A DNA stretch of 64,000 nucleotides from Candidatus Falkowbacteria bacterium (GTDB taxonomy: Bacteria > Patescibacteriota > Patescibacteriia > Patescibacteriales > UBA12075). The stretch lies in contig JAZDLN010000011.1 of assembly GCA_043801965.1 (NCBI GenBank), positions 44,511 to 108,510 on the forward strand, written 5' to 3'. The notes beneath the pieces are model-generated. The model saw only the letters and a program-made list of their open reading frames with translations. It ran no database searches and was not told where the DNA came from. A program made the position numbers and the translations under genes. This document shows, in pieces, positions 1 through 64,000 of this stretch (within the stretch, counting starts at the first letter, position 1; each line of letters starts with the position of its first letter).

Positions 1-116
1 GCGTCCGCGGGCAAATCCAGATTATCCGGATTAAAAAACCCGGATTTTTCCCATCTCGCGTAAATCTCATCCTCATAAAGCCCCGGTTCGTACGCCTTAG
101 GCAATTCTTTGTTCAT
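1..116 (-). CDS. valS: class I aminoacyl-tRNA synthetase N-terminus, probably valine--tRNA ligase (5' part only, gene runs off window start)
   Basis: Reverse-strand ATG at 114-116 opens MNKELPKAYEPGLYEDEIYARWEKSGFFNPDN, the LPKxYxP..Y..W.....F opening typical of ValRS. Absent from the ORF track because it is truncated by the window edge. Confidence 0.5.
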   Translation of the reverse strand, partial: MNKELPKAYEPGLYEDEIYARWEKSGFFNPDNLDLPAD

Positions 117-295
117 ATATTTAAAAATATTACTTATATTACTACTTTTTACGTTACCAAATAATGCTTTTTTTGGCAAGCCGACGGATACGATCTCTGA
201 CTAAATTTTTTAGATTTTTTTTATTTAATATTAAATAAAATTAATCTAAATATACGCGCTTATTGTTTTCTTAATTGACCTGTTTTTAAAAAACC

Positions 296-324
296 TTGAC
301 ACGCTCGTTTTTATCGTGTATATT
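296..324 (+). promoter_or_regulatory. sigma70-like promoter
   Basis: TTGACA (296-301), 17-nt spacer, TATATT (319-324). Confidence 0.4.
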
Positions 325-381
325 AAAATCTTAAACATTTTAATCTATACTTAATAATCGCGACCCGCTTAAGGCGCGGAC

Positions 382-420
382 AAACCATGCTTCTCGATGG
401 TTTTTAGTTTTTTATTTTTT
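382..420 (+). terminator. hairpin plus T-tract between the promoter and the DHH gene (attenuator or end of a short transcript)
   Basis: aaaccat-gcttctcg-atggttt followed by tttttagttttttatttttt. Confidence 0.3.
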
Positions 421-435
421 ATTCAACCCTGACAC

Positions 436-1578
436 ATGCTGACGCAAGAGCAACAAATTTTCGAACAGATCAAAAAGGCCAAAAGCGTCCTGATTACTTT
501 CGGCAAAACCTGGAACGGCGACGCGGTCGCGTCGTCCCTGGCCTTTTACCTGCTTCTGAAAAAACTCGGCAAGAACGTGGAAATCGCGGCGGAAAATTTC
601 GATCAGGGAAAATCCTATTCCTTTCTTCCTTCTTACGGATCTATCCGGCACTCCCTGGATAATTTGAGGAAATTCATCGTTTCCCTGGATATTACGAACG
701 CCAAGGTCGGAGCCATAAAATATAAGGTAGAGGAAAACGTCCTTAACTTCATTATTTCCCCAAAAGAGGGCTTTTTTACGCATGACGACATAAAATCCCT
801 TTCCGGGGATTTTAAATATGACCTGGTGATCGTTCTCGATACGCCCGACCTTGAGTCTCTGGGGGAAATTTACGACAAAGACACGGAATTTTTCTATCAG
901 GTACCCATAATAAATATCGCCCACAACTCGAATAACGAGGAATTCGGCCAGATAAACCAGATAGAACTTACCGCCATTGCCACGGCCGAAATCCTTTTTA
1001 ATCTTTTCTCCGGATACTCCCGCGACCTAATCGACGAGGATATCGCCACCTGCCTCCTGGCCGGCATTATCTCGAAAACCCGCAGTTTCAAAACCCAGAA
1101 TATCACGCCGCAATCCCTGTCGATATCTTCGGAACTTATCTCCCTGGGAGCCAGGCGCGAAGAGATCGTAAACCAGCTTTACCGCTCCCGGTCTTTGGAC
1201 GTCTTAAAGCTTTGGGGGCGGGTACTGGCTAGACTTACGGCCACCATGGATAATTCCCTTGTTTGGTCGGTTTTGACCGAGATGGATTTTCAGAAAACAA
1301 ACACCGGGGAAAACGATCTTCCCGAGGTCATTGATGAACTCATAATAAACATTCCCCAGGCCAAGATCGTTCTCCTTATTTATGAATACGGACCGGAAAA
1401 AAACACGCAGGCCATGATCTACTCGATAAAAAATATCAATTCCCTCAATCTGGTAAAAAAATTCTCGCCTGTCGGAACTAAAAATTTCGTCCGGATAAAT
1501 ATCCTAAAACCCATTTCCGAAGCGGAAAAGGAAATCGTAGATCACATTAAGGAAAGCTTAGGTAAATTAGCGATATAA
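436..1578 (+). CDS. DHH/DHHA1 family phosphoesterase (NrnA-like oligoribonuclease / pAp phosphatase)
   Basis: 380-aa ORF with overall DHH-family layout and a GIISKTRSF segment resembling the GGxxDTGxF motif. Rho-independent terminator follows. Confidence 0.75.
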   Translation: MLTQEQQIFEQIKKAKSVLITFGKTWNGDAVASSLAFYLLLKKLGKNVEIAAENFDQGKSYSFLPSYGSIRHSLDNLRKFIVSLDITNAKVGAIKYKVEENVLNFIISPKEGFFTHDDIKSLSGDFKYDLVIVLDTPDLESLGEIYDKDTEFFYQVPIINIAHNSNNEEFGQINQIELTAIATAEILFNLFSGYSRDLIDEDIATCLLAGIISKTRSFKTQNITPQSLSISSELISLGARREEIVNQLYRSRSLDVLKLWGRVLARLTATMDNSLVWSVLTEMDFQKTNTGENDLPEVIDELIINIPQAKIVLLIYEYGPEKNTQAMIYSIKNINSLNLVKKFSPVGTKNFVRINILKPISEAEKEIVDHIKESLGKLAI

Positions 1579-1590
1579 ATAAATATCGAA

Positions 1591-1617
1591 AAAATCCCGC
1601 GTCATGCGGGATTTTTT
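1591..1617 (+). terminator. rho-independent terminator
   Basis: aaaatcccgc-gtcat-gcgggatttttt. Confidence 0.7.
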
Positions 1618-1622
1618 AATTG

Positions 1623-1759
1623 TGGGCGACACAAGAGTTTCCGCCCGGGGCGGATCCGCCTTTGGCGGAGAACTTGTGACCCCCGCAAATCCCGAAGCGT
1701 CGGGACACGGGGCAAGCTCTACGATGTCAATCCCGAAGCGTCGGGACTCTAACCAAAAA
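1623..1759 (-). pseudogene. decayed 3'-partial copy of tRNA-Val interrupted by three GC-rich hairpin insertions
   Basis: Segments tgggcgacacaagagtt / aacttgtgacc / tctacgatgtcaa / tctaaccaa are collinear with the intact tRNA-Val at 1790-1863. They are separated by 30-, 36- and 17-nt GC hairpins. The 5' acceptor/D strand is missing. Confidence 0.6.
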
Positions 1760-1789
1760 TACCCCGCTTGAAAACAGGGTATTTTTCTG

Positions 1790-1863
<74 letters not shown>

Positions 1864-1905
1864 CTTGAATTATATGATAAACAAAAAAAATAAAATTGTA
1901 AACAA

Positions 1906-1926
1906 GTGCGCCCAGATGGACTTGAA
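1906..1926 (-). repeat. exact 21-nt duplicate of the 3' end of tRNA-Ile (att-like scar)
   Basis: gtgcgcccagatggacttgaa at 1906-1926 equals 2084-2104. Confidence 0.6.
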
Positions 1927-2084
1927 GGGGCGGAAGCCCCACAACATCATTATACTCGTTTTTCGAGCGAAACATGCTGAATGTTTACATTCATGCTTTT
2001 TCTGCTTCTGTGTCTTGCTCAAAATGGTTCAAATCTCTGAACACACAAAATTCTGACGGCTCTGCGGGAGCCGCCATAATTTTG

Positions 2085-2158
2085 TGCGCCCAGATGGACT
2101 TGAACCATCGACCCCAGGCTTATAAGGCCTGTGCTCTAACCAACTGAGCTATGGGCGC
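2085..2158 (-). tRNA. tRNA-Ile (anticodon UAU)
   Basis: Reverse complement GCGCCCATAGCTCAGTTGGTTAGAGCACAGGCCTTATAAGCCTGGGGTCGATGGTTCAAGTCCATCTGGGCGCA. Stems are perfect and the anticodon loop is CTTATAA. Confidence 0.85.
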
Positions 2159-2196
2159 TTTTTTGCGATAAATATATATAAAATTGTTCCGATCTA

Positions 2197-2345
2197 TGCC
2201 TTTTGGACTTGCCCCGTCATCCGACGGGGCACCGGGCCGGATGACCCGGTGAACCATCGACCCCAGGCTTATGAGGCTTGTGCTCCCTGCCGGCAGGCGG
2301 GTAACCAACTGCCTGTCCCGCCAAAGCGAAGCGTCAACGGGGAGT
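2197..2345 (-). pseudogene. decayed CAU-anticodon paralog of the adjacent tRNA-Ile with three GC-rich insertions
   Basis: Core GAGCACAAGCCTCATAAGCCTGGGGTCGATGGTTC is near-identical to the tRNA-Ile(UAU) body. Insertions lie in the D region (30 and 17 nt) and T-loop (40 nt). The acceptor stem is no longer complementary. Confidence 0.55.
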
Positions 2346-2670
2346 TTATGGTTTCAAACTCTTAATCAATATAGCATAATTATCCTTTTTTTTCAAGAGT
2401 TAGGGTTTTTTAAAAAACAAGGCTATCGATTAATCCGAAATTTGTTCATGTTAATATTGACGAATAACTGCGGCGCCAACGGACTTTTTCCAGTCTTCTA
2501 AAATATCTTCTCTCTTTTGCCAGGCAAAATTCCGGAAAATATTTTAAAGTAGCTTCAACCCGAAGCCATGACGGCGGATTTTTGAAAAGCTGCATTATTA
2601 TTATACAAAAAATCCCTCAGATTTCAAGTGTCAAAGAATCCGAGGGATCAAGGTTCAAAAGTTCAAAAAA

Positions 2671-3315
2671 TTATAGCGCCAGTTGCGGGGCCACGAGACG
2701 AGGCCGGCGCACGGCGTTCCAGACGAGCGAGTTCTCAAGGCGAAGCACGTGGACATTGAGACGGCCGCCGGAATACAAGGCCACGTCGGCGACAAAAAAC
2801 TCTCCTTTGGATTGAAAGAAAAAGAATGTTCCGTATCCGTCGTCCCGAAGCCAATTACGGTGTTTCTTCACGGAGAGCTTGATCTGCGCCTGCGTGAAAC
2901 AAAGCCTCCGGATGTCCCCGTTGAGAGAACCGAACATATCCGCAAAAGTACCGTTTTTTACCATCTCATAAACGACAGCCTGCGTTTTGCCGGTTGCCGG
3001 TCCCGGTTCGTCCGCACCCCAGTTTTTAAAATCCGGGTCAATCCATGCGAACACATCGGTCGCATCCGCCAGAGTTTCGGTTCCATCGACTGCGTCAATG
3101 ATGAGTGTCTCGCCGCCGGAAACGAGCCTAAGAAAAGTTTCGCGGACCATGCTGATCCAACACTTTTCTTTGCGGAGAAACTTTTTTAATTCTCCCAGCC
3201 ACTCCCGGCCGCCTTCTCCTGATAATTTTTCCGCCAAATCGCAGATCGTTCCCAATGCTTCCATTGGGAGATCCACGATTTTCCGAACCACCGCACCGAG
3301 CATGTCTTTTGTCAT
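2671..3315 (-). CDS. hypothetical protein (GC-rich gene next to the tRNA cluster)
   Basis: 214-aa ORF. The many overlapping alternative-frame ORFs indicate locally high GC. No motif recognised. Confidence 0.55.
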   Translation of the reverse strand: MTKDMLGAVVRKIVDLPMEALGTICDLAEKLSGEGGREWLGELKKFLRKEKCWISMVRETFLRLVSGGETLIIDAVDGTETLADATDVFAWIDPDFKNWGADEPGPATGKTQAVVYEMVKNGTFADMFGSLNGDIRRLCFTQAQIKLSVKKHRNWLRDDGYGTFFFFQSKGEFFVADVALYSGGRLNVHVLRLENSLVWNAVRRPRLVAPQLAL

Positions 3316-3612
3316 GGTCAGTCCTCCTAAAAAAGTTTTTTGCTGGCGGGCTTGGCCAATATGGTTTCACCACAGCGGAAAAAAGTCTATTCTTGAAATT
3401 TTTTATAAAAACCTCTTTCCGCTGTGACAAACCTTTAGTATTAGATATAAAAAGAACTATTTCATGTTGATTTTATATTATATATCAAAATGTAATTTTT
3501 GTCAAGTTCTGTTTGCTTTTAAAATAATAATATATTATAATAACAGTATAGTAATAATCCCGATGCATCGCGTTAAAATACAAACAACGCTTTGCACTGA
3601 ATTTTAAATATC

Positions 3613-4107
3613 ATGAAAAAATTTTTCCGAAAAATATCGGGTCTGGGCCGCGATAACCCGATCAATTTAGCGGATGAAAAAGCTGATTCCGAGAATGAGG
3701 AAGTTTATGAAGAATTGGAAAAAGAACTGGAGGCCGGGGAAGAAGAGGAAAAAGAATGGCTGGGAGAGGAATATGAAGAGGGTCAATTATCAATAGATGT
3801 TTACCAAACCCCGAAAGATCTGGTGGTAAAATCGACCATTGCCGGCGTAAAACCGGATGATATCGATATCTCGATCAATAACGACATGCTGACCATCCGG
3901 GGTAAACGGGAAATGCAGGATAGCATAAAAGAGGAAAACTATCTTTATCGCGAATGCTATTGGGGCTCTTTTTCGCGCTCCATTATTCTGCCCCTGGAAA
4001 TAGAACCCGATAAGATAGAGGCGTTTTTGGAAAACGGAATTCTGACAATCGTCCTTCCGAAGGCTAAAAGCGCTAAAGAAATTTCCATAAAAGTAAGGGA
4101 GAAATAA
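3613..4107 (+). CDS. Hsp20/alpha-crystallin family small heat-shock protein
   Basis: Alpha-crystallin domain LSIDVYQTPKDLVVKSTIAGVKPDDIDISINNDMLTIRGKRE...GILTIVLPK, with an acidic N-terminal extension. Confidence 0.9.
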   Translation: MKKFFRKISGLGRDNPINLADEKADSENEEVYEELEKELEAGEEEEKEWLGEEYEEGQLSIDVYQTPKDLVVKSTIAGVKPDDIDISINNDMLTIRGKREMQDSIKEENYLYRECYWGSFSRSIILPLEIEPDKIEAFLENGILTIVLPKAKSAKEISIKVREK

Positions 4108-4124
4108 AATTTTAGCGGTTATTT

Positions 4125-4337
4125 ATGCGCGTAAACCTAATTATCGACCGCTTTGAGGGAGACAAGGTGGTGTTTAAAACTGAAAACAACGCGACGGTCG
4201 TTTGGCCCAAGGACGCCCTGCCGGAAAATATCCACGAAGGCATGGTTTTAACTTTTACGATTAACTCTAACGGTAAAGAGGATAACGACAAGCGGCTGGC
4301 CAAGGATATATTGAACGAAATTCTACAGCCGGAATAA
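4125..4337 (+). CDS. DUF3006-like small protein
   Basis: MRVNLIIDRFEGDKVVFKTEN opening resembles the DUF3006 IDRFEG signature. Confidence 0.5.
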   Translation: MRVNLIIDRFEGDKVVFKTENNATVVWPKDALPENIHEGMVLTFTINSNGKEDNDKRLAKDILNEILQPE

Positions 4338-4340
4338 TAT

Positions 4341-6218
4341 ATGGCCGGAGAAAAAAGGGAAAAAAAACATCTTTTCTTAGAATGGTTACTGACTGTCATG
4401 GCCATTTTTTTTGTATTGGCCGTTTGTCTGTCCGCCGCTTATTGGGGATACTCCGAAAAATACGCCGATAAGATATATCCCGGCGTGCATGCCGGCCGAT
4501 ATGACCTTTCCGGACTGTCACGTGACGAGGCGAAGAGCATCATGAACCAAAAAACCGATATTATCCACAAGCAAGGTATTATTTTTTCTCACGGCCAGTA
4601 TCGCGCTTCCCTCTTCCCGCTCATATCTTCCGTCGAGGGCGATTTAGCTTACCGGATCTTCGATTTCGATATCGAAAAAAACGCGGAAGACGCTTATGCC
4701 TTCGGCCGGAGGGACGGCTTTTACGACAATTTAAAAGCACGGCTAAGGTCCTTGCTTATTCCGTATCGTTTCGATATTTATTACATCATCAACGAGAAAG
4801 AGGCGGAAAAATTCCTGAACGAAAATTTCTCGCGCTTCGTGGAACCGGCGAAAGACGCCAAGCTGGTCATTGACGCCGCCGACGCTAAAAAACTGAAATT
4901 TTCAGTCGAAGCGGAAAAGGTCGGACAAAGCATCGACTATCGGAAGACGGTCGATCTCCTGAAAAAAAATTTGGGCGCCCTCGATAATAATCCGATCGAA
5001 GTGATCACCGATGTCGACTATCCTAAAATTTATGAAAGCGATTGCCTTAATATAGAGTCTCAAGCGGAAAAAATGCTTTCCGTGGCACCTCTCTCTCTCG
5101 CCTACGGTACCGATGTCTGGCAGGTAAACTTTAGCCATCTGACCGACTGGCTCGTCTTAAGGCCCGGTCCGGGTTCCGGACAGGAAGACAAGGTGGTGGT
5201 CGGCCTCGACCCGGTAAAGGGGAAAAAATTCCTCTCTGAGTGGGTAGCACCTAAAATAGACCGCCCCGCCCAAAACGCCAAATTCGAAATTAAGGACGGC
5301 CGGGTAGCCGAATTCCAGGCGAGCCGGGACGGTTTAGAGCTTAATATAAACGAAAGCTTCGATCGGCTGGAAACGGAATTACGGGAAGGCCGCGATCGGG
5401 TAGAGTTGGTTGTCGGGGACAAAAAAAGCGCCCTGCAGACCGAAGAGATCAATGATCTGGGCATAAAAGAGATAATCGGCACCGGGCATTCGAATTTTTC
5501 CGGCTCGCCGGCCAATCGCCGGCATAACATAAAAACAGGCGCCGATTCCTTAAATGGCGTTATTATTAAGCCGGGGGAAGAATTTTCGCTCATAACCACC
5601 CTGGGGAACATCGATAAAGAAGGCGGCTATCTGCCGGAACTGGTCATCAAGGACAATAAAACCGTTCCCGAATACGGAGGCGGCCTCTGCCAGATCGGTA
5701 CGACCATGTTCCGGGCGACGATTAAAACCGGCCTGCCGGTTACCATGCGGCGCAACCACTCATACCGGGTGTCATATTACGAGCCCGCCGGTACGGACGC
5801 CACCATATATAATCCCTGGCCGGATTACAAATTCATGAATGATACCGGAAACCATATCCTGATCCAGGCGCGCATCGAAGGCAACGACCTTTATTTCGAT
5901 TTCTGGGGAACCCGTGACGGACGGGAGGCGGAGGCGACCGAACCCGTCATAAATAATATCGTCAAACCGGCGCCGACTAAATTTATAGAAACTACGGACC
6001 TTAAACCGGGACAGAAAAAATGCACCGAAAGCGCTCATAACGGCGCCGATGCTTCTTTCGACTATACGGTTACCTATGCCGACGGCAAAACGGAAAAAAA
6101 GACCTTCAAATCGCATTACGTGCCTTGGCGCGAAGTCTGCTTTATCGGGGTAGAAAAATTATCGACCGAAAACAAGGAAACCGCCGCCACTTCTTCGCCC
6201 GAAGCGATTCCGCGATGA
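4341..6218 (+). CDS. VanW family protein with N-terminal membrane anchor
   Basis: VanW core GGGLCQIGTTMFRATIKTGLPVTMRRNHSYRVSYY. TM helix near the N-terminus. Confidence 0.85.
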   Translation: MAGEKREKKHLFLEWLLTVMAIFFVLAVCLSAAYWGYSEKYADKIYPGVHAGRYDLSGLSRDEAKSIMNQKTDIIHKQGIIFSHGQYRASLFPLISSVEGDLAYRIFDFDIEKNAEDAYAFGRRDGFYDNLKARLRSLLIPYRFDIYYIINEKEAEKFLNENFSRFVEPAKDAKLVIDAADAKKLKFSVEAEKVGQSIDYRKTVDLLKKNLGALDNNPIEVITDVDYPKIYESDCLNIESQAEKMLSVAPLSLAYGTDVWQVNFSHLTDWLVLRPGPGSGQEDKVVVGLDPVKGKKFLSEWVAPKIDRPAQNAKFEIKDGRVAEFQASRDGLELNINESFDRLETELREGRDRVELVVGDKKSALQTEEINDLGIKEIIGTGHSNFSGSPANRRHNIKTGADSLNGVIIKPGEEFSLITTLGNIDKEGGYLPELVIKDNKTVPEYGGGLCQIGTTMFRATIKTGLPVTMRRNHSYRVSYYEPAGTDATIYNPWPDYKFMNDTGNHILIQARIEGNDLYFDFWGTRDGREAEATEPVINNIVKPAPTKFIETTDLKPGQKKCTESAHNGADASFDYTVTYADGKTEKKTFKSHYVPWREVCFIGVEKLSTENKETAATSSPEAIPR

Positions 6219-6248
6219 TCTAATGATATGATATTTAAAATAAGCAAA

Positions 6249-6281
6249 AGAGACGAGGCATGCCTCGTCTCTGTGATTTTT
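6249..6281 (+). terminator. rho-independent terminator
   Basis: agagacgaggca/tgcctcgtctct perfect hairpin followed by gtgattttt. Confidence 0.7.
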
Positions 6282-6302
6282 AAACAACAAAAAAAGACCA
6301 AC

Positions 6303-6405
6303 TAAAGCGGCCAGGCAAGAAATTTTCGTCAGGAAAAACTTAGTTCTAGAACCGAATTTTTCCTAACAGAAAGATCCCCATGCTTGTCGTGCCTGTGCCG
6401 CTTTA
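6303..6405. other. ~100-nt rod-like nested palindrome (structured element of unknown role)
   Basis: Outer stem taaagcggccaggca / tgcctgtgccgcttta, middle stem aggaaaaa / tttttcct, apex gttctagaac. Confidence 0.35.
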
Positions 6406-6582
6406 ACCGGCCTTAATTTAGAAAATTCAAGTTAATATAACATCTTAGCACACCGCGGAAAAGTTGTCAAGACTAATATACTACCTTAAAAATATTTTAT
6501 TTAAAATTAGCAAAAAAATTTATATTATTTTTGCCTGTTTATAGACATCTAAAGTATAACAACGCTTTATTAATAAAAAATT

Positions 6583-6610
6583 AAAAAACCGTCTTTATCT
6601 TAAGACGGTT
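6583..6610 (-). terminator. rho-independent terminator of the EndoQ-like gene
   Basis: aaccgtctt / aagacggtt hairpin with an A-run on the plus strand, which is a T-run on the minus strand. Confidence 0.65.
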
Positions 6611-6631
6611 CATGAAACAAAGATTAAATAA

Positions 6632-7885
6632 TCAAAAAAGCTTCGTCTGCCCCCTTTCTTCGTCCGTAAAAATCCTGATCCGTCCGTATTGCCCATCAAA
6701 ACCAGGCTCGATCCGCAGCCGACCCTCCCTTACCCGGCGTATGCCTTCGACAACGGCGGGCGATAAACCCTTGGCTAAATTCCCGATCGGCTCATCAAGA
6801 AGAATGTTTATTTCATTGCTGTATTGCCCGATAATATTATTATATTCGGTTTGCACCTTGACGGACGTCCGGCTCTTTACCCCTAATACTTCAGCTATGA
6901 TCTTATCAAGTTCCACCAATTTCCTTGCTCCCGGCGCTCCAGCGGGCCTAAAACCTTCTTTCCGGTCGGCTAGCTCTTCCACCCGGTTAAGGACTCCGAC
7001 CACCAGCGGTTTTTTGCATTTAGGACAAATATTTTTATGCTTTTTCGTTTCGGCGGGCTTAAAGCGCACGCCGCAATCACGATGGCCATCGAGATGATAC
7101 ATGCCTTCCTCTGGATAAAACTCCAGCGTATAATCAAGATATGATTTATCCGTCTTTTTGTTTTTTATAACATCGTATAATTCGTCATAAGAAACCACGG
7201 CTAATTCGAAAACGTTGGCTTCGCGGGCGATGTTGGGGAGCGAATGGGCGTCTGAATTGGACAAAAGCGTAAAATTATCCAAGGCCGAAAGCCGCCAGTT
7301 CATTTCCGGATCGGAAGACAAACCGGTTTCGTAAGCGTAAATATCTTTCGTATATTCTCCGAAGCATTCTTCCATAGTGTCGAAGCCGGACTTTGACCCG
7401 AAAACCGAAAACCAAGGCGTCCAGATATGCGCCGGATAAATCAAAAATTTCGGATGAATAGAAAGGCACAATTTCATCAACTCTTCCGCGCCCATACCGA
7501 GTATCGGCCGGCCGTCCGAACGGATATTATAATGCTTATCGAGATATTTATTTAATTCCGCCGCGGCCGCGATAGAGGGCGCCTGAACGACGACATGGAT
7601 CCGCCGACAACGGTCGTTCTTTTTATAGATCAAAGCCAACTCCGTGGACAAAATAAATTTTATCTTATCGTCCGGCATTGCCTTCAATTTATATAATCCG
7701 CTGTTATTTATCTCTTCCAGTTCGTTTTTTATGGAACTGAACCAATCCGGAAAAGTAAAATCCCCGGTGGCGATGATATCGACGCCTTTAACCCGGCAGG
7801 TTTTATCAATATTAGCCAACGTCAAATCCCGCGAGCAAGCCCGCGAGTATTTCGAATGGATATGCAGATCGGCTATCTGGCGCAT
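6632..7885 (-). CDS. PHP-domain endonuclease Q-like protein (TIGR00375-type)
   Basis: N-terminal ADLHIHSKYSRACS PHP motif, internal zinc ribbon CPKCKKPLVVGV, ~417 aa as in EndoQ. Confidence 0.65.
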   Translation of the reverse strand: MRQIADLHIHSKYSRACSRDLTLANIDKTCRVKGVDIIATGDFTFPDWFSSIKNELEEINNSGLYKLKAMPDDKIKFILSTELALIYKKNDRCRRIHVVVQAPSIAAAAELNKYLDKHYNIRSDGRPILGMGAEELMKLCLSIHPKFLIYPAHIWTPWFSVFGSKSGFDTMEECFGEYTKDIYAYETGLSSDPEMNWRLSALDNFTLLSNSDAHSLPNIAREANVFELAVVSYDELYDVIKNKKTDKSYLDYTLEFYPEEGMYHLDGHRDCGVRFKPAETKKHKNICPKCKKPLVVGVLNRVEELADRKEGFRPAGAPGARKLVELDKIIAEVLGVKSRTSVKVQTEYNNIIGQYSNEINILLDEPIGNLAKGLSPAVVEGIRRVREGRLRIEPGFDGQYGRIRIFTDEERGQTKLF

Positions 7886-8139
7886 AAACTATTAATTTTT
7901 TCCCGGTTTATTTAAACGCTTTTTCTAATGAATTTTATTCGAACTTAATTATACCCCCCCGCTTCCCTCCAAGCTGTTTTTCGATTACAACAATATCGTG
8001 CGCTTTTCTTAATTATATATTTTAAGCAAAACTTTGACAATATGGATCATGCTGGTTTTTTTGCAAAAAGGCCTTTTGTTTTTAGGGATATTTCTGTATA
8101 ATTAAAGATAAATAACCATGTTTAATACATAAAGCCAAT

Positions 8140-9075
8140 ATGTCTATATTAACTAATTCGCTGTTGCTTTTGATCCTGTTCGCGGTCCTCGGGGTGGCCG
8201 CTGATTTCGCCGTCCGGAATATAAAATATATCGCTTCGGTTCTCAAGATGAGATTATTCGCTTTCGGGATCCTGCTTGGCCTTATTACCACCCTGCCGGA
8301 ACTGTCCGTCGGCATAAACGCCACGATAGACAAGGCCGCCTCCTTATCGGCCGGAAATCTCCTGGGCGGCGTAATCGTTCTTTTCGGCCTCGTTCTGGGA
8401 ACCAGCCTTTTCCTTAACCGCCAGATCGATACTGACGATAATCTAAAAACCCTCATTCCGGAAATGGCCGTGATATTTTCTCCGGTGTTATTCGGCTTGG
8501 ACGGACGCTTTGGACTTTTAGACGGCCTTATGATGATCGGCTTATACCTGGCGCTCCTTTACTATCTCTATCGCGCCAACCATACTATCGGGGGATCGCG
8601 TTTTGGCCTTATAGACAAAAACAAGATCGCCCGGGCGGCGCTTTTATCTATCTTCGGGATAATATTCATCCTTCTGGCTTCTCATTGGATAGTGGAGATA
8701 TCATTAAACCTTTTGCAATACTTTGGCATAAGCAAGCTGCTTATGGGGGTTTTGGTTTTTTCTATCGGAACGAATTTGCCGGAAATAACCATTACCGTGA
8801 CCTCCTGGCGCAAGAATATCTCCGAACTTTCCCTTAGCCATCTTCTAAGCTCCGCGTTTACCAATACGCTTGTCCTGGGAGTTCTCGCGTCAATCCAGAC
8901 GATTACTTTTACTGTCGGGCCGGCTTACTGGATTTTGATGTTTTTCATTATTCTTTTATTGATGTCATTCCTCTCTTTCTACCATAGCGGAAAAAAAATG
9001 GACCGGCGCGAGGGATTGATGCTCCTGTTGATTTACGTGGTATTCTTGGCCGCTAATTTATTGATAATAAAGTAG
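8140..9075 (+). CDS. Ca2+/cation antiporter (CaCA, YrbG-like) membrane protein
   Basis: Two alpha-repeats, GNLLGGVIVLFGLVLG and GTNLPEITITV. Multi-TM. Confidence 0.75.
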   Translation: MSILTNSLLLLILFAVLGVAADFAVRNIKYIASVLKMRLFAFGILLGLITTLPELSVGINATIDKAASLSAGNLLGGVIVLFGLVLGTSLFLNRQIDTDDNLKTLIPEMAVIFSPVLFGLDGRFGLLDGLMMIGLYLALLYYLYRANHTIGGSRFGLIDKNKIARAALLSIFGIIFILLASHWIVEISLNLLQYFGISKLLMGVLVFSIGTNLPEITITVTSWRKNISELSLSHLLSSAFTNTLVLGVLASIQTITFTVGPAYWILMFFIILLLMSFLSFYHSGKKMDRREGLMLLLIYVVFLAANLLIIK

Positions 9076-9091
9076 GTTTTGCCGGTATATT

Positions 9092-10276
9092 ATGCTTACA
9101 AAGAAAAAAAACGATACCTTGGGCGTCCTGGCGCGGCTGTTGCGGGAGAATAAAAAAAATATCATGAGCGCCAACCGGCGCGATATTTTATCCTGCCGAA
9201 GCGCCGACGCGTCCATGCTTGACCGCCTGAAAACGGACGAAACTAAAATTTCCGGCATGATAAAGGCGCTCAACCTGGTAAAAAAAATGCCTGATCCGGA
9301 AAACCGGACGATCTATTTTCATAAGCACCGCAACGGGCTTAAGATAGAAAACAGAACCGTTCCTTTCGGCACGATCCTCATAATCTACGAATCCCGTCCT
9401 GACGTTACGATCGAAGCGGCCGCTGCCGCTTTTAAAGCAGGCAACAGAGTGATCCTAAGGGGCGGGACGGAATCCAGAAAGACTAACCTGATTTTAGTGA
9501 AACTCTGGCGCGAGGCTTTAGCGGCTAACGGAATTTCAAAAGACCATGTTACCTATCTTGATCTAGACAGAAAAAAAACAAAAGAATTCATCAAAAACAG
9601 CCAAGAGCCCGATCTGATAATTCCGCGCGGCGGGCAGAAGCTTATCGATTTTGTCAAAAAAAATACTGATATTCCCGTGATCGCTAGCGGCCGGGGAAAT
9701 AATTTCTTGTATCTCGATAAAAAATCCGACCCGGCCATGGCCGCGAAGATAATAATTAACGGCAAATCGAGAATAAGCGTATGCAACGCCCTGGATAAAG
9801 TTCTTATAAACCGTGATCTTCCGGATCTGAAAAATATACTTTCAAAATTAGTAAACTCTCTTTCGTCCGCCGGTATCGCCGTATACGGAGACCGTCCGGT
9901 ATGCCGCCTCGATAAAAGTATAAAAAATATCAGGGACAATTCCGTATTCGCCGAAGAATTCTTGTCCGCCAAGATACTTTTAAGCCTCGTTAAGGATATA
10001 GACGCGGCCATAGACCTCATAAATAAATATTCCGGCGGCCATTCGGCGGCCATAATCACGGCCGACGCGAAAAAGGCTTTAAAATTCCAGAACGAGGTTG
10101 ATTGCGCGGCCGTTTATCATAACGCCTCAACGAGATTTACCGACGGCGGAGAATTCGGATCAGGCGCGGAGATTGCGATAAGCACGCAAAAGCTGCATTT
10201 CCGGGGACCGATCGGGCCGAACGAGCTTGTTACCAATAAATGGTTCATAAGCGGCCGCGGCCAGATCAGGAAATAA
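9092..10276 (+). CDS. proA: glutamate-5-semialdehyde dehydrogenase
   Basis: YESRPDVTIEAAAAAFKAGNRVILRGG, GGHSAAIIT, NASTRFTDGGEFG motifs. Confidence 0.9.
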   Translation: MLTKKKNDTLGVLARLLRENKKNIMSANRRDILSCRSADASMLDRLKTDETKISGMIKALNLVKKMPDPENRTIYFHKHRNGLKIENRTVPFGTILIIYESRPDVTIEAAAAAFKAGNRVILRGGTESRKTNLILVKLWREALAANGISKDHVTYLDLDRKKTKEFIKNSQEPDLIIPRGGQKLIDFVKKNTDIPVIASGRGNNFLYLDKKSDPAMAAKIIINGKSRISVCNALDKVLINRDLPDLKNILSKLVNSLSSAGIAVYGDRPVCRLDKSIKNIRDNSVFAEEFLSAKILLSLVKDIDAAIDLINKYSGGHSAAIITADAKKALKFQNEVDCAAVYHNASTRFTDGGEFGSGAEIAISTQKLHFRGPIGPNELVTNKWFISGRGQIRK

Positions 10277-10289
10277 CCAGACAAAAAGT

Positions 10290-11051
10290 ATGAAAAAAAA
10301 ATTAGTGATAAAAATAGGGACATCGACCCTCACGGCCGGCACCGACCGGATCTCCTACGGCAAGATCGAGGATATCGCCCGGCAGATTGTTACCCTGAAA
10401 AAAGCGTACGATATCGTCCTGGTCTCTTCCGGCGCCATTGCCGCCGCCCGGCAATTCATAGACATAAACGGCCACCGGAAAAAGGTTGACTCAAAGCAGG
10501 CGATGGCGGCGATCGGCCAGCCTAAACTTATGGGTATCTACGACGAGGTTTTCGGCGGCTTCGGATTAAAAACCGCGCAATGCCTTATGACCTACCGGGA
10601 TTTCGAGGATAAAACGGCAAAAAACAATACGAAAAACACGATAGGAAAACTCCTTGAAAACGATTATATCCCGATTATAAACGAAAACGATACGGTCGCG
10701 ATCGAAGAAATAATTCTGGGGGATAACGACAAATTATCCGCTTTGGTGGCTTCGATCATAAAAGCGGATCTTTTGATTATCGCCTCCGATATCGACGGGC
10801 TGTACGACAAAAACCCCCATCTGAATAAAAACGCGGTCCTGATCGAAGAGGTAAGGAATCTAAACCGGGTCGCCGCTTTCGCGGAAGAAAAAAATTCCGG
10901 TCCGGGAACGGGCGGGATGACCTCGAAGATCCAGGCGGCCGTTATCTGCCGGAAAAACAAAATAGAAATGTGGATCGTCAACGGCGGCAAAAGCGGCTTT
11001 CTGGCGCAAGCCCTAAAAAATAAAATCCCTTTTACTAAATTCAAATTTTAA
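10290..11051 (+). CDS. proB: glutamate 5-kinase (no PUA domain)
   Basis: KLVIKIGTSTLT, VLVSSGAIAAA, NENDTVA, GTGGMTSK motifs. Confidence 0.9.
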   Translation: MKKKLVIKIGTSTLTAGTDRISYGKIEDIARQIVTLKKAYDIVLVSSGAIAAARQFIDINGHRKKVDSKQAMAAIGQPKLMGIYDEVFGGFGLKTAQCLMTYRDFEDKTAKNNTKNTIGKLLENDYIPIINENDTVAIEEIILGDNDKLSALVASIIKADLLIIASDIDGLYDKNPHLNKNAVLIEEVRNLNRVAAFAEEKNSGPGTGGMTSKIQAAVICRKNKIEMWIVNGGKSGFLAQALKNKIPFTKFKF

Positions 11052-11054
11052 ATT

Positions 11055-11828
11055 ATGAATTACGGCTTTATCGGTTTCGGCAACCTAGGCAGGGCCCTAT
11101 ACCTGAGTTTTAAAGACGACAAAAATCTGTCTTTCGCTTACGTGTCTAAAAATAACAAGCCTAAGGATATCCGGCCAATGAAAACTATCCCGTCCCTGGT
11201 TTCCTTTTCCGACGTGATCTGGCTGTGCGTAAAACCCAAAGACCTTGCGTCGGTACTGTCTGAATTGCGAACGGCCGGCCTGGGCGGCAAAACGATCGTT
11301 TCGGCTGTTGCCGGAAAAAATATCGCTTCCATCCGGAAATATCTGGGGAAAGATCCGGAATTGATCAGGATAATGCCGAACCTGGCGATCGCTTACAAAA
11401 AATCGGTTACCGCTTTTTACGCGGATAAGAAAAATTCCGCCAGGGCGAAAAATATCGGGCGCGTGCTCTCGCGGTCGGGGCGCGTGATCGAATTGCCGGA
11501 AAAGCATTTTGATCTGTTCACTGCTGTTTTTGGCAGCGGCCCGGCCTTCCTGCTCGAAATAATGCGCGTATTCGGAAACAAGATCAATGAACTTGGCATA
11601 GCGAAAAATGACGTTAATTCCCTGTTAGCCGATCTCGTAGCCGGCACGCTTATTCATTTCCAGGAAAACCAAAGCGAAAAAAGCATTGCGGATCTGATAA
11701 ACGGTATCGCCAGCAAAGGCGGAACGACCGAGGCCGGACTCGCATATTTTAAGAAAAAAAATCTGGATAAACTGCTGGCCGGAGTTATTACGGCAGCTAA
11801 AAACCGATCAATAAAAATAAGGACTTAA
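11055..11828 (+). CDS. proC: pyrroline-5-carboxylate reductase
   Basis: GFIGFGNLGRAL Rossmann motif, SKGGTTEAGL C-terminal motif. Third gene of a tightly packed pro operon. Confidence 0.85.
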   Translation: MNYGFIGFGNLGRALYLSFKDDKNLSFAYVSKNNKPKDIRPMKTIPSLVSFSDVIWLCVKPKDLASVLSELRTAGLGGKTIVSAVAGKNIASIRKYLGKDPELIRIMPNLAIAYKKSVTAFYADKKNSARAKNIGRVLSRSGRVIELPEKHFDLFTAVFGSGPAFLLEIMRVFGNKINELGIAKNDVNSLLADLVAGTLIHFQENQSEKSIADLINGIASKGGTTEAGLAYFKKKNLDKLLAGVITAAKNRSIKIRT

Positions 11829-11842
11829 ATTTTTTAAATTAT

Positions 11843-14248
11843 ATGAATTTTGAAAAAAAATTAAATACGGCTCCGGAAACTCCAGGGGAGCCGGAAATGA
11901 AAAAAATAACCGAAGAAGAATTCGGGGCTTTGCAAAAACTCGGATCAAGGGCTAAGGGCCTGGCTCGAGCCTTAACCTTTTTTACCGCCGTTAATCTGGC
12001 AGGCTGTACTTTGCCCAAAATTAAAAATGAGGAAAGCAATCGCATAAAACCCGCCACCAGCGCCGGAGAAGTAATGCCGGAATCGGAAAAGCCTAAAGAC
12101 CTTTACGATGCGCAGATCAACGCCGCGAGACAAGAAGAAGCGCCAAGCGCGGAAGAGATCAAAGAAATAATCGAATACAAAGAGAAGTATCCGCCGGAAT
12201 TCTTAAAAAGAGCGCATAAACTAAAAGGAGTGGCCGGTATCGGCCTTGCCGCCATGATCCTAGAGGCCAAAGAAAAATCATTGGTTAGTTTTCTGGGAAA
12301 TGCTTCTAACTATGAGGGAATTCAAGGTTTAGATTTAAAAAAAGAAGTCAACAAAGCCATACAGGAAGATCCGACCGGCTTTCTTCTTTGCGCCTTGGGT
12401 TTGAAAAGTATTATGGGTAACGACCTGAAGCAGGCCATTCTGGAGGCCGCTCCCAAGGATTATTTTATGTTCCTGACAAACGCCCCCTACTACAAAGATA
12501 TCCTGGGTGCCGAACTAAAACCGGCGATCATTAGGGCGGGGGAGGCGTATCCCTGGCTATTTTTAAGTAATGCTCCATATGTCAAAGAAATCCTAGGAGA
12601 CGACTTGTCTGCTGAAATCGCGAAAGCCGTGCCGGTGGCTCTGAAAAATTATATTAGCAATGCCCGCAAGCTTAAACAGATAATGGATCCCGCTGAGTGG
12701 CAATCCCATCTGGAAGCGGCTTTTGCGGCTTGCCCGGGGGCTATAAATGAATATGGCGGACTTCTGGAATCTATAAAAAAACCTGAGTTAGAATCGACAG
12801 CTGCTTTGAAGAATATTAAGAACACGCAAACAGCAATTCTTTTAAACGACATGGTTAAGCACGGCTTATCAGAAGACGATGCTTTAAAAATAGTTAATAA
12901 CGAGGACGCGCTATTAAAGGCTTTGGTTAAGATAAAATGCGAACCGGATCATCTTGGCCGGATTACGGTTGAAGAAAACCTGAAAACATTGAGTTTGCAA
13001 AAAGTCAAACAGATCAATGATCTTCATGAGGAGATGGACGCTGTCAGATTTAAATCCGTTAATGACGCTTCCCCTGAAGAATTATACAACCTATCGGTTT
13101 ACGGCGAAGAAGAAATCTTTACCTCTACTTTTAACGGTTTTTTTAACCGAATGACAGCTAAAATGAGCCGGGAAAAGCTTAACGGCGATGACCTGCTCAA
13201 AAAAACAAACAGGAATAAATTCAGAACCTTCATAAAGGAATGCGCCGGCTTCAATCGTCTCAATGAATTCCTCCAAACAATGAGCCGGGAAAGCGCGCAC
13301 GCCTTGCTTACCGATGTCGTATCTAATCTTGACGCAGCCGATGATAAACTAGCCCAAGCGACCACGGTCGCTGATATTTTCGGAGTTGTTAACGACGAAA
13401 AGATTTTAACTGTATTACAGGAACAAATTAAACTGGAATACGACCGGGTAAGCGGTCCGCAAACAGGCGCAAATAACAAAATCCTTTACGGCATCCTAGC
13501 CGGGATGTTCGGTGACCGAGCGCTTGTCCATAAAGATTGGTTTAAAAAGATGTCCTATGAATTTAAGCTTGGTAATTTTACGGAAGTAAAATCAACCGAT
13601 CTTTTTAACTCGGAGGGCTTAAATGTTCAACAATATCTCTTTTATAATGACAAAGACGGCCACGCTTCTTTCAAGTATTTTATGGCCCAATATAAAGATG
13701 AACGCAAGTGGCGGATAGAAAAAAAAGACCACTACGCTATTATCAGTTCCGTGGGCAACGGAAAAAAAATAGCAATGTACGCGAGTTACCCGGAATTTGA
13801 TCGTGATGCCCCCGATGAAATCGAGATGGCACTCAAGGCGAAAAACATACGTACGCATGTTATGGTGCACCGCGGCCACAGTTATCATACCCCTAAAACC
13901 ATTGACGGAATATCGTCTGACACTAAAATAGTTTCCTTGGGCGGCTGCGGGGGTTATAATAACCTTTATGGGGTATTGGAAAGATCTATTAATGCGCATA
14001 TTATCTCCACTAAAGGCACCGGTTCTATGTATGTTAACGATCCTTTATTTAAGATGTTAAACGAGGCGATTTTATCCGGAAAAGATATATCCTGGCCGGA
14101 GTTTTGGGCTTCGGCCGAGAGAAGGCTGGGTAAAAATCCCGATTTCCGCAACTACGTCGCTCCGCATAAAAACCTAGGAGTTATGTTCCTGAAAACCTAT
14201 AACAAAGAGCTTGAGAGAGCGAAAGATCAGCTGGTGGCAGAGAAATAA
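11843..14248 (+). CDS. large hypothetical lipoprotein with internal repeats
   Basis: Lipobox-like NLAGC about 55 aa in. Repeated N-A-(S/P)-Y-x-(E/K)-(G)-I-x-G-x-(D/E)-L segments. C-terminal HRGHSYH...SLGGCGGY region. Confidence 0.65.
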   Translation: MNFEKKLNTAPETPGEPEMKKITEEEFGALQKLGSRAKGLARALTFFTAVNLAGCTLPKIKNEESNRIKPATSAGEVMPESEKPKDLYDAQINAARQEEAPSAEEIKEIIEYKEKYPPEFLKRAHKLKGVAGIGLAAMILEAKEKSLVSFLGNASNYEGIQGLDLKKEVNKAIQEDPTGFLLCALGLKSIMGNDLKQAILEAAPKDYFMFLTNAPYYKDILGAELKPAIIRAGEAYPWLFLSNAPYVKEILGDDLSAEIAKAVPVALKNYISNARKLKQIMDPAEWQSHLEAAFAACPGAINEYGGLLESIKKPELESTAALKNIKNTQTAILLNDMVKHGLSEDDALKIVNNEDALLKALVKIKCEPDHLGRITVEENLKTLSLQKVKQINDLHEEMDAVRFKSVNDASPEELYNLSVYGEEEIFTSTFNGFFNRMTAKMSREKLNGDDLLKKTNRNKFRTFIKECAGFNRLNEFLQTMSRESAHALLTDVVSNLDAADDKLAQATTVADIFGVVNDEKILTVLQEQIKLEYDRVSGPQTGANNKILYGILAGMFGDRALVHKDWFKKMSYEFKLGNFTEVKSTDLFNSEGLNVQQYLFYNDKDGHASFKYFMAQYKDERKWRIEKKDHYAIISSVGNGKKIAMYASYPEFDRDAPDEIEMALKAKNIRTHVMVHRGHSYHTPKTIDGISSDTKIVSLGGCGGYNNLYGVLERSINAHIISTKGTGSMYVNDPLFKMLNEAILSGKDISWPEFWASAERRLGKNPDFRNYVAPHKNLGVMFLKTYNKELERAKDQLVAEK

Positions 14249-14270
14249 AAAATATATTTGGCGCGGAAAT

Positions 14271-14302
14271 AAAAAAACCGGAAGTTAAGCTTCCGGTTTT
14301 TA
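14271..14302. terminator. bidirectional terminator between convergent genes
   Basis: aaaaaaaccggaag-ttaa-gcttccggttttt. Confidence 0.7.
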
Positions 14303-14315
14303 TATGGCGAAATAC

Positions 14316-15413
14316 TTAATTTACGTATTTAGTAAGATTCCGCGGCGTATCGATCTTAAGCCCCTTACTGACCGCTATCTCATAGGCCAGAAGCTGCAAG
14401 GGGATAATGGATAAAACCGGAACGAATATCTCAAGGGCCGGCGGAATATATATGATATCATCCGCCAGGTCTTTAAGCCGGCTGTTGCCCGCAGTCGTGA
14501 CGGCCAGGATGCGCGCGCCCGCTTTTTTTACCTCTTTGATTATTCTCGCGTTATCCTCGTAAACCGGATCTTTCGGCGCCAGGAATATGACCGGAAATCC
14601 TTTTTCTATGATCGCCAATGGTCCGTGCCGGAATTCGCCGGTCGCGAGACCTTCGGCGTGGAGATAAGCGGTTTCTTTGAGCTTCAAAGCCGCCTCCAGG
14701 GCGATCGGATAATTGTATTTTTCCCCCAATACGGCGTAGCCTTTTTCCTGTGCATATTTTCCGGCTATCTCTTTAATTTCCGACCCCAGCTTTAAAACGG
14801 CGCCCATTTTATCGGAAAAAGACCTAAGCTCCGTGATTGCCGACTCAGAGAGTACCGGCGGCTTCCGGTTCAGGCTGTCGAAATAAACCGCCAAGAGCCC
14901 CAAGAGCATTATCTGGCTCGTGAATGTCTTGGTGGCCGCCACGGCTGATTCCTGGCCGGCTTCCGTGTAAACGCTGACATCCGCGTATTTCGCCAGAGAG
15001 GAATTAAATTCGTTCGTTATGCCGATAAGGAAGGCGTCTTTCTCTTTGGCGAGACGAGCCGCTCTTAATACGTCGCCGGTTTCTCCGGACTGGCTTAAAA
15101 GTATCACGGCCGTCTTGCTTTCGATTACGGCTTCGCGCTTGGCGAATTCATCGGCCGTTTCATATTCGCAATTCATGCCCGTCAGTTCCTCAAAAGCGTA
15201 ATTGCCGTAGATTGCCGCGTGATAAGACGTGCCGCAACCCAAAAAAATGATCCTTTGGATGTTTTTAAGAATCCTGATTTTGTCGTCGCCGAATTCTTCG
15301 AAAACCGCGCGTCCTGTTTTAAAGTCCACGCGTTTATTGATAATATCCTTGATGATTTCCGGCTGCTCCCGGATTTCTTCGATCATTTTCGATTGTCCAT
15401 CGTCGTTCTTCAT
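14316..15413 (-). CDS. double-SIS-domain sugar isomerase (GlmS C-terminal half-like, no glutaminase domain)
   Basis: GCGTSYHAA and SQSGETGD SIS motifs. The C-terminus TPRNLTKYVN parallels glmS KPRNLAKSVTVE. Confidence 0.8.
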   Translation of the reverse strand: MKNDDGQSKMIEEIREQPEIIKDIINKRVDFKTGRAVFEEFGDDKIRILKNIQRIIFLGCGTSYHAAIYGNYAFEELTGMNCEYETADEFAKREAVIESKTAVILLSQSGETGDVLRAARLAKEKDAFLIGITNEFNSSLAKYADVSVYTEAGQESAVAATKTFTSQIMLLGLLAVYFDSLNRKPPVLSESAITELRSFSDKMGAVLKLGSEIKEIAGKYAQEKGYAVLGEKYNYPIALEAALKLKETAYLHAEGLATGEFRHGPLAIIEKGFPVIFLAPKDPVYEDNARIIKEVKKAGARILAVTTAGNSRLKDLADDIIYIPPALEIFVPVLSIIPLQLLAYEIAVSKGLKIDTPRNLTKYVN

Positions 15414-15519
15414 AAAATTTTATGTAAATAATACTCAATATTAATTTATCACTTTTAACGCATTTGAGCAAATAAAAATCATGCTCCGGTAGGAGCGTGA
15501 TTTGAATTTCCGGTATTTA

Positions 15520-16236
15520 TTATTTTTTGCTTAAAGCGGACCCGCCGCCCGTATAAACCGCTTCCGCCAGAATGCTTTCCGCGCGTTTAAGACTCGGCAG
15601 ATCCGATACCTGGAGCCAATCCGTGGTCTTTTCGATGCCGACCGGCCAATCCCGGGCCATCCGGGCGATAGTCTGGGGTAATCCGTATTCCCGGCCGTCG
15701 TGGACGGGAACAAGATCATAATCAAAAATTTTTTTATTTAGTACGTACATGGCCGCGTTAGCCAGGGCCCGGCTTTTATTATGCGCGCCTTCGATAATAT
15801 CGGCTAAACGGCCGGCGTTATCCAAAACGACGCGGCCGCCGCTGAATTTACCGCTTGCCTCTCTGGCTAATATGCATTGTTCGTGCTTAAGGCATCTTTC
15901 CGCGTCGCCATATCCGTAAATATCGTCTCCCATTATGACCAGAAACCGCTCGCCTAATTTTTCCCGGCAGGCGTGGATCGCGTGTCCGGTGCCTAATAAT
16001 TTTTGCTGTTTGACGTAGCTTATCTTCCGGCCGCCGAACTCATAGCCGAAATGATTCATGATCTGCTCGCCTAAATATCCGACGACAAAAATAATTTCAT
16101 TTATTTCTTCCGGCAAACGGTCCAGATTGTGTTCGATTAAATTTTTTCCCGCCGCCTTGACCATGGGCTTGGGCACGTGGTAGGTTAACGGCCGAAGCCT
16201 CGTGCCTCGTCCGGCGGCCAGTATTACTGCTTGCAT
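15520..16236 (-). CDS. sugar-phosphate nucleotidyltransferase
   Basis: MQAVILAAGRGTRLRPLTYHVPKPMV signature (GxGTRLxPLT). Confidence 0.8.
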   Translation of the reverse strand: MQAVILAAGRGTRLRPLTYHVPKPMVKAAGKNLIEHNLDRLPEEINEIIFVVGYLGEQIMNHFGYEFGGRKISYVKQQKLLGTGHAIHACREKLGERFLVIMGDDIYGYGDAERCLKHEQCILAREASGKFSGGRVVLDNAGRLADIIEGAHNKSRALANAAMYVLNKKIFDYDLVPVHDGREYGLPQTIARMARDWPVGIEKTTDWLQVSDLPSLKRAESILAEAVYTGGGSALSKK

Positions 16237-16265
16237 ATTTTATCGGTATTAAGAATATAGTATCT

Positions 16266-16322
16266 GGTATTTAGCGATAAAATACGACCGCTAAATACTA
16301 AATACAAAATACTAAATACTTA
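16266..16322. repeat. AT-rich hairpin followed by tandem degenerate 7-mers (TAAATAC type)
   Basis: gtatttagcg...cgctaaatac then taaatac aaaatac taaatac. Confidence 0.6.
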
Positions 16323-16331
16323 ATTTAAATA

Positions 16332-16940
16332 TTATTGTAAAATTCTTAACAATTCATTAAAACTAAACTCTTTCATATTATGCCGGATATTTTTTGAATG
16401 CGGGCTTTTCACTAAAATCGTCCTGACACTGTCTCCCAGAGCTTTTTTGATGGCGATATTTTCCCGCGCGTTATCGTTTATTATTAGCGCCTGGCCTCGG
16501 CTCTTTTTTAAAAACTTCAAAACAGAACCTTTATTCTTATCGGTTATAATGATCCTGTTAAAATGTTGTTTTATGCTAAGCCCGTTCACTTTCGCTTTTT
16601 GCCAGCGGTTATCGCCGAAGGTGAGCAGTATTAATTTATTTTTTCTTTTTTTAAGTTTACAGAGCAAATCTTCCGCCCCGGAATAAAGATATTTGTCCAT
16701 ATTTTTAAACAAGGCCCTGACCTTTTCGCGCGCCCGGACCCCGTCCATGATATATCCGTCTCTTTTTAAATAATTAATGTGCTTATAGCCGCTGTATTTC
16801 CGGGTAAACAATAATTCCGGGAAATACTTGTCCCGGGTAGAATTATAAACTCGCGGACTTATGCCCATAGCCTTAGGCAGATCCAAAAGTAATTTTTTCG
16901 TATCAAGTAAAGTAAAATCGAGATCAAAAACGTAAATCAT
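16332..16940 (-). CDS. HAD superfamily hydrolase
   Basis: MIYVFDLDFTLLDT motif I. Confidence 0.6.
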   Translation of the reverse strand: MIYVFDLDFTLLDTKKLLLDLPKAMGISPRVYNSTRDKYFPELLFTRKYSGYKHINYLKRDGYIMDGVRAREKVRALFKNMDKYLYSGAEDLLCKLKKRKNKLILLTFGDNRWQKAKVNGLSIKQHFNRIIITDKNKGSVLKFLKKSRGQALIINDNARENIAIKKALGDSVRTILVKSPHSKNIRHNMKEFSFNELLRILQ

Positions 16941-17016
16941 ACAATCAAATAATTTAATCCCGCCGCTGCGGGACGAGCGTCAATTCGCCGTAGCATATTC
17001 TTGAAAAATGTTCATT

Positions 17017-18030
17017 TCATGCCTCATCGGCTTGCCGCGAGGTAGTTGATTTAAAAATTATCTTCTTTATAACCCCGGCCAGTTTTTTCGGATCGTGCCG
17101 CGCGATATCGCCGGAAGCGTTTAAAAGGTCTTTTCTGATTATTGTCCTGTTCCCCCAGGTATCGCGGCGGCCTATTTCCACTAAACCGGCTTTTTGCTGC
17201 CGGTATTCTTCCAATACTTTTTCTTCCGGCCGGGCCGAGTTCAGTATGGCGATGTCAACGGTTTTTTTAAGAAAACGTTCCAGACCGGCAATAAAATCGC
17301 GGGCGGTAAAATCGTCGGTTTCGCCGAATTTAGTCATAATATTAACTACATAGACCAACTTCGCCCTGGTCCTGGCTATGGCTTCCGAGACGCCTTCGAC
17401 CAGGAAATTCGGGGTAATACTCGTATAAAGATCCCCTGGACCGATCAATATATAGTCGGCGGATCGGATAGCCTCAAGGACTGGCGGATAAACCTTGACC
17501 TCTTCGCTCGCGTGGGGAGCTAAAAAGGTATGCTTGATGCGCCCGCGCGTTTCTCCGCGCGGCACGTCGATCGCCGCCTCCCCGTAAAGCCGCCGACCAT
17601 CGGTTAATTCCGCCACCAACGTGGCTTTGTCGATGGTAACCGGCAGAACCGTACCGGCGCTGTCCAGTATCTCTCCTAAGGCCTTAACGCTTTCCGGAAA
17701 ATCGTCGGTATACTGCGACAGCATGGTTAAGAGCATATTGCCGACGCTATGGCCCTTAAGTTTATTTTCCCCGCTAAAGCGCTTCTGCAGAAGTTCCCGG
17801 TAAATTTCCCGGTTTCGGGACAGGGCTAAAACGCACTTAAGGATATCGCCGGGCGGCAAAACCCCAAGCTCGTCCCGAAGACGTCCCGTCGAACCGCCCG
17901 AATCCATCATAGACACGACGGCGGTTATGTCTATACCGGGAAGGTCTCTTAAACCCGAGAGCAAAGCGAATTGCCCGGATCCGCCGCCGATTGTGACGAT
18001 TTTTTTATTCGTGCTGGTTGTATTCGACAT
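17017..18030 (-). CDS. YvcK/CofD-family (UPF0052) gluconeogenesis-factor-like protein
   Basis: IVTIGGGSGQFALLSGL and VSMMDSGGSTGRLRDELGVLPPGD motifs. Confidence 0.85.
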   Translation of the reverse strand: MSNTTSTNKKIVTIGGGSGQFALLSGLRDLPGIDITAVVSMMDSGGSTGRLRDELGVLPPGDILKCVLALSRNREIYRELLQKRFSGENKLKGHSVGNMLLTMLSQYTDDFPESVKALGEILDSAGTVLPVTIDKATLVAELTDGRRLYGEAAIDVPRGETRGRIKHTFLAPHASEEVKVYPPVLEAIRSADYILIGPGDLYTSITPNFLVEGVSEAIARTRAKLVYVVNIMTKFGETDDFTARDFIAGLERFLKKTVDIAILNSARPEEKVLEEYRQQKAGLVEIGRRDTWGNRTIIRKDLLNASGDIARHDPKKLAGVIKKIIFKSTTSRQADEA

Positions 18031-18061
18031 ATAAATTTTATAAATTAAACCTTAAAAATGC

Positions 18062-18206
18062 AAAGAAAAACAAGATACAAGTTACAAGTTACAAGTTACA
18101 AACAAATTTCAACTCTCAATATACAATAACCAAACTGATATTATACTTGTGATTTGTAATTTGAAATTTGTTTGTGTCCTTGTGTCTTGTCTCTTGTTTC
18201 TTACAG
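18062..18206. repeat. long imperfect palindrome whose arms are tandem degenerate 7-mers (CAAGTTA / TTGTnnC)
   Basis: Left arm caagata caagtta caagtta caagtta caaacaa atttcaa. Right arm ttgaaat ttgtttg tgtcctt gtgtctt gtctctt. Core caaacaaatttcaa / ttgaaatttgtttg is perfectly complementary. Confidence 0.75.
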
Positions 18207-18226
18207 TCCCTTAACGGGCGTTTCTG

Positions 18227-18880
18227 TCAACTATTTCCCAAAAATTTTTTTAAATCCAAATCCGCCCAATCATGAACTAAAACATCCGCCGGATATTCGC
18301 GTTCATCTTCCCGCGCGATCAGCCCGACACATTTCATGCCCGCGCGTTTAGCGGCGGTCATGCCGCTCATCGCGTCTTCGAATACCAGACATTCATCCGG
18401 ACGAGCTTTCATCTTTTTAGCGGCCAGTAAAAATATGGCCGGATCCGGCTTGCCTTTCTCAACTTCATCGCCGGAAGTGATGGTTTTAAATTTATCTTTC
18501 AGCCCTAATTTATTTAAAACCGCCATGACGTATTCTTTCCGCGAAGAAGAGGCCAGGGCAAGACCGTATCCGCGATCTTTAAGATGTTCAACCAGCTCGA
18601 CCGCGCCAGAAATCGGACCGGCTTTTTGTTTGGCCAGATCAATAACTTTTTTCCATTTTTCCTCAATAATCCTGTTAACATCGGCGCTTTTATCCCGTAA
18701 AAGCTCTTGAAAAAATTCGCTAGTTTTCACGCCGGAAAATCGGCTTTCGATTTCCGCTGCGCCGATCTCCACTCCATGATTATTTAAAATTTCCGCCTCT
18801 ACCGCCGATTGTATCTTATTGGTGTCTGACAGCGTCCCGTCCAGATCGAAAATTATAGTTGTGATTTTAAGGGTTGACAT
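18227..18880 (-). CDS. HAD hydrolase, beta-phosphoglucomutase/phosphatase subfamily
   Basis: IIFDLDGTLSDT motif I, SSS motif II, KGKPDPAIF and EDAMSG motifs. Confidence 0.8.
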   Translation of the reverse strand: MSTLKITTIIFDLDGTLSDTNKIQSAVEAEILNNHGVEIGAAEIESRFSGVKTSEFFQELLRDKSADVNRIIEEKWKKVIDLAKQKAGPISGAVELVEHLKDRGYGLALASSSRKEYVMAVLNKLGLKDKFKTITSGDEVEKGKPDPAIFLLAAKKMKARPDECLVFEDAMSGMTAAKRAGMKCVGLIAREDEREYPADVLVHDWADLDLKKFLGNS

Positions 18881-18953
18881 AATTTTAAAAAGATGCTAAT
18901 TTTAAGTATTAGTTTAAGCTCTTTGACAAAACTCAAAAAACAGAGGCTGAAAA

Positions 18954-19346
18954 ATGGAAAAAAAGGAAATTGTCATTATCTCTGAACATTTTGAAACCAG
19001 GCACGATGAAATCATGTGCTATAGTCTCTTCGGGGGCGAAATTGACAAGCGCGGATTCATGGATAATACCCGCTGTTTTTCCCGCTTATTTGATGGTCAA
19101 AATTCGGTTCTGGAGATGATCATCCGGAACAATGATCCGGATATCATCGTGATAGATGAATACGCCGGTCAAAATCTTTCTTTGGCAGCGGCCGGAGCGA
19201 TCAACTCTTTCCGTGAAGCAGGTTACAGAGGGATGATCATTGTTATTGATTGTTACGGCTGCGCCGATATTAATTGGAAAGATGCTGGCGCCGACTTTTC
19301 GGGCACTTACAGTCAGGTAGCTTGTTTTATAAAAAATCTGTCCTAA
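18954..19346 (+). CDS. hypothetical protein, receiver(CheY)-like fold suspected
   Basis: Beta-alpha pattern IVIIS...PDIIVIDE...MIIVID, but without the N-terminal acidic pair. Confidence 0.4.
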   Translation: MEKKEIVIISEHFETRHDEIMCYSLFGGEIDKRGFMDNTRCFSRLFDGQNSVLEMIIRNNDPDIIVIDEYAGQNLSLAAAGAINSFREAGYRGMIIVIDCYGCADINWKDAGADFSGTYSQVACFIKNLS

Positions 19347-19378
19347 AAAATAAAAAGATTCAAAAAGGAGAAAAAATC

Positions 19379-19738
19379 ATGGAAAAAAGTAAAACCGTCA
19401 TCGCCTTGATCCTGCTGGTCGCCTTCGCCATTTTTTCGCCCTCAACCGCTTCGGCTGAAACTTACGAATATCCCGACATTCAATTTTTACCCGAATCCAT
19501 GGATAAAATCAATTGGTCGGCGCTCGACCTTGATAACAGTCCTGGTAAATACAAACTTATCGGTGTTCAAGGCGCTGGTTTAATAAAAATGAAAGATGTG
19601 GGCGAAAAGCATGTTATTGATCTGCCGCCCAATACGCTTGTCGTTATTAACTACAATCTGCGCATTATAGAAATGGTCGAACTAGTAGGTATTGATATTT
19701 TGGCATATGAATACGGCATCGCTGTCGTAAAAAAATAA
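19379..19738 (+). CDS. small secreted hypothetical protein
   Basis: Start moved to the ATG at 19379, behind RBS aaaggag. Signal peptide MEKSKTVIALILLVAFAIFSPSTASA. Confidence 0.5.
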   Translation: MEKSKTVIALILLVAFAIFSPSTASAETYEYPDIQFLPESMDKINWSALDLDNSPGKYKLIGVQGAGLIKMKDVGEKHVIDLPPNTLVVINYNLRIIEMVELVGIDILAYEYGIAVVKK

Positions 19739-19762
19739 AAAAATTTATACGAAAAAAAGGAT

Positions 19763-19948
19763 ATGATTATGACAGAAAATAGATTAGAGATTATATTATT
19801 ACTCGAAACCATTCTTCTTTTTATCGTACTGGCCGTCGGCCCCTATATGCAGTTTACCGCCTTCTACGCTTTAACCATATCGATTACAGCTCTATTGAGC
19901 CTTACGCTGGATCTCTGGGCGCGAATGCCAAGTATAAATATTAGCTGA
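19763..19948 (+). CDS. small two-TM hypothetical protein
   Basis: 61-aa hydrophobic ORF directly after the previous gene. aaaaagga lies upstream. Confidence 0.3.
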   Translation: MIMTENRLEIILLLETILLFIVLAVGPYMQFTAFYALTISITALLSLTLDLWARMPSINIS

Positions 19949-20067
19949 CCCAAACTATCAAGGAACCCAGTATTAAAATCTATTTTCTGACCGCGCAGGC
20001 AAATTTCACTTAACCATTGTCTTAAAATTAGGCAAAAAAATCTTTAAAAGTAGCTCATTTTTATCCC

Positions 20068-20094
20068 AAGGAACCAACCACGGTTCCTTTTTTA
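20068..20094 (+). terminator. rho-independent terminator
   Basis: aaggaacc-aaccac-ggttcctttttt. Confidence 0.65.
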
Positions 20095-20117
20095 TTGGTT
20101 CGCCGTTTCCCTCCTTT

Positions 20118-20217
20118 CAAGCCCTCTGCCCCGGCTTACTTCGTTCGCCGACCCCTCTCCGGTACCGGAGAGGGGTGCCGAGCGCAAGCGAGGCGGGGAG
20201 AGGGTTTGTTTAGAAAA
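20118..20217. repeat. GC-rich ~100-nt palindromic element, copy 1 (GGAGAGGGG family)
   Basis: aagccctctgccccggcttacttcgttcgccgacccctctccggtaccggagaggggtgccgagcgcaagcgaggcggggagagggttt. Self-complementary about the ggtacc centre. Confidence 0.8.
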
Positions 20218-20222
20218 TAAAT

Positions 20223-20585
20223 TTATCTATCCATTTCTCTTCTTATTTTCCCTATTACCGCCTGAAGGTCATCTATAACTTCGGCATTGGTAAACCTCAT
20301 AATTCTATATCCCTGCCCGATAAAAAATTCTTGCCTAAATTCATCATACTCCTTGATTTCCTCTTTATTATGTATTCCTCCGTCAACCTCAATAATCAAT
20401 CTTTTGGAAAAACAACAAAAATCAACGATATACCGATAAGAGCCGAAACAAAACGGAACCTGTCGTTTGAATTTTACGTCTAAAAAATTATTTCTAACCC
20501 TTTGCCACAGTAATTTTTCCGCTGGTGTCATTTTCTTTCGTAAAATTTTTGCGATATCGTATATGTTGGTCGGATATTTATTCAT
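20223..20585 (-). CDS. DUF559 (Vsr/restriction-endonuclease-like fold) protein
   Basis: LRKKMTPAEKLLWQRVRN...FKRQVPFGSYRYIVDFCC...LIIEVDGGIH...D..R...F...GYRIMRFTNAEV, a typical DUF559 pattern. Confidence 0.8.
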   Translation of the reverse strand: MNKYPTNIYDIAKILRKKMTPAEKLLWQRVRNNFLDVKFKRQVPFCFGSYRYIVDFCCFSKRLIIEVDGGIHNKEEIKEYDEFRQEFFIGQGYRIMRFTNAEVIDDLQAVIGKIRREMDR

Positions 20586-20632
20586 ATGTTATTACGGGCA
20601 CGGCTTTCTCTCTAATCCTCCACTCGCCTTTC

Positions 20633-20732
20633 GAGCCCTCTCCCCCGGCTCTCTTCGTTCGCCGACCCCTCTCCCTGCCTACCGGTAGGCAGGCGGTACC
20701 GGAGAGGGGTGCCGAGCGCAAGCGAGGCGGGG
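20633..20732. repeat. GC-rich palindromic element, copy 2 (same orientation as copy 1, carries a nested insertion)
   Basis: Matches copy 1 arm for arm except for 20 extra nt at the apex. Confidence 0.8.
20675..20694. repeat. 20-nt mini-palindrome nested in the apex of copy 2
   Basis: ctgcctaccggtaggcag(gc). An 18-nt perfect palindrome inserted between ctcc and ggtacc, relative to copy 1. Confidence 0.75.
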
Positions 20733-20769
20733 AGAGGGTTTTGTTTAACCGGAGAGGGGGCAAGCGTCT

Positions 20770-22593
20770 CTATTCTACGGTAACACTCTTCGCTAAATTA
20801 CGGGGTTTATCCACATCCCGATTATTTAATGCCGCTATATAATAAGCGAAAAGCTGGAGCGGCACGGCGGCAAGTATCGGCGTAAGCATCTCCAGAGTCG
20901 GCGGTATGTATATGACGTCATCGGCGATAACCTCGATCTCATTGCTGCCCTCGGTCGTTATCGCGATAATGCGGCCGTCACGCGATTTTATCTCTTCCAT
21001 ATTGCTTAGATTCTTTTCATAAACCGAATCCCGGGGCGCGATAAAGACGCTCGGAAAATTCTCGTCGATCATGGCCAGAGGCCCGTGCTTCATCTCTCCG
21101 GACGCGAAGCCTTCGGCGTGGATATAGGATATTTCCTTTAATTTCAGGGCTCCCTCACGGGCAGTTGGCTGGTTGTATTTCCGCCCCAGATACGCGAAAT
21201 GCTCCGCGTCGCGGTATTTGGCGGCGATAGCGGCGATATAGTCGCTTTGTTTTAAAATTGTTTCAATTTTAAAAGGCAAAAGCTTTATTTCTTCAAGTAT
21301 TTCCCGGGCTGACCCTTGGGTCATGCGCCTTTGCCGTCCCAGGAGAACCGTCAAAAGGGCCAGGATCGTTGTCTGAGACGTAAAAGCCTTGGTAGAAGCG
21401 ACGGAAATTTCCGGACCGATATGATTGTAGATGCCGGCATCAACTTCGCGCGCGATCGTAGATCCGACCACATTCACGATTCCCAGGGTAAAAGCCCCCC
21501 TGGCCTTCGCCTCGCGTACCGCCGCCAACGTGTCGGCCGTCTCTCCCGACTGGCTTACCGCCAAAACGGCCGTAGACGGACCGAGCGCCGGAGAGCGGTA
21601 GCGGAATTCGCTCGCCCACTCAACTTCCGCCGGCACCCCGGCGTGCTCTTCGAGCATATATTCGCCCGTGAGTCCGGCATGATAAGCCGTACCGCAGGCT
21701 ACGATCACCAGCCGGTCTATTTCCCTTAATTTGTCGGAAATAGCGTCAAAGCCGCCGAATTTAACCAAACCATCTTCGGCGATAACCCTTCCTCTGACGC
21801 TGTCTTCTATCGCCCGCGGCTGCTCAAATATCTCTTTGAGCATAAAATGCGGATAACCGCCTTTTTCGGCGCGTTCAATATCCCATTCAATCGAGTGGAT
21901 ATTTTTTTCTATGGCCCGCGCCTGGCCGTCGAATATCCGATAACCGCTGTCTTTTATTTCCGCGATTTCGCCGTCCTCCAGGTAAATAACGTCCCGGGTA
22001 TGGCGGATTACGGCGGCCGCGTCCGAGGCCACGATCATCTCTTCCGGACCGATGCCGAGTATGAGCGGACTGCCGCGCTTAACGACCACGATCTTATCCG
22101 GTTCATCGGCGTGGATAATCGCCAAGCCGTAAGCCCCTTCCAGCATGCCGACCACGGCCGTAACGGCCGAAATTATATCGCCGTCATAAACTTCTTCTAT
22201 CAGGTGGGGTATTACCTCGGTATCGGTCTCGGAAATAAATTCATGCCCGCGGTCCCGGAGGCTGGCCTTTAGGGCCTGGTAATTTTCAATAATGCCGTTG
22301 TGGACAACCCTGATCTTGCCGGAGCAATCAAGATGGGGGTGGGCATTTTCTTCCGTGGGTCGGCCGTGCGTGGCCCAGCGGGTATGGGCGATCCCGACCC
22401 GTCCGGCGATCGGACGACCGGCGATCTTCTTGTCTAATTCGCAGATCTTCCCGACGGCTTTAAAATCGGAAAAGTCTCCGTCCCAAACGGACAGCCCGGA
22501 GGAATCATAGCCCCGGTATTCTAATTTTCTTATGCCATCCAAAAGGATGGGCGCGGCCTCTTTCCGGCCGACATAACCCACGATGCCGCACAT
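20770..22593 (-). CDS. glmS: glutamine--fructose-6-phosphate aminotransferase (isomerizing)
   Basis: True start taken at MCGIVGYVG (catalytic Cys2, ATG at 22591-22593). Two SIS domains with GTAYHAG and SQSGETADT. C-terminus KPRNLAKSVTVE. The track ORF carries a spurious 34-aa N-terminal extension. Confidence 0.92.
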   Translation of the reverse strand: MCGIVGYVGRKEAAPILLDGIRKLEYRGYDSSGLSVWDGDFSDFKAVGKICELDKKIAGRPIAGRVGIAHTRWATHGRPTEENAHPHLDCSGKIRVVHNGIIENYQALKASLRDRGHEFISETDTEVIPHLIEEVYDGDIISAVTAVVGMLEGAYGLAIIHADEPDKIVVVKRGSPLILGIGPEEMIVASDAAAVIRHTRDVIYLEDGEIAEIKDSGYRIFDGQARAIEKNIHSIEWDIERAEKGGYPHFMLKEIFEQPRAIEDSVRGRVIAEDGLVKFGGFDAISDKLREIDRLVIVACGTAYHAGLTGEYMLEEHAGVPAEVEWASEFRYRSPALGPSTAVLAVSQSGETADTLAAVREAKARGAFTLGIVNVVGSTIAREVDAGIYNHIGPEISVASTKAFTSQTTILALLTVLLGRQRRMTQGSAREILEEIKLLPFKIETILKQSDYIAAIAAKYRDAEHFAYLGRKYNQPTAREGALKLKEISYIHAEGFASGEMKHGPLAMIDENFPSVFIAPRDSVYEKNLSNMEEIKSRDGRIIAITTEGSNEIEVIADDVIYIPPTLEMLTPILAAVPLQLFAYYIAALNNRDVDKPRNLAKSVTVE

Positions 22594-22676
22594 ATTTGTT
22601 GAAGTTATCCGCCCAAGGCATATTCGCCTTGGGCGGGGAGTAAAAAATAAAAAAATATAAGTTTGCCGCTGCGGGC

Positions 22677-23426
22677 TTACGAGATTTTCTCCCAAAGCGC
22701 CAGAAATATGATCTTCTGCGTCGCGTAGATCATTTCATTCTCGATAATAACGCCGACCGGCGCGCCTTTCTTGTCCCGGGAAATAAAAGCGCATTTTCCG
22801 TTATAAATAATGATAAAAGTAGCCGAATCCTTTCTGGTCCCAAGCCAGCGGCGCTCGTCCAATCCGCTTACCTTCCCGCCCGATGCGAGGGAGATAGCTT
22901 TGACGCGTATCTCTTTTTTTATCCGGTTGGCCGTAAACTCCGGATAAGCATTATTAATATCGCTTGACGCCTTGGTGGCCGAATAAACGTAATATTCCCG
23001 TTCCTTTTTGTCCGCGTCTTTCATGGCTAAAAGCACGTCGTCAAGGATCGTGCGTATTCCGGACTTGCCCTCATAAAATTTCGTGGTTGGCTGGCTCGTC
23101 TCGCCCTTATCCTGGATGGATCTAAGCTCGGGGATCGCTTCTTTTATCTTTTCCCTTGTCCGGAAAAATTCCCGCTCCTGCTTCCCGATAATATCGTTTA
23201 GTTTTTCCGGATCTTCGGCGACAAATCTCTGTTTCGTGTCATGATGATAAAAACTTACCAAGCCGTCTTCCTGCAATTTTTTCAATATATCGTAAACTGT
23301 GCCGCGATTAAGGCCGGTAAGTTTAGCCAGTCCGCGCACGGAAACCGCTCCGCACTCCAAAAGGCTAAGATAGACTTTGATTTCCTTGTCGGATAAACCT
23401 ATTTTTTTAAAAACTGATAAATCCAT
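22677..23426 (-). CDS. TrmB-family transcriptional regulator
   Basis: N-terminal wHTH LSDKEIKVYLSLLECGAVSVRGLAKLTGLNRGTVYDILKKLQEDGLV. Confidence 0.75.
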   Translation of the reverse strand: MDLSVFKKIGLSDKEIKVYLSLLECGAVSVRGLAKLTGLNRGTVYDILKKLQEDGLVSFYHHDTKQRFVAEDPEKLNDIIGKQEREFFRTREKIKEAIPELRSIQDKGETSQPTTKFYEGKSGIRTILDDVLLAMKDADKKEREYYVYSATKASSDINNAYPEFTANRIKKEIRVKAISLASGGKVSGLDERRWLGTRKDSATFIIIYNGKCAFISRDKKGAPVGVIIENEMIYATQKIIFLALWEKIS

Positions 23427-23739
23427 AATATTATAATATTTTTAAAACATATTTTAAATATACTACCGATCCATAAATGTGTCAATAATAATCCTACAGC
23501 TTACGAAAAAATGTATTATTTATACCTAATTTTAAATATAATATATATAATAATCTGTCATAAATAAAATAACAAAATTATAAAAAATAACTAGTTATCC
23601 ACAAGAGTAAAATAATATAGACAAACCGTACGCTAAATACCGCGTTTAACGATTTTGGAGCCGATTCAAGTCCATTGACATCAAATAAAGTATGATGTAA
23701 TATGAAAATATGTAATGTTGATAACTTGGTAAAATAAAT

Positions 23740-24573
23740 ATGGAAAAACGCGACAGACTTACCGTTACTCTAAAAAAAGAGGTGCTTAATAATCTGGATA
23801 AATACATTGACGGCTCCCGCATACGCAACCGTTCGCACGCGGTCGAGTATATCCTCGAAAAGCACTTCTCCCCTAAAGTTAAAAAGGCCGTAATACTCGC
23901 CGGTGGCCGCGGACTAAAAATGCGCCCCTTTACCTACGAAATGCCGAAAGCCATGATTCCGATAAACGGCCGGCCCGTACTTGAGTATATAATAGAAAAT
24001 CTCCGGAGGAACGATATCCGGGAAATAATCGTTTCGATCGGTTATCTCGGAAAAAAAATCGAGGAATATTTCTCCGATGGCGCCAAATTCGGTGTAAAGA
24101 TAAAGTATCTTAAACAGGGCAAAGAGAGCGGGACCGTGACCCCCGTTCTGGACGCCATGAAACTCGTAAAAGACGGCCCGTTTCTGGTCTACTATGGAGA
24201 CGTCCTGTCCACCATTGACCTTCTCGATATGGGTGATTTCCATCTGGCTGGAGGCGCCGTCGCCACCATGGCCATCACCTCGGTTAAAAAATCTTCCGAT
24301 TGGGGGGTGGTCAGGATGCAGGGAAACCGCATATACTCGTATCTGGAAAAACCGGATTCGCGCAAAGACCTGTCGCATCTTATCAACGCCGGAATATATA
24401 TTTTCGAACCGGAAATATTCAAATACCTGAAACCGGGCATGAAAAAACTGGAACACGAGGTTCTGCCGCTTTTAGTCGAACGGAAAGCCTTGAACGGCTA
24501 TCTGTTCGCGGGAGACTGGTTCGATGTCGGCAATCCGGAAATATACAAGAACGCCGTCCAGGGCTGGATCTAA
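23740..24573 (+). CDS. ribbon-helix-helix domain fused to a sugar-phosphate nucleotidyltransferase
   Basis: N-terminal RLTVTLKKEVLNNLDKYIDGSRIRNRSHAVEYILEKH (CopG/RHH-like), followed by AVILAGGRGLKMRPFTYEMPKAMIPI. Confidence 0.7.
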   Translation: MEKRDRLTVTLKKEVLNNLDKYIDGSRIRNRSHAVEYILEKHFSPKVKKAVILAGGRGLKMRPFTYEMPKAMIPINGRPVLEYIIENLRRNDIREIIVSIGYLGKKIEEYFSDGAKFGVKIKYLKQGKESGTVTPVLDAMKLVKDGPFLVYYGDVLSTIDLLDMGDFHLAGGAVATMAITSVKKSSDWGVVRMQGNRIYSYLEKPDSRKDLSHLINAGIYIFEPEIFKYLKPGMKKLEHEVLPLLVERKALNGYLFAGDWFDVGNPEIYKNAVQGWI

Positions 24574-24587
24574 GATCCGACAAAAAA

Positions 24588-24707
24588 AATCGCACGAAAC
24601 GCAAGGAAAACTTTCTCGAGAGTTTTTCTAGCCATTCTTTTTTCGTGCGATTTAAGAATGGCGGAAAAACTTTCTAAAAAGCCTTCCTTGAAAAAGGAAG
24701 GCTTTTT
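24588..24707 (+). promoter_or_regulatory. leader with mutually exclusive hairpins and a terminator upstream of the kinase-like gene
   Basis: Stem 1 pairs 24588-24598 with 24642-24652. Stem 2 pairs 24631-24639 with 24654-24662 and overlaps stem 1. Terminator gccttcctt-gaaa-aaggaaggcttttt at 24681-24707. Confidence 0.35.
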
Positions 24708-24755
24708 ATACTGCGTTCTACGTTCTTTACCAATATAAGAAAGGAGATATCCGCC

Positions 24756-25712
24756 ATGTCAGAAAAAATCCTAAAGGAACTCGGCTTCGATGAGTGCGTT
24801 TGCGAATTGCCTTCGGGTTTTCACGCCTCGGTCATGCTGGTTAACGATAAATCATGCCAAAAGGTAGTAAAAATCATAAGCAAATCCTGTTTAAATGAGG
24901 AAGCGGCCGCTTTAGAGCTCCAAAAAGACATCATCGCTTATTACGATGAACTCAAAAAAATAAATATCCCCACACCCGAAAACGACATAAAGATCATCCG
25001 CAACGATTGCGGATACGATCTCGTGATCGTGAGCCCTTTCTGCGGATTTAACTTAAGTGATGCCATTAAACACGGCTCAGAGGCCGAGTGCCTGGAGGCG
25101 GTATCGTCAATCCTGTCCGTTATCGGCAAATTTTTCACTAATCGTATCGGCGAAAAAAGCTACGAGCTTATCTGCGGACTCGACCCCAAACCGGACAATT
25201 TTACCCGCGATCAAAAGGGAGATGTCCACTACATCGACCTTATGCCTCCCCGGTACCGTAAGAACGGCCACGCGCTCGTGGAATTCCCCGCCCCCCGGTC
25301 GAAAAACGGATACGACCTCGCCTATTTTAGGCATTTCGATATCCGGGGTATAACCCTCGTATTCCGTACCCAGCTGTGCCGCTTAAGGCCGTCTCTTCGG
25401 CCGCAGATCCTCAGGCTTCTTGCCGCTTTTTACGAAAAAACCCTCCTGCCGGAACGCGACGGCTATTTCGAATCTTTCCCGGGAAATATTTTTAATCGCG
25501 CCGATCGGGCCGAACGGCAAAAGATCATCGCGGAAATAAAAGAGGACGATATGTACCTCTTCCGGGATATCGCCACAGAGCTGGCTTTCGAAAATCCGAA
25601 TCGTTGCGGAAAAAAATGGCTGGAAGAAATATTCCACCTCACGCACTTTTACGACGACGTCCCCTCTTTCGAAAACGCCAGAAAAATAAAACAGATGCTT
25701 AAAAGCGTCTGA
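24756..25712 (+). CDS. protein-kinase-like (APH/ePK fold) phosphotransferase, substrate unknown
   Basis: VVKIISK lysine motif, catalytic-loop-like GLDPKPDNF, downstream IDLMPP. RBS aaaggag. Confidence 0.5.
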   Translation: MSEKILKELGFDECVCELPSGFHASVMLVNDKSCQKVVKIISKSCLNEEAAALELQKDIIAYYDELKKINIPTPENDIKIIRNDCGYDLVIVSPFCGFNLSDAIKHGSEAECLEAVSSILSVIGKFFTNRIGEKSYELICGLDPKPDNFTRDQKGDVHYIDLMPPRYRKNGHALVEFPAPRSKNGYDLAYFRHFDIRGITLVFRTQLCRLRPSLRPQILRLLAAFYEKTLLPERDGYFESFPGNIFNRADRAERQKIIAEIKEDDMYLFRDIATELAFENPNRCGKKWLEEIFHLTHFYDDVPSFENARKIKQMLKSV

Positions 25713-25736
25713 TTCCCTACAAACAACCGGTATGAA

Positions 25737-26603
25737 CTACCGGTTTTTTATTGCGTCTTTTAACGCGGCGTAATGCTTTTCCGGAAGCCAATTGCCGCCC
25801 AAAGGGATTTCCGGGTGATGCACCGGACCGTGCCAATCGGAACCGCCGGTAACGGCCAAACCGTTTTTTCCGGCAATGGCTAATAATTTTTCGGTCATTG
25901 GTCTGTTATTCTTGGTTGAAAAACATTCCAATCCGCGAAGCTTTCTCCTGATCAATAGATCTATTAAGCCGAAAAAGATCTTACCGCCCTTTCGTTTCCC
26001 GTATTTTTTTTCGAACTTAATGATAGTTTCCCCGCCGTGTGCTAAAACCGCCAGACCGCCCGCTTTTTCGATCAGGCGTACAGCCTCGAAAGGCGTCAAA
26101 GCCCAATTCCCGCAAGCTACGCTCTGTTCTTCCACCGTCTTTTTCGCCTCTCCGTATCGAAATCCCGAGCGCTTCGTCAGTTCCATTACAATATCATGCT
26201 TCGTCAGGCAGGCTCGCGTGGGCTTGCTTTTTAAAATATTGGAAAAATTCAAATTATAAAAACCGCATTTGACGAGATTGGCCGTGATCTGGCGCATCCT
26301 TTCCCTATAACCCGCCAAAGTCTTCTCAAGGCCCCTCTTAAGAACGTCGCCGTCGAATTTCCCGGCATACCCGAGAATATGCAATTCGACGCCTTCATGC
26401 ATGGCGCTTATTTCAATTCCCTGAATAAATTCCACGCCTATTTTTTTAGCCAGACTGGCTTTCTTGTGCAAACAAAACCAGGTATTGTGGTCGGTAATAG
26501 AGATAACACCTAATTTTTTTTCCCGCGCCAGATCAATAACTTTGGCGAATTCAAAATCGCCGTCGGAAAGGCTCGAGTGCAGATGGAGGTCGATTTTTTT
26601 CAT
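25737..26603 (-). CDS. PHP-domain phosphoesterase
   Basis: KIDLHLHSSLSDGD, ISITDHNT and GGSDWHG motifs. Confidence 0.75.
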   Translation of the reverse strand: MKKIDLHLHSSLSDGDFEFAKVIDLAREKKLGVISITDHNTWFCLHKKASLAKKIGVEFIQGIEISAMHEGVELHILGYAGKFDGDVLKRGLEKTLAGYRERMRQITANLVKCGFYNLNFSNILKSKPTRACLTKHDIVMELTKRSGFRYGEAKKTVEEQSVACGNWALTPFEAVRLIEKAGGLAVLAHGGETIIKFEKKYGKRKGGKIFFGLIDLLIRRKLRGLECFSTKNNRPMTEKLLAIAGKNGLAVTGGSDWHGPVHHPEIPLGGNWLPEKHYAALKDAIKNR

Positions 26604-26741
26604 ACAAGCGTGTCATTTGAAAATTCTTTTCCCTGTTTATACTTTACAATTTCGGAGTAAAAAAAGCAATATCGCTAAATATAATAGTAAAAAAATTAAA
26701 ATAATGGTATAATAAATTTAGCTTTTATAAATTACATATTT

Positions 26742-27473
26742 ATGAATAAAAAAAATATTAGCCTAAAGAAAAAAATATTTTTGCTCTTGATGATCGGGGT
26801 AATAATTCTTATCGTAATTTTATGCGCTTATCTCTTAATGTCGAAACTGGCCGAAAATAATATTACCTATAAATCTTTTCCCGCGGCCGAACCGCCGAAT
26901 ATCAAACCTAACGATCGGGAACAAATTGATTATCAGTTGCAGAAACATCAATTATATGATGACTGGAAATGCGTAAATAATAATTCGACTGACGCGATCC
27001 CGTGCGATGAAAATGATCTTGAATACACGGGAGAAGAGGGAGAATGGATTAAATTCGTCGATACGGATATATCAAATTTTAAAAAAATTTTTCCTTCGCT
27101 GGCTTCCGGCGTAGTTATGAAGGACGCGAGAACCGGCTTATTTTGGTCTGACACCGTCGGACAAGCGGCAAATAATCTCGACTATTGCAAAAAATTCGAG
27201 CTTGACGCGGACGGAGACGGCAATGATGAAACCGGATGGAGACTTCCCACTCACAACGAATTGATTCAGGCATACATCAACGGATCTGCCAACAACCTGC
27301 CCAATCCGTATACTTTTTGGTCTTCTTCTATTTTTAAACGACCGCCGATGAAATACTATAATATTAACGGTATGGATGATAATTCATTCGTATGGTTTGC
27401 CAACCTATTTAACGGGGCCAGCAACCTGGCCAATAAGAATTCCAAGCTGTATATCCGTTGCGTGCATGAATAA
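26742..27473 (+). CDS. membrane-anchored DUF1566 (Lcl C-terminal, C-type-lectin-like) protein
   Basis: N-terminal TM helix. GLFWSD...GWRLPTHNELIQAY...FWSSS pattern. Confidence 0.65.
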   Translation: MNKKNISLKKKIFLLLMIGVIILIVILCAYLLMSKLAENNITYKSFPAAEPPNIKPNDREQIDYQLQKHQLYDDWKCVNNNSTDAIPCDENDLEYTGEEGEWIKFVDTDISNFKKIFPSLASGVVMKDARTGLFWSDTVGQAANNLDYCKKFELDADGDGNDETGWRLPTHNELIQAYINGSANNLPNPYTFWSSSIFKRPPMKYYNINGMDDNSFVWFANLFNGASNLANKNSKLYIRCVHE

Positions 27474-27496
27474 ATTTTATAAACTAAATCTATAAT

Positions 27497-28327
27497 ATGA
27501 TTAAGTTCGGCAGAATCAATATTACTAACAACAATAAACGGACGTTTTGGTATTTTATGTTATTGTTGTTATGCGCGGCCATTCTCTTTGACACTAATAT
27601 ATTTTTAGCGTCCGCTAAATTCAATAAACGTCCCTTTATTTTAAAAGAAGTGCCTAGATTTTCAGTGTTTTATTGTATGGAATACAAATCAGACACAAAT
27701 GACGGCCGCTGGGAGAAAATAACGGACGGGAATACGGAAAACGCTCTTGTCGGTTCGGGTGTTGTCGTTAAAGATAAAAAAACCGGACTTTACTGGTCAG
27801 ACGCATATGATTCCGACAAAGACGGCAATCCGGACATCATAAGCAATGAATTCCAAATCGTTTTACAAAACGGAGGAAACGGTTGCGATAATGCGGATAT
27901 AAACGCTGGCAATTGCGACGCCGGAAAATTCCAAAAAAAGGGCAAGGCGATTGAACATTGCGAAAATCTTTTATTGGACGCGAACGGCGACGGCGTTGAT
28001 GAAAATGATTGGCGTCTGCCGACGCAAAAAGAATTGATGCAGGCGTATCTTGACGGGTCGAACACCAATCTTCCGAATTCCGGCCATTTCTTCTGGTCCG
28101 CCACCGAAAGCTCTTATGCTTTAGCCGATATGGCCTGGTATGTCGATTTGGGATCCGGCTTGTCGTTGGAAGAATATAAACGATATGGAAATTATTCAAA
28201 AATGGAAAAACTATACGACAGCAATGATATAAATTACAGAAAACAAATCGATACTTTTGTCTGCGATTCTATATATAATTCCGGCGGCATTGAAATTCCG
28301 CTCGTTTATGCCCGTTGCGTCCGTTAA
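27497..28327 (+). CDS. membrane-anchored DUF1566 protein, tandem paralog
   Basis: GLYWSD...DWRLPTQKELMQAY...FWSATE, ending ARCVR like its neighbour's IRCVHE. Confidence 0.65.
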   Translation: MIKFGRINITNNNKRTFWYFMLLLLCAAILFDTNIFLASAKFNKRPFILKEVPRFSVFYCMEYKSDTNDGRWEKITDGNTENALVGSGVVVKDKKTGLYWSDAYDSDKDGNPDIISNEFQIVLQNGGNGCDNADINAGNCDAGKFQKKGKAIEHCENLLLDANGDGVDENDWRLPTQKELMQAYLDGSNTNLPNSGHFFWSATESSYALADMAWYVDLGSGLSLEEYKRYGNYSKMEKLYDSNDINYRKQIDTFVCDSIYNSGGIEIPLVYARCVR

Positions 28328-28368
28328 CCGCAAAACACAATAAACGTCCTGAAAATAAGAAATAAAAT

Positions 28369-28398
28369 AACCGCTGAAATTTATCAGCGGCTTTTTTA
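28369..28398 (+). terminator. rho-independent terminator
   Basis: aaccgctga-aattta-tcagcggctttttt. Confidence 0.7.
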
Positions 28399-28482
28399 TT
28401 TTAATTTATCTGCGTACCTGTTAATTTCGGAAAGTATTGAAAACCATTTTAAAAAAAGTTTTCAAATAAAAAAACACCATTG

Positions 28483-28598
28483 TTCTGGCGGCGACCTACT
28501 TTTCCAGGGTTAAAACCCAAGTATCATCGGCGCTGGAAGGCTTAACTTCTGAGTTCGGGATGGGATCAGGTGTGACCCTTCCGCTAGAACCACCAGAA
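28483..28598 (-). rRNA. rrf: 5S ribosomal RNA
   Basis: Reverse complement contains CCTGATCCCATCCCGAACTCAGAAGTTAAGCC. The terminal helix is extended by ccattgttctgg / ccagaacaatgg. Confidence 0.9.
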
Positions 28599-28634
28599 CA
28601 ATGGCGTTTTTTTCGTAATTAAAACCAAAAATGT

Positions 28635-31702
<3,068 letters not shown>

Positions 31703-31834
31703 ACATTTTTGATTTAAAAACGTGTTCTCGTCCTGAATTTGCCTAGTTCCCGCCCTGACCGCTAATTGCAAAAGCGGCAGATATCGGGAATTCAGGATAT
31801 TTTTGGTTTACTTGATTGATTCTCTATCTATTTA

Positions 31835-31852
31835 TTTAAATTGTTAAAGTTC
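31835..31852 (-). promoter_or_regulatory. boxA-like antitermination element in the rRNA leader
   Basis: Minus strand reads GAACTTTAACAATTTAAA, close to the E. coli rrn boxA GCTCTTTAACAATTTA. Confidence 0.6.
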
Positions 31853-31867
31853 TTTTCAGCCTTTAAC

Positions 31868-31975
31868 AGCTGGCAATTAACTACTAATAAAATTAGTTGT
31901 TAATTGTTAACTGTCAATTGTCCCGGCCAAAGGCCGATCCCTGCCTACCGGCAGGCAGGCGCCTTTGGCGGAAAA
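31868..31975. repeat. AT-rich CAATTAA-type palindrome followed by nested GC mini-hairpins
   Basis: ggcaattaactactaataaaattagttgttaattgttaactgtcaattg, then ggccaaaggcc...ctgcctaccggcaggcagg...gcctttggcgg. Confidence 0.6.
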
Positions 31976-32120
31976 TGTTAATGTTGTTCAAGAAGTAGCA
32001 AAAAACCGCCTAAGCGGTTTGATAACAAGCCAGAAAGTCGGTTTAATGTTATCAAACGCTTTTTAATCTGATCATTATGCTATTCTTCATAAACATTTTT
32101 ATCTAAATTAACGTATTTAT

Positions 32121-32148
32121 ATTATACAGCATTAAAAAATAATGTCAA
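32121..32148 (-). promoter_or_regulatory. near-consensus promoter, probable rRNA promoter
   Basis: Minus strand TTGACA (32148-32143), 16-nt spacer, TATAAT (32126-32121). About 420 nt upstream of the mature 23S 5' end. Confidence 0.55.
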
Positions 32149-32334
32149 GACCGCCGTGGCCCTTAAAATGAATATTTTGGCATATTTTATTTTATTTAAT
32201 ATAAGTCATTTTATTAAATTCATTTCCCGGGCGTTTATCGCCGCGATATCGGTCATCAACATGATTTATTATTTTAAACCACCACCGGCCTTGCCGGTCG
32301 CACGGACTTAATCCCCAAGAATCTTATCGCTCTT

Positions 32335-32497
32335 TGTCATCCCGGGGCTTTAGTCTTCGAGCGAAGCGAGAAGCTAAAGAACCCGGGATCCAGGGTTTCG
32401 CGGTACTTCCATGATATTTCCGTTGACGAGTTAATTATCGCCCAACCCTGGATTCCGGATATTTTTTCCTCCGCTTGGAAAAAATTCCGGAATGACA
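32335..32497. mobile_element. MITE-like element with TGTCAT termini and subterminal hairpins
   Basis: tgtcatcccggg...cccgggatccaggg on the left and ccctggattccgga...tccggaatgaca on the right are inverted relative to each other. Confidence 0.4.
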
Positions 32498-32590
32498 AAA
32501 AACCGACTTCGCCGGAGGATATCTTAAAAAATTAACACAAATATTCAGGTAGGACATTTCTATAAAACCTTTACACATAAACAATACTTC

Positions 32591-32617
32591 TTGACACCCC
32601 CCCCCCATAAGTATGCT
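32591..32617 (+). promoter_or_regulatory. promoter with a C(10) homopolymer in the spacer
   Basis: TTGACA (32591-32596), ten C (32597-32606), ataag, TATGCT (32612-32617). The present spacer is 15 nt. Confidence 0.4.
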
Positions 32618-32788
32618 ACGTTGACTTAATTTCCGGATCGTAAAATCCGGAAATTGTCGTTCTTTCACACTTGATCGGTATAAACGGAATTCCCGCGGAA
32701 ATGAAAAATTTAAAAAAGGAGGTGATAGTAAAAAGCGGTACGGTTAAATTAATCAGAAACCGGCAGAAAGAAAAGAAGAGGAGAAAAA

Positions 32789-35122
32789 ATGAAAAAGGGT
32801 TTTTGGTTTTCGTGCCTGTGCGTTATGATCCTCGGTTTAGCTTGTCCGGCCTGGTCCGGACAGAAAATTGTGGCCTTGGATGGCGAAGCCGGAGATAATT
32901 TTGGCAGTGGCGTGTCATTTTCGGGAGATTATGCCGTTATTGGCGCTAAAAACGGAGATAACAATAATAATGTATCCGCCGGAGCGGTCTATGTATATAA
33001 AAAAACGGCCAACGGCTGGGAGAGTCAACAAAAGATCTCTCTGGATGAGGGAGAAATCGGCGACAATTTCGGCAGCAGCGTCGCTATTGACGGTGATTAT
33101 ATTGTTATCGGAGCGTGGGGAGAAGATACCGGAACCGGCGCCGCCTATATCTTTATGCGGAGCGGCGAAACCTGGAGCCAACAGGCGAAACTTACCGCGG
33201 GCGACGATAGCGCGACTTGGCGTTATTTCGGGTGGAGCGTGGCAATAGAAGGAGACCGCGTTATTATATCCGTTAATTTAGACGACGACATGGGTATTAA
33301 TTCCGGATCGGCATATGTGTTTAAACGCAGCGGTACGACCTGGTCCCCGGAAGGAAGTAAATTGTTGGCTGAAGACGGCTTAGCCGGTGATTGTTTCGGT
33401 CGCCAGGTGTCGATATCCGGAAATTACGTGATCATCGGTGCCGATCTCGACGACTTTAGCGGTAAATATAACGCCGGATCGGCCTATATTTTTAAATGGA
33501 ACGGAGAAGATTGGGAGCAGACGGCAAAACTGACCGCCGAAGGCTACGCGACGACTAATGATTATTTCGGATGGAGCGTGGCGATCGACGGCGATTATGC
33601 CATAGTCGGGTCGTACGAGGACGATCTTTCGGGTAAAGCCAACGCCGGTTCGGCATATGTATTTAAACGTAATGAAAATCAGGAGACCTGGTCCCCGCAG
33701 GCGAGGCTGACCGCGAGCGACGCCGCGGCCGGCGATAATTTCGGCTGGAGCGTTACTACGAATGGTGAATACGCGATTATCGGTACCTATGGCGACGACG
33801 ACAAGGGGGATCACTCCGGTTCGGCCTATGTATTTAAACGGAGCGGTACCAGCTGGTATCAAAAAGAAAAAATAGTGCCCATAGATGGCGGGGTTTACAA
33901 TTGTTTCGGCTACAGCGTGGATATTTCCGACACCAATTTCATCGTAGGCGCCTTTAATGATGATGACAAAGGGTATGGTTCCGGTTCGGCTTATACCTTC
34001 CCCTACCAGATCCCCACGGACCTTGGCGGCGCCGCGCTTACCGGCCTGGCTTTCTATAATGTGGGCGAAACCGACAAGATCCGCTTTAACCTGACCGCAG
34101 AAACCTCAGTCGCCTTCCTCTCCGCCGGCAACCTCGACCTTAAGGGACGGGTGCTGGATGTGTACGGTAATCCGGTATATGACTGCAACAATGATGAGTG
34201 GAGCAATGGTTATACCGATATCGGCGAGTGTACGTGCGCAAATTCTGGCTACAGCTCCGAAGAAACGCGTCAGGGTAACACGCAAACGAATTTCATGTAC
34301 CGCAAACAGAATTTGGCTGCCGGAACTTATACGCTTGAAGTTACACCGGAAGACGAAGAAACACTAATTACGATAGGCGACCCTCCGGCTCCGCGTGTGT
34401 ATTCAATTGTGTTCTTGAAACGCCCCAGCGACTCCGATACCTTCTTCGAAGGTGCGGACGCTTTAGTTAGCGATAACGACACCGGCAACGATTATCTCGA
34501 CATCTACGTTAAAGCGCTTTATCCGGAATTCTACGATGATGTTGATGAATTAATACCGCCCGATTATGGATACACGGACGACTATGCGGAAGTAAACTTT
34601 TGCACCGACGAAGTGTGCGCGGAAAGGCAGTGCAAGGCCTTTACTAAATTTTACCTCAAAGTAATTCTGGAGAAACAATCACCAACCATGCGTAGTAATG
34701 GCGCTATTAATACCGCCTGGTCGACATTTGATGACTCTGATAATAATTGCGTTGCCGACTGGGATTATATACTTGAAGAAGAAGAAAGCGCTCTGATCTA
34801 TCACAGCCAAAATCTTGGCCTATTCGGTCCCGGTGCTTGCGCATCCCCTCCGGATCCAGTTGAAGATTATTTTTACAACCCCGATACGGAAACCATGGTG
34901 CGCGACAATGATGCCGACCCGTTGAATTTTTTCCAAAGAGGCGATATCTTCGTCCAAAACCATCCTGACACCAATCCCGATCCCGAAATAGACACGAGTT
35001 TCCAGCATTACGGGATAATTTATGAGGGCACAACTGTCTTTGATACCAACTATTCAGAAGACGGTATGCTTAAAAAAGCTGCGAGGAACAAAAATGAATG
35101 GAAGGTAGTTAGACCGGAATAA
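32789..35122 (+). CDS. secreted FG-GAP (integrin-alpha-like) beta-propeller repeat protein with C-terminal extension
   Basis: Signal peptide MKKGFWFSCLCVMILGLACPAWSG. At least 7 repeats of GDNFG(W)SV.I.GDY.IIGA....G.AY(V/I)F. RBS gaggag. Confidence 0.8.
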   Translation: MKKGFWFSCLCVMILGLACPAWSGQKIVALDGEAGDNFGSGVSFSGDYAVIGAKNGDNNNNVSAGAVYVYKKTANGWESQQKISLDEGEIGDNFGSSVAIDGDYIVIGAWGEDTGTGAAYIFMRSGETWSQQAKLTAGDDSATWRYFGWSVAIEGDRVIISVNLDDDMGINSGSAYVFKRSGTTWSPEGSKLLAEDGLAGDCFGRQVSISGNYVIIGADLDDFSGKYNAGSAYIFKWNGEDWEQTAKLTAEGYATTNDYFGWSVAIDGDYAIVGSYEDDLSGKANAGSAYVFKRNENQETWSPQARLTASDAAAGDNFGWSVTTNGEYAIIGTYGDDDKGDHSGSAYVFKRSGTSWYQKEKIVPIDGGVYNCFGYSVDISDTNFIVGAFNDDDKGYGSGSAYTFPYQIPTDLGGAALTGLAFYNVGETDKIRFNLTAETSVAFLSAGNLDLKGRVLDVYGNPVYDCNNDEWSNGYTDIGECTCANSGYSSEETRQGNTQTNFMYRKQNLAAGTYTLEVTPEDEETLITIGDPPAPRVYSIVFLKRPSDSDTFFEGADALVSDNDTGNDYLDIYVKALYPEFYDDVDELIPPDYGYTDDYAEVNFCTDEVCAERQCKAFTKFYLKVILEKQSPTMRSNGAINTAWSTFDDSDNNCVADWDYILEEEESALIYHSQNLGLFGPGACASPPDPVEDYFYNPDTETMVRDNDADPLNFFQRGDIFVQNHPDTNPDPEIDTSFQHYGIIYEGTTVFDTNYSEDGMLKKAARNKNEWKVVRPE

Positions 35123-35142
35123 ATTGTTCCTAAACCAAAACT

Positions 35143-35179
35143 AACCCCCGTTGATATAAAATGTCAACGGGGGTTTTCA
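35143..35179. terminator. bidirectional terminator between convergent genes
   Basis: aacccccgttga-tataaaatg-tcaacgggggtttt. Confidence 0.7.
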
Positions 35180-35193
35180 TTACTAAATTTTGT

Positions 35194-36108
35194 TCATTCA
35201 TTATCTTTGGAAAATCGTATTGAATCAAAATCGAAATCAACTCCATCGCAACACCGAGATTCAAAGCGCGCAAACTTTGTTATTGAGTTTTTGGGATCAT
35301 AAATAAAACTATGGTTATAACTTCCAGTAAAATTGGCAGACGGAGTGTGAAAATAACACTTTTCTCTAATTTTGCCCTCAATTATTCTTTCTTTTGCCGA
35401 CGCGGAGCCTGGGCCATCCATATTAAAGGTATTAAGCTCTTCTTTAGACGGCTCATAGGGTTCAGCTAATTCCATATGCACCCATTTTTTTTCTTTATAA
35501 TCCTTAACGACAACCTTACAATCATCCGGATTTTTCCCCTCCCGAGTTATCAATTTTTTAATCGCCTCTTCTATAGTCTCATCGCTAGATTTACTAAAAA
35601 CCGTTATTTCCTGTGAACCATCATCATAAGTATTACCCATAATGGAATAACATCCCTTATCTTCGTGACATGGAGCCGCTTGATACTTATCGGATCGCAA
35701 CCATAAAATATTTATTTTATCACCCTTCTCGTAAACTAAAGTTTTACTGGGCATAGCCCTAGTGAACTCAATGCCCAAATTAAAACTTCGGTAAACTCCA
35801 TAAGTGGTGGTCGCTTCTTTTTGTTTTAAATCGTCGTTTTTTTGGTCATCCATTTCTTTCTGTAAAGCCTCAACTTGGCTTTGCGCTTGGGCGATTTCGC
35901 TTTGCGCTTCGCTCCGGACGCTAGTTGCGACCGCGGCCCGGTCTTTGACCATTTTTTGCATTAAGGCGAAATAGGTTCCGCCACCCGCGACGATAGCGGT
36001 AATGATCACGGCGACCGCGATCATCGGCCAATGCTTATGATCGGCGGTTTTCGCTTTTTCGCCCACCGGATTAGCGGACGTCGTTTGTGTTTGTTGTTCT
36101 TGTTCCAT
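35194..36108 (-). CDS. hypothetical membrane-anchored protein
   Basis: 304-aa ORF with one TM helix (WPMIAVAVIITAIVAGGGTYFAL) and a coiled-coil-like segment. Confidence 0.55.
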   Translation of the reverse strand: MEQEQQTQTTSANPVGEKAKTADHKHWPMIAVAVIITAIVAGGGTYFALMQKMVKDRAAVATSVRSEAQSEIAQAQSQVEALQKEMDDQKNDDLKQKEATTTYGVYRSFNLGIEFTRAMPSKTLVYEKGDKINILWLRSDKYQAAPCHEDKGCYSIMGNTYDDGSQEITVFSKSSDETIEEAIKKLITREGKNPDDCKVVVKDYKEKKWVHMELAEPYEPSKEELNTFNMDGPGSASAKERIIEGKIREKCYFHTPSANFTGSYNHSFIYDPKNSITKFARFESRCCDGVDFDFDSIRFSKDNE

Positions 36109-36224
36109 GTGGTTATGTTAGATTTTTAAAATTTTATTGGCTGTTTATATTATAGCATAAATAGCGAAAAAAAATAGAATTTGGATTTTTAACGGCTAGC
36201 TCTCATCCTTGTTGCGCCAATAAA

Positions 36225-36315
36225 TACCCTCTCCCCCGGCTCGCTGCGTTCGCCGACCCCTCTCCGGTACCGGAGAGGGGAGCCGAAGCGAAAGCGGGGG
36301 CAGGGAGAGGGTTTG
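36225..36315. repeat. GC-rich palindromic element, copy 3 (solo)
   Basis: ataccctctcccccggctcgctgcgttcgccgacccctctccggtaccggagaggggagccgaagcgaaagcgggggcagggagagggtttgt. Confidence 0.8.
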
Positions 36316-36348
36316 TATTGTAGGGGCTACGAACGTTTTTCAACTCAA

Positions 36349-36428
36349 AAACCCTCCCCAGACTTGGGGAGGGTGCGATCCTGAGCCGCGCCGACGGAGA
36401 GCGGGTGGGGGAAGAGCGGGGAGGGGTG
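36349..36428. repeat. degenerate GC-rich hairpin cluster related to the GGAGAGGGG family
   Basis: aaaccctcccca-gact-tggggagggt, then gacggagagcgggtgggggaagagcggggaggggtg. Confidence 0.5.
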
Positions 36429-36641
36429 AATAAATAAAAACCGCAAAATTATCTGGAATTTCGGTTTAAAGCCGAACATGAAAGAATATTCGGCCGGGAA
36501 GATTCATGCCGGGCGCTGATCATCGGATATGACAGGAAGTCCAGCAATTACCGGGATAAAAAACTTTTGGCTTATACTTTAATCAACCTAAGATACTTTT
36601 GCGGTAAGTCGCAATGACTTCAATTTAAAAAACATATCACA

Positions 36642-37985
36642 TTACAGAAATAATTTTTTGGCTTTTTCGGTTATATAATAATATATAGTTTTCCCCTCTT
36701 TGTTTTGCTCAAGAAATCCAAGCTTTAATAATTCTTTCAAGTCCTTTATGGCTGTTTTATTAGCTACCTGAAAAACATTCATGTGTATCCTTATACTGGT
36801 CTTCTCGCTTGGCTCCCCGTATAAAAATTGCAGTAATTTTACCTGTCTTTCATTAAAACCATGGCTCATTTTACCGGCTCTGCCCATAGTCGAATTTATA
36901 GCCGCTTGCTTGTCCAGATAATCCTTAAATTCCTCGACGGCCTGCTCTATTTTTTTCGTATGGTAGTCGATAAAATACGTTAAATCATTATCGTCCTGCT
37001 CGCTATAAACATAAGCCATGGTATATTGGACCGGGGATTTTTTGATTATTTTCGAAATAGGCAAATAAGCGAAGGCCCAGTATTTCTTCTGGAGCAGGTA
37101 CCAATAAAAAAGCAATCTGGCTATTCTGCCGTTACCGTCAGTAAACGGGTGTAAATATCCAATCCAAAAATGCAGCATAATAGCCTTTATGACCGGATGG
37201 ACGAAAAGCGTTTCCGATTCATCGTTGACGAATTTTATGAATCTGTTCAATTCTTTTTTAACAAACGGCATTTCAGGGGCTTTGTGGTAGACGATACCGC
37301 TTGCCTTGTCAGTAACGAATATTTCGTCCTGCTCGCTCCTGAGCTTCGGTTTTTCACCATCCGGAGTCAGGGTATCCTTCGTTATCATTCCATGCAATTC
37401 CATTAACAAATCCAGATCCATGTGCCTGTCTTTATAATCCTCTTCGATCAATTTCATGGTGGTGTAATTATTCAATATCATCTGCTCCGATTCATTTTTG
37501 GGCTTTCTGCCCTCTTTTAAAAATTGTTTGGCTATTTTTCTGCTCGTGCTCGCTCCTTCGAGCTGGGAAGAGGCGATCGCCTCTTCCATTATCCCCCTGG
37601 AAATAAGCCTTTGCTTTTCCTGTTTGTCCGTCTCTGCTTTGGAAGAAAATAACTCACCACCGGTGTTTAAATCGATTTCATGAAAAAATTTTTCCAACTT
37701 CGGCAGTTTTAACCACGTAAAAATTTTTCCGTTTTCTGATTTTATCGGACTCGGAAATGATCTCGCTTTTCTCATGAGTTTTAATATCTGCCATAACTCT
37801 TCCCGGGAATATCCCCGCGGAATCGGCTCCTTATATTTTAATTTATCCCAGGAAATGTACGGATTAAAAGTGTTTTCCAAAAATAAAAAAGAATCACCCT
37901 GCTGACCGTTAAAAAATCTGGAAATTACTTTTTCCTTATTTACCTTTGATAAATCAGGTTTTTTTATTGAATAAAATTCCGCCAT
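36642..37985 (-). CDS. Fic/DOC family protein with C-terminal wHTH
   Basis: Fido motif HPFTDGNGRIARLL. Confidence 0.85.
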   Translation of the reverse strand: MAEFYSIKKPDLSKVNKEKVISRFFNGQQGDSFLFLENTFNPYISWDKLKYKEPIPRGYSREELWQILKLMRKARSFPSPIKSENGKIFTWLKLPKLEKFFHEIDLNTGGELFSSKAETDKQEKQRLISRGIMEEAIASSQLEGASTSRKIAKQFLKEGRKPKNESEQMILNNYTTMKLIEEDYKDRHMDLDLLMELHGMITKDTLTPDGEKPKLRSEQDEIFVTDKASGIVYHKAPEMPFVKKELNRFIKFVNDESETLFVHPVIKAIMLHFWIGYLHPFTDGNGRIARLLFYWYLLQKKYWAFAYLPISKIIKKSPVQYTMAYVYSEQDDNDLTYFIDYHTKKIEQAVEEFKDYLDKQAAINSTMGRAGKMSHGFNERQVKLLQFLYGEPSEKTSIRIHMNVFQVANKTAIKDLKELLKLGFLEQNKEGKTIYYYITEKAKKLFL

Positions 37986-37999
37986 ATATTTTGAATGTA

Positions 38000-38091
38000 A
38001 TTACACTTATACTACACTCATATTACATCGATACTATGAATCCGTCAATAGGAGTGTAATTACACTTATATTACACTTATGTTACGCACAA
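38000..38091. promoter_or_regulatory. two blocks of three 11-bp direct repeats (iteron/operator-like) upstream of fic
   Basis: attacacttat actacactcat attacatcgat (38000-38032) and attacacttat attacacttat gttacgcacaa (38059-38091). Confidence 0.5.
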
Positions 38092-38204
38092 TAAATTACT
38101 AAGAACACAAAAATTTCAGAAACGCTTATAGTCTCTCGTATTAATATATCTGGCTTATATCTGATTATCAGATTAATCGAGACTACAAAAAAATAATTAT
38201 AAAT

Positions 38205-38230
38205 AAAAGCGCGCCCAGGGGCACGCTTTT
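38205..38230 (-). terminator. terminator downstream of pilT
   Basis: aaaagcgcgcc-cagg-ggcacgctttt. Confidence 0.5.
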
Positions 38231-38311
38231 ATTTTAGCTTAAAAAATCAATAATCTTAAAATTTCCGGTTGTATATTACCCTCTTCCGGTTTCATGCTTC
38301 ATGTTTCATGA

Positions 38312-39367
38312 TTATAGAAACTTGAACTTCTCCAGTAATTCCGGACTGATCATGTGCGCCTGGGCGGTCTCCTTCGAGATCAGTTTTTCTTTGTATAATC
38401 TCTGCAGATCCTGATCGATCGAGACCATGCCTTCTTTCGAGCTCGTTTCAATGACCGTCTTTAACTGGGCCGATTTCCCTTCGCGGATAAGATTCGCGAT
38501 CGCGACCGTGTTGATCATGATCTCGCGGGAAGAGACGCGCCCGCCGTCGATCTTAGGGAGTAACCTTTGGGAGATGACGCCCGCCAGGGTCGTCGAGAGC
38601 TGCATCCGGACCTGGTTTTGCTGGTGCGGCGGGAAGATATCGATTATCCGGTCGATCGTCTGGGACGCGTTATAAGTATGGAGCGTGGCGAGGACTAAGT
38701 GCCCGGTCTCGGCCAGAGTGATCGTCGTGGCGATCGTTTCAAGATCGCGCATTTCGCCGACCATGATCACGTTCGGATCCTGCCTTAAAGCGTGCTTTAA
38801 GCCCTCGGCGAAAGAGACCATATCGCTTCCGAGCTGGCGCTGGATAATAATGCTCTTCTTGGGCTTGAAGAGATATTCGATCGGGTCTTCCAGGGTTATG
38901 ATATTGCAGAACCGGTTCTCGTTTATGTAATTGACCATAGCGGCCAGGCTCGTCGATTTGCCGCAACCGGTCGGGCCGGTCAAAAGGATAAGCCCCTGCT
39001 GAAGGTCGAGAAGTTTATAGATGACGTTGGGCATCTCGATCTCTTCCAGGGTCGGCATCTTATCGTTGATCACGCGGGCCACGAGGCCGATATTCCCTTT
39101 TTCAAAATGCAGGTTTATCCGGAAGCGGAAATGCTCGATCTCAAAGCCGATATCAAGCTCCCGTTCGCGCAGGAACTTTTCTTTTTGGGCCTCGTTTAAG
39201 AGAGAGTATACCATCTGCTCCATGTCCTTGCCCGCGAGGCTTTTCTTTTCCTGGATATAGGTAAGATTGCCGTCGATCCGCAGCGCCGGCGGCAGGCCGA
39301 CGACCAGGTGAAGATCGGAGGCCTTTTTGTCCGCCGCGATCTGGAATAGATCTTTAATATTTGTCAT
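38312..39367 (-). CDS. pilT: type IV pilus twitching-motility ATPase PilT
   Basis: Walker A GPTGCGKST, conserved DPIEY..., MVGEMRDLETI and LVLATLHT boxes. Confidence 0.9.
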   Translation of the reverse strand: MTNIKDLFQIAADKKASDLHLVVGLPPALRIDGNLTYIQEKKSLAGKDMEQMVYSLLNEAQKEKFLRERELDIGFEIEHFRFRINLHFEKGNIGLVARVINDKMPTLEEIEMPNVIYKLLDLQQGLILLTGPTGCGKSTSLAAMVNYINENRFCNIITLEDPIEYLFKPKKSIIIQRQLGSDMVSFAEGLKHALRQDPNVIMVGEMRDLETIATTITLAETGHLVLATLHTYNASQTIDRIIDIFPPHQQNQVRMQLSTTLAGVISQRLLPKIDGGRVSSREIMINTVAIANLIREGKSAQLKTVIETSSKEGMVSIDQDLQRLYKEKLISKETAQAHMISPELLEKFKFL

Positions 39368-39467
39368 ATTGATTTTTACACAAACTAATACTTAATACTC
39401 ATACTTAAATAATACCACAAAAATGGAAAATAAAAAAACCATCCCTTTTTAAAGATGGCTCTGATTT

Positions 39468-39731
39468 TTATCTGATAAACCAGTTTTTAAGGTCCGGTAT
39501 AGCCGGCAATGACAAAGCATCCATCAGATGAGGAAAAAAATAAACCATATTACCGGATATCATCCCCGCGAACATCGCGATTGCGTAAGACAAAAAAATA
39601 GCGCCCTTGACCGTCTGCTTATATTTTTTAAGCAAAAACACTAAAACGGTCACCGCGAATACTACCTGCAGCCACGCCATAGTAAAATACCCGATAAAGA
39701 TCCCGATCAGGCAAAACACTAAGAACCACAT
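39468..39731 (-). CDS. small three-TM hypothetical membrane protein
   Basis: 87-aa hydrophobic ORF. Confidence 0.4.
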   Translation of the reverse strand: MWFLVFCLIGIFIGYFTMAWLQVVFAVTVLVFLLKKYKQTVKGAIFLSYAIAMFAGMISGNMVYFFPHLMDALSLPAIPDLKNWFIR

Positions 39732-39788
39732 TTTTTTCTCCCCCTGGTTAAAAGAACTTTATTTAAAAAAAATTATTATCTAATAATA

Positions 39789-40094
39789 TCAAGCTCTTTC
39801 GTTCTTCATGAACTCCATTTTCAATATATCCATGGCTCTGTCGATAACCGCTAAATTCTTCCGGCCGGCATCATCGTTTCTGACCCATTTCAGGCTTAAC
39901 TCATAATATTTTTCCCTGATGGTTTCCATCAATAGATGGTCGTTCGGTTTGAAACCGAAAATTTGACGCGCCTGCTCCAGCGTTATATCATCCGTATCTT
40001 CGATTTTACCGTCGAAAATATCCGGCGCTTGTCTCATGTTTGGTTCTTTCTCTGTCATCCGTGGGTTAGTTATGAATAATTCGCCATTCGACAA
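39789..40094 (-). CDS. hypothetical protein
   Basis: 101-aa ORF. Start uncertain and no motif recognised. Confidence 0.35.
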   Translation of the reverse strand: MSNGELFITNPRMTEKEPNMRQAPDIFDGKIEDTDDITLEQARQIFGFKPNDHLLMETIREKYYELSLKWVRNDDAGRKNLAVIDRAMDILKMEFMKNERA

Positions 40095-40141
40095 TTTTTC
40101 CCCGCCTACAGGCGGGGCGAGATCGGCAATCGGCTATCCCA

Positions 40142-40834
40142 TTACCACCCTTTCTCTATGATCCCGTTCCGGGCGGCTTCGACCTGCGCCTCCTGCTTAC
40201 TTGAGCCCTCGCCCTCGGCCACGAGTTCGTCGCCTAAATACAGACCAACCACGAAGATCTTGGCGTGATCCGGACCGGATTCTTTCAAAACCTTGTAGTA
40301 CGGGGTTACCCGGTAGATCTCCTGCGCCTTTTCCTGGAATTTCGATTTCGGATCGAGGTAAAGCTTGTTGGTAAGGATATTTTCAAGCTTGCTTAAGATA
40401 AAAGTCTTAATGAACTTCTTGGCGGCGCTGATCTTCTGATCGAGATAGACCGCTCCGATCAAAGCCTCGACGGCGTTGGCCAGGATATACTGTCTGGCCT
40501 TGGAGTTAGAATCCTTGGATTCGCCCCGGGAAAGGTAAAGATAGTCCTCGAGGCCGATCTCCTGGGCTATGATCGAAAGCATTTTCGAGTTGACCAGACT
40601 GGCCCGCCAGTTGGTAAGCTCCCCTTCCGGAGTATCAGGATAATTCTTGAATAAATATTCGGTAACCACGATCTCCAGGACCGCGTCTCCCAAAAACTCC
40701 AGCCGTTCATTGTGATAGAGTTCGAATTGCGGATGCTCGTTAAGATAAGAACGATGCACCACTGATTGCTTTAAAAGATCGATATTCTTGAATTCGATAT
40801 CGATCGTTTTTTCCAGTCTGGAAAAATCCCTCAT
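40142..40834 (-). CDS. rnc: ribonuclease III
   Basis: NERLEFLGDAVL catalytic signature and a C-terminal dsRBD. Confidence 0.92.
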   Translation of the reverse strand: MRDFSRLEKTIDIEFKNIDLLKQSVVHRSYLNEHPQFELYHNERLEFLGDAVLEIVVTEYLFKNYPDTPEGELTNWRASLVNSKMLSIIAQEIGLEDYLYLSRGESKDSNSKARQYILANAVEALIGAVYLDQKISAAKKFIKTFILSKLENILTNKLYLDPKSKFQEKAQEIYRVTPYYKVLKESGPDHAKIFVVGLYLGDELVAEGEGSSKQEAQVEAARNGIIEKGW

Positions 40835-41000
40835 AAAATTTCCATTGCTAGATTATTGAATTGCTAAATTAGAAACAATATAACAATGCAACAACGTAAC
40901 AACTAATATTGATTTACCGGCTTAGCCGCGGACGCGCAACTAAAAATAACGCGTCTCTCCCGCTTGTCGGCAGCCGTGTATTTGCGCTATCGTATAGCGG

Positions 41001-41468
41001 TTATTTTTTAATTTCCTCTTTACCGGCCTCCTTAACGGCTTCCGGTTTTTTTTCCGTGTCCAGGTCCTTGTAGATCGCGCCCAGGACCCCGTTGACGAAT
41101 TTGCCCGACGAATCGGAACCGAAGGTCTTGGCGATCTCGATCGCTTCGTTGATCGCCACTTTGGCCGGAATATCGCGGTTGAATACGAGTTCGTAAACTC
41201 CGATCCGCAGGATATTGCGGTCTACGATCGTTATCTGGTCCAAGGGCCACTCGGTGGCATACTTGGTGATATACCGGTCGATGTCCGGCAGGTTCTCCAT
41301 AACTCCGCCGATAAGCTCGCTGACGAAACCGCGATCGTCGAATTCGGGCGCGAAGTTCTTAAAAACCCCCTTAACCACGTCTTCCAATTCAATCCCTTCT
41401 TTGCCCTGGAAATCCCATAAAAAAAGGGATTGCATGGCAATGGTTCTGGCTAGATGCCTGTTTGACAT
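41001..41468 (-). CDS. nusB: transcription antitermination factor NusB
   Basis: [15 protein letters not shown] opening and a NusB-like helical core ([22 protein letters not shown]). Confidence 0.85.
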
Positions 41469-41518
41469 ATTTATTAGCTTTTAGCTATGGGTGTCCCGAT
41501 AATGCCGGGACTGTTTTG

Positions 41519-41719
41519 TTATTTAGTTTTTTTAGCTTTTTTCGGCTTGATCGCTAGGACTTCCCGGCCTTTGTAAAAACCGCAAAACAGACAGGTTTCG
41601 TGCGATTTTACGGCTTGGCCGCATTTGGGGCATTTCGCTAAATTGCTTTTTTTAAGAGCGAGATGCGACCGTCTGCGCCGTTTAGCGCTTACTGGTCTTC
41701 TTTTTGGCGGAACTGGCAT
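41519..41719 (-). CDS. rpmF: 50S ribosomal protein L32
   Basis: MPVPPKRRPVSAKRRRRSH...CPKCGQ...H..C..CG.Y. Confidence 0.9.
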   Translation of the reverse strand: MPVPPKRRPVSAKRRRRSHLALKKSNLAKCPKCGQAVKSHETCLFCGFYKGREVLAIKPKKAKKTK

Positions 41720-42099
41720 ATTATGATCGTCGATTTGTGAATGTCGAATAGCCCGTTAGCTTGAACATTTCCAAATCAGGACATTTTATTATTAAAATTA
41801 CTTCTAATATACCTAATATAACGGAAAATTTATAAAAAGTCAAATGTTCCCGAATTATTAGTAAAATTACGGATATTCCCAGGATTTTATATTTCTCATT
41901 CTTCTTGCTTGTTGGCGCTTTTATCTCCCGTCAATCTAAATAATAATCAATAATACCTTCCATATTTTTCATAAGGCTAAATCATTATTTTTTTATAAAT
42001 AATAATTGACATTTTAAGAAAAATTATGTAATATTTAAAATTAAAAACAGCTTTGTTTTATTATTGTTCATCACAATCTAGCACAAACAGGGAGGTAAT

Positions 42100-42801
42100 A
42101 TGAACACGATTTGCGAAATTATCGTTTGGATCAGCAATAATATACTGTTGTCGCTTTTGTGGTATACCGTATTTTCGGTGCTGGCCGGACTCGTATGTTC
42201 CGTCCTGGTGATGGTAAAACACGAAGACGGGCGCTGGGGGGGCATCAAAGAAGACAGTCTTATTCTTAAAATTTTCTACGGTGTGAATTTATTTATGCTT
42301 TGGTGTGATTTTAATATTACTGTCCCGGACAACAGCTGCAGGCTAATCAGAACCTTTATTCTTTCGTTCCTCTTGTCCCCGCTGATTATTTTTTTCCACC
42401 TAATGATGTTCCTGGTGCATGGGCTTGTGGTTGGATTGATAGGAATGATTTTCGTAATGGGGCGCGTCCCTAAAACCGCAAAAATCCCCATAGCTTGGAA
42501 AAAAGAGGATTATTTTTCTCTGCCTTTCTATTTGAGTCCCGCTTTCCTATTTTTTCTAAGTTCGTTTTACTGGGGCTGGGAATTCTGGCGAAAAATTATC
42601 CAGGGCATGAGCGCCGGTTTAACGGGGGGAGACGAAGCGTTCCGGGCCATATTCGCTTTTTTGACGTATTTTGTCGGGACCGTTTTGTTCCTGGTGCTCA
42701 TATATCTCGTTTACAAATTTTTTCCACGCGAGAAAACAAAAACCGTCGTAGAATCACTGAAGAATAAATACTGTATTAAATTCATTTCACTCAAAGAATA
42801 A
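42100..42801 (+). CDS. hypothetical polytopic membrane protein
   Basis: 233-aa ORF with at least 6 hydrophobic helices. RBS gggagg. Confidence 0.55.
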   Translation: MNTICEIIVWISNNILLSLLWYTVFSVLAGLVCSVLVMVKHEDGRWGGIKEDSLILKIFYGVNLFMLWCDFNITVPDNSCRLIRTFILSFLLSPLIIFFHLMMFLVHGLVVGLIGMIFVMGRVPKTAKIPIAWKKEDYFSLPFYLSPAFLFFLSSFYWGWEFWRKIIQGMSAGLTGGDEAFRAIFAFLTYFVGTVLFLVLIYLVYKFFPREKTKTVVESLKNKYCIKFISLKE

Positions 42802-42861
42802 AACGACGCTTAAGTTCGAAAAATATAATATTATTAATCTGCTCTTTTTGAAAAATAAAAC

Positions 42862-42890
42862 GCAGGGTCAAATAACCCTGCTTTTTGTTT
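42862..42890. terminator. bidirectional terminator
   Basis: gcagggt-caaata-accctgcttttt. Confidence 0.65.
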
Positions 42891-43082
42891 TTATCGACTT
42901 ATAAAGCCGCCCCATAAATTGCCGCATCTCGGGCATCGTTTCCAGTATACCCAGCCGTTTTCGGTATGGTTATAGATCCCGCGCCAATGGAAAAGGGCGC
43001 ATCTTAAGCTGCCTCTCCGAATCCATCGTACTGACAGGTATAGTCCTAGATAAAACGAGAAAATAATAATGAACGAATACAC
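42891..43082 (-). CDS. small hypothetical protein (TM helix plus CxxC)
   Basis: GTG start preceded by a strong RBS, aaggagg. Confidence 0.45.
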   Translation of the reverse strand: MYSFIIIFSFYLGLYLSVRWIRRGSLRCALFHWRGIYNHTENGWVYWKRCPRCGNLWGGFISR

Positions 43083-43115
43083 AGATTCCTCCTTCTTGCG
43101 TTGAAATTTCCAAAA

Positions 43116-44312
43116 TCAATAAATGAACATCGCGTCGCCGTAACTATAGAAACGGTATAAAGACTTTACGGCATGAGCATAGGCTCTGTCAATGTTGTCT
43201 TTGCCCGCGAAAGCCGAAACCAGCATTAAAAGAGTCGATTTCGGCAGATGAAAATTCGTGATCATGACATCGACGATCTTGAACTCGTAGCCGGGATAAA
43301 TAAATATGTCTACGTTTTTTTGAAAACCCTTAAATTGTTTTTCGTATTGAGTGTTTTGAAATTGATTATTGATTGGATATTGGATATTGGATATTGGATA
43401 TTCGGAAACCATAGCCTCAAGCGTGCGGGTCGAAGTGGTGCCTACGGTAATAATGCGTCGTCCCTGATGCTTCGCTAAATAAACGTTAGCCATGGTTTCG
43501 GCCGATACCTCGACCCATTCCGCATGCATTTTGTGATCAGTGATGATTTCCGCTTTGACCGGCGCGAAGGTGCCCAGACCCACGTGCAGCGTGACATATT
43601 CTATTTGTACGCCCTTCGCTTTTATCTTCTCCATCAATTCCGGCGTGAAATGCAGTCCGGCGGTCGGCGCCGCCACCGATCCGGTCTTATTTTTATCCGC
43701 GTAAATTGTTTGATACGATTTCTCGTCATTAATCAATTCGTTACGCGTTACGCGTTTTGCGTTACGCGAAATGTACGGTGGCAGCGGCGTCTGCCCGATT
43801 TTCTCCACGATCTTCATCATCTCCTCGCCCGCCTTATTGAATTCAACGGTAAAAGTACCGTCGCCGTTATTTTTTATTGCCAGCGCCTTAAGGCCGCCGT
43901 CAAATTCCACTTCTAAACCCTCTTTGCGCCGATGTCCCCCAACCAGGCAAATCCAGCGATCTCCCCTCGCCCGCGGCGAAGCCGGGGGAGAGGGGTCGGG
44001 GGTGAGGGCATGCACCAGAAAAACCTCAACACGCCCGCCCGTACCCTTCCGCTCCCCGATCAAGCGCGCTGGAAAAACTTTGGAATTATTCAAAACCAAA
44101 ACATCGCCGGTTCGCAAATAACCGACGATATCATAAAAATACTTGTCTTCAATTCCAGGCGCTCCCACCCCCTCTGTATCTCCCCCTCCGGCAGGGGGAG
44201 AAAAACGGCGTAATACCAAAAGCCGCGAGTGGTCCCGCGGTTCTACCGGCTCCTGAGCGATAAGCTCTTTGGGCAAATTGTAATCAAAATCGCTTAACTT
44301 CACATAACGCAT
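43116..44312 (-). CDS. queA: S-adenosylmethionine:tRNA ribosyltransferase-isomerase, carrying four in-frame repeat-derived insertions
   Basis: LSDFDYNLPKELIAQEP, PLPPYI, VAAPTAGLHFT, VTLHVGLGTF, ITVGTTS and NFHLPKSTLLMLVSAF...FYSYGDAMFI motifs. 398 aa versus the ~350 typical. Confidence 0.9.
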   Translation of the reverse strand: MRYVKLSDFDYNLPKELIAQEPVEPRDHSRLLVLRRFSPPAGGGDTEGVGAPGIEDKYFYDIVGYLRTGDVLVLNNSKVFPARLIGERKGTGGRVEVFLVHALTPDPSPPASPRARGDRWICLVGGHRRKEGLEVEFDGGLKALAIKNNGDGTFTVEFNKAGEEMMKIVEKIGQTPLPPYISRNAKRVTRNELINDEKSYQTIYADKNKTGSVAAPTAGLHFTPELMEKIKAKGVQIEYVTLHVGLGTFAPVKAEIITDHKMHAEWVEVSAETMANVYLAKHQGRRIITVGTTSTRTLEAMVSEYPISNIQYPINNQFQNTQYEKQFKGFQKNVDIFIYPGYEFKIVDVMITNFHLPKSTLLMLVSAFAGKDNIDRAYAHAVKSLYRFYSYGDAMFIY

Positions 44313-44370
44313 AGCGCATAACGCATAACGCTCTTTGTGCGTTACGCGTTATGCGTTCCACGTTACGCGT
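44303..44370. repeat. palindrome of TAACGCA / TGCGTTA 7-mers spanning the stop of one gene and the start of queA
   Basis: cataacgc atagcgca taacgca taacgc - tctttg - tgcgtta cgcgtta tgcgttc cacgtta cgcgt. Confidence 0.7.
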
Positions 44371-44935
44371 TCTCGGCCCGGTTCTTCTGCACCAGCTTGA
44401 TTATTATGTCCCGGATGTGGTCCGGATTCGGCACCTGGCGGAAACTGAAGCGCTCTTCCGCGGTACCGGCCGTCTGCACGTGCACGTCGCCGAATTTTAA
44501 TACCGTCGGGATAAAACCGTGCGTCTCGCTCGTCACGTCCTGGATGCGGAAAAGCTTGTGCTCGGCCACCACCCGCGAAAAAAAACCTCGCTGATCGATA
44601 TAGATTATCCGGCGGTTCGTTATTATCCACGAATCGAGATAATAATCAACGAAAGAAAAAAAGAAAAAAAGCCAAACAAAAAGATAGTAAGCGCTTGTCC
44701 CAAGGGTAATCAGGGGAAGGGAAACGGTACCGGCTAATACGGTGGCGTCATTATTTATCATCAGATAAAAAAACCCGACTGGCAGAACTAAAAGGACGGC
44801 GAATATAACGACGCGCTTGAAAATTATAAAAATATCGCGCCTGACGACACGGACGATCGATTCGTCTGGAAGTTTGTTGGGAAGATAATTAAGGGATAAC
44901 ATTTTAAACAATAAAATACTAAAGGTTAAAAACAA
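44363..44935 (-). CDS. membrane protein with bacterial PH (bPH_2, YdbS/YdbT-like) domain
   Basis: Two TM helices, then WIITNRRIIYIDQRGFFSRVVAEHKLFRIQDV...KFGDVHVQTAG. Confidence 0.65.
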   Translation of the reverse strand: MFLTFSILLFKMLSLNYLPNKLPDESIVRVVRRDIFIIFKRVVIFAVLLVLPVGFFYLMINNDATVLAGTVSLPLITLGTSAYYLFVWLFFFFSFVDYYLDSWIITNRRIIYIDQRGFFSRVVAEHKLFRIQDVTSETHGFIPTVLKFGDVHVQTAGTAEERFSFRQVPNPDHIRDIIIKLVQKNRAENA

Positions 44936-44948
44936 AAATTATTTTTTC

Positions 44949-45071
44949 TGTCATTTCGACTGGAGCGGAGCGGAAGGAGAAATCTTTAATATGCCGGAAA
45001 CCTTAATAATAATGTTCAACTGATACACAGAGTATTATAGATCTCTCCTCCCGCGGGTCGTCGAGATGACA
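44949..45071. mobile_element. MITE-like element with 12-bp TGTCATYTCGAC terminal inverted repeats
   Basis: tgtcatttcgac...gtcgagatgaca. Internal ggagaaatc / gatctctcc. Confidence 0.45.
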
Positions 45072-45078
45072 AAAACGT

Positions 45079-45345
45079 TTATTGAAACGGCATCGGCCTT
45101 TTAAAGGCGTCAAGCAATCCTTCGAAGAGCGAAATATTTATGTCCCATTCTAGCTGGTTAATATAATAAAACGAAACGGAAAGCATTACAACGGCCACGA
45201 CTAAGAAAAAAAACGTCGACAAAAACGTAAAAAAGGTCTTGAAGCCGAACTTGAGCATATGATAAAGACCGGCCAGGAAGAATATGGCCCAGAGCGCCAG
45301 AAAAGCGTAATAGATATATAGAAGTATTACTAAAGAAAAAGTCAT
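45079..45345 (-). CDS. small hypothetical membrane protein
   Basis: 88-aa ORF with 3 hydrophobic helices. Confidence 0.4.
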   Translation of the reverse strand: MTFSLVILLYIYYAFLALWAIFFLAGLYHMLKFGFKTFFTFLSTFFFLVVAVVMLSVSFYYINQLEWDINISLFEGLLDAFKRPMPFQ

Positions 45346-45374
45346 ACGATGCGTAACGATTCATTAAAAATTTT

Positions 45375-45512
45375 TAATTATCAATTTTCAATTTACAGTG
45401 AATTTCCAATTTTTTAATTTTTCAAATACCGGCTTATCGGCTTATGGCAATAAATAATTTAAATTGAAAATTTGATCATTGATTGAAAATTGTAAATTGA
45501 AAATTGTAAATT
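45375..45512. repeat. palindrome with arms of degenerate 7-mers (AATTTNC / GAAAATT)
   Basis: aattatc aattttc aatttac ... gaaaatt gtaaatt gaaaatt gtaaatt. The centre carries ccggcttatcggcttatgg. Confidence 0.75.
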
Positions 45513-45558
45513 ATAACCTGTTTCTTTTTTGAATATAACAAAAATATAAACCGGGGTA

Positions 45559-46620
45559 TTACGCATTACGCATTAAAGTCCCTTGTCCCGGTTTCTTTCT
45601 TCCCAGGTGTCCGTAAGCGAGGTCGGTCGCGAGCCTTCCCCGGGGAGAGCGGTCTAAAAACCCGAGCTGCATAAGATAGGGCTCGTACACGTCCTCGACC
45701 GTGGCCATATCCTCGCCGGTGGCGGCAGCGATGGTATTTAAGCCCACCGGGCCGCCTTTGAACTTGTCGATAATAAGCTCAAGGATCTTACGGTCGATCC
45801 AGTCAAGGCCGAGTTCATCGACATCAAGCATCTCGAAAGCGTCGCGGCAGTGCTCCGGGTTTATCGTGCCGTTGCCGCGGACGTCGCAATAATCCCGCGT
45901 CCGTTTTAAAAGGCGGTTAGCGACCCGAGGGGTGCGGCGGGACCGGCGGGCGATCTCCCGGGCGGACAGATCGTCAATGCCGATGGAAAGTATCCGGGCG
46001 CTGCGGTTAACTATCCGTTCGATATCGTCATGCTCGTAATAGTTAAGATGATAAACCATGCCGAACCGGTCCCGTAAAGGCGCGGAAAGCAAACTCATCT
46101 TCGTGGTCGCGCCGATGATCGTGAATCTGGGAAGATCGATCCGGAGCGTGCGCGCGCTTGGTCCTTTGCCGATGATAATATCAAGGGCGTAATCTTCCAT
46201 GGCCGGATACAGTATCTCTTCGATCGTTTTATTCAATCGGTGGATCTCGTCGATAAAAAGAATATCGCCCTCGGCAAGATTCGTGAGAATCGCTGCTAAG
46301 TCGCCCGACTTCTCGATGGCCGGTCCGCTCGTAATGCGGATATTGGTTCCGAGTTCGTTCGAGAGTATATGGGCGAGCGTCGTTTTTCCGAGTCCGGGAG
46401 CGCCGTATAAAAGGACATGCTCGATGGGCTCTCCCCTTTTTTTCGCGGCTTCGATCGCTATCCTTAAATTCTCTTTTACCTTTTCCTGTCCGATGTATTC
46501 CTCCAGTGTTTTCGGCCGCAATGTCAAATCAAGCCCCGAGTCCTCGGAACCGTTCTCTTTATTCGCGATAATGCGTTCTTTGTCGTTTTCCATATCTCTA
46601 TTGTAGCTATTTAAAGGCAT
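45559..46620 (-). CDS. ruvB: Holliday junction branch-migration helicase RuvB
   Basis: [19 protein letters not shown], Walker A GPPGLGKTT-like [19 protein letters not shown]. The last codons and the stop lie in ttacgca ttacgca 7-mers. Confidence 0.92.
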
Positions 46621-46629
46621 TTTGGCAAA

Positions 46630-46657
46630 TAAAAAACCCGGACTTTTGTGTCCGGGT
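46630..46657 (-). terminator. rho-independent terminator of the lipoprotein gene
   Basis: acccggac-ttttgt-gtccgggt, with a T-run on the minus strand. Confidence 0.65.
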
Positions 46658-46678
46658 GGATATTGTCGATCTCTGTTT

Positions 46679-47032
46679 TTACTTCGTTATTTTTGTCAGG
46701 CGGTGTTTTTGTTTGTCTATGTAAATATCATATGAGGCGTCCGTATCAAGTTTTATGACAACTTCTTCCGGGGCCTGCATCTCCCTGAACGGCCACCACA
46801 CTCCCGTACTTATAGAAATCAGTCTGATTATTTTTAATTCTCTTTTTTCATAACTGAATTCAGCTTTTTCGCAGGCTAAAACAATGTGATTATTTATCTC
46901 CCAATCAAGCAACCTCTCAACCGTTACAAAGCTTTTCGCGTTTATTTCTTTTTGCGGCAAAAACTCACTGTCATCGCCGCAGCCAACGCAAACAACAATT
47001 ATAAACGCAATTACTATAGCGAATGATCTCAT
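46679..47032 (-). CDS. small hypothetical lipoprotein
   Basis: Start moved to M28 (ATG at 47030-47032) behind RBS aaggaggg. [21 protein letters not shown] lipobox-like. Confidence 0.55.
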
Positions 47033-47135
47033 CAACACCCTCCTTATTGTTAATGAACAAAAAAAACATAACCGTTTTGCGATTATGCTAGCACAAAAAA
47101 ATGAAAAAGTCAATTTCCGCCGCCTGTCGCGCGCT

Positions 47136-47957
47136 TCACCTTACGTGCTCCGTGCTGTTGTCCGTCTTTCTCACTAAAGCCATCCTGACCATATTCTTGG
47201 TCTGCTCGGTAAAATCAGATTCAAGAATCCATCTTAAGAACTCGGGATCGTTTTCCGCCACCCAGGACAGAGATTTTCCCTGGTACTTGGAAAAAGCGAA
47301 ACAGGCCTCCCCCTTTTCCCAGTAAAATTTCCGGATATTATCCACCCGGAATTCGTCGTCCGGCTCGTGTATCCGGTTGATGAACCCCCAGTCCCTGACC
47401 TCATTATACCTTTCCACTTGCTTCATCAGGACTTCCGCCGCCGCTTCGGCGTATTCCATTATGTTCTTGCGGACGGTCAGGCGCTTGCGGCAATAATAGT
47501 CGTAAGCCGAAGCCAGGTTGGACGGAGCCATATAGTTATAGACCTTCTTCGAATCGATCACCTGCTTGCTGTTATAATCGAAGTCCATTCCCACCCGGAC
47601 GAATTCCCTTCGGAGGACCGGCAGATCGAAATCTAGGATGCTGAATCCTCCGTAATAACAGCCGTTGAACACATCCCAAAGCTCCTGAGCCTTGTCCCGG
47701 AAAGCGGGCTTATCGGCAACGTCTTCGTTCCTGATACCGTGGATCGTGGTCGCTTCCTCGGATATCGGCGTTTCCGGATTTAAAAGCACATTCTCCTTCT
47801 TTATCTTTCCGTCTCCCCATATTTTAATATAGGCGATCTCGATGATCTTATCGGAGCTCATTGATATCCCGGTCGTTTCAATATCGAAAATAACGAGCGG
47901 CTTGTCGAGTTTAAGCAGTTTATGGATCTTTTTGTATTCCCCACCCATTGTGAACAT
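47136..47957 (-). CDS. DEDDh 3'-5' exonuclease (DnaQ-like) with C-terminal extension
   Basis: ExoI motif VIFDIETTG. The C-terminal KYQGKSLSWVAENDPEFLRWILESDF resembles the domain often fused to such exonucleases. Confidence 0.7.
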   Translation of the reverse strand: MFTMGGEYKKIHKLLKLDKPLVIFDIETTGISMSSDKIIEIAYIKIWGDGKIKKENVLLNPETPISEEATTIHGIRNEDVADKPAFRDKAQELWDVFNGCYYGGFSILDFDLPVLRREFVRVGMDFDYNSKQVIDSKKVYNYMAPSNLASAYDYYCRKRLTVRKNIMEYAEAAAEVLMKQVERYNEVRDWGFINRIHEPDDEFRVDNIRKFYWEKGEACFAFSKYQGKSLSWVAENDPEFLRWILESDFTEQTKNMVRMALVRKTDNSTEHVR

Positions 47958-47997
47958 AATAAAAAATTATAATTTAAATCTTTTATACCCTTTAGGC

Positions 47998-48092
47998 ACA
48001 AAATGTAAAATGATAATGAAAAATTTATAATTAAAACGTTGCGGTATTTTGCATTTTAAACTGTCATTTTACATTTTGAGATTTGCATTTTT
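47998..48092. repeat. palindrome with arms of AAAATGN / ATTTTNC 7-mers
   Basis: caaaatg taaaatg ataatga ... attttgc attttaa actgtc attttac attttga gatttgc. Confidence 0.65.
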
Positions 48093-48600
48093 AATTAAAA
48101 AACTCTATGGTTTTCCGTATCTCTTCCCGTATCCCCAATATGCAATCATAATTCTCTACTTCCAGGGCGTTTACCCAGGCGTAATCCGTAAAGGCACCAG
48201 CCTCTAATTTAACCTCGCCGCTTTCGTATTTTGCAGCGAATTTGACTAGGACGACCGGAATGCCGTCCGGACGGACGAAAGCCACGCTGTTTATGTAAAC
48301 AAGATTATCGCCGATCTTAACGCCGGCTTCTTCCCGCGCTTCCCGCTTCAATAAATCTTCCACGGCGTTCTCGAAATCGAATACGTCGCCGTTCATGCGC
48401 GTGGGCTTGGACATATCCAGATTATCCCATTCGAGTTTGCCGCCTGGCACGCAGTATTTTCCCGGATGAACCTTTTCGCGGTCGCTTCTTTTTAATATCA
48501 GACAGCGGCCATCCTCTTCGCGGTAGATCACGACATTGGCGACAAAATAAAAAAGCTTGTCAGGCTTGGCGTTGTCTAAGCTTATTTTTTCCGCGGGCAT
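48091..48600 (-). CDS. NUDIX hydrolase
   Basis: Nudix box GGKLEWDN...LLKREAREEAGV. Confidence 0.8.
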   Translation of the reverse strand: MPAEKISLDNAKPDKLFYFVANVVIYREEDGRCLILKRSDREKVHPGKYCVPGGKLEWDNLDMSKPTRMNGDVFDFENAVEDLLKREAREEAGVKIGDNLVYINSVAFVRPDGIPVVLVKFAAKYESGEVKLEAGAFTDYAWVNALEVENYDCILGIREEIRKTIEFFN

Positions 48601-48674
48601 GAATTTTGGTTTATCCTTAAAATAAATATATCACACTAACATTATAACACAGAAAGCTAGGAAAAAACACAAAT

Positions 48675-48700
48675 AAAAAATACCCTACGGAGTATTTTTT
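48675..48700 (-). terminator. weak AT-rich hairpin/T-run after tRNA-Arg
   Basis: aaaaaatacc-ctac-ggagtatttttt. Confidence 0.4.
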
Positions 48701-48705
48701 ATTTG

Positions 48706-48777
48706 TGCTCTCGGTTGGAATCGAACCAACATTACAAGTTCCGGAAACTTGCGTCCTATCCATTGAACGACGAGAGC
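48706..48777 (-). tRNA. tRNA-Arg (anticodon CCG)
   Basis: Reverse complement GCTCTCGTCGTTCAATGGATAGGACGCAAGTTTCCGGAACTTGTAATGTTGGTTCGATTCCAACCGAGAGCA. Anticodon loop TTCCGGA. Confidence 0.9.
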
Positions 48778-48791
48778 GTTTTTATCATTGT

Positions 48792-48892
48792 ACTTGCGTC
48801 CTACTTGCCCGCCGAAGTCCCGACGCTTCGGGACGCAGGTGGGTCCATTGTCCGCCAAAGGAGGATCAGCCTCTGGCTGAAACGACGAGAGC
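48792..48892 (-). pseudogene. tRNA-Arg 5'-half copy 1 (positions 1-31) with 30- and 40-nt hairpin insertions in the D arm
   Basis: acttgcgtccta[40 nt]tccattg[30 nt]aacgacgagagc is collinear with 48749-48777. Confidence 0.6.
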
Positions 48893-48912
48893 ATAAAATA
48901 TTATATTGTAAA

Positions 48913-49008
48913 TGCGTCCTACTTGCCCGCCGAAGTCCCGACGCTTCGGGACGCAGGCGGGTCCATTGTCCGTCAAAGGCGGGGAGCCTCTGGCTGAAAC
49001 GACGAGAG
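48913..49008 (-). pseudogene. tRNA-Arg 5'-half copy 2, tandem duplicate of copy 1
   Basis: Same architecture about 120 nt further on, with a few substitutions (ggtggg to ggcggg, gaggatcagcc to gcggggagcc). Confidence 0.6.
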
Positions 49009-49155
49009 TGTTGTTTATTTTTTTGCTTGCGCCCTGCCCGACCGCATAAAGGCGTAAAAAACGAATATGCTCCCATATTACATGTTTTGACGGAATTTGT
49101 CCAGTGTCGGAAATATGCTATAATAAGAATAATCTAAGTAAATTAAATAAAAAAT

Positions 49156-49560
49156 ATGCCTTTACTAGAATGGAAAGACGACTATAGCGTAGGTGTCGAA
49201 GAATTAGACGATCAGCACAAAAAAATGTTCGGGCTGATAAACGGCCTGCATGATAATATGCAGACAAAGATTATGGATAAAAACGACCTGGAAAAATTAT
49301 TGTCCGAATTGGCCGCTTACGGCAATAATCATCTCACCACCGAAGAAAAATATTTCACGCTTTACGGTTATCCGCTAAAAGAAGAACATGAAAAAGCTCA
49401 TGGATTTTACCGGGAAAAGATCAAAAACTTTCTAGCGGGAGAAAGCAACCATTTCGCGTCATTCGAAATAATAGATTTTCTGGAGGACTGGTGGCTTGGG
49501 CATATCATAACCATGGACAAAGCCTATGAGCCGTTTTTTAAGGAAAAAATAAAATCATGA
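49156..49560 (+). CDS. hemerythrin-like metal-binding protein
   Basis: LLEWKDDYSVGVEELDDQHKKMF opening, with later H...E...H and WLGHI motifs. Confidence 0.85.
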   Translation: MPLLEWKDDYSVGVEELDDQHKKMFGLINGLHDNMQTKIMDKNDLEKLLSELAAYGNNHLTTEEKYFTLYGYPLKEEHEKAHGFYREKIKNFLAGESNHFASFEIIDFLEDWWLGHIITMDKAYEPFFKEKIKS

Positions 49561-50150
49561 AGATCGTATTCGCCACCCATAACCCGGGCAAACTCGTTGA
49601 GATGAAAAAAATGCTCCCCAGCTTCGAGGTTTTAAGCGCTTCCGAGGCCGGAGTATCTGAAGACGTGGAGGAAGACGGGGAAACTTTTGCCGCCAACGCC
49701 TTGAAAAAAGCGCGTTTCGTCGCGTCTAAAACCGGCGAGTGGGCGGTAGCGGACGATTCCGGGCTGTGCATCGACGCGTTAGGGGGAGAACCCGGCGTCT
49801 ACACCGCCCGCTGGGCTCTTGGCCGCGACCTGGTCGAATATACCCTGGAACGAACCAAGGATGTCCCGGAAAAAAAACGCGGCGCGCGCTTCGAAAGCGC
49901 CGTTGCCATAGTTTCACCGGCCGGTTCAGAAAAAGTTTTCACGGGAGTGGTCCGGGGAGAGCTCGCCCTCGCTCCCCGCGGACAGGCGCTCCCCAAACTT
50001 CCTTATGACGTTATTTTTATTCCGGAAGGATATAAAAAAACCTTCGCCGAAATGAACGAAGATGAAAAAAATTCCTTAAGCCACCGCGGCCAGGCCTTCC
50101 GGCTTATGCGGGCTTATCTGGAAAACGCTTTACCGGAAAATATTGGCTGA
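49557..50150 (+). CDS. rdgB: non-canonical purine NTP pyrophosphatase (RdgB/HAM1)
   Basis: KIVFATHNPGKLVEM, DDSGLCIDALGGEPGVYTARW and SHRGQAF motifs. 4-nt overlap with the hemerythrin gene. Confidence 0.88.
   Translation: MKIVFATHNPGKLVEMKKMLPSFEVLSASEAGVSEDVEEDGETFAANALKKARFVASKTGEWAVADDSGLCIDALGGEPGVYTARWALGRDLVEYTLERTKDVPEKKRGARFESAVAIVSPAGSEKVFTGVVRGELALAPRGQALPKLPYDVIFIPEGYKKTFAEMNEDEKNSLSHRGQAFRLMRAYLENALPENIG
50099..50132 (+). repeat. 34-bp direct repeat, left copy (inside rdgB 3' end)
   Basis: ccggcttatgcgggcttatctggaaaacgcttta, identical to 52018-52051. Confidence 0.85.
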
Positions 50151-50186
50151 AAAAATTTAACGTCCGCTATTCTACTAGGATTTTAA

Positions 50187-50226
50187 CAAAAAAACCACCC
50201 ATATTTATGGGTGAATTTGTTTTTTA
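50187..50226. terminator. bidirectional terminator between rdgB and the ALDH gene
   Basis: aaaaaacc-cacccat-attt-atgggtg-aatttgtttttt. Confidence 0.6.
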
Positions 50227-51804
50227 TTAACTTTGTATCAGGCCGCTTATCGGAGGAAAAGGACCGATATCACGGATAATACAACGCGTGGCGCTCCAGG
50301 TCTGGATGATGGCTTCGGGCGTACCGATGCCGGCGCCGCGCGGGTCGCCGCAGGGTCCGAACCAATGGTTTTGCGGAGCGCCGGTCGTGCGAGCCCGGAG
50401 ACCGGCGTAGGTCGTGCCGTTAACTGTCTCTCCCAGGATTTTACCGATAAACTCCTGATCATTAGAGACTACGGCCGCCGTCAGGTGGTTTTTCATCCGC
50501 TCGCAGGCAAACATGATCATATCCAATTCGGACTCTTTGTAGGTAGTCACGACCTGGACCGGTCCGAAAACCTCAGTGGTCACAAGTTTAAATTTGTCGG
50601 GATAAATAATCTCAACCAGAGGAACGTACACGGCCGTCGGCTCAATGGCGCCGTAGCAGGCCGGGATGCTGTGGCCCCTTAGGGGTTTACCGCCGAACAG
50701 GATTTTTACTCCCGAAATAGCGGCCAGCTTGCTGATATGCTCAAGCATCGCTTCGGTCGTCCGGGTTAGAACCGGCCCGATTGTCAAGTTTTCCAGACTT
50801 CTTTGCCCGGCAAGCGCCTTGAGACGGGCGAAAAAAACGTTCGGGCCGCCGGCTAATTTCTCCGGCACGAATAAGATTGATTGGGCGGAACATTTCTGTC
50901 CGCTGGCCGCGTAGGCGTCCTGGTCGCATTGCCAGGCGATATAGGGAAGCGCTTCCGCTGGGATATCGGCGCCTAAAATCTTCCAGTCGAACCCGGCGTC
51001 TTCTATTCGGATCTTGCCGTTAAGCATTTTGGCCAGTTTTTCGGCGACCGTGCTTGAACCGGTAAACTGAGTCAGACGCAAATCATCTTTGGCTTCGCGC
51101 AATAGATTATTCATGGTTTTGCCGTCGCAGTGTATTAAATCCACGTCCGTCATGGGCAGGCCGCAGAAATGGAGCAGGCGTAAAAACTGTTCGATTACCA
51201 CCGAAACCTTGGTCGCGGCCTTGACCAGCGGACGGTTGCCCATGTATAGGGCGCCCATCATATGAAGCGCCGGAATCTCCATCGGAAAATTAAAAGGCGC
51301 GATGATCGCGACCGGACCATAGGGCCAGCGGAAATGCTGCGGCTGTTGCCCGGCGTGATCCCCAGGGTCAATGCTGCCGCGCGCCAAAAACCGAACCTGG
51401 TCGCCGCTAAAATTTTTTAAAAACTGGGCGGTAACCGTTACTTCGCCGAGGCACTGCTTATATGACTTGGGCATGACCGACTGGATCAGGCGGGCAAAAT
51501 AATCCGCTACGGCCGCGTCTTCGAGCGTCGCGGCGACGCGGAAAGAAACCTGCGCCAGCATAAGATAGCGCTCCACGTTCTTAAAGGGGTTATGCAGTCC
51601 GCTTTTGGGGCAGGATTTAAGCCCATTAATAAACGACCTAAGCTCGGAAACCCCGGTATTAGGATATTTAAGCATGGGCTCGCCGTTCAAAGGATTTACG
51701 AGCGTGGCGTAGCGGGCCGCACCCGTCCATTTTCCGTTAACCAGGTTTTGAAGCTTTTGTTTTCTTGACTCCAGATCTTTTAAAAAATCACCGATCTTAT
51801 TCAT
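50227..51804 (-). CDS. aldehyde dehydrogenase family protein, 1-pyrroline-5-carboxylate dehydrogenase-like
   Basis: FTGSSTVAEKL and catalytic GQKCSAQS motifs. 525 aa. Locally GC-rich, with many overlapping frame ORFs. Confidence 0.7.
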   Translation of the reverse strand: MNKIGDFLKDLESRKQKLQNLVNGKWTGAARYATLVNPLNGEPMLKYPNTGVSELRSFINGLKSCPKSGLHNPFKNVERYLMLAQVSFRVAATLEDAAVADYFARLIQSVMPKSYKQCLGEVTVTAQFLKNFSGDQVRFLARGSIDPGDHAGQQPQHFRWPYGPVAIIAPFNFPMEIPALHMMGALYMGNRPLVKAATKVSVVIEQFLRLLHFCGLPMTDVDLIHCDGKTMNNLLREAKDDLRLTQFTGSSTVAEKLAKMLNGKIRIEDAGFDWKILGADIPAEALPYIAWQCDQDAYAASGQKCSAQSILFVPEKLAGGPNVFFARLKALAGQRSLENLTIGPVLTRTTEAMLEHISKLAAISGVKILFGGKPLRGHSIPACYGAIEPTAVYVPLVEIIYPDKFKLVTTEVFGPVQVVTTYKESELDMIMFACERMKNHLTAAVVSNDQEFIGKILGETVNGTTYAGLRARTTGAPQNHWFGPCGDPRGAGIGTPEAIIQTWSATRCIIRDIGPFPPISGLIQS

Positions 51805-52017
51805 CTTTCTCCTCCCGATACGTCTTTATGGCTCTTAAATAATTATAAATGTGCGCGATAAATTATTTACAAACTTAACATACGCGCCGCTCGGCGTCAA
51901 TCTCAGCGCGCAACTACCGTAAATAAAAACAAGCCGCCTAAACGTCTGTTTTATTCTTTACGTATGTTTACTTAAATAAATTATTTTTTATAAAGACGCA
52001 TACACTCCAGCGAGTTG

Positions 52018-52051
52018 CCGGCTTATGCGGGCTTATCTGGAAAACGCTTTA
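52018..52051 (+). repeat. 34-bp direct repeat, right copy (orphan rdgB 3' end)
   Basis: Identical to 50099-50132. Read in the rdgB frame it continues aaa taa, giving ...YLENALK-stop. Confidence 0.85.
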
Positions 52052-52072
52052 AAATAAAATAGCTTAATTAAT

Positions 52073-52924
52073 TTAAGCAACCATTGCTTTGGCCGGGGCT
52101 TCTGTCTCGGATTTTCTATTTTTAGCATACGCGCCCATTTCGCCTCCACTCATCTGATTATTGGCCTCTTTTCTTAATTTTCTTATAAACATGTCTAAGT
52201 CTGTATATTTTTTTTCTACCTCCGGATTTATATATGATATAAAAAAACTAAGTGTGCCCATAATATTATGCAATTTCGGCACGTTGTCTGATTTTGCGGA
52301 CATTCCTAGGCGTATAGCCTGCCGCAATTTTTCCACCGACATCTTATCAAGGGCCACATGTCTTATCCGATCATCCAAAGAGCGTCTTTCAAATGCTTCT
52401 TTGCCGTCAGGCGAAAGTTTTTCTTTAAAAGCGGAAATATCGTCTTCTGTTACATCTCCTTCCGCGATCATAAAATCCAGAATCAACTCTTCCGGATTAA
52501 CCGGATTTTCTTCTTCAAAGTATTCTTCTTTATGCCTTGGATTGGGATGGTGTATACAGTTCTCCCCCCACTCCTTAACGAGCCTTTTAAGATTCCGGAA
52601 TTTTCCGTTTCCGTCCGTAATGCTTTGATCCAAAAAATTCAGGGCATCGCTAATGGTATTCATGGAAAACGTTTGAGCACCGTCCGAAGTTAAAAACGGT
52701 ATCAGATGTTTAAGTTCCTCTTCCGAAAATTTAAACAAAACCGCGTATTCGGCCTGCTTATCCTGATCGATCATGTCAAAGCGTTTCTGGCGCTGAGGAA
52801 TTAAAGACATTCTTAGATTTTTAATATCTTCCGGCGTGACCTTGGTTTTTAAAATCGCAAAGTCCGGCGCTTTGTACGGAGCCGGTTCCTGGCTATTTAA
52901 AGTTATTTCTCTAATATTTTCCAT
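52073..52924 (-). CDS. hypothetical protein
   Basis: 283-aa ORF with no recognisable motif. Confidence 0.5.
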   Translation of the reverse strand: MENIREITLNSQEPAPYKAPDFAILKTKVTPEDIKNLRMSLIPQRQKRFDMIDQDKQAEYAVLFKFSEEELKHLIPFLTSDGAQTFSMNTISDALNFLDQSITDGNGKFRNLKRLVKEWGENCIHHPNPRHKEEYFEEENPVNPEELILDFMIAEGDVTEDDISAFKEKLSPDGKEAFERRSLDDRIRHVALDKMSVEKLRQAIRLGMSAKSDNVPKLHNIMGTLSFFISYINPEVEKKYTDLDMFIRKLRKEANNQMSGGEMGAYAKNRKSETEAPAKAMVA

Positions 52925-53099
52925 ATTTTTGAATTAAAATTTTTAGCACCATTCTAGTATTTAATTTTAGCAAATTTTAATGATTTTGTCAAATGATTGC
53001 GGAGATTTAAATTGACACTTATTTAATTTTATGATATTGTATATTATTATTTATTTAAATTGTTCCTTAAAGACTAAATTATAGCGAAAGGATAACATA

Positions 53100-53513
53100 A
53101 TGAAAACCGCTTATATGTGGCTCTTGTGTTCTATTACCGCGACCGGCTTCGCGGGGTGGGCCATAGTATTCCAAAAAGCCGGAATACCTCCTTACTGGCG
53201 TCCGCTTCTTCTTATGCTTAGCGGACTGCTGCCGGCTCTCATACCCCTCTTAGCGGCGCGAAATATTTCTCCATTATTCGATAAATGGTCGTTTTGGAGC
53301 GTGCTGGCGATCGTTACGGCCCTTCTAAACGGCGTCGCCGTAATAACGTACGGCTATGCGGCTAAAAACTGGGAATTATCGCGAGTCGTGCCGATCGTCC
53401 TGACCCTTACCGTCATCTTATCCATTATCGGCGGACGATATTTACTGGGTGAACCGATCACGATCAATAAGATAATCGGCCTTTTCGTGGCAATTTACTT
53501 CTTTTCGAGATAA
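53100..53513 (+). CDS. small DMT/EamA-like 4-5 TM membrane protein
   Basis: 137-aa hydrophobic ORF. RBS aaaggat. Confidence 0.5.
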   Translation: MKTAYMWLLCSITATGFAGWAIVFQKAGIPPYWRPLLLMLSGLLPALIPLLAARNISPLFDKWSFWSVLAIVTALLNGVAVITYGYAAKNWELSRVVPIVLTLTVILSIIGGRYLLGEPITINKIIGLFVAIYFFSR

Positions 53514-53524
53514 GGAGGAAAAAC

Positions 53525-53845
53525 ATGATCGTAAGATGGCTCGTTTATTCACTGGTCGTTTGGGGTGTGTGCTCTCTATCGCCCGGAATCAGCGTCAAAA
53601 ATTTCTGGACCGCGATGCTTGTATCAGCCCTTATGGGGGTCATTAACCCGTCCGTTAAGCCTGTGCTCATTCTCATAACTTTGCCCGTTACCATCATAAC
53701 AATGGGCCTGTTCTTGTTCGTAATAAATGCCTTGATGCTTATGCTGGCATCCACCGTTGTTAATGGCTTTATTATAGCGAATTTTTGGGCGGCGCTACTT
53801 GCGTCACTGGTAATTTCCATCGTTTATAACTTAGCAATTGATTAA
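53525..53845 (+). CDS. phage holin family IV / YvlD (DUF360) membrane protein
   Basis: PGI.V..FWTA.L.A...G.IN...KP.L...TLP.TI.T.GLFLFVINALML pattern. RBS aaggagg. Confidence 0.7.
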   Translation: MIVRWLVYSLVVWGVCSLSPGISVKNFWTAMLVSALMGVINPSVKPVLILITLPVTIITMGLFLFVINALMLMLASTVVNGFIIANFWAALLASLVISIVYNLAID

Positions 53846-53906
53846 ACAAAAGCCCTTGAAAAATCAGGGGTTTTTTATTTTGTATTAGCTATAAAATAAT
53901 TTTCCC

Positions 53907-53935
53907 TTGACAATTTTTATATATTGTGTTATGAT
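53907..53935 (+). promoter_or_regulatory. near-consensus promoter for the 59-aa ORF
   Basis: TTGACA, 17-nt spacer, TATGAT. Confidence 0.5.
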
Positions 53936-53973
53936 TACATTATTAAAAACTAACCCAAAAAAAGGAGGCCAAG

Positions 53974-54153
53974 ATGGCCGAAGAATTCAAAAAAATCGAA
54001 ATCGTTCAGGTGCCGGACCGTAGCGGTCCGGTAAAAATCAAAATCGTGGACGAGATCTGGGTCGGCACGACTGCCCGGGTGTCTTTCCCGGTCTATGATG
54101 GTGGTCCATACCGGACCATCCCCAATATGACCGGGCACGCCATGTGCGCCTAA
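53974..54153 (+). CDS. 59-aa hypothetical protein, missed by the 60-aa ORF cutoff
   Basis: RBS aaaggagg 5 nt upstream of the ATG. Translation MAEEFKKIEIVQVPDRSGPVKIKIVDEIWVGTTARVSFPVYDGGPYRTIPNMTGHAMCA. Has its own promoter and terminator. Confidence 0.55.
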   Translation: MAEEFKKIEIVQVPDRSGPVKIKIVDEIWVGTTARVSFPVYDGGPYRTIPNMTGHAMCA

Positions 54154-54174
54154 CCTGCCTCTCGCCAACATTCA

Positions 54175-54228
54175 CCCCCGCGAAACGATCCAAAACAACG
54201 GAAAGCTTCGACGGGGGCTTTCTTTTTT
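54175..54228 (+). terminator. hairpin plus T-run
   Basis: cccccgcgaa...ttcgacggggg followed by ctttctttttt. Confidence 0.5.
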
Positions 54229-54239
54229 CGATTTATCCC

Positions 54240-54268
54240 TTGACAATAATGTTAGAATAATATAACAT
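54240..54268 (+). promoter_or_regulatory. promoter for the DUF2178-HTH pair
   Basis: TTGACA, 17-nt spacer, TAACAT. Shares the cccttgacaat context with the promoter at 53907. Confidence 0.4.
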
Positions 54269-54315
54269 ATAAATATAGTTAGAAATATATAACTTTAATA
54301 ATAACCAAAAAATTT

Positions 54316-54702
54316 ATGACCAAAAAACATTATACCGGCTGCCGCCTGGTTATAATTATGGCCTTAAGCGCGGCCATCGCCGTCAGTATCAATGCCGCCA
54401 ACTATTACCTGCCCCTAATTTTCGTGATAACCGCTATGGCCGGACTGCACTATTGTCGCAAACAGCTCAAGACCGATGATGTTATGGCGGACGAACGTGA
54501 TTATAAAATTGCCGGCGACGCCGCTCGTTATACGATTACGATCTACGGAGGTCTGGGAGCGATCGGCACTTTCGTTTTCATGGCCGTTTCCGATAAAAGC
54601 GGGTGGCTCTACGACCTGAGTCAATATTCGGCCTATAGCGTCTGCTTCCTTATGCTCTTAAACGCCTTTTTATTCAAATACCTGTCTAACCGCGGAAAAT
54701 AA
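54316..54702 (+). CDS. DUF2178-like membrane protein
   Basis: 4 TM helices with a central [16 protein letters not shown] segment. Paired with a short XRE regulator, as is usual for this family. Confidence 0.55.
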
Positions 54703-54704
54703 TT

Positions 54705-54899
54705 ATGAAAAACAAGATCAAGGAACTGCGTACTCTTTATAACCTGACCCAGGAAGAATTGGCTCGCCGGGTAGGCGTCCGGCGGGAAACGATTCTGTTT
54801 TTGGAACAGGGTAAATACAATCCCTCGCTTAAACTCGCACATGACGTCGCCCGTGAACTAAAGACCAGCATCGACGAATTATTTGATTTTGAAAATTAA
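54705..54899 (+). CDS. XRE-family short HTH transcriptional regulator
   Basis: [43 protein letters not shown]. Confidence 0.85.
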
Positions 54900-54954
54900 G
54901 GCGGGCTGAAATTAAAAAGGAACGTTTTTTCACGTTCCTTTGTTTTTTATGTTT

Positions 54955-55137
54955 TTATTCGTCTAACCAGCTTTTACCGCACCGCGTGCAAAAACATCCG
55001 AACATGATCTGCGCAATATGCCGTCCGTTGCCGTGTTTTTTCTGTTCGCATTTTTCCTGGCATTCCTTACAGGCTCCGTCATTTTTATTGTCAATCGTCT
55101 TACCGCAAAGACAGCAATTTCCCCTCTGGCTTTCCAT
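54955..55137 (-). CDS. small cysteine-rich (zinc-ribbon-like) protein
   Basis: CCLCGK...CKEC...CTRCGK. Confidence 0.35.
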   Translation of the reverse strand: MESQRGNCCLCGKTIDNKNDGACKECQEKCEQKKHGNGRHIAQIMFGCFCTRCGKSWLDE

Positions 55138-55142
55138 CTAAA

Positions 55143-55736
55143 TTATCCCCCACTTGTTATTTTGCGGTCTTTTTCAATTTTCAAAATAACGTCTCTTAAT
55201 AACGATAATTTTTCGGCTACCTGTTCGCTCGCCGCCCGAAGCCAAGCGCCTTCTTCCCGTTTTTTCATGTATTCAATCTTTTCTGTATCGCGGCGGTAAA
55301 CCGGCTTAAGGCCATAGCCCTTTATGATTTTATCGCGCCAATCGCCGGGCACATGTTCCGGTTTTAAAGTTTCAATTTTAAGCTGGGCGATAATTTTAGC
55401 CGCGTCCAATTCGTCCAGGTGATCGATCAGTTTCGCTATGTCGCTGTTTAAGCTGGCGTCCAGTTCGCCGTTTTCGCAATCCACTTCTACGGTACAAAAG
55501 GGGCCATTAGCCCGACCGGAAGAAAAAATCATCCAATAGCCATCCCGATAGGCGCGGCCCTTGATCGGGGAAAATCCGCCGCGCCCGTCCGCCATTAACG
55601 CTAACCAGGGGATTTTTTGCCACAAATCCTTCTGAACCCGGCAATAATCCCTGATTCCGCGCTCAAGCTCTTTTTCTGTTTCTTTAGATTTCTTTCGCAA
55701 ACCCGATAACTCTTTTTTGATTATTTGATTTTTCAT
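55143..55736 (-). CDS. hypothetical protein
   Basis: 197-aa ORF with no motif recognised. Confidence 0.45.
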   Translation of the reverse strand: MKNQIIKKELSGLRKKSKETEKELERGIRDYCRVQKDLWQKIPWLALMADGRGGFSPIKGRAYRDGYWMIFSSGRANGPFCTVEVDCENGELDASLNSDIAKLIDHLDELDAAKIIAQLKIETLKPEHVPGDWRDKIIKGYGLKPVYRRDTEKIEYMKKREEGAWLRAASEQVAEKLSLLRDVILKIEKDRKITSGG

Positions 55737-55942
55737 TTCCCGCTCCTTGCTTTAACGACTTAGCTAAAAAATTTTTTGGTTTTTCAAGGTTCGTTTATAA
55801 TATGATTTAATTATATAATTTGAAAATATTATAGTAAATTTTTATATACAAACTATGATAATTTTTTATAAATAATCAAAATATTTGTTTATTTTTAGAT
55901 AATTAGTTATACTACAAGTAGTAAATATTTTACGACAACCAT

Positions 55943-56674
55943 ATGATTGACTATAAGATAATATCCGATTTGGGATTAACAGATAAAGAAACGGCTCTTT
56001 ACATGGCTTGTCTCAAGTCTGGACCGTCCGGGGCTTCCGAGCTGGCCAAAACTACCGGCATTCAACGGACCCATATTTACGATCTGGCCGAAAAACTCGC
56101 GGACAAAGGTTTCCTGACCCAAACCAGGAAAGAGGATAAAAGATTATTCGCGGCCAGATCCCCGGAAGAGATACTCGCGGCCAAACGGATCGAACTGAAA
56201 AAATTCGCGGATAGCATTCCGGAACTTGAAAAATTGGCGAGCCGGAAGAATAACAGACCGAAGATCGTTTATTACGAAGGCGGCCGGGAGCTTAACAAAA
56301 TGATGGAGGGGTCGATCTGGGGCGAGGGCGAATGCCTGATCTGGGGCGATGACCTGTTCTACACCAAAGACGACAAAGAATATCAGAGAAGAAACATCGC
56401 GCAAAGGCTTAAAACCAATACCCGCTGCCGGGTCCTGGCCGCCGTCTCTAACGCGACCCTTGAATCGCAAAAAAAAGATAAAAAAGAGTTAAGGGAAACA
56501 AGGCTCCTGCCTCGGAACTTGTTCGAATCCAGGGTGAACCTGACCGTATACAAAAATAAAACCATGGTCGCCAACCATGCCAAGGATTTCGGTTTCGCGG
56601 TGGAAGACGAGGATTTCGCCAATACCCTGAAGGCGATCTTCGAGCTTATCTGGAAAAGTGGACGAGTTATTTAA
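55943..56674 (+). CDS. TrmB-family transcriptional regulator (second copy)
   Basis: LTDKETALYMACLKSGPSGASELAKTTGIQRTHIYDLAEKLADKGFL. Confidence 0.75.
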   Translation: MIDYKIISDLGLTDKETALYMACLKSGPSGASELAKTTGIQRTHIYDLAEKLADKGFLTQTRKEDKRLFAARSPEEILAAKRIELKKFADSIPELEKLASRKNNRPKIVYYEGGRELNKMMEGSIWGEGECLIWGDDLFYTKDDKEYQRRNIAQRLKTNTRCRVLAAVSNATLESQKKDKKELRETRLLPRNLFESRVNLTVYKNKTMVANHAKDFGFAVEDEDFANTLKAIFELIWKSGRVI

Positions 56675-56755
56675 AATTGCAGTATATTTTAATCGATTTC
56701 TTTATCTTCGGCAATAATGCTATAATAATAAAACATAAAAATTAACAGACGATCT

Positions 56756-57220
56756 ATGGCAAAAAATAAAAAACGCGTGGCAATCTTCTCTTTTACCTGC
56801 GACGAAGGTTGTTCAATTTATCTTATAGAAATATTCAACAAAAAACTCGTGGAATGGCTTGCTAAAATGGAACTGGCTTATTTCCTATCCATCAAGGATA
56901 AGGTCGAAATAAAAGATTTCGATATAAGCCTGGTAGAGGGGGTCATTAGCACGGCCAAAGACAGGAAAGAAGTCGAAAAAATCCGGGCCGCGAGCAAAAT
57001 CCTAATCGCCATGGGCTCTTGTGCCGCTACCGGCCAACCGTCCGGGCAGAGAAATCTATTCAATGTCGAACAGGCCGCGGAAATAAAAACCGAACTCGAG
57101 GCGAACGATTATCTGCCTAAATGCCTGTCTATCAAAGAAGCGGTCAGGGTGGATGACGAGGTCCTGGGCTGTCCGATCGACGAAAATAAATTCATCGAAG
57201 TATTCGAAAAATACTTATAA
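56756..57220 (+). CDS. [NiFe] hydrogenase small subunit, minimal (single-cluster) type
   Basis: 154 aa, with four Cys in FTCDEGCS, MGSCAATG and LGCPID contexts, as in group 3 delta / NuoB-like subunits. Confidence 0.7.
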   Translation: MAKNKKRVAIFSFTCDEGCSIYLIEIFNKKLVEWLAKMELAYFLSIKDKVEIKDFDISLVEGVISTAKDRKEVEKIRAASKILIAMGSCAATGQPSGQRNLFNVEQAAEIKTELEANDYLPKCLSIKEAVRVDDEVLGCPIDENKFIEVFEKYL

Positions 57221-57289
57221 TCAATAAAACCGAACTGCCCCTTGAAATATTTTATGATAAAAATATATGTTTATTTTTGCCGATAAAGA

Positions 57290-57422
57290 TTAATTTTCAA
57301 TTATCAATGACCAATTTTCAATTTTCGTGTTTTTCGCTCAATTACATAGTTATGCCGGATAGTAAATCGTTAAAAATTATTAATTTAAAAATTGATTGAA
57401 AATTGTTAAATTGATAATTTGG
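57290..57422. repeat. 7-mer-armed AT-rich palindrome between the two hydrogenase genes
   Basis: aattttc aattatc aatgacc aattttc aattttc ... aaaaatt gattgaa aattgtt aaattga taattt. Confidence 0.7.
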
Positions 57423-57499
57423 AAGTTCATTAAAATACGGATAACATGAAAAAAATATCATGCATTTAAAAAACATATAAAAATCTTCAAATAACTCAT

Positions 57500-58795
57500 A
57501 TGCACACAACAAACTTAAACGTATCAATCAATAAACTTTCCAAGATCGAGGGACACGCCGATCTTGATATAAAGATCAGGGACGGAAAGGTCGAGGATGT
57601 GAGCCTCCGGGTCATGGAGAATAAGCGCTTTTTCAACCAGGCCGTAAAGGGCAAGCCCTACGGCGGCGTTCCCCAGCTCGTATCGCGCATTTGCGGCACC
57701 TGCTCGATAGCGCATCTGACCGCCTGCATCGAGGCGGTGGAAAAAACCCTGAAGATCCGGCCGAGCGCGCAAACCATGCTCATGCGCAAACTGACCATGT
57801 ACTCCCTGATGATCCGCGATCACGCGCTTCATCTTTATTATTTCGTGCTGCCGGACATTTTCGGCGTGGACTCGATCCTCGATCTGGCCGAAAAAGAGAA
57901 AGAGCTCGTGCATCAGTCGCTCCACGTCAAAGAAGCCGGCAATAACCTGTCGAACCTGATCGCCGGCCGGGCCGTTCACGCTCCCTTTGAAGCTGTCGGA
58001 GGCTTCAGCCGGATCCCGGACAAAATGAAATTCCCGGCCATGATAGAAAAGTTAAAAAGCATCCGTCCCTATATCCTGGCTCTGGCGGAGATACTTTATG
58101 CCTGTGATTGGGTACTTAATCGAAAAACCGATTTCGTGGCCATAAAAACCCCGGATTTTTCCTTTCTGGAGGGCTTTATCGCTTCATCGAGCGGCGCTTC
58201 GATAAAAGAAGAGGATTATTGGGACCATCTTCATAACGTCGTTTTGCCCTATTCCCAGGCCTCGGGGTTCGAATTCGAGGGTCATCCTTATGTCGTCGGA
58301 TCTTTGGCGCGGGTTAATCTTAATAAGGATAATTTGCACGCGGACACGAAACGCGACATGAAAAAATATCTTGATATTTTCCCGTCAGACAATATCTATC
58401 ACAATAACCTGGCCCAGGCGATCGAGATCATGCATTCGATCGACCATGCCGTCGAAATACTTTCCACGGCGGAATTCAAAGAGGAAAAACCGGCCGAACC
58501 GGAGTCGCTCGACGGCGAAGGCGTCGGCGCGATCGAGGCGCCGCGCGGCACGCTTTATTATTGGCTGGGTATAAGCAGGGGAAAGGTACGATACGCCAAC
58601 CTGGTTATACCGACCGCCCAAAATCTCATAAGCATGCGCGAAGACGTGCGCGACGCGGCCACGAAAATTTTAGCCTGCGAAAAAAACGATAAATCCTGCG
58701 AGGAAAAAATCCGGAAAGAGGTGGAAAAAATCATCCGGGCTTACGACCCCTGCATGTCCTGCGCTTCGCATTTTTTACGGGTTAACTGGGTATAA
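57500..58795 (+). CDS. [NiFe] hydrogenase large subunit (group 3-like)
   Basis: N-terminal RICGTCSIAH (RxCGxCxxxH) and C-terminal DPCMSCASH (DPCxxCxxH) nickel-binding motifs. Confidence 0.88.
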   Translation: MHTTNLNVSINKLSKIEGHADLDIKIRDGKVEDVSLRVMENKRFFNQAVKGKPYGGVPQLVSRICGTCSIAHLTACIEAVEKTLKIRPSAQTMLMRKLTMYSLMIRDHALHLYYFVLPDIFGVDSILDLAEKEKELVHQSLHVKEAGNNLSNLIAGRAVHAPFEAVGGFSRIPDKMKFPAMIEKLKSIRPYILALAEILYACDWVLNRKTDFVAIKTPDFSFLEGFIASSSGASIKEEDYWDHLHNVVLPYSQASGFEFEGHPYVVGSLARVNLNKDNLHADTKRDMKKYLDIFPSDNIYHNNLAQAIEIMHSIDHAVEILSTAEFKEEKPAEPESLDGEGVGAIEAPRGTLYYWLGISRGKVRYANLVIPTAQNLISMREDVRDAATKILACEKNDKSCEEKIRKEVEKIIRAYDPCMSCASHFLRVNWV

Positions 58796-58821
58796 TAATG
58801 AAACATACGACATAAAAATAT

Positions 58822-58851
58822 AAAAAACAGCCTGTATAAAGGCTGTTTTTT
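58822..58851. terminator. bidirectional terminator
   Basis: aaaaaacagcc-tgtataaa-ggctgtttttt. Confidence 0.7.
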
Positions 58852-58869
58852 AAAATAAAATTATTTTAT

Positions 58870-59421
58870 TTATTTTGAATTAAACTTATTTTTTAAATCA
58901 TTGAATTTATCGTTATTAAACTTATAAATGCCCCAAGTTATAACTTCAATATCAAAATCTATTGCGCCTACATTTATCCTGTCTAGTAATTGAATAGGGT
59001 AATCGCTCAAATCGTGGGTTATCAAAAATAAATCCGTGCTATGTTTTTTTAAAAAAGCAACATTCATAGCGTCCACTAAAGATACTTGGCTTTTATTTTT
59101 TATCTGTCCGCAATAATTGTATAGAGGAAACAACTCTTCACAGTTCTGATAAATCTCTGGATTAACCGGAAGATTAAAAAATAATTTATCTAAAAAAAGC
59201 TTTATTTGTTGCCTTTCCGATCCGCATTGGGCGATCCTTATAAATTCATTATATATGAACGGATTAATGCATAAAACGCATTTAACTTCTGAGAATAAAT
59301 CAAATAATCCCCCGTATTTCTCGGGGGAACGTCTAAAAATGCAGGATATAACATTCGTATCAACTAAAATGTGTTTGTGAGCAAGAATCTTTTTCACACA
59401 CAATAAATCTATCGGGATCAT
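58870..59421 (-). CDS. PIN-domain-like protein
   Basis: HILVDTNVIS near the N-terminus. The start is uncertain; a GTG at 59397 is possible. Confidence 0.45.
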   Translation of the reverse strand: MIPIDLLCVKKILAHKHILVDTNVISCIFRRSPEKYGGLFDLFSEVKCVLCINPFIYNEFIRIAQCGSERQQIKLFLDKLFFNLPVNPEIYQNCEELFPLYNYCGQIKNKSQVSLVDAMNVAFLKKHSTDLFLITHDLSDYPIQLLDRINVGAIDFDIEVITWGIYKFNNDKFNDLKNKFNSK

Positions 59422-59515
59422 TTTTTAATAAAATATCCCGCACCCTTTGAACTTCTTTGATAAAAATTTCTTTATCAAAAATTTTGTCTTTTGTTTTATC
59501 TTTAATGTCGTTCAT
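59360..59515 (-). CDS. possible 51-aa lysine-rich ORF overlapping the PIN gene start (antitoxin-like position)
   Basis: Hand translation gives MNDIKDKTKDKIFDKEIFIKEVQRVRDILLKNDPDRFIVCEKDSCSQTHFS. Below the track cutoff. Confidence 0.25.
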   Translation of the reverse strand: MNDIKDKTKDKIFDKEIFIKEVQRVRDILLKNDPDRFIVCEKDSCSQTHFS

Positions 59516-59616
59516 TGTTTTTTAATAAAACTTCTTAAAACTATGTCAAAAATAAATTACCATAGTTTTATTAAAGATAAATAAAATGTATATATTAATA
59601 TGTTATCACTCATGAT

Positions 59617-61257
59617 CTAAAAATGCAAGTTTTTAACCATGTACGTCTCTTTCAGCCGATATCCTAGTTTCCGGTAATAACCGCGCACCCCCACTCCGGC
59701 GATGACCGCCATCTTGCCGTACCCGGCCGCGCGCGCGATCTTTTCGGCTTCGGCCATTAATTTTTTCCCCAATCCGGCATGCTGGATTTTCTTGCCTTTC
59801 CCGACCGGCACCAGCTCACCGTAAACATGAAGCTCCCGCACTAACGCTGAATCATTAATACTATCATATGTTTCGTGTTTCATGTTCTGCGAAGACAGAC
59901 GCAGGCGGCAAAAACCGAGCAGATTATTTCTATCGTCTTTATTTTTTGATATAGCCTGTATAAAACACTCTTGTCCGCCCGAGGCTTCATATTTTATAAT
60001 TTCCAATTTCGGATTTCTAATTTCTAATTTCCCGCCTTTTATTTCACGGCATCGAATACAGTCGCATTTCACCCCCCGTTGTTGCATTACCTGTCGTAAA
60101 TTAGTAGTCAGGTTTCCGGCCACGATCGATTCCCCCGGAATATCCCGGATCAGGCGGATGATGCGCACGTATGACGGAACGATATTTTTGCATTTTATAA
60201 TCAATTCGCGCAAAACTTTGTCGGAATAAGGTTTGTATTTCCCTTGTTTCCACCAGCGGTATAATAAACTCCCCCTGGTAACTACGGTCGGATAGAATTT
60301 TATCTGATCCGGCTGGAAACGTCCGTCGTTGAATAATCGTTTGAACATACGAATGTCCCCGGCGGGAGTGGAGCCCGGCAAACCGGGCATAACGTGATAA
60401 GTGACTTTAAAGCCGAAATCTTTAAGAAGCGCGGTCGCCCGGGCGATCGCCCCTACGCCATGTCCGCGTTTATTAAGCTTAAGTATCTTATCGTCAATGG
60501 CTTGTACTCCCATCTCAACGCGGGTGCATCCCAATTCCCGCATCTCCCGGAGTTCTTTCTCGTCTATATAGTCCGGGCGCGTTTCCAGAGTAATCCCGAT
60601 TATCCTGTACTTGGCGTCTTCATTCTTTATCTGCTCCTTTTTTAGAGCATCTTTTAGTTTATCGATATTTTCGTTACGCGTTTTTCGTTTTGCGTTTTGT
60701 GCTTCATGCTTAATGTTTCCTGTTTCATGGAATTCATTCGCTCCCCGGAAGCATTCTTTGATATACCAGTATTTATATTTTTCCGGCAAGACCGACCAAG
60801 TGCCTCCGATCACGATCAATTCGATCTTGGTCGGTTCATGGCCGTTGGCGACAAGCGCTTTAAGCCGGTCGCGGACCTGAACGTACGGATCGTAGCGGCA
60901 GCGGATCGCCCGCATTACGGCCGGTTCGTTCGATAAATAGCTTTGAGGAACGTTTTTTTCGGTTGGGCAATACGCGCATTTGCCGGGGCATTCGTAAGGC
61001 TCCGTTAAAACCGCCACCGGCGCGATTCCTGATAAAGTCCTTATAGATCGTTTTCGCAACAGTCGCCGAACCTCCGGAAGCGGCTTTAGGCTTAGACTAT
61101 TTAACGCTTTAAGTATCGAAGAATTTTCCAAAATCCCGATATGGTGTTTTTTCGCTAATTTTCTTTTAATCAGCATAAGCTCGTTGCCGTCCTTAATATC
61201 CGAAGACAGGAGCTCTTCAACCGCTTTTAATTCCGTTTTATTTAATTTCATCGTCAT
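59617..61257 (-). CDS. Elp3-like radical SAM + GNAT acetyltransferase
   Basis: Radical SAM CPGKCAYCP cluster motif, TRVEMGVQ, and a C-terminal GNAT QHAGLGKKLMAEAEKIA. 546 aa. Confidence 0.85.
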   Translation of the reverse strand: MTMKLNKTELKAVEELLSSDIKDGNELMLIKRKLAKKHHIGILENSSILKALNSLSLKPLPEVRRLLRKRSIRTLSGIAPVAVLTEPYECPGKCAYCPTEKNVPQSYLSNEPAVMRAIRCRYDPYVQVRDRLKALVANGHEPTKIELIVIGGTWSVLPEKYKYWYIKECFRGANEFHETGNIKHEAQNAKRKTRNENIDKLKDALKKEQIKNEDAKYRIIGITLETRPDYIDEKELREMRELGCTRVEMGVQAIDDKILKLNKRGHGVGAIARATALLKDFGFKVTYHVMPGLPGSTPAGDIRMFKRLFNDGRFQPDQIKFYPTVVTRGSLLYRWWKQGKYKPYSDKVLRELIIKCKNIVPSYVRIIRLIRDIPGESIVAGNLTTNLRQVMQQRGVKCDCIRCREIKGGKLEIRNPKLEIIKYEASGGQECFIQAISKNKDDRNNLLGFCRLRLSSQNMKHETYDSINDSALVRELHVYGELVPVGKGKKIQHAGLGKKLMAEAEKIARAAGYGKMAVIAGVGVRGYYRKLGYRLKETYMVKNLHF

Positions 61258-61329
61258 GTTTTTGTGATATGGTTTTATTTGTGATAAAATATAGGCAGAT
61301 CATGAATTATTAAATTAAAGCATAAAATT

Positions 61330-62499
61330 ATGAAAAACACAAGGATTATCGCGCTTTTCGGTTTCGTCGCGTTATTGTTGATCGCGCCTTTAGCGGTCAG
61401 CGCTTACGCGGTTAAAACCGATAATTCGATCTATATCGGACAGGAGGAAACCATAAACGGAAATCTATATGCCGCCGGCAACTCGATCACTGTTGATGGC
61501 ACGGTAACTGGCGACGTATTTTGCGCCGGCCAAACCGTTAATATAAACGGCAAAGTGGCAGGCGACGTATTTTGCGCCGGTGAAGCCCTTAACATTACCG
61601 GGGAAATCGGAGGAAGCGCCCGGGTGGCCGGAAACGCGGTAAACATAACCGGGACGATAGCGAGGAACGTCCAGGCCTTCGGGGCGACCGTTAACCTGGG
61701 ACCGAATGCTCGGGTAGACTGGGATATGTTCATAGTCGCGGCCATGGGCGATATCCGGGGATATATCGGCCGTGATCTCCATGGCGCGGCCGGCAACGCC
61801 GTAATCGCCGGAAAGGTCGGAGGGGACGTTAAATTGCGGCTTGACGAACGGATCAAAGGGGAAAAATACGGGATAAATTACAGCGGACCAAGGCCCCTTC
61901 GGGTTCTTTCGGGAGCGGAAATCGGCGGCAATCTTTTTTATACGGCCGGCATTAAGGGGGATATTTCGGATAACGCCCGAATCAGCGGCGAAACCGGATA
62001 TAGTTTGCCGAAAAATATAACCGACAAAAAAGACCTGGCCGTGGCCGCGATCTGGAGCAGGATCGTTTTTCTCTTCGCGGCGCTGGTGGTCGGCTTGGTT
62101 CTTATAAGTATCGGGCGCAAACAAATAATAATCTTAACCGACCTGATGCTTAACGAGGCCGGTACGGCGGTCGGATGGGGAATTATAATCTCTTTATTAA
62201 CACCGATCATTTGTCTTATCCTTGTCCTGACTCTTATCGGCATACCCTTGGCGCTTATACTGCTGGTTTTATGGCTGATCGTATTGTATTTGAGCAAGAT
62301 AGTATCGAGTATCGCCATTGGACGGGTTATTATGAAAAAAATCCGGGAGCAGGAAAAAGAATCTTTGATCTGGGCCATGGTTCTGGGCATAGTTTTGGGC
62401 TATTTGGCCTTTTCCCTGCCACTGGCGGGTTGGCTTATTTCCCTGGCGGCAGTCTGGTGGGGATTCGGAAGCCTATGGCTCTATCATAAAAAGGCTTAA
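61330..62499 (+). CDS. bactofilin-like beta-helix repeat protein with C-terminal multi-TM region
   Basis: Signal/anchor, then repeated G(D/N)V...G..VNI.G.(V/I).G units, then 4-5 TM helices. Confidence 0.5.
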   Translation: MKNTRIIALFGFVALLLIAPLAVSAYAVKTDNSIYIGQEETINGNLYAAGNSITVDGTVTGDVFCAGQTVNINGKVAGDVFCAGEALNITGEIGGSARVAGNAVNITGTIARNVQAFGATVNLGPNARVDWDMFIVAAMGDIRGYIGRDLHGAAGNAVIAGKVGGDVKLRLDERIKGEKYGINYSGPRPLRVLSGAEIGGNLFYTAGIKGDISDNARISGETGYSLPKNITDKKDLAVAAIWSRIVFLFAALVVGLVLISIGRKQIIILTDLMLNEAGTAVGWGIIISLLTPIICLILVLTLIGIPLALILLVLWLIVLYLSKIVSSIAIGRVIMKKIREQEKESLIWAMVLGIVLGYLAFSLPLAGWLISLAAVWWGFGSLWLYHKKA

Positions 62500-62513
62500 A
62501 TATATTTCCATAA

Positions 62514-62540
62514 CAGCGGCCGGCTGGCCGCTGTTTTTAT
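62514..62540 (+). terminator. rho-independent terminator
   Basis: acagcggcc-ggct-ggccgctgttttt. Confidence 0.7.
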
Positions 62541-62596
62541 TTGCATTATGGAAATTTTTTGTTAAAATGAATAATAGATAATATTAACTTGAATTT

Positions 62597-64000
62597 ATGA
62601 AAATCAACCCTAATATTTTTCGCGGCTACGACTTAAGGGGCGTGGTCGGCAAAGATCTTAACGCGGAAATAGTCGAGCATATCGGACGCGCCCACGGAAC
62701 CTACATGAAACGCCGCGGGATCACCGAGGCGGTGGTAGGTTATGATTGCCGCGCGACCAGTAAAGAATACGCGGACGCCCTGATACGCGGCTACGCTTAC
62801 GCCGGCATTGATACCGTCAATATCGGCATGAATCTGGTCGGTACTTTCTATTGGGCGCAATATTATTTAAAGAGAAGGGGTGGGGCTTTCGTGACCGCTT
62901 CGCACAATCCGGCGGAATATAACGGTTTTAAATTCGCCATTGATTATTCGGAAACTCTCGTGTCGGACGGCATGAACGAACTTAAACGCATGGTTTTAGA
63001 AGAAGATTACGACCGGGCCGATACTCCCGGCAAAATCGAAGAACGCGATGTCCGTCCGGCCTATTTCGAGGATATCCTCAAGCGTTTGCCGGTAACCGGA
63101 AAATTCAAAGTCGTGATCGATCCCAGCTGCTCCACGGCCGGCGCGATCGCGCCCGATCTTTTAAGAAAAGCCGGGTGCGAGGTAATCGAGAGTAATTGCC
63201 GGATAGATCCAGGCTTTCCTTTGGGAACGCCGGATCCGACCGAGATGGCCGTGGCGGAGAGGCTTCGCGCTAAAGTACTGGAAACGGGAGCTGATATCGG
63301 TTTTTCTTACGACGCGGACGGAGACCGGATCGGGATCGTCGATGACCGGGGCGGTATTATCTGGAATGACGTCCTGGTGGCGCTCTTCGCGATCGACGTC
63401 CTTTACGGGCATCCGGGCGCCAAGATCATGTTTAACACGCTCTGCTCGAAAGCGGTACCGGAAACGATACTTAAATACGGCGGCGAGCCGTTCATGTGGC
63501 GGACCGGGCACTCTTTCCTCAAGAAGAAGAACCAGGAGGTAAAGGCCGCCTTCATCGGTGAATTATCGGGACATTTCTTCTTCTCCGCTGATTTTTATAA
63601 CCACGACGACGGTCTCTATTCGACCCTGAGGCTTTTGCATTACCTGGCCCGGACAAACCAGTCGCTTTCGGAAGCGGTGGGCAACCTGCCGCATTATATT
63701 TCGAGTCCGGAGATCAAAGTCGGCTGCGGTGACGAAGCGAAGGTCGCCTTAATGGATAAAATCGCAGAAAAATTAAAAACAGACTATCCGGACGCGGAAG
63801 TGATCGCGGACGAAAGGGCGGGCGACGGCGTCAGGCTGGACATGCCGGACTCGATGTTTATCATCCGCTATTCGCAGAACGGTCCTTACTTAACGGTAAA
63901 ATTCGAGGCCGAGGACCGCAATAAATACGACAGCCTGAAAGTATATATCAATAAACTCCTGCACGGCTACGCCGAAGTAGACTGGAATTTCGGGGTAAAC
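62597..64000 (+). CDS. phosphomannomutase/phosphoglucomutase family protein (3' end beyond window)
   Basis: ATG at 62597 is open to the window end. Motifs FRGYDLRG, active-site TASHNPAEYNGFK, and metal loop FSYDADGDR. Confidence 0.85.
   Translation, partial: MKINPNIFRGYDLRGVVGKDLNAEIVEHIGRAHGTYMKRRGITEAVVGYDCRATSKEYADALIRGYAYAGIDTVNIGMNLVGTFYWAQYYLKRRGGAFVTASHNPAEYNGFKFAIDYSETLVSDGMNELKRMVLEEDYDRADTPGKIEERDVRPAYFEDILKRLPVTGKFKVVIDPSCSTAGAIAPDLLRKAGCEVIESNCRIDPGFPLGTPDPTEMAVAERLRAKVLETGADIGFSYDADGDRIGIVDDRGGIIWNDVLVALFAIDVLYGHPGAKIMFNTLCSKAVPETILKYGGEPFMWRTGHSFLKKKNQEVKAAFIGELSGHFFFSADFYNHDDGLYSTLRLLHYLARTNQSLSEAVGNLPHYISSPEIKVGCGDEAKVALMDKIAEKLKTDYPDAEVIADERAGDGVRLDMPDSMFIIRYSQNGPYLTVKFEAEDRNKYDSLKVYINKLLHGYAEVDWNFGVN

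Follow-up and report, generated by a model that had tools for sequence, protein, structure and literature searches.

The window analyzed here, a stretch of 64,000 nucleotides from a Candidatus Falkowbacteria bacterium, contains an intact tRNA-Val(GAC) gene and, about 30 nt downstream of it on the minus strand, a second, partial copy whose conserved blocks are separated by GC-rich hairpins, one of them placed exactly within the T loop. Such an arrangement raises the question of whether the copy is a functional tRNA gene carrying removable inserts or a dead duplicate, and of why hairpins are found at the identical loop position in independent tRNA copies. The elements of the locus are the following:

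1589-1617, no strand: bidirectional terminator hairpin closing the locus and adjoining the DHH gene (12-bp perfect stem)
1621-1756, minus strand: 5'-truncated tandem tRNA-Val copy (direct repeats D1, D4, D11 and D15, exact and collinear; alignment A1)
1621-1639, minus strand: block 1, running from T-loop positions 57-60 through the 3' T stem and 3' acceptor strand to the discriminator and 3' flank (19/19 identical to 1788-1806 and 19/19 to the sister strain)
1640-1669, no strand: twin mini-hairpin element, TCCGCCcggGGCGGA + TCCGCCtttGGCGGA, interrupting the T loop after position 56 and before 57 (29/30 positions shared with the sister strain)
1670-1681, minus strand: block 2, variable loop, 5' T stem and T-loop positions 54-56 (12/12 identical to 1807-1818)
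1682-1716, no strand: nested hairpin insert of 35-36 nt (one C ambiguous), outer stem CCCCG..CGGGG, inner 16-nt hairpin TCCCGAAGCGTCGGGA at 1690-1705
1717-1730, minus strand: block 3, anticodon loop (GAC) and 3' anticodon stem (14/14 identical to 1818-1831)
1731-1746, no strand: 16-nt hairpin TCCCGAAGCGTCGGGA in place of 7 nt of tRNA (19-nt repeat D6, 1688-1706 = 1729-1747)
1747-1756, minus strand: block 4, forming the 5' end of the copy and comprising the D loop and the first part of the 3' D stem (sense TTGGTTAGAG; 10/10 identical to 1839-1848)
1755-1787, minus strand: terminator-like hairpin and T-run directly 3' of tRNA-Val (inverted repeat I6, 15-nt arms, 87% complementary; T-run read from the sequence)
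1789-1863, minus strand: intact tRNA-Val(GAC) (ARAGORN; Rfam RF00005, 66.8 bits), the "empty site" reference for all three inserts

The copy corresponds to tRNA positions ~15-76, minus 25-31, and is identical to the intact gene over 55 nt in four exact collinear blocks (19, 12, 14 and 10 nt); an earlier note on this DNA had recognized a 3'-partial copy split by insertions. The T-loop insert is as described there: it is a pair of 15-nt hairpins (6-bp stem and 3-nt loop in both) and lies precisely between C56 and A57 (sense GTTC^AACT). The same note counted three hairpin insertions, of which the first two stand, while the third is a replacement, in which 7 nt (sense CGCTACG) comprising the D-stem end, position 26 and the whole 5' anticodon stem have been removed. 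The 5' acceptor and 5' D-stem strands are absent because the copy begins at about position 15. Between the copy and the intact gene sits the hairpin at 1755-1787, which is not called by a strict terminator scan. Folded as single-stranded DNA, the copy segment gives z = –4.1; when up to 3 mismatches are allowed, the twin pattern is matched twice within the window (0.00 expected), and the 16-nt hairpin has 9 strand-matches (0.07 expected).

Over the whole window ARAGORN and Rfam return three tRNAs only, none of them at 1621-1759, 2197-2350 or 48792-49009, and excision of the inserts leaves a sequence that has neither positions 1-14 nor the 5' anticodon stem, so that no complete cloverleaf is obtained. 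What the segment does display is collinear identity to a neighboring gene, 5' truncation and a 7-nt replacement, that is, the traits of a tRNA pseudogene; judged by these traits, 1621-1756 is a predicted non-functional, 5'-truncated tandem duplicate of tRNA-Val and not an interrupted functional tRNA. The comparison with related genomes that had been proposed for this locus agrees with it. In relatives with 81%, 74% and 75% DHH identity, tRNA-Val and tRNA-Ile(TAT) are present and the Val and Ile copies described here are absent, and the sister strain (96% DHH identity) carries one or two tandem tRNA-Val copies; on this distribution, the Val and Ile copies are evidently lineage-specific. Strains differ in their number of copies of a 181-nt tandem unit, a pattern suggestive of unequal crossing-over. 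The locus was recovered in at least 7 independent assemblies (NCBI, ENA, JGI, Logan). Exact look-up of the window's own DHH protein (P0001) gave no encoding contig, and the 96%-identical P0002 was used in its place. Comparison with the sister strain gives identities of 45/45 for blocks 1-3, 29/30 for the twin, 22/35 and 9/30 for the other two inserts, 55-69% for the spacers and 78% for the third codon positions of the DHH gene. In the sister strain the nested insert contains another inner hairpin, GCCGCtgacGCGGC, and the site of 1731-1746 is occupied by a different sequence.

The tRNA-Val copy is not the only one of its kind in the window, where the following related features are found:

1906-1926, minus strand: 21-nt exact copy of the tRNA-Ile 3' end, from T loop to 3' flank, then a GC hairpin GGGGCGGAAGCCCC (direct repeat D3, 100% identity)
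2084-2158, minus strand: intact tRNA-Ile(TAT) (ARAGORN; Rfam, 76.6 bits)
~2197-2350, minus strand: Ile-like tRNA pseudogene with anticodon CAT (repeat D2, 36 nt, 94% identical to the intact gene)
31921-31972, no strand: twin-like module in the AT-rich spacer upstream of 23S rRNA, a non-tRNA site with flanks ttg|aaa
48705-48777, minus strand: intact tRNA-Arg(CCG) (ARAGORN; Rfam)
48792-48892, minus strand: tRNA-Arg copy A, 5'-partial, with a 41-nt nested hairpin at 48804-48844 (core GTCCCGACGCTTCGGGAC) and a twin at 48851-48880
48913-49009, minus strand: tRNA-Arg copy B, 5'-partial, in tandem with copy A, with a nested hairpin at 48922-48962 and a decayed twin at 48969-48997

The 40-nt insert reported earlier in the T loop of the Ile-like pseudogene consists of two hairpins and is found at 2211-2250, with a 1-nt ambiguity, and two further inserts (2286-2301 and 2312-2342) occupy its D loop. 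In tRNA-Arg copy A the twin lies in the D arm, at GTT|CAATGG. The two tandem tRNA-Arg copies, which the earlier note had missed and in which the twin module and the 18-nt hairpin core of the tRNA-Val copy recur, are located between the promoter region and the mature tRNA; the sister strain has neither these 5' copies nor the Ile-like copy. The tRNA-Arg 5' copy matches the acceptor stem of its own lineage (gagagc in the window, gggtgc in L275) over a block of only 12 nt, which is short for gene conversion, the alternatives being independent duplications or selection. Within the module at 31921-31972 a mini-hairpin, CCTGCCTACCGGCAGGCAGG, is nested at 31940-31959. Four hairpins of the form CCGAGCAAUCGG in the 23S rRNA, with the same stem as the hairpin in the tRNA copies, were considered as insertions and rejected by the Rfam alignment, because the helices that they cap are native helices that have been shortened (10 and 17 nt below the model).

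The twin has the consensus TCNGCC-NNA-GGCNGA followed by TCNGCC-TNN-GGCNGA, i.e., 30 bp made of two 15-nt units in inverted orientation. It occurs in at least 120 genome contigs, when about 1 would be expected for 20 specified bases by our own estimate, with record titles naming Patescibacteria, Ignavibacteria, Kiritimatiellae, Omnitrophota, Planctomycetales, Elusimicrobia, Chloroflexota and others, and also in 16 viral contigs. Part of the stem conservation seen in the genome scan follows from the search pattern itself, and the sample is biased in this respect; the free stem positions, in turn, covary inside each mini-hairpin, positions 3/13 and 18/28 forming Watson-Crick pairs in 132 of 141 copies (71-78 expected), while the cross-hairpin pairs 3/28 and 13/18 show no excess pairing among the same copies. 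The hairpin structure is thus conserved within each unit and not across the 30-mer. A 30-bp duplex palindrome, as for a dimeric binding or recombination site, was rejected on the lack of 3/28 and 13/18 covariation and on the loops being exactly complementary in only 18 of 123 copies, and a bidirectional terminator on its polarity, which is wrong, the T-run coming before and the A-run after the hairpins. In the 876 kb around the twin copies, 125 doublets, 21 singlets and no triplets were counted, and terminal inverted repeats are present, the second 15-nt unit of the 30-mer being the first one inverted save for 2 loop bases each. Searches with phmmer found neither a Y1/HUH transposase nor a DUF559 nuclease near twin copies that could act as mobilizer, and with IS200 and IS608 TnpA as queries returned nothing in the window or in the 876 kb (120 loci) around the 125 copies; such an enzyme would act in trans. 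No parent insertion sequence with matching ends was seen within the window. The earlier remark that bacterial tRNA genes interrupted in this manner are not a described class has held up in the literature searches made, in which neither the sequence, nor the encoded peptide, nor a description of the elements led to any paper on them, and the twin family is apparently undescribed. Elhai et al., in 2008, reportedly described "small dispersed repeats" in cyanobacteria.

The search for the module and its insertion contexts, also proposed earlier, yielded a defined target. In the flanks of 123 twin sites, T is found at –2 in 100 (81%) and A at +2 in 90 (73%), and the joint frequency of the two (62%) is about the product of the single ones, so that the flanks are independent; TT..AA surrounds 30% of twin sites and 0.9% of the background, a 33-fold difference. 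The target is therefore a short symmetric sequence, TTY|RAA (the bar marks the insertion point), and it is not duplicated: empty sites in tRNA paralogues (the window, L113, L112, L107 and L103) differ from the occupied ones by exactly 30 nt added, with no duplicated bases. The settings of the twin are the intergenic DNA of many phyla, protein-coding genes and spare tRNA copies. The same target is present inside tRNA loops, as GTTC|RAA in the T loop, CTTG|AAA in the anticodon loop of tRNA-Ser(UGA) and GTT|CAA in the D arm of tRNA-Arg, and the "identical T-loop position" of independent copies is explained by the T loop containing it. Insertions in tRNA copies were mapped to the T loop (Val and Ile of the window, L113, L112, L107, L108, L159), to the anticodon loop (L103, L062) and to the D loop (Arg of the window, L029, L086, L189, L215). 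After the 30-nt insert was removed in silico and ARAGORN rerun, a complete tRNA spanning the junction appeared in 1 of 125 cases (L086), where the healed tRNA is a second copy of tRNA-Ser(GGA) beside the intact one.

Among the 125 copies, 35 (28%) lie inside long ORFs, and 25 of these 35 are in the SAxGGSAxGG frame, TTY|RAA in coding frame corresponding to F|K or F|E codon junctions; the host genes include PheT, DnaE, Mfd, UvrB, DnaG and AspRS. Alignment with Thermus AspRS leaves an exact 10-residue gap opposite SAKGGSASGG. In Mfd the insert adds exactly 10 residues and is absent from 18 orthologues, the twin-bearing protein being found on 12 contigs, and two further independent inserts occupy other F|K sites in other orthologues. 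By contrast with these two proteins, the empty-site alignment of UvrB (L051) falls in a variable region without a clean gap. We infer mobility from presence and absence in orthologues of at most 77% identity, together with the empty sites in paralogues; polymorphism between near-identical strains was not found.

The core of the other two tRNA-Val inserts belongs to a second widespread family, an 18-nt hairpin GTCCCGAAGCGTCGGGAC present in at least 120 metagenome contigs. Most of its copies are at the tips of palindromes, for which nested-hairpin families may have a preference. Further partial tRNA copies laden with hairpins were found at L215, L159 and L189, and members of the family occur outside tRNA contexts as well; relative to tRNA sense, the hairpin core is oriented oppositely in the Val and Arg copies. 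In the valyl-tRNA synthetase of L276, a 30-nt hairpin of this family encodes PASAKATAGK in a variable loop, with no clean 10-residue gap with respect to relatives.

Taken together, these observations are probably best accounted for by a dead tandem tRNA-Val duplicate that has been colonized by small GC-rich palindromic repeat elements, a form of selfish DNA resembling REPINs and Rickettsia palindromic elements. The twin would insert as exactly 30 bp at TTY|RAA without target duplication. To our knowledge, GTTC|RAA is present in every bacterial T loop, and with the same target in some anticodon and D loops, independent tRNA copies would be struck at the same "loop" position. Insertions would be kept only in redundant tRNA copies, since in a functional tRNA gene present once per genome they would be lethal; elsewhere the twin could persist in intergenic DNA and in frame in protein surface loops, where it reads Ser-Ala-x-Gly-Gly-Ser-Ala-x-Gly-Gly. 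The second family, usually located at the tips of longer palindromes, would generate nested hairpins with fast turnover. A trans-acting enzyme, HUH/RAYT-like or other, would copy the elements by recognizing the two single-stranded mini-hairpins, and the tRNA blocks would be kept identical to the live gene by exchange within the tandem array, either gene conversion or unequal crossing-over. The original finding is in this respect more ordinary than it seemed, the pseudogene being a permissive landing pad, as one of the two earlier suggestions had it, and the T-loop coincidence a six-base target motif; the copies are non-functional and lineage-specific, and the modules occur also outside tRNA.

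Different explanations have to be weighed against this one. That the structures are chance or low-complexity matches or assembly artifacts is next to impossible: palindromic artifacts do arise in MAG assemblies and several twin matches are at contig ends, but the tRNA-Val copy shows 55 nt of exact collinear identity, the chance expectation of matches is 0.00, the locus recurs in the independent assemblies cited above, twin-bearing Mfd is on its 12 contigs, and twin-bearing contigs come from many unrelated projects and reach 0.4-1.6 Mb. We give practically no credence, either, to an interrupted functional tRNA gene from which the inserts are removed like introns, as might be thought from their location in loop regions and from the perfect conservation of the tRNA blocks; it is refuted by the sequence, which even after removal lacks both the 5' anticodon stem and positions 1-14, and further points against it are the failure of ARAGORN and Rfam to call the copy, the intact tRNA-Val(GAC) 30 nt away and the absence of the copy from relatives. 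It is decidedly improbable that the elements recognize tRNA-shaped nucleic acid (cruciform or single-stranded loops of tRNA DNA, or tRNA itself), with spare copies preferred and not merely tolerated. Every insertion in tRNA copies does fall in a loop (T, anticodon or D), hairpins nest within the loops of other hairpins, and the tRNA-Arg copies of the window (CCG) and of L215 (UCU) share the nested-hairpin family at the same two D-loop sites. Twin copies are, moreover, more frequent than expected near intact tRNA genes (7/125 within 100 nt and 16/125 within 335 nt, with 1.3% and 3.6% expected, a 3.6-4.3 times enrichment) and in tRNA-derived sequence, which holds ~7% of them while 0.48% of target hexamers are in intact tRNA genes (~15 times); some real affinity for tRNA DNA, or a mechanism by which the partial copies are made, may therefore exist. 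Insertion in loops only would be expected anyway, because the target is not found in the GC-rich stems of tRNA genes; outside tRNA-like DNA lie ~90% of twin copies, the feature that the sites share is the TTY|RAA hexamer contained in tRNA loops, and the nested family too is found away from tRNA. Beyond the hexamer, the twin flanks are no more self-complementary than those of 3,145 control TTY|RAA sites (p = 0.30), on which hairpin-loop targeting by the twin, as the earlier note had suggested, was rejected.

The partial tRNA copies could also be footprints of tRNA-targeting mobile elements, such as integrase attachment sites or free-standing GIY-YIG homing-endonuclease cassettes, with the hairpins as secondary passengers, a reading that we consider rather unlikely as a whole and that concerns the origin of the copies, not the nature of the inserts. 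In its favor, small GIY-YIG ORFs have an intact tRNA-Ser on one side and, on the other, a copy of the same tRNA that is partial or interrupted in L086, L103 and L062, and they adjoin copies in L029 and L031, T4 SegB being a GIY-YIG homing endonuclease of a tRNA gene cluster (PMC2330249); the 21-nt exact repeat of the tRNA-Ile 3' end (1906-1926) is typical of attachment-site duplications, and the Ile-like copy adjoins an ORF (2671-3315) that is absent from the sister strain. Near the Val, Ile and Arg loci of the window, however, there is no integrase or GIY-YIG gene, there is no cargo at the Val locus because only ~30 nt, the terminator, separate the copy from the live gene, and the 181-nt tandem variation suggests unequal crossing-over instead. 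Highly improbable, in our opinion, is a selected function of the hairpin-laden fragments, as leader or trailer structures for processing or stability, or as decoy "landing pads" shielding the essential gene. The strong conservation of blocks 1-3 and of the twin relative to the spacers and to third codon positions would fit it, as would the position of the Arg 5' copies upstream of the mature tRNA, the covariation of their acceptor arm with the live gene across lineages and the recurrence of such copies in many compact genomes. Against it, the Val and Ile copies are absent at 74-81% identity and the Arg 5' and Ile-like copies in the sister strain, two of the three inserts have been swapped there for unrelated hairpins, a terminator-like hairpin precedes the Val copy, and the hairpin core has opposite orientations in the Val and Arg copies.

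Colonization of a dead duplicate by selfish palindromes remains the preferred explanation, and it may be part of a wider picture. Quite possible, if somewhat doubtful, is that the twin represents an undescribed, cross-phylum, ultra-small (30-bp) class of mobile DNA, which would act as two independent single-stranded hairpins, insert at TTY|RAA without duplication and routinely in frame into essential genes, and be driven by a widely shared enzyme, with partial tRNA copies as its preferred refuges or as sequences generated or retained because of it (e.g., as decoy landing pads). If truly mobile, the twin would be among the smallest mobile DNA units, and unusual in the occurrence of nearly the same 30 bp across many phyla, mostly uncultivated, and in viral contigs, in the lack of target duplication and in its frequent survival in essential genes (AspRS, DnaE, DnaG, PheT, Mfd, UvrB) as a 10-residue Ser/Ala/Gly linker. 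In practice, callers of tRNAs and genes will be misled by the 30-nt insertions and the hairpin-laden tRNA fragments, which also break assemblies, and twin insertions produce recurrent "SAxGGSAxGG" indels in CPR protein alignments. The twin is also a natural marker of insertion events in unculturable lineages, in which the question of the enzyme that moves a 30-bp palindrome is testable.

Comparison with known systems helps to place the family. Archaeal multi-intron and split tRNAs, a loose analogy drawn in the earlier note, share with the Val copy the interruption of tRNA-coding blocks by extra sequence, but here parts of the cloverleaf are missing, an intact gene lies alongside, the host is a bacterium (CPR) and removal of the inserts fails to restore a tRNA. 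Attachment sites and GIY-YIG elements such as T4 SegB (PMC2330249) resemble the present loci in having partial tRNA copies beside an intact gene, and tRNA-Ser duplicates flank GIY-YIG ORFs in L062, L086 and L103; this accounts for the origin of some copies only, as no integrase, endonuclease or cargo is present at the window's loci, where a tRNA 3' repeat is found but with a 30-nt terminator between the repeats and no integrase ORF. Like MITEs, the twin has terminal inverted repeats; a target-site duplication, on the other hand, is absent, 30 nt being added in tRNA paralogues and 10 residues in AspRS and Mfd. In the palindrome-associated elements (PATE) derived from IS200/IS605 and in other single-strand, hairpin-dependent HUH systems, hairpin ends are combined with a short sequence-specific target beside the insertion, and insertion of the IS608 type needs the target on one side only. 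The twin is similar in its hairpin ends, in the short target without duplication and in the conservation of structure over sequence at free stem positions; it differs in its target preference, which is on both flanks and independent, in being far shorter than the known minimal ends, and in that no TnpA was seen in the window or the surrounding 876 kb. [quoted passage not shown]

The closest parallels are found in two groups of bacterial repeats. Rickettsia palindromic elements (RPE), of ~100-150 bp, comprise the families RPE-1 to RPE-10 of the genus Rickettsia (PMC10969869). They are selfish palindromes that occupy non-coding DNA and also, in frame, unrelated housekeeping genes, where the extra peptide is tolerated. 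In-frame insertion into conserved protein genes is what was found for the twin in AspRS and Mfd, but neither the size nor the genus of RPE fits an element of 30 bp (10 Ser/Ala/Gly-rich residues) from CPR and many other phyla, which in addition shows a defined target, TTY|RAA. REP sequences and REPINs of Proteobacteria are mobilized by RAYT (TnpA-REP) HUH transposases (PMC3116915); no Y1/RAYT gene was seen by phmmer near the twin copies, in the window and the 876 kb covered. As in the twin, REPs are short imperfect palindromes among which the inverted doublet predominates (see the counts above), without coding capacity or target duplication and with a conserved hairpin structure, which in the twin is seen as covariation. 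Unlike REPINs, the twin is only 30 bp long, has no spacer between its units and no conserved 5' tetranucleotide of the GTAG type, is not restricted to extragenic space, with 28% of copies in ORFs, and is nearly identical across many phyla, whereas REPINs are species-specific.

The decayed tRNA-Val copy of the window (minus strand) begins at approximately tRNA position 15, lies downstream of a terminator-like hairpin and consists of four blocks, which are identical to and collinear with the intact tRNA-Val(GAC) gene. Three tRNA genes, all on the minus strand, are called in the window by ARAGORN and Rfam, and these are listed here with the tRNA copies and repeats.

Features of the window: tRNA genes, tRNA copies and palindromic repeats
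1621-1639: Val copy, block 1, 19 nt (intact gene 1788-1806)
1640-1669: Val copy, twin mini-hairpin of 30 nt (two 15-nt hairpins), set precisely between positions 56 and 57 of the T loop
1670-1681: Val copy, block 2, 12 nt (intact gene 1807-1818)
1682-1716: Val copy, nested hairpin, 35-36 nt
1717-1730: Val copy, block 3, 14 nt (intact gene 1818-1831)
1731-1746: Val copy, 16-nt hairpin replacing 7 nt; 5' anticodon stem gone
1747-1756: Val copy, block 4, 10 nt (intact gene 1839-1848)
1755-1787: terminator-like hairpin between tRNA-Val and the Val copy
1789-1863, minus: intact tRNA-Val(GAC) (ARAGORN, Rfam)
1906-1926: tRNA-Ile 3' end repeated exactly, 21 nt
2084-2158, minus: intact tRNA-Ile(TAT) (ARAGORN, Rfam)
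~2197-2350: Ile-like tRNA copy, anticodon CAT, with a 40-nt two-hairpin insert at the T-loop site used in the Val copy
20118-20212 and 20630-20745: GC-rich palindromes of ~85-115 nt around the DUF559 ORF
31921-31972: twin-like module with a further mini-hairpin nested inside, in an AT-rich spacer upstream of 23S rRNA (flanks ttg|aaa), a non-tRNA site
36228-36312: GC-rich palindrome of the same family, alone
48705-48777, minus: intact tRNA-Arg(CCG) (ARAGORN, Rfam)
48792-48892 and 48913-49009: 5'-partial copies of tRNA-Arg, a tandem pair lying upstream of the intact gene

The twin mini-hairpin (hereafter the twin) has an expected count of 0.00 in shuffles of the window, the 16-nt hairpin has nine strand-matches against 0.07 expected, and the Val-copy segment, taken as single-stranded DNA, has a folding z of -4.1, so that chance matches are excluded. 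The collinear, split second tRNA-Val copy described in the earlier note is therefore real, as is the T-loop insert of two 15-nt hairpins between positions 56 and 57; the three proposed insertions are likewise present, except that the 16-nt hairpin is a replacement and not a pure insertion. A functional interrupted tRNA was rejected, since essential parts are missing, no model matches, the intact gene adjoins the copy and relatives lack it, and a terminator role for the twin was rejected because its T and A runs have the wrong polarity. The window belongs to a Candidatus Falkowbacteria (CPR/Patescibacteria) genome; its DHH phosphoesterase (436-1578) shares 100% identity with a protein from a Falkowbacteria MAG and 96% with that of RIFOXYB2_FULL_47_14.

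A search for the twin was run over one genome per species with the query TCNGCCNNNGGCNGATCNGCCNNNGGCNGA and matched at least 120 stretches in intergenic, protein-coding and tRNA-copy contexts, against about one match expected by our own estimate for 20 specified bases in ~6x10^11 nt. Among the matches listed, the hosts are CPR phyla (Kaiser-, Lipton-, Doudna-, Moran-, Giovannoni-, Falkow-, Saccharibacteria and others) and MAGs of Ignavibacteria, Kiritimatiellae, Omnitrophota, Lentisphaerae, Planctomycetales, Elusimicrobia, Binatia, Chloroflexota, Bdellovibrionales and "uncultured Gammaproteobacteria", a few of these MAG contigs being 0.4-1.6 Mb long; a handful of high-GC actinomycete matches look like chance. 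The twin is also present in 16 viral contigs. In 123 copies the loops vary mostly through transitions, loop 1 being NNA (A in 112) and loop 2 TNN (T in 113). The positions left free by the search pattern, two per hairpin, covary within each mini-hairpin (Watson-Crick pairs in 132/141 against 71-78 expected), with no covariation signal for the pairings needed by a 30-bp duplex palindrome; the structural units are therefore two separate 15-nt hairpins, found as 125 doublets, 21 singlets and no triplets.

Twin insertions favour a short sequence, TTY|RAA. The flanks carry T at -2 in 100 and A at +2 in 90 of 123 sites, and the frequency of TT..AA, 30%, is 33-fold above its background of 0.9%. With tRNA paralogues as empty sites (the Val and Arg copies of the window and loci L113, L112, L107 and L103), exactly 30 nt were gained and nothing was duplicated. 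In bacterial tRNA genes the T loop, GTTC|RAA, matches this target, as do the anticodon loop of tRNA-Ser(UGA), CTTG|AAA, and the D arm of tRNA-Arg, GTT|CAA, and twin sites show no more hairpin character outside the hexamer than 3,145 control TTY|RAA sites (p = 0.30); the "loop" preference of the family is thus a sequence preference. Targeting of tRNA shape, one of two alternatives offered in the earlier note, is accordingly unsupported for the T-loop module, and the other, tRNA pseudogenes as permissive landing pads, is the better reading. Twin copies are nevertheless enriched near intact tRNA genes (5.6% against 1.3% expected within 100 nt, 12.8% against 3.6% within 335 nt), for which a true affinity for tRNA DNA might be partly responsible; most of the excess would be expected if insertions survived mainly in non-coding DNA and if, in compact genomes, spare tRNA fragments made up a substantial part of that DNA.

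Protein genes are also invaded: 35/125 twin copies lie within long stop-free ORFs, 25 of these 35 in the one frame S-A-x-G-G-S-A-x-G-G, typically preceded by a Phe codon and followed by one for Lys or Glu, a junction corresponding to TTY|RAA. The hosts include PheT, DnaE, HsdR, Mfd, ArsA, UvrB, DnaG and AspRS, and alignment of the latter with Thermus AspRS (6hhv) leaves an exact 10-residue gap facing SAKGGSASGG. Among 19 Giovannonibacteria-type Mfd orthologues, SAKGGSASGG stands between LPKN and K only in P0241, SAIGGSASSG after KEKF is common to P0241 and P0245 only and is the older insert, and a third site, NF|SAKGGPASGW|KNLG, is filled only in P0252. The inserts represent repeated, independent and precise insertions. 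In the Mfd family, twin-derived inserts of 10 residues are present independently at no fewer than three different F|K sites, and ILSASGWKNLG of P0245 and P0256 appears to be a half-deleted twin remnant.

The two Arg copies, overlooked in the earlier note, both carry the twin in the D arm at GTT|CAATGG together with a nested hairpin of 41 nt. The core of this nested hairpin, GTCCCGACGCTTCGGGAC, is the hairpin of the Val copy, inverted with respect to the sense strand of the tRNA. The Ile-like copy, for which a 40-nt insert at the Val copy's T-loop site had been noted and is seen as two hairpins, has two D-loop inserts besides. Its segment at 2250-2285 is 94% identical over 36 nt to tRNA-Ile, yet has the anticodon CAT, which suggests a CAU-to-UAU switch for AUA decoding in the window lineage; tRNA-Ile has TAT (UAU) here and in the relatives L276, L277 and L278 (74-81% identity). 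The spacer 1927-2083 lies between intact tRNA-Ile and the 21-nt 3'-end repeat, and 12 nt of the tRNA-Ile T arm (ATGGTTCAAATC, 2024-2035 vs 2097-2108) recur in inverted orientation in this spacer, downstream of tRNA-Ile, and are kept in the sister strain.

The second hairpin family, an 18-nt core shared by the other two inserts of the Val copy and represented by GTCCCGAAGCGTCGGGAC, matches at least 120 metagenome contigs. The core usually forms the tip of a larger palindrome, and proximity to a tRNA is only occasional. Some of the tRNA-proximal cases are hairpin-laden partial tRNA copies: L215, a tRNA-Arg(UCU) copy whose two D-loop insert sites coincide with those in the window, L159 (T loop) and L189 (D loop). 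Outer "CTTGCCC(C/G)..." hairpins are also present outside tRNA contexts, and similar nesting is seen in the ~85-115-nt palindromes of the window, one copy having mini-hairpin CCTGCCTACCGGTAGGCAGG at its centre and two flanking a DUF559 (Vsr-like endonuclease) ORF (20223-20585, minus strand; Pfam E = 1e-31). The 18-nt hairpin often lies inside a larger palindromic repeat with right arm ending "...gaatgacaa" (contigs L137, L138, L150, L161, L163, L180, L195, L203, L205, L217, L232, L241 and others), which seems to be another widespread family in environmental genomes. Four paralogous short ORFs starting MKKQ/MKKP (L142 6228, 6836 and 7565; L213 2383) share an in-frame 18-nt hairpin at one common position, with a GLNLxKRTISNL-like sequence after it, and may be a small-peptide gene family amplified after hairpin acquisition. 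In L276 (329-358) the ValRS ORF contains a 30-nt member of the "CTTGCCCGCC...GGCGGG" hairpin family, which encodes PASAKATAGK in a variable loop; alignment with relatives gives no clean 10-residue gap.

In 23S rRNA (28634-31701, minus strand), CCGAGCAAUCGG with its GCAA tetraloop caps four helices (29358-29375, 29753-29770, ~30984-30999 and 31453-31468). At least two of these replace longer native helices, falling 10 and 17 nt short of the model, and a relation to the tRNA-copy elements as insertions was rejected, since the hairpins cap shortened native helices. Large insertions of ~65 and ~30 nt occur near model positions ~282 and ~314.

In the sister species (96% DHH identity, at least seven independent assemblies) the Val copy contains the same twin with loop CGA instead of CGG, and different hairpins occupy the other two insert sites. 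Identity with the window is 45/45 for tRNA-derived blocks 1-3, 29/30 for the twin, 22/35 for insert 2, 9/30 for insert 3, 55-69% for spacers and 78% for DHH third codon positions. Some sister strains have two tandem copies of a 181-nt unit, terminator included, and in one assembly an N run exactly within the second Val copy (L002 6397-6495) shows that such hairpin-laden repeats break or scaffold assemblies. Neither the Ile-like copy nor its neighbour, ORF 2671-3315, occurs in the sister species, and at the Arg locus of this species there are no 5' copies and instead a 3' partial copy with a T-loop hairpin. L275 (86% NUDIX identity) has one 5' Arg copy, matching the acceptor sequence of its own gene, with a 41-nt nested hairpin identical to the window's; the position of the window's twin, CCATTG|AAC, is taken in L275 by a different insert. 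Relatives at 81%, 74% and 75% DHH identity have clean tRNA-Val and tRNA-Ile(TAT) and no copies. These comparisons show that the tRNA copies are lineage-specific and unstable in number, with fast hairpin turnover. Their tRNA blocks remain identical to the live gene, from which we infer maintenance by gene conversion or unequal crossing-over, an explanation not fully convincing for the 12-nt Arg block. ORF 2671-3315 (minus strand, 214 aa, no Pfam or PHROG match), the Ile-like pseudogene beside it and ~1.3 kb of surrounding DNA are missing from sister strain L001, and the region may be a strain-specific insertion.

An intact tRNA-Ser and a partial or interrupted copy of that same tRNA-Ser bracket small GIY-YIG ORFs in L062 (7385-7835), L086 (6115-6620) and L103 (3326-3969). 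These loci resemble homing-type cassettes that leave a partial duplicate of the tRNA they target, for which T4 SegB is the comparison system (PMC2330249), and the flanking copies suggest such cassettes as one source of partial tRNA copies; no GIY-YIG gene is present at the tRNA-copy loci of the window. L029 and L031 group with these loci, and at tRNA-Ser loci the twin lies 20-80 nt from the GIY-YIG ORF boundary.

A trans-acting enzyme would recognise the two single-stranded mini-hairpins of the twin, which would then be inserted bluntly at TTY|RAA. A phmmer search with IS200 and IS608 TnpA gave no match in the window or in 876 kb around 125 twin copies, so that the twin is not demonstrably tied to RAYT/IS200. 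We rate the twin as small palindromic selfish DNA, of which the Val locus is an ordinary consequence. Searches by sequence, peptide or description found no literature account of the twin, an absence that does not prove novelty; Elhai et al. reportedly described very small cyanobacterial repeats in 2008. The twin shares with REPINs the inverted doublet of palindromic units and with Rickettsia palindromic elements the in-frame invasion of housekeeping genes (PMC10969869). It resembles mitochondrial GC clusters and double-hairpin elements, which likewise merge and nest, vary in their loops only and differ in form from strain to strain at a given site (PMC4478555). It differs from all three in its length of 30 bp, lack of target duplication, symmetric six-base target and cross-phylum conservation.

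Follow-up and report, generated by a model that had tools for sequence, protein, structure and literature searches.

The small DUF559 nuclease gene behind glmS in the DNA analysed here, a stretch of 64,000 nucleotides from Candidatus Falkowbacteria bacterium (the window), is on balance probably one copy of a widespread selfish cassette that combines such a gene with two repeats of the BoxC/PIT/triplex-motif class. Repeats of this class (BoxC/PIT/TMECO) have been known from E. coli since 1992 and are present in hundreds of genomes. The gene and the repeats travel together across phyla as a unit bounded by inverted repeats, and this unit can occupy either intergenic DNA or in-frame positions inside genes. 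Solo repeat units far outnumber the DUF559 gene. Furthermore, the gene and its repeat variant are both present in the lineage studied here, and neither occurs at the comparable sites of relatives that are approximately 88% identical.

The nuclease gene and its palindromes behind glmS

The features concerned, with positions counted from the first nucleotide of the window, are the following:
20068-20089, plus strand: terminator-like hairpin (GGAACC..GGTTCC and a T run) that bounds the variable segment on its far side, a right-hand anchor kept in relatives (L081-L086)
20122-20204: palindrome A, on the 3' side of the gene, with the blocks of palindrome B minus its apex insertion; called by direct repeats, alignment and folding
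20223-20585, minus strand: DUF559 (Vsr-like PD-(D/E)XK) nuclease gene, 120 aa, 33.9% GC
20636-20738: palindrome B, on the 5' side of the gene; called by direct repeats D1 and D2 shared with A, alignment and block scan
20675-20694: nested palindrome CTGCCTACCGGTAGGCAGGC at the apex of B, 20 nt, a gap in the A/B alignment and present in B only
20748-20759, plus strand: additional, incomplete arm ACCGGAGAGGGG located between the stop codon of glmS and palindrome B, the third member of repeat family D3
20770-22593, minus strand: glmS (stop codon 20770-20772), the upstream co-directional neighbour, whose homologs are 97-100% identical and annotated GlmS
36227-36311: solo palindrome C, a long-spacer two-sided variant like A and B
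36351-36428, plus strand: sub-family unit, with hairpin CCCTCCCC-AGACTT-GGGGAGGG, a 26-nt spacer and mirror block GGGTGGGGG
43976-44009, minus strand: canonical unit arm CCCTCACCCCCGACCCCTCTCC in queA, read in frame as HALTPDPSPP... within a variable QueA loop

To our knowledge, the very large orphan family DUF559 has a solved structure but no assigned role. The AT-rich, 120-residue DUF559 gene that an earlier note on this DNA had recognized is well supported, given that its product matches Pfam DUF559 (PF04480) over residues 9-118 with E=1.1e-31 (109.3 bits against a cutoff of 20.6). The only other Pfam match is MTES_1575, and a Pfam search of the protein revealed no transposase domain. Matches were also obtained to NCBIfam PRK09767 (E=3e-18) and, by sequence, to PDB 3hrl (E=2e-14). 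The AlphaFold model (pLDDT 89.9) aligns with 3hrl in Foldseek at E=1.6e-5, with a target TM of 0.82 and an rmsd of 2.6, and thus the modelled protein has the restriction-endonuclease-like fold of this solved DUF559 member. After 3hrl, the nearest characterized structures are I-Bth0305I (3r3p, the second-best PDB match) and the R2 endonuclease domain. Both of these are nucleases of selfish elements. In an alignment of 17 homologs, D55, E66 and H72 never vary and D68 almost never does, and from this conservation we infer a catalytic role for the four residues. As many as 19,567 clusters (50% identity) match the protein, no other homolog exceeds 55% identity, and few homolog records lie on phages (2) or plasmids (38). 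Only one DUF559 is encoded in the 64-kb window, and the 33.9% GC content of its gene compares with 45.2% for the window and 54% for glmS.

The palindromes are GC-rich, approximately 85-100 nt in length, and A, B and C are mutually 92-100% alike. The matching copies that had been noted around the gene are linked by two 48-nt direct repeats (100% and 92% identity), and a 39-nt arm is found twice, against a chance expectation of 0 matches. Alignment of the A and B flanks scores 132 in the direct versus 49 in the inverted sense, which confirms that the copies share one orientation. Computed DNA hairpin folds reach -34.1 (A), -38.6 (B) and -32.0 kcal/mol (C), with z values against shuffled sequences of -6.3, -5.1 and -4.3. 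The blocks of B run in the order mirror block CCCTCTCCCCC, 18-nt spacer, CCCCTCTCC arm, apex, GGAGAGGGG arm, 18-nt spacer and mirror block GGGGAGAGGG; all three copies carry CCCCTCTCC, GGAGAGGGG and GGGGAGAGGG, with a mirror block on both sides. A near-identical match to the nested 20-nt palindrome of B lies at 31940-31959. Palindrome A is approximately 5-15 nt from the stop codon of the DUF559 gene, and B is approximately 41-47 nt upstream of its ATG.

Elsewhere in the window, the solo copy reported 16 kb away corresponds to palindrome C. The nearby 'degenerate relative' placed at 36349-36428 does exist as a unit, but it is a member of a distinct sub-family rather than a degenerate copy. The element motifs seen within queA were likewise recovered, as the in-frame arm listed above. 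The 64 kb therefore hold three complete palindromes, together with a single unit of the sub-family and a single in-frame arm. No Rfam family matches the window hairpins or those of seven related loci, among them Pedobacter loci, at which the 'Pedo-repair' motif might have been anticipated.

Because a scan of positions 19900-20900 found neither a sigma-70-like promoter nor a minus-strand terminator-like site, transcription of the DUF559 gene probably reads through from glmS. Only on the plus strand are copies A and B followed by T runs, and neither copy has the hairpin plus transcribed-strand T run of an intrinsic terminator. A terminator or promoter role for the palindromes was accordingly rejected for this region.

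The cassette occupies the 3' intergenic region of glmS. It had been described as lying directly after the glmS stop codon; the two do adjoin, but a 31-nt gap that contains a partial motif separates the stop codon from the end of copy B. Relatives were located by searches with GlmS and an FG-GAP protein. The DUF559 gene is missing from those whose GlmS is 97-98% identical and whose gene order agrees with that of the window, and their gap between glmS and the next gene measures 232 nt versus 1031 nt in the window. At both comparable sites, relatives with approximately 88% DNA identity are without the gene and without this palindrome variant. Their glmS site carries another repeat variant, and 36 nt from the 3' end of glmS are duplicated there. 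The empty-site comparison that had been proposed for this locus therefore yielded relatives without the gene, but among these relatives there was neither a clean empty site downstream of glmS nor a target duplication. The site orthologous to solo palindrome C is occupied in relatives by a canonical one-sided unit, and the sub-family unit is kept at its orthologous site, where relatives have the same hairpin and mirror block with a 4-nt spacer.

Pairing of DUF559 with hairpin repeats across bacteria

That DUF559 and a palindrome might form a recurrent unit is upheld by a survey of 80 loci, which are the best tblastn matches to the window protein (a non-random, Bacteroidota-rich sample); the flank counts cover 78 loci. 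Inverted repeats that score at least 30 from flank to flank were present at 56 of these 78 loci versus 0 of 390 control pseudo-loci. GC-rich perfect hairpins within 150 nt of the DUF559 domain were found on the left at 50/78 and on the right at 49/78 loci, compared with 37/1165 control windows, and the distance from bracket to gene is short and fixed (median 33 nt). Nearly all stems read CCCYTCYCC/GGRGARGGG, and they are the same on the left and right of a locus and differ between loci. A mirror block 3 nt beyond the hairpin co-varies with the stem (CCCCTCTCC/CCTCACCCC, CCCTCCCC/CCCCACCC and CTTCCCC/CCCCATC), such that the tag of the units, CCYCANCCC, is a mirror of the stem. Stem and mirror block are kept alongside DUF559 in Patescibacteria, Proteobacteria and Bacteroidota. 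The flanks in the window are direct, two-sided palindromes, whereas the usual DUF559 flanks are inverted one-sided units.

The association can also be approached from the repeats. Among outward-facing unit pairs spaced 200-2000 nt apart in 1.3 Mb, 43 of 46 enclose DUF559. When loci were selected by hairpin only, DUF559 lay inside three of five such pairs; of the remaining pairs, one consists of two separate intergenic units on either side of atpA, and one contains 271 nt of non-coding DNA. Only 6 of the 120 loci selected in this manner include DUF559, and the remaining 114 (approximately 95%) are solo units.

A large share of the DUF559 copies, 42 of 80, are in frame within host open reading frames, where the hairpins are translated. 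The host genes encode LeuRS (two sites), IleRS (two sites), MetH (two inserts), RecG, PriA, ArgB, GHMP kinases and others, with restriction-modification proteins also represented, and some proteins carry tandem DUF559 domains. The junction peptides are encoded by the repeats (PLxPS..GEG), unlike intein blocks. The unit, which is present or absent among close relatives, is also inserted in frame in many unrelated genes. The LeuRS and IleRS sites are reused across many genera and one other phylum, and a LeuRS site is common to Bacteroidota and one Saccharibacterium. Divergence of the insert correlates with that of the host protein (r=0.53 for LeuRS, r=0.76 for IleRS), and in LeuRS the identity of the insert does not exceed that of the host, with the Saccharibacterium as a weak exception. 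The LeuRS and IleRS inserts, which retain intact catalytic residues, look to be mostly vertically inherited, and many copies look to be old residents.

The same pairing is accessible in E. coli K-12, where ycjD (b1289) has a literal TMECO/BoxC unit adjoining its 3' side. YcjD and N. gonorrhoeae NGO0050 (PDB 3hrl) belong to the same family as the window protein, with only approximately 32-38% identity to it, and both ycjD and the window gene have the same kind of unit on the 3' side. The 5' side of ycjD carries an AT-rich 17-bp inverted repeat, not a GC-rich unit. The test of co-occurrence and copy number that had been suggested for this pairing was run in E. coli and gave the predicted trend: genomes with the ycjD locus have a median of 20 units versus 5.5 for those without, in a comparison that spans few phylogroups and scores ycjD presence by a coverage proxy. 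Equal repeat numbers with and without ycjD, as indicated by megablast places, were overturned by a more sensitive search. The locus is present in 62% of E. coli genomes, and units persist in strains without ycjD (15 in O157:H7, 2-8 in phylogroup B2). The gap between fabI and sapF is occupied alternatively by ycjD and BoxC or by the eefRABCD operon, with no clean empty site.

The idea that the nuclease mobilizes the palindromes did not gain direct support. Target-site duplications were absent at the ends in the window and in a subset of loci with flanks, and among the 80 loci no DUF559 copies more than 94% identical occur in differing contexts, with similar pairs sharing their context. Approximately 95% of units are solo, and units persist in E. 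coli without ycjD. Recent transposition of the cassettes is not apparent among the sampled loci, as judged from their sequences. We found no paper that ties DUF559 or ycjD to BoxC/PIT/TM repeats or to flanking palindromes in a literature search that covered papers outside subscription, and the pairing of DUF559 with BoxC-type repeats appears to be new to the literature.

Possible mechanism and rival explanations

We envision that the DUF559 nuclease would recognize the folded or extruded repeat, whether a hairpin, a cruciform or a triplex, and nick or cut it. Repair of the break by copying another copy might then homogenize and spread the repeats, and from time to time the gene for the nuclease could itself be copied into a repeat elsewhere, with the repeat arms as homology. 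By analogy, the partnership would be homing-like or REP/RAYT-like and selfish. In keeping with it, Holder et al. (2015, PMC4666352) reported TMECO loci to be rearranged to an unusual degree and encountered no mobility gene in their vicinity. In the window, the AT-rich gene may have been acquired horizontally into a repeat that already existed downstream of glmS. We know of no strand-transfer or ligase activity in a nuclease of approximately 110 aa, which counts against the selfish cassette.

A bolder proposal, which we advance only tentatively, is that DUF559 might be the long-missing enzymatic partner of BoxC/PIT/triplex-motif repeats across bacteria, in a minimal selfish system that acts by cutting and break-induced copying and that has moved its gene into new repeats, including in-frame ones (LeuRS, IleRS, MetH). 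If true, this would provide an explanation for the instability reported at TMECO loci and a new case of selfish DNA colonizing coding sequence. Three problems would merge into one that can be tested, namely the origin and spread of the repeats, the role of DUF559 and the Bacteroidota inserts, given that many housekeeping enzymes in this phylum carry an unexplained insert of approximately 150 aa. The presence of ycjD beside a canonical BoxC in K-12, together with natural strains with and without the locus, makes the link directly testable in E. coli. Furthermore, if the nuclease is structure-specific for hairpin or triplex DNA, it could serve as a new type of reagent.

It seems appropriate to question whether a selfish cassette must be invoked at all. 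DUF559 might instead be a non-mobile host repair nuclease that processes hairpin or triplex repeats, for example at stalled forks, with its gene located among repeats owing to regulation or linkage. The Vsr-like fold and family are in keeping with such a role, as are the formation of triplexes by TMECO repeats in vitro and their association with instability (PMC4666352), the E. coli repeat count that follows the ycjD locus, and the old, conserved LeuRS and IleRS inserts with intact catalytic residues. However, we consider a repair function unlikely, since it leaves unexplained the symmetry of the bracket and its short, fixed distance from the gene, the occurrence of bracket plus gene in frame in a dozen unrelated genes, the tandem DUF559 domains in one protein, the foreign GC content and the patchy distribution both in E. 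coli and among the ~88%-identical relatives. Quite unlikely in our judgement is the possibility that the repeats are recombination-prone landing sites, with DUF559 as a passenger (such as an orphan restriction or defence nuclease) that is enzymatically unrelated to them. TMECO loci are indeed hot spots of rearrangement (PMC4666352), two different cargoes alternate in one E. coli gap, relatives of the window also hold repeats downstream of glmS, and certain embedded copies reside in restriction-modification proteins. Yet sites open to any cargo should enclose many kinds of genes, and what they enclose is overwhelmingly DUF559, even in the unbiased set, where it occupies three of five pairs; that stem and mirror block are conserved along with DUF559 in phyla as distant as Patescibacteria, Proteobacteria and Bacteroidota is also difficult to reconcile with a passenger.

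Another conceivable role for the hairpins is to keep expression of a toxic nuclease gene in check, as terminators, as attenuators or through effects on mRNA stability. Strong hairpins do flank the gene on both sides, and it lacks its own promoter-like site, but such insulation is very improbable given that the transcribed minus strand lacks both a T run and a terminator-like site, that the hairpins are translated within host reading frames at more than half of the loci, that most units are far from any DUF559 and that the hairpins match no Rfam family. Earlier work, as cited in PMC4666352, also describes PIT/TMECO units as being without promoter or terminator activity. That a small gene should by accident have come to lie between two copies of an ordinary intergenic repeat unrelated to it is scarcely credible. 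Solo units are common enough, at three to four in 64 kb, but chance juxtaposition is already contradicted because of the flanking hairpins, the flanking inverted repeats that are wholly absent from controls and the near-exclusive enclosure of DUF559 by unit pairs. The same pairing at ycjD of K-12, and relatives that have neither the gene nor the palindrome variant, also speak against chance.

Comparison with known repeats and mobile elements

Earlier papers on BoxC, PIT and triplex-motif repeats are reportedly those of Bergler (1992), Bachellier (1999) and Hoyne and Maher (2000). Judged by their sequence, palindromes A-C are two-sided, long-spacer versions of these repeats, and hence the palindromes do not form an uncharacterized class (PMC4666352). 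Both share three blocks (a C-rich arm, loop and G-rich arm followed by a mirror G-rich block), the core CCCTCNCCC/GGGNGAGGG, and a distribution of many dispersed copies that are mostly intergenic and at times form inverted pairs. The window copies differ in having an 18-nt spacer rather than the 3-nt loop of TMECO and in being two-sided around one hairpin. The literal pattern CCCTCNCCC-N3-6-GGGNGAGGG-N3-GGGNGAGGG has 0 matches in the window, and it does match beside K-12 ycjD and at 4 of 80 GTDB loci; by this pattern, the window units are a variant and not TMECO proper. With a spacer of 18 nt, intrastrand triplex formation by the window units is uncertain. Published work describes the units as always intergenic and without a linked enzyme (PMC4666352). 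In the present loci, by contrast, they lie on either side of DUF559, and in-frame translation of the units is frequent.

I-Bth0305I and other Vsr-like (EDxHD) homing endonucleases (PMC3239194, PMC2677866) resemble DUF559 in fold and in the E-x-D...H motif, and DUF559 similarly resides inside conserved genes at recurrent sites (LeuRS). However, DUF559 is not accompanied by an intron or intein (no Rfam match and no splicing motifs), its insert stays within the host protein, and it has flanking structured repeats that homing endonuclease genes lack. Rickettsia palindromic elements offer a parallel for the units in queA in the window and in LeuRS and IleRS elsewhere, but they are unrelated in sequence, and the present units have a far broader taxonomic range and a candidate partner enzyme. 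Like IS200/IS605 elements and MITEs, the DUF559 cassette is very small with hairpin ends, its non-autonomous copies outnumber those that bear the gene, and inverted repeats bound the gene-bearing form. It differs in having no transposase of a known family, no target-site duplication and no signs of recent transposition. Analogies to integron attC sites and to IS200/IS605 were rejected, as Pfam revealed no integrase or Y1 transposase.

The REP/RAYT (REPIN) system is a further precedent, and the analogy drawn in the earlier note suits the anatomy of the cassette. DUF559 is a PD-(D/E)XK Vsr-like nuclease whereas RAYT is an HUH Y1 (TnpA_REP) transposase, the DUF559-associated units have no GTAG/CGTC tag but one that mirrors the stem, and these units and their gene are also found in frame within coding sequences. 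In both systems, one nuclease-type gene is bracketed by two inverted 'tag plus hairpin' repeats, tens to hundreds of units are dispersed elsewhere, solo or paired, and many lineages keep a single, vertically stable copy of the gene. If the proposed partnership between DUF559 and its repeats is true, it would represent a second, mechanistically distinct counterpart of REP/RAYT.

The nuclease gene and its palindromes

The earlier note placed a DUF559 gene between two GC-rich palindromes, and its observation is borne out on every point: palindromes A (on the 3' side of the gene) and B (on the 5' side) have 48-nt arms in common that are 100% and 92% identical, where chance would give none. Folding z-scores against shuffled sequence are -6.3 for A and -5.1 for B, and the two copies do share one orientation (direct score 132 vs inverted score 49). 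The solo copy, C, was likewise recovered, as was the motif inside queA, which proves to be a translated unit arm. The features are:

20122-20204: palindrome A, GC-rich, bracketing the DUF559 gene with B
20223-20585, minus strand: DUF559 ORF, 120-aa product
20636-20738: palindrome B, GC-rich, bracketing the gene with A
36227-36311: solo palindrome C
36351-36428: sub-family unit, next after C
43976-44009, minus strand: canonical unit arm CCCTCACCCCCGACCCCTCTCC..., within queA (43116-44312), its in-frame translation, HALTPDPSPPASPRARGDR, falling in a variable QueA loop

A, B and C contain the same three blocks as the published repeat TMECO (a C-rich arm, a G-rich arm and a mirror block), but they differ in having a spacer module of 18 nt and a mirror block on either side. 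Since they do not fit the literal TMECO pattern, they are a variant of the BoxC/PIT/TMECO class, and the palindrome belongs to a known kind of repeat.

The apex of B holds a nested 20-nt palindrome, CCTGCCTACCGGYAGGCAGG (20675-20694), with a solitary near twin at 31940-31959 and a similar palindrome in the right flank of another DUF559 locus, L001. This palindrome appears to be a further small repeat, one that inserts into the loops of hairpins. Just past the tRNA at 48706-48777 are two near-identical segments of ~70 nt (48790-48860 and 48910-48980), ~118 nt apart and each with a hairpin GTCCCGACGCTTCGGGAC.

The window protein matches Pfam DUF559 (E=1.1e-31), the YcjD model NCBIfam PRK09767 (E=3e-18) and the solved DUF559 protein 3hrl (E=2e-14), on which its AlphaFold model (pLDDT 89.9) superposes with a TM of 0.82. 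Next among the structural matches come the homing endonuclease I-Bth0305I (catalytic domain), the nuclease domains of PvuRts1I/AbaSI and the R2 retrotransposon endonuclease domain; D55, E66 and H72 are invariant in 17 homologs. The GC content of the gene is 33.9%, compared with 45.2% for the window and 54% for the adjoining glmS. An NCBI Candidatus Falkowbacteria MAG encodes a 100% identical protein, and otherwise the two protein collections searched held no homolog closer than 55% identity.

Relatives retrieved by GlmS (97-98% identical) are collinear with the window over ~38 kb, at nucleotide identities of roughly 75-98%, typically ~88%. All of them have 232 nt separating glmS from the following gene, vs 1031 nt in the window, and DUF559 is absent from this stretch in every relative retrieved. 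Window and relatives have two anchors in common, GACGCYTGCCCC directly past the glmS stop codon and a terminator-like hairpin (20068-20089), between which the relatives have a short hairpin, a second copy (36 nt) of the 3' end of glmS, and a palindrome that stands alone and belongs to a different variant, CCCTCCCC-TAATTA-GGGGAGGG. Where the window has copy C, they have a canonical one-sided unit, CCCTCACCCCC-TTA-CCCCCTCTCCG..., and not the long two-sided form. At both comparable sites, therefore, the DUF559 gene and the A/B/C variant are specific to the window lineage. The hairpin and mirror block are 26 nt apart in window 36351-36428 vs 4 nt in relatives (L207 13400-13440), so units gain and lose the spacer module, TGC(C)GA...GAG(G)C; palindromes A, B and C contain modules of this type, as does the unit that follows glmS in the relatives.

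In the relatives (L082 11790-11895), directly after glmS, the duplicated last 36 nt of glmS carry 5 mismatches, and the duplicates flank a 35-nt piece containing the small hairpin GCCCCGTC-GGAT-GACGGGGT, which is near-identical to a hairpin at window 2210-2231. QueA of the relatives differs in sequence and is 10 aa longer at the variable loop, and a second variable loop has a repeated 'DATDRDAT'-like peptide. Window segments missing from the ~88%-identical relatives (26679-28459, 36179-38312 and 41932-42883) contain a pair of paralogous ORFs that look secreted (243 and 276 aa), a 233-aa ORF and, adjoining palindrome C, a putatively Fic-like ORF of 447 aa.

Repeats around DUF559 domains across phyla

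Because homologs from unrelated phyla have termini that resemble translated GC-rich palindromes (e.g. PLTPPIKGGE, SPIEGEG, NPSPQGGGE), we collected DUF559 loci from GTDB genomes, 80 in all, a Bacteroidota-rich set of the best matches to the window protein. Of 78 loci, 50 have a GC-rich perfect hairpin ≤150 nt to the left of the domain and 49 have one within that distance to its right, against 3.2% of equal-sized control windows in the same loci. Inverted-repeat scores of ≥30 between the 220-nt flanks were found for 56/78 loci vs 0/390 pseudo-loci from the same DNA, the controls for these flank tests including coding DNA. Almost every stem reads CCCYTCYCC...GGRGARGGG; left and right stems agree within a locus, while separate loci differ. 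A mirror image of the stem, usually 3 nt outside the hairpin, changes along with it. The usual order is mirror block, hairpin, ~33 nt, DUF559, hairpin, mirror block. At 13 loci, the window included, flanks align better direct than inverted, and in the window the flanking modules are complete two-sided palindromes.

Of the 80 loci, 42 encode a longer protein in which DUF559 and the repeat arms on both sides of it are read in frame. Most of these copies come from Bacteroidota; a Saccharibacterium and a Rickettsiales MAG contribute one each. The hosts and example intervals are:

LeuRS (two sites), IleRS (two sites), MetH (two inserts), RecG and PriA
Acetylglutamate kinase (ArgB), two GHMP kinases, an epimerase, a DNA methylase and a type ISP enzyme
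Examples: L008 3056-6280, L017 2009-5914, L007 1277-4792

Insert and host identities are correlated at the main LeuRS site (r=0.53, medians 53% and 63%), which indicates that these inserts, with catalytic residues retained, have descended mainly vertically. The same site has at least five different stem sequences, each perfectly paired; either the hairpin is selected or it is overwritten by the genome's own repeat family. Some representatives (P0298, P0314, P0318 and P0434) have two or three DUF559 domains per polypeptide, consistent with cassettes inserted beside or into one another.

We also searched from the repeat, scanning metagenome contigs for CCGACCCCTCTCC-N3-30-GGAGAGGGG. Although the pattern did not require a mirror block, an upstream CCYCANCCC was present in 91 of the resulting 120 loci. 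Only six contained DUF559 (five within 400 nt), and most units are therefore solo. About half of the 120 loci lie within long open frames, an upper bound given the spurious ORFs in GC-rich DNA.

The E. coli gene ycjD and the BoxC repeat

The DUF559 family has a member in E. coli K-12, ycjD. The stop codon of this gene falls in a CCCTCTCCC hairpin, and ~150 nt downstream is CCCTCGCCCCTCTGGGGAGAGGGTTAGGGTGAGGG, an exact fit to the published TMECO pattern. The family to which this sequence belongs occupies 19 places (median) in an E. coli genome. This repeat is BoxC, later named PIT elements and then the G/C-rich triplex motif TMECO. BoxC was reportedly first noticed upstream of envM (fabI), the gene adjoining ycjD. 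No paper in the searchable literature connects BoxC, PIT or TM with ycjD, DUF559 or any nuclease. The connection of a large orphan nuclease family to an orphan repeat known for 30 years is apparently new, and it is directly testable in K-12. TMECO has 23 copies in K-12, is found in >260 genomes and forms a triplex in vitro, and the authors report never having found a mobility function near it (PMC4666352).

Among complete E. coli genomes, 3378 of 5426 (62%) carry ycjD; elsewhere the fabI-sapF gap is filled by the ~7-kb eefRABCD efflux operon (PMC12817139), an alternative to ycjD with BoxC (L210, from K-12, and L211). The fabI-side breakpoint of this swap is within ~40 nt of the BoxC unit. In the K-12 ycjD-fabI interval (L210 4204-4420), ~45 nt from the 3' end of the ycjD coding sequence are repeated, apparently as the remnant of a second cassette that has decayed; the literal TMECO/BoxC unit follows, and upstream of ycjD (L210 4758-4802) is a perfect 17-bp AT-rich inverted repeat.

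The earlier note proposed testing whether gene and palindrome copy number go together. The trend was in the predicted direction in 60 evenly spaced E. coli records, with an end-to-end match of the ycjD-side unit as a proxy for locus presence: the median was 20 units in 38 proxy-positive records vs 5.5 in 22 others, in a comparison that spans few phylogroups and is phylogenetically uncorrected (Mann-Whitney p=4e-8). Records lacking the proxy match had 2-8 units in B2 strains (CFT073, 536) and 15 in O157:H7, and units clearly persist in E. coli without ycjD. In independent counts by Holder et al., strain 55989 has 29 units and IHE3034 has one (PMC4666352).

Possible routes of spread

The mobile element proposed in the earlier note is partly supported: the nuclease-palindrome unit is real and widespread, and its mobilization by the nuclease is so far an inference. 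The gene and its repeats make up one unit with inverted (or two-sided) repeats at its borders. Related genomes have gained or lost this unit, and it either tolerates being in frame within genes or is selected for it. Within a genome the variants are homogenised (A/B/C are 92-100% alike), and orthologous units in relatives differ. We lean towards the view that the nuclease cuts the repeat and that repair-copying spreads units and gene. The DUF559 nuclease would recognise and cut the extruded or single-stranded repeat, repair templated by another copy would spread and homogenise units, and occasionally the gene would be copied in between the arms of a solo unit. Such copying would explain the unit arms flanking the gene, the tandem DUF559 domains and the instability of TMECO loci. 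It does not explain the first arrival of solo units at new sites, and neither target duplication nor a recent jump was seen in the loci and relatives analysed.

The protein might instead be a host repair nuclease, which we judge unlikely. TMECO has been associated with local rearrangement (PMC4666352), and a gene that is passive cargo in recombination-prone pads seems somewhat less probable still. The repeats might act as expression insulators, an improbable role to our minds; TMECO is without promoter or terminator activity (PMC4666352). The DNA fetched (1.3 Mb) has 46 unit pairs that face outward at a spacing of 200-2000 nt; 43 of them enclose DUF559, and such pairs enclose it in three of the five hairpin-selected loci that have them, the other two enclosing atpA and 271 nt of non-coding DNA; mere chance juxtaposition is scarcely credible. 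Solo units greatly outnumber the nuclease-bearing unit, and in this they resemble REPs relative to RAYTs.

Follow-up and report, generated by a model that had tools for sequence, protein, structure and literature searches.

Ultra-small GC-rich palindromes, probably inserted preferentially at hairpin loops, in a 64-kb bacterial DNA window

The stretch of DNA analyzed here (64,000 nucleotides, hereafter the window) belongs to the chromosome of a Candidatus Falkowbacteria bacterium, a member of the candidate phyla radiation (CPR). It has probably been colonized by ultra-small, non-autonomous, GC-rich palindromic insertion elements that are copied preferentially to hairpin loops. The elements are 12–20 nt long and belong to the families CCTGCC..GGCAGG, TCCCGA-AGCG-TCGGGA, TCCGCC..GGCGGA, and CCCCGT..ACGGGG. 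They are insertions, are enriched at hairpin apexes with a bias toward the 3′ side, turn over between sister species, and occur across phyla; the module that hosts one of them is associated with DUF559 genes. In the proposed mechanism, the elements would be copied to new sites without target-site duplication, preferably at or beside the loop of an existing DNA hairpin and most frequently at the loop's 3′ edge on the element-bearing strand. Repeated insertions would then give rise to hairpin-in-hairpin structures and clusters. The target may be recognized as a folded single strand, with a trans-acting enzyme presumably driving insertion.

Results

A GC-rich quasi-palindrome of ~90 nt is present three times in the window, once with an insert.

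20122–20207, + strand: host hairpin copy 1, with empty apex CCGGTACCGG, directly downstream of the DUF559 gene; not in the sister species
20636–20741, + strand: host hairpin copy 2 (filled), a GC-rich quasi-palindromic module directly upstream of the DUF559 gene; not in the sister species
20674–20693, no strand assigned: CCTGCC-family palindrome CCTGCCTACCGGTAGGCAGG, inserted in copy 2 of the host hairpin close to its apex (alignment and palindrome scan)
36227–36312, + strand: host hairpin copy 3, solo, with an empty apex and without a nearby nuclease gene

In a MAFFT alignment, the copy at 20636 differed from the other two by a single extra block of 20 nt with identical flanks, placed between CCCCTCTC and CGGTACC, and a palindrome scan identified this block as a perfect 20-nt palindrome. 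An earlier reading made from the sequence only (the sequence-only reading) had described a perfect 18-nt palindrome at 20675–20694, which describes the same event, offset by a single ambiguous C. It had also placed the insert exactly at the apex. The insert is indeed in the apex region of the host hairpin, but 4 nt 5′ of the dyad and two base pairs beneath the predicted GTAC loop. No target-site duplication was found at 20674–20693 in the alignment with the two empty copies. Hairpins of the form CCCCTCTCC..GGAGAGGGG in six further loci have loops of 4–6 nt, whereas the window copy alone has a loop of 26 nt. This case represents one insertion into the apex region of a ~90-nt DUF559-flanking module. 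Pattern searches for these elements had expected match numbers of 0–0.01, and the window has six perfect palindromes whose arms reach 10 nt or more, compared with 0.23 in dinucleotide shuffles (maximum, 1).

Nested hairpins were also found in the 23S leader and in decayed tRNA copies.

31926–31977, + strand: 52-nt composite in the 23S leader, GCCAAAGGC / GATC / CCTGCCTACCGGCAGGCAGG (31940–31959) / C / GCCTTTGGC
1620–1760, − strand: decayed copy of tRNA-Val, with the real tRNA-Val upstream of it
1905–1935, − strand: tRNA-Ile 3′ fragment with hairpin GGGGCGGAAGCCCC (1922–1935) at the T-loop edge; also in the sister species
2196–2361, − strand: decayed tRNA-Ile copy of 166 nt, wholly missing from the sister species
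48785–49010, − strand: two tandem 118-nt copies of the tRNA-Arg 5′ half and upstream region

Relatives of the insert had been noted at 31925–31972 and in the decayed tRNA at 2285–2301, and both were recovered. The segment 31940–31959, between GCCAAAGGC and GCCTTTGGC, is the 20-nt palindrome with one mismatch, and CCTGCCGGCAGG (2286–2297; 2286–2301 with CGGG) is located at the D-loop end of the tRNA-Ile copy. The nested hairpins previously listed at 1681–1712, 48809–48843, and 48928–48962 likewise all fold hairpin-in-hairpin. The first of these occupies the variable loop of the tRNA-Val copy (inner hairpin, 1690–1705), which also has a double hairpin in its T-loop (1640–1669) and TCCCGAAGCGTCGGGA (1731–1746) in place of the 3′ strand of the anticodon stem. 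The tRNA-Ile copy contains two T-loop hairpins (2210–2251) and a further GC insert (2311–2340), while each tRNA-Arg tandem copy combines one of the other nested hairpins (inner GTCCCGACGCTTCGGGAC) with further D-loop mini-hairpins. Another possible reading of the composite at 31926–31977 is as three adjoining mini-hairpins.

Comparison of the real tRNAs with their decayed copies gave nine insertion points, eight of which were in loops or at loop edges (three in the T-loop, four in the D-loop or at its edge, and one in the variable loop). At the ninth, a stem strand was replaced right after the anticodon loop; none of the nine was mid-stem. These copies bear on the idea that insertion is near-random and that only insertions in loops, pseudogenes, and tolerant protein loops escape selection in compact AT-rich genomes, so that nesting is what remains after the others have been removed. 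As such a filter would predict, intact tRNA genes are hairpin-free while the decayed copies beside them are full of hairpins, and the coding insertions described below either preserve the frame or affect a gene that was already dispensable. However, the decayed copies are presumably neutral, and their insertions still keep to loops and loop edges and avoid mid-stem positions. A survival filter as the source of the nesting is therefore unlikely, and the cross-genome copies also speak against it, as described below.

To evaluate turnover, we used the nearest available relative, a sister species with ~88% DNA identity. The whole composite 31926–31977 is absent from this species, as is the tRNA-Ile copy, and a shared outer hairpin (CCCCGCA..TGCGGGG) has TCCCGAAGCGTCGGGA at its apex in the window but GCCGCTGACGCGGC in the sister. 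The T-loop double hairpin of the tRNA-Val copy is common to both, and the sister species has nested inserts of its own. The comparison of sister genomes for presence or absence, proposed in the sequence-only reading, thus revealed differing sites. No close orthologue of the aldehyde dehydrogenase neighboring the tRNA-Arg copies was found in the sister species.

Insertions were also detected in coding sequences. When compared with four homologues, the DUF559 coding sequences of loci L158 and L161 have a clean 20-nt indel, CCTGCCTGCCGGCAGGCAGG, which shifts the reading frame and lacks a duplication. The 20-nt palindrome is also present inside a DNA ligase ORF of L157. Because of the empty paralogues, the sister-species sites, and this clean coding indel, the inner palindromes can be regarded as true insertions, as had been proposed. 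This does not extend to every composite: the one at 31926–31977 and a related one in another organism (L161:532–580), which has the same architecture with compensatory outer-stem changes, appear to move or persist as units.

We then examined copies in other genomes. The 17-mer TCCCGAAGCGTCGGGAC had at least 118 matching stretches in species-representative genomes, compared with ~17 expected by chance (an estimate from the collection size). Among the matches listed, most were from Flavobacteriaceae, and the others were from Patescibacteria, Nitrospirae, Acidobacteriota, and more. The TCCCGAAGCGTCGGGA family occurs with identical sequence in Flavobacteriaceae and other phyla, and the CCTGCC family is also found in Flavobacteriaceae (L097 and L100). 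The 64-kb window itself has four copies of the TCCCGA family and three of the CCTGCC family, and several copies are present in a Flavobacterium chromosome. The occurrence of the same tiny palindromes in unrelated bacteria points to widespread, very small mobile DNA. Apart from one DUF559 gene, ORF clustering revealed no recurrent gene family within 1.5 kb of the 17-mer in the 118 loci listed. A viral origin of the 17-mer was rejected, as viral contigs gave just three chance-level matches. A literature search with the hairpin sequences themselves returned no matches.

Among the matches listed, 40 of the 119 distinct TCCCGAAGCGTCGGGA-family copies were located between arms of at least 5 bp, compared with 9.3 ± 2.8 under a null of 300 flank permutations (maximum, 18). 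Enrichment over randomized placement, which the earlier reading had named as a check, was thus observed as a ~4-fold excess between arms for this one family among the matches listed. Together with the tRNA insertion points, this supports the proposed preference for hairpin apexes, but the preference is non-exclusive: about two-thirds of the cross-genome copies among the matches listed are not between detectable arms, and the 20-nt palindrome occurs in non-hairpin coding DNA. Since some insertions are in such DNA, structure is a preference rather than a requirement.

Of the 19 cases with arms of at least 6 bp among the matches listed, 16 had the element directly against the 3′ arm, and the left offset exceeded the right in 12, with the reverse in one. 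This asymmetry fits a structure-directed ssDNA step, as suggested earlier, which would involve a putative enzyme and ssDNA intermediate. The survival filter does not predict so strong a 3′-arm asymmetry. Furthermore, AT-rich spacer should be as neutral as hairpin loops under that explanation, yet 34% of the copies listed lie between complementary arms.

At the edge of the loop, the TCCCGAAGCGTCGGGA-family element takes the place of 5–7 nt, as it also does in tRNA T-loops. Empty and filled hosts ([hp], hairpin) occur in the single genome of Gillisia marina (TTCTGAAacaagTTCAGAA versus TTCTGAAAC[hp]CAGAA) and in different Flavobacteriaceae genomes (CCTCACAGGTTTTgAAAACCTGTGAGG versus CCTCACAGGTTTTA[hp]CTGTGAGG). 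Tandem tRNA 3′-end copies in Gillisia and Flavobacterium have the T-loop GGTTCGAATCC versus GGTTC[hp]C. The window copy at 1731–1746 has the same replacement signature as these filled hosts.

The host hairpin of the 20-nt insert is the flanking repeat of a DUF559 gene cassette, which is most likely mobile. Related sequences were found elsewhere in the window.

20223–20585, − strand: DUF559/Vsr-like PD-(D/E)XK endonuclease gene, 120 aa, between two host modules (Pfam PF04480, PDB 3HRL)
36351–36432, + strand: second GC-rich module type, ACCCTCCCC-loop-GGGGAGGGT with GGGGAGGGG boxes
43960–44010, − strand: DUF559-module-like sequence (CCCTCACCCC + CCCCTCTCCCCCGG...) in frame inside queA, encoding TPDPSPPASPRARGD
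44179–44201, − strand: GC hairpin TCTCCCCCT-CCGGC-AGGGGGAGA, within queA and in frame (insert SPPAGGGD...)

The encoded protein belongs to the PF04480 family, with a score of 109.3 bits (E = 1e-31; gathering threshold, 20.6), and it also matched the solved family member 3HRL (E = 2e-14). The entire cassette is missing from the orthologous site of the sister species. Inverted GC-rich hairpin modules (inverted-repeat score of at least 16) flank DUF559 in 18 of 29 metagenomic loci, compared with 2 of 444 control geometries, and one Flavobacterium DUF559 gene has flanks of the same kind as the window cassette. The module at 36351–36432 is related to a module at the sister's glmS site and to one 3′ of the Flavobacterium DUF559 gene. 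The TPDPSPPASPRARGD peptide encoded by the first queA insert is missing in solved QueA structures. No transposase, RAYT, or reverse transcriptase genes were found among the ~45 window proteins scanned, DUF559 being the sole candidate nuclease there. A literature search on DUF559 and repeats found no relevant account of hairpin repeats flanking DUF559 genes.

Discussion

These DUF559 results raise the question of whether a nuclease, either DUF559 or another structure-specific enzyme, cuts a hairpin or cruciform near its loop, sometimes with the loss of a few bases, after which repair captures or copies a short palindrome. Such a process would be a specific form of the explanation that we prefer, with the enzyme named. 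It accords with the DUF559-flanking module as host of the insert at 20674–20693, with the regular flanking of DUF559 genes by GC hairpin modules, and with the 16-mer in place of 5–7 nt at the loop edge, as cut-and-patch predicts. Nevertheless, we consider it quite unlikely. A DUF559 gene is near the 17-mer in only 1 of the 118 loci listed, the gene is itself disrupted by the palindrome in L158 and L161, and the insert at 20674–20693 entered its host hairpin without deletion. We also know of no biochemical activity for the DUF559 family. Further points in favor come from the literature: a homing endonuclease belongs to the Vsr/DUF559 clade (PMC3424549), and predicted inversion targets are enriched in DUF559 genes (PMC9881135).

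Alternatively, fold-back priming or intrastrand template switching could make palindromes in place, with nothing moving. Several of the palindromes are perfect and have no loop, which suggests a DNA-level symmetric origin, and the insert center TACCGGTA resembles the host apex CCGGTACCGG. In addition, a 24-nt in-frame insert in an MJ0043_C-family gene of the sister species forms a 29-nt palindrome together with adjoining sequence. As this palindrome derives partly from the flank, outer stems might sometimes arise along with the insert. However, identical 16–20-nt sequences occur at unrelated sites and in different phyla, and the palindrome arms of the main families are not copied from local flanks, making a purely local origin very unlikely.

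That the nested hairpins are selected as functional RNA structures, or as terminators whose tips are modular, is hardly plausible: compensatory changes in the terminator after tRNA-Ile and in the composite outer stem (window versus L161), and a similar hairpin on 23S helix tips, would fit, but Rfam searches of the window and three hairpin-bearing loci returned rRNA and tRNA only, and the elements occur in both orientations, in frameshifted coding sequences, and in pseudogenes, and are present or absent between sister species. With regard to a possible replication-strand bias, the window is on one replichore by GC skew and yet has the TCCCGA hairpin in both orientations, although the sample is small.

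Beyond insertion at hairpin loops as the preferred explanation, we tentatively raise the possibility of a cross-phylum pool of 16–20-nt micro-transposons, shared by CPR, Flavobacteriaceae, and others, which would be strand-specific at loop 3′ edges and run by a structure-specific enzyme. Such a pool could account for the Russian-doll hairpins, the decorated decayed tRNA copies, the entry into proteins, and possibly the hairpins on rRNA helix tips. The enzyme may be linked to the hairpin-flanked DUF559 cassettes, which would then constitute a new class of mobile nuclease gene. If so, these micro-transposons would be the smallest mobile DNAs known in bacteria. Movement by hairpin-loop recognition, if true, would let palindromes of 16–20 nt set a lower size limit for mobile DNA, with a targeting rule based on structure instead of sequence. 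Such a rule would explain the origin of complex nested repeats, of enlarged tRNA remnants, and of peptides inserted in frame in very small genomes, including those of CPR. Because identical elements occur both in CPR and in Flavobacterium, which can be cultured, the question is open to experiment. The regular hairpin flanking of DUF559 genes also gives this widespread domain of unknown function a role that can be tested, that of a nuclease that is mobile or structure-specific. For annotation, mini-palindromes matter in that they give rise to spurious ORFs, interrupt genes, and interfere with assembly.

Comparison with known systems

The sequence-only reading had considered the Russian-doll pattern undescribed for such tiny units. 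This is not the case, as nesting of tiny or palindromic repeats is already published for cyanobacterial SDRs and for REPs. Elhai and colleagues reportedly described in 2008 the repeats SDR1–8 of Nostocaceae, which are 21–27 nt long, sometimes hairpin-forming, and nested within their own copies. They are said to be considered mobile with no enzyme known and to be confined to one cyanobacterial subgroup. The window elements are likewise tiny, dispersed, and nested, but the likeness is in behavior alone: sequences and phylum differ, the window elements are common to CPR and Flavobacteriaceae, and, unlike SDRs, they are 12–20 nt long, are in some cases perfect zero-loop palindromes, and follow a 3′-loop-edge landing rule. 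SDR5 uses the HIP1 palindrome as its site of insertion. A link to HIP1 was rejected for the window, where GCGATCGC occurs five times versus two expected, which is no enrichment.

Rickettsia palindromic elements are ~100–150 bp long and are found in Rickettsia and its relatives only. They too are palindromic and occur in frame in protein genes as well as in RNA genes, comparable to the inserts in queA, in the sister's MJ0043_C-family gene, and in the L157 ligase. Membership was rejected on size (units of 12–20 nt, in-frame inserts of 20–50 nt, and composite modules of ~50–90 nt) and on unrelated sequence and host.

IS200/IS605 elements, integron attC recombination, and HUH Rep nicking act on folded single strands, are strand-specific, and leave no target duplication. 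This is the behavior inferred for the window elements. IS200/IS605-type elements depend on subterminal hairpins and a TnpA gene and insert at a specific tetranucleotide; in their derivatives (PATEs), the hairpins are imperfect and present at both ends, and insertion is 3′ of a fixed tetra- or pentanucleotide. An IS200/IS605-derived (PATE) identity was rejected, the left flanks being heterogeneous and TnpA being absent from the window. To our knowledge, even the smallest known IS200/IS605 derivatives are much larger than the window unit.

REPs and REPINs are likewise short, GC-rich palindromic repeats, often paired and sometimes inside larger palindromes (PMC3733652, PMC3116915), and insertion of REPs within palindromes has been reported (PMC3733652). 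Some REPs sit in frame within genes, one of which encodes a DNA ligase, as does the L157 ORF with the palindrome. A REPtron, a gene flanked by its own repeats, parallels the DUF559 cassette, although the repeat-flanked gene encodes a Y1 transposase there and a PD-(D/E)XK nuclease here. The window elements are small GC-rich multicopy palindromes as REPs are, but at 12–20 nt they fall slightly under the REP range of 20–40 bp. Stems are 6–10 bp in the window, compared with 8–9 bp with AT-first pairs in CGTC REPs (PMC3733652, PMC3116915). No conserved GTAG/CGTC tag was found in the flanks of the 119 distinct copies listed, in which the commonest left trinucleotide was TTC (14 of 119); CGTC in 17-mer-family copies is inside the hairpin only. 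The ~45 window proteins scanned contained no Y1 or other transposase domain. REP membership was ruled out because the tag is absent and RAYT is absent from the window. MITE membership was rejected because the clean insertion junctions have no target-site duplication, and the elements are far under MITE size.

Organelle GC clusters and hairpins (yeast mitochondrial clusters, double-hairpin elements, and sponge RHEs) are likewise GC-rich in an AT-rich genome and show presence/absence polymorphism, but they are organellar and 30–50 nt long. Merging and shuffling of palindromic clusters have been discussed for yeast mitochondria, where the GC42 element has an AG target-site duplication (PMC4478555), in contrast to the duplication-free window elements.

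The Vsr-like EDxHD homing endonuclease I-Bth0305I belongs to the same fold clade as DUF559 (PMC3424549). Like free-standing homing endonuclease genes, the DUF559 cassette is present in one sister genome and absent from the other. Unlike I-Bth0305I, it has hairpin inverted repeats on its flanks and lies outside introns, and no target-gene homing site was identified for the cassette.

Additional hairpins in the window

Two further hairpins stand apart from the loci described above.

6303–6405, + strand: long interrupted AT-rich hairpin (z = −4.7)
16958–16973, no strand assigned: solitary mini-hairpin TCCCGC-CGCT-GCGGGA

The former had been cited as an example of nesting with concentric stems. 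It is a real long interrupted hairpin, but it is AT-rich and no link to the GC-rich families was found. The latter has a TCCCGA-family loop with a compensatory stem change.

The insert and its host hairpin

The window comes from a bacterial chromosome; its gene content includes glmS, queA, ruvB, rnc, nusB, a NiFe hydrogenase, 23S and 5S rRNA and three tRNA genes. Its GlmS matches a Candidatus Falkowbacteria MAG protein (CPR/Patescibacteria) at 100% identity. Short GC-rich hairpins are conspicuous in it because the intergenic DNA is AT-rich (~20-35% G+C). Long perfect palindromes were in ~25-fold excess (6 observed vs 0.23 expected). Two features frame the insert studied here:

20122-20207, 20636-20741 and 36227-36312: GC-rich quasi-palindrome of ~90 nt (the host hairpin), three copies
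20223-20585, minus strand: DUF559/Vsr-like PD-(D/E)XK nuclease gene, 120 aa (Pfam 1e-31; PDB 3HRL 2e-14)

Three-way alignment located a 20-nt extra block, CCTGCCTACCGGTAGGCAGG, at 20674-20693, in the copy beginning at 20636 only. It was bounded by CCCCTCTC and CGGTACC, and target duplication was absent. The sequence-only reading had placed the same event at 20675-20694, the offset being one ambiguous base, and had put it exactly at the apex of the host hairpin. The insert is indeed near the apex, but its site is 4 nt off the dyad and two pairs beneath the predicted loop. The remaining loci named in that reading were as described and folded as nested hairpins.

The host module belongs to a DUF559 cassette

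Two of the copies, 20122-20207 and 20636-20741, bracket the DUF559 gene. Querying metagenomes with the DUF559 protein returned 35 loci (G+C 35% to 66%), in most of which the gene lay between inverted GC-rich modules, [CCCTCTCC-loop-GGAGAGGG][GGGTGAGGGG] ... [CCCCTCACCC][CCCTCTCC-loop-GGAGAGGG]. An inverted repeat scoring at least 16 surrounded the gene at 18 of 29 loci, compared with 2 of 444 control geometries, and similar flanks were found around a Flavobacterium glaciei DUF559 gene. Since inverted modules flank DUF559 genes in the window, metagenomes and Flavobacterium alike, the 20674-20693 insert sits in a hairpin module that terminates a DUF559 cassette, and the copy at 36227-36312 is a module standing alone. 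The loop of the CCCCTCTCC..GGAGAGGGG hairpins was 4-6 nt in all others fetched and 26 nt in the window copy alone.

The cassette is an indel between the window and its sister species (RIFOXYB2_FULL_47_14 and related contigs; ~88% DNA identity, collinear across the regions compared). Downstream of the sister glmS, both modules and the DUF559 gene are gone, and a different GC-rich nested module is in place. DUF559 genes have been listed among enriched predicted inversion targets (PMC9881135), and DUF559 has been placed in the Vsr clade alongside a homing endonuclease (PMC3424549). Our literature search found no description of hairpin repeats flanking DUF559 genes. The hairpin-bracketed gene, analogous in arrangement to the REPtron, resembles a mobile nuclease cassette of an undescribed kind. 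In Flavobacterium glaciei, the cassette and its hairpin flanks (L049:1860-2380) lie within a single unbroken 1153-aa ORF (L049:24-3485), and this cassette may have inserted in frame into a host gene.

Inner palindromes are discrete and turn over

In two metagenomic contigs, the CCTGCC palindrome, the family of the 20674-20693 insert, interrupted the DUF559 coding sequence as a clean, frame-shifting 20-nt indel when compared with four homologues. This palindrome was also present within a DNA ligase ORF, in two Flavobacteriaceae genomes, and in a composite (L161) whose outer stem differs from that of the window composite at 31926-31977 by compensatory changes. Separately, the Fic-domain gene contains a perfect palindrome of 22 nt, GGAAGAGGCGATCGCCTCTTCC, at 37566-37587.

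The sequence-only reading had looked to sister genomes for polymorphic rather than ancient, invariant inserts; both kinds were found. Two window features have no counterpart in the sister: the composite at 31926-31977 (52 nt) and the decayed tRNA-Ile copy (166 nt). Common to both species, and therefore old, are the tRNA-Ile fragment with GGGGCGGAAGCCCC and, with one substitution, the double hairpin in the T-loop of the decayed tRNA-Val copy. The sister also has a nested insert of its own, CCCCGT..TTCCGATCGGAA..ACGGGG. Most telling was an outer hairpin common to both species, CCCCGCA..TGCGGGG, within which the window holds TCCCGAAGCGTCGGGA and the sister GCCGCTGACGCGGC. Given this mix of old and polymorphic inserts and the swapped inner hairpin, hairpin apexes are hot spots with turnover.

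The sister orthologue of 6632-7885 contains a 24-nt in-frame palindromic insert (L165/L163; window ~7150). This insert makes a 29-nt palindrome, GTAGAGACGCCCCG-G-CGGGGCGTCTCTAC, whose right arm overlaps pre-existing coding sequence; its arm motif, AGAGACG/CGTCTCT, also builds a 24-nt palindrome at window 6249-6272.

Inserts in decayed tRNA copies

Decayed full or partial tRNA copies adjoin the intact tRNA-Val, tRNA-Ile(UAU) and tRNA-Arg genes, and alignment with the real genes showed inserted mini-hairpins to be the main difference. Nine insertion junctions were located: three in the T-loop, four in the D-loop or its edge, one in the variable loop, and one replacing the strand immediately 3' of the anticodon loop. 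No junction was mid-stem. By a rough hand binomial estimate, taking ~47% of junctions as loops or loop edges, 8 of 9 there corresponds to p ~0.01.

Tandem decayed tRNA-end copies lie directly beside intact tRNAs both in CPR (window 1620-1760, 48785-49010) and in Flavobacteriaceae (L034:6800-7100, L080:1200-1450). The Flavobacteriaceae copies have the T-loop replaced by the 16-nt hairpin TCCCGAAGCGTCGGGA; in the window copies, TCCCGAAGCGTCGGGA lies elsewhere and the T-loop holds a different, double hairpin. The tRNA-Ile at 2084-2158 has the anticodon UAU, uncommon in bacteria, and is conserved in the sister species. Mirroring the tRNA cases, the final ~40 nt of the sister glmS recur downstream of the gene as a decayed duplicate (L002:11830-11900), with the hairpin CCCCGTCGGATGACGGGG between the true end and the duplicate; the same hairpin occurs at window 2212-2229.

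A shared element with a 3'-edge signature

The 17-mer TCCCGAAGCGTCGGGAC, the search word for the TCCCGA family of 16-mer hairpins, occurs four times in the window. It matched >118 stretches in species-representative genomes, compared with ~17 expected by chance (a hand estimate from collection size). Cultured Flavobacteriaceae predominated among the matches listed, which also included Patescibacteria, Nitrospirae, Thermodesulfovibrionia, KSB1 and Acidobacteriota. Tandem decayed tRNA 3'-end copies directly after an intact tRNA hold the 17-mer in their T-loop in Gillisia and Flavobacterium agri, the same arrangement that the window shows.

Complementary arms of at least 5 bp enclosed 40 of 119 distinct copies (9.3 +/- 2.8 under flank permutation). 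Among copies with arms of 6 bp or more, 16 of 19 had the element abutting the 3' arm, the larger offset being on the left in 12 and on the right in 1. Comparison of empty and filled hosts showed that the 16-mer takes the place of 5-7 nt on the loop's 3' side and in the uppermost part of the 3' arm; the window copy at 1731-1746 follows the same replacement rule. Hairpins of the widespread GTCATTCCG...CGGAATCCAG and GTCAT(T/C)TCGA...AGA(A/G)ATC types occur at window 32330-32500 and 44936-45078 and at Nitrospirae, KSB1 and Flavobacteriaceae loci (including L036:4020-4080); in Nitrospirae and KSB1 they are the outer hosts of the 16-mer.

Mechanism and relation to known elements

Inner palindromes insert without target duplication, prefer loops and 3' edges, turn over, and are widely distributed. 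The target would be recognised as a single strand folded on itself, and the palindrome would be supplied or copied by an activity acting in trans. No transposase genes are encoded within the window. DUF559 is a candidate enzyme by association only; in one lineage its gene is disrupted by the CCTGCC element. A pure survival filter instead of targeting probably contributes to the pattern in coding regions, and queA holds in-frame GC modules. As a full account it is less likely, because decayed tRNA copies still show the loop preference, occupancy of neutral AT-rich spacer is not in proportion, and a filter does not predict the strand asymmetry. Local fold-back cannot account for the recurrence of identical sequences at unrelated sites.

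According to Elhai, cyanobacterial SDR elements are reportedly nested and 21-27 nt long; the behavior of the window mini-palindromes matches theirs. It also matches that of REPs, reported inside palindromes (PMC3733652) and inside genes. Membership in the tagged REP families fails, as the GTAG/CGTC tag and RAYT are both absent; MITE membership fails for lack of target-site duplication, and RPE membership fails on size. Nesting of such elements is already known. What is new is their occurrence in a CPR bacterium, sequences shared word for word with Flavobacteriaceae, a replacement signature at the 3' edge (tRNA T-loops included) and a host hairpin that is the flanking module of DUF559 cassettes.

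Additional observations

Many genes are preceded by tandem heptamer-like repeats (caagtta, aaatact, attgaaa, CGTTACG; 18085-18115, 16290-16330, 45440-45520, 57280-57440, 44313-44362, 60672-60701). According to Elhai, SDRs are reportedly often embedded in heptamer repeats, a putative parallel. Compared with solved structures, QueA (43116-44312) contains four extra in-frame segments: two consist of GC hairpin or DUF559-module sequence, and the other two, at 43351-43386 and 43739-43768, of AT-rich heptamer-type repeats that are also found intergenically.

A GC-rich ORF of 214 aa (2671-3315, minus strand), unmatched in Pfam, lies in a 755-nt block that is absent from the sister and adjoins tRNA remnants; this block may be a small island. 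A P5C-dehydrogenase-like aldehyde dehydrogenase (50227-51804) has ~60-62% identity to plant ALDH12A1 proteins and no sister-species orthologue above 70% identity.

The GNRA-loop hairpin CCCGA-GCAA-UCGGG occurs three times in the 23S gene (minus strand) and also in the sister 23S gene. At 29358-29375 and 29753-29770 it tops helices that fall short of the Rfam consensus length; the third copy, at 31453-31468, was assigned by sequence match only. These hairpins could reflect convergent minimisation or the same hairpin-capping process. The sister 23S rRNA has a ~90-nt AT-rich hairpin expansion (L002:3779-3890), compared with a 19-nt hairpin in the window (~30303-30322).
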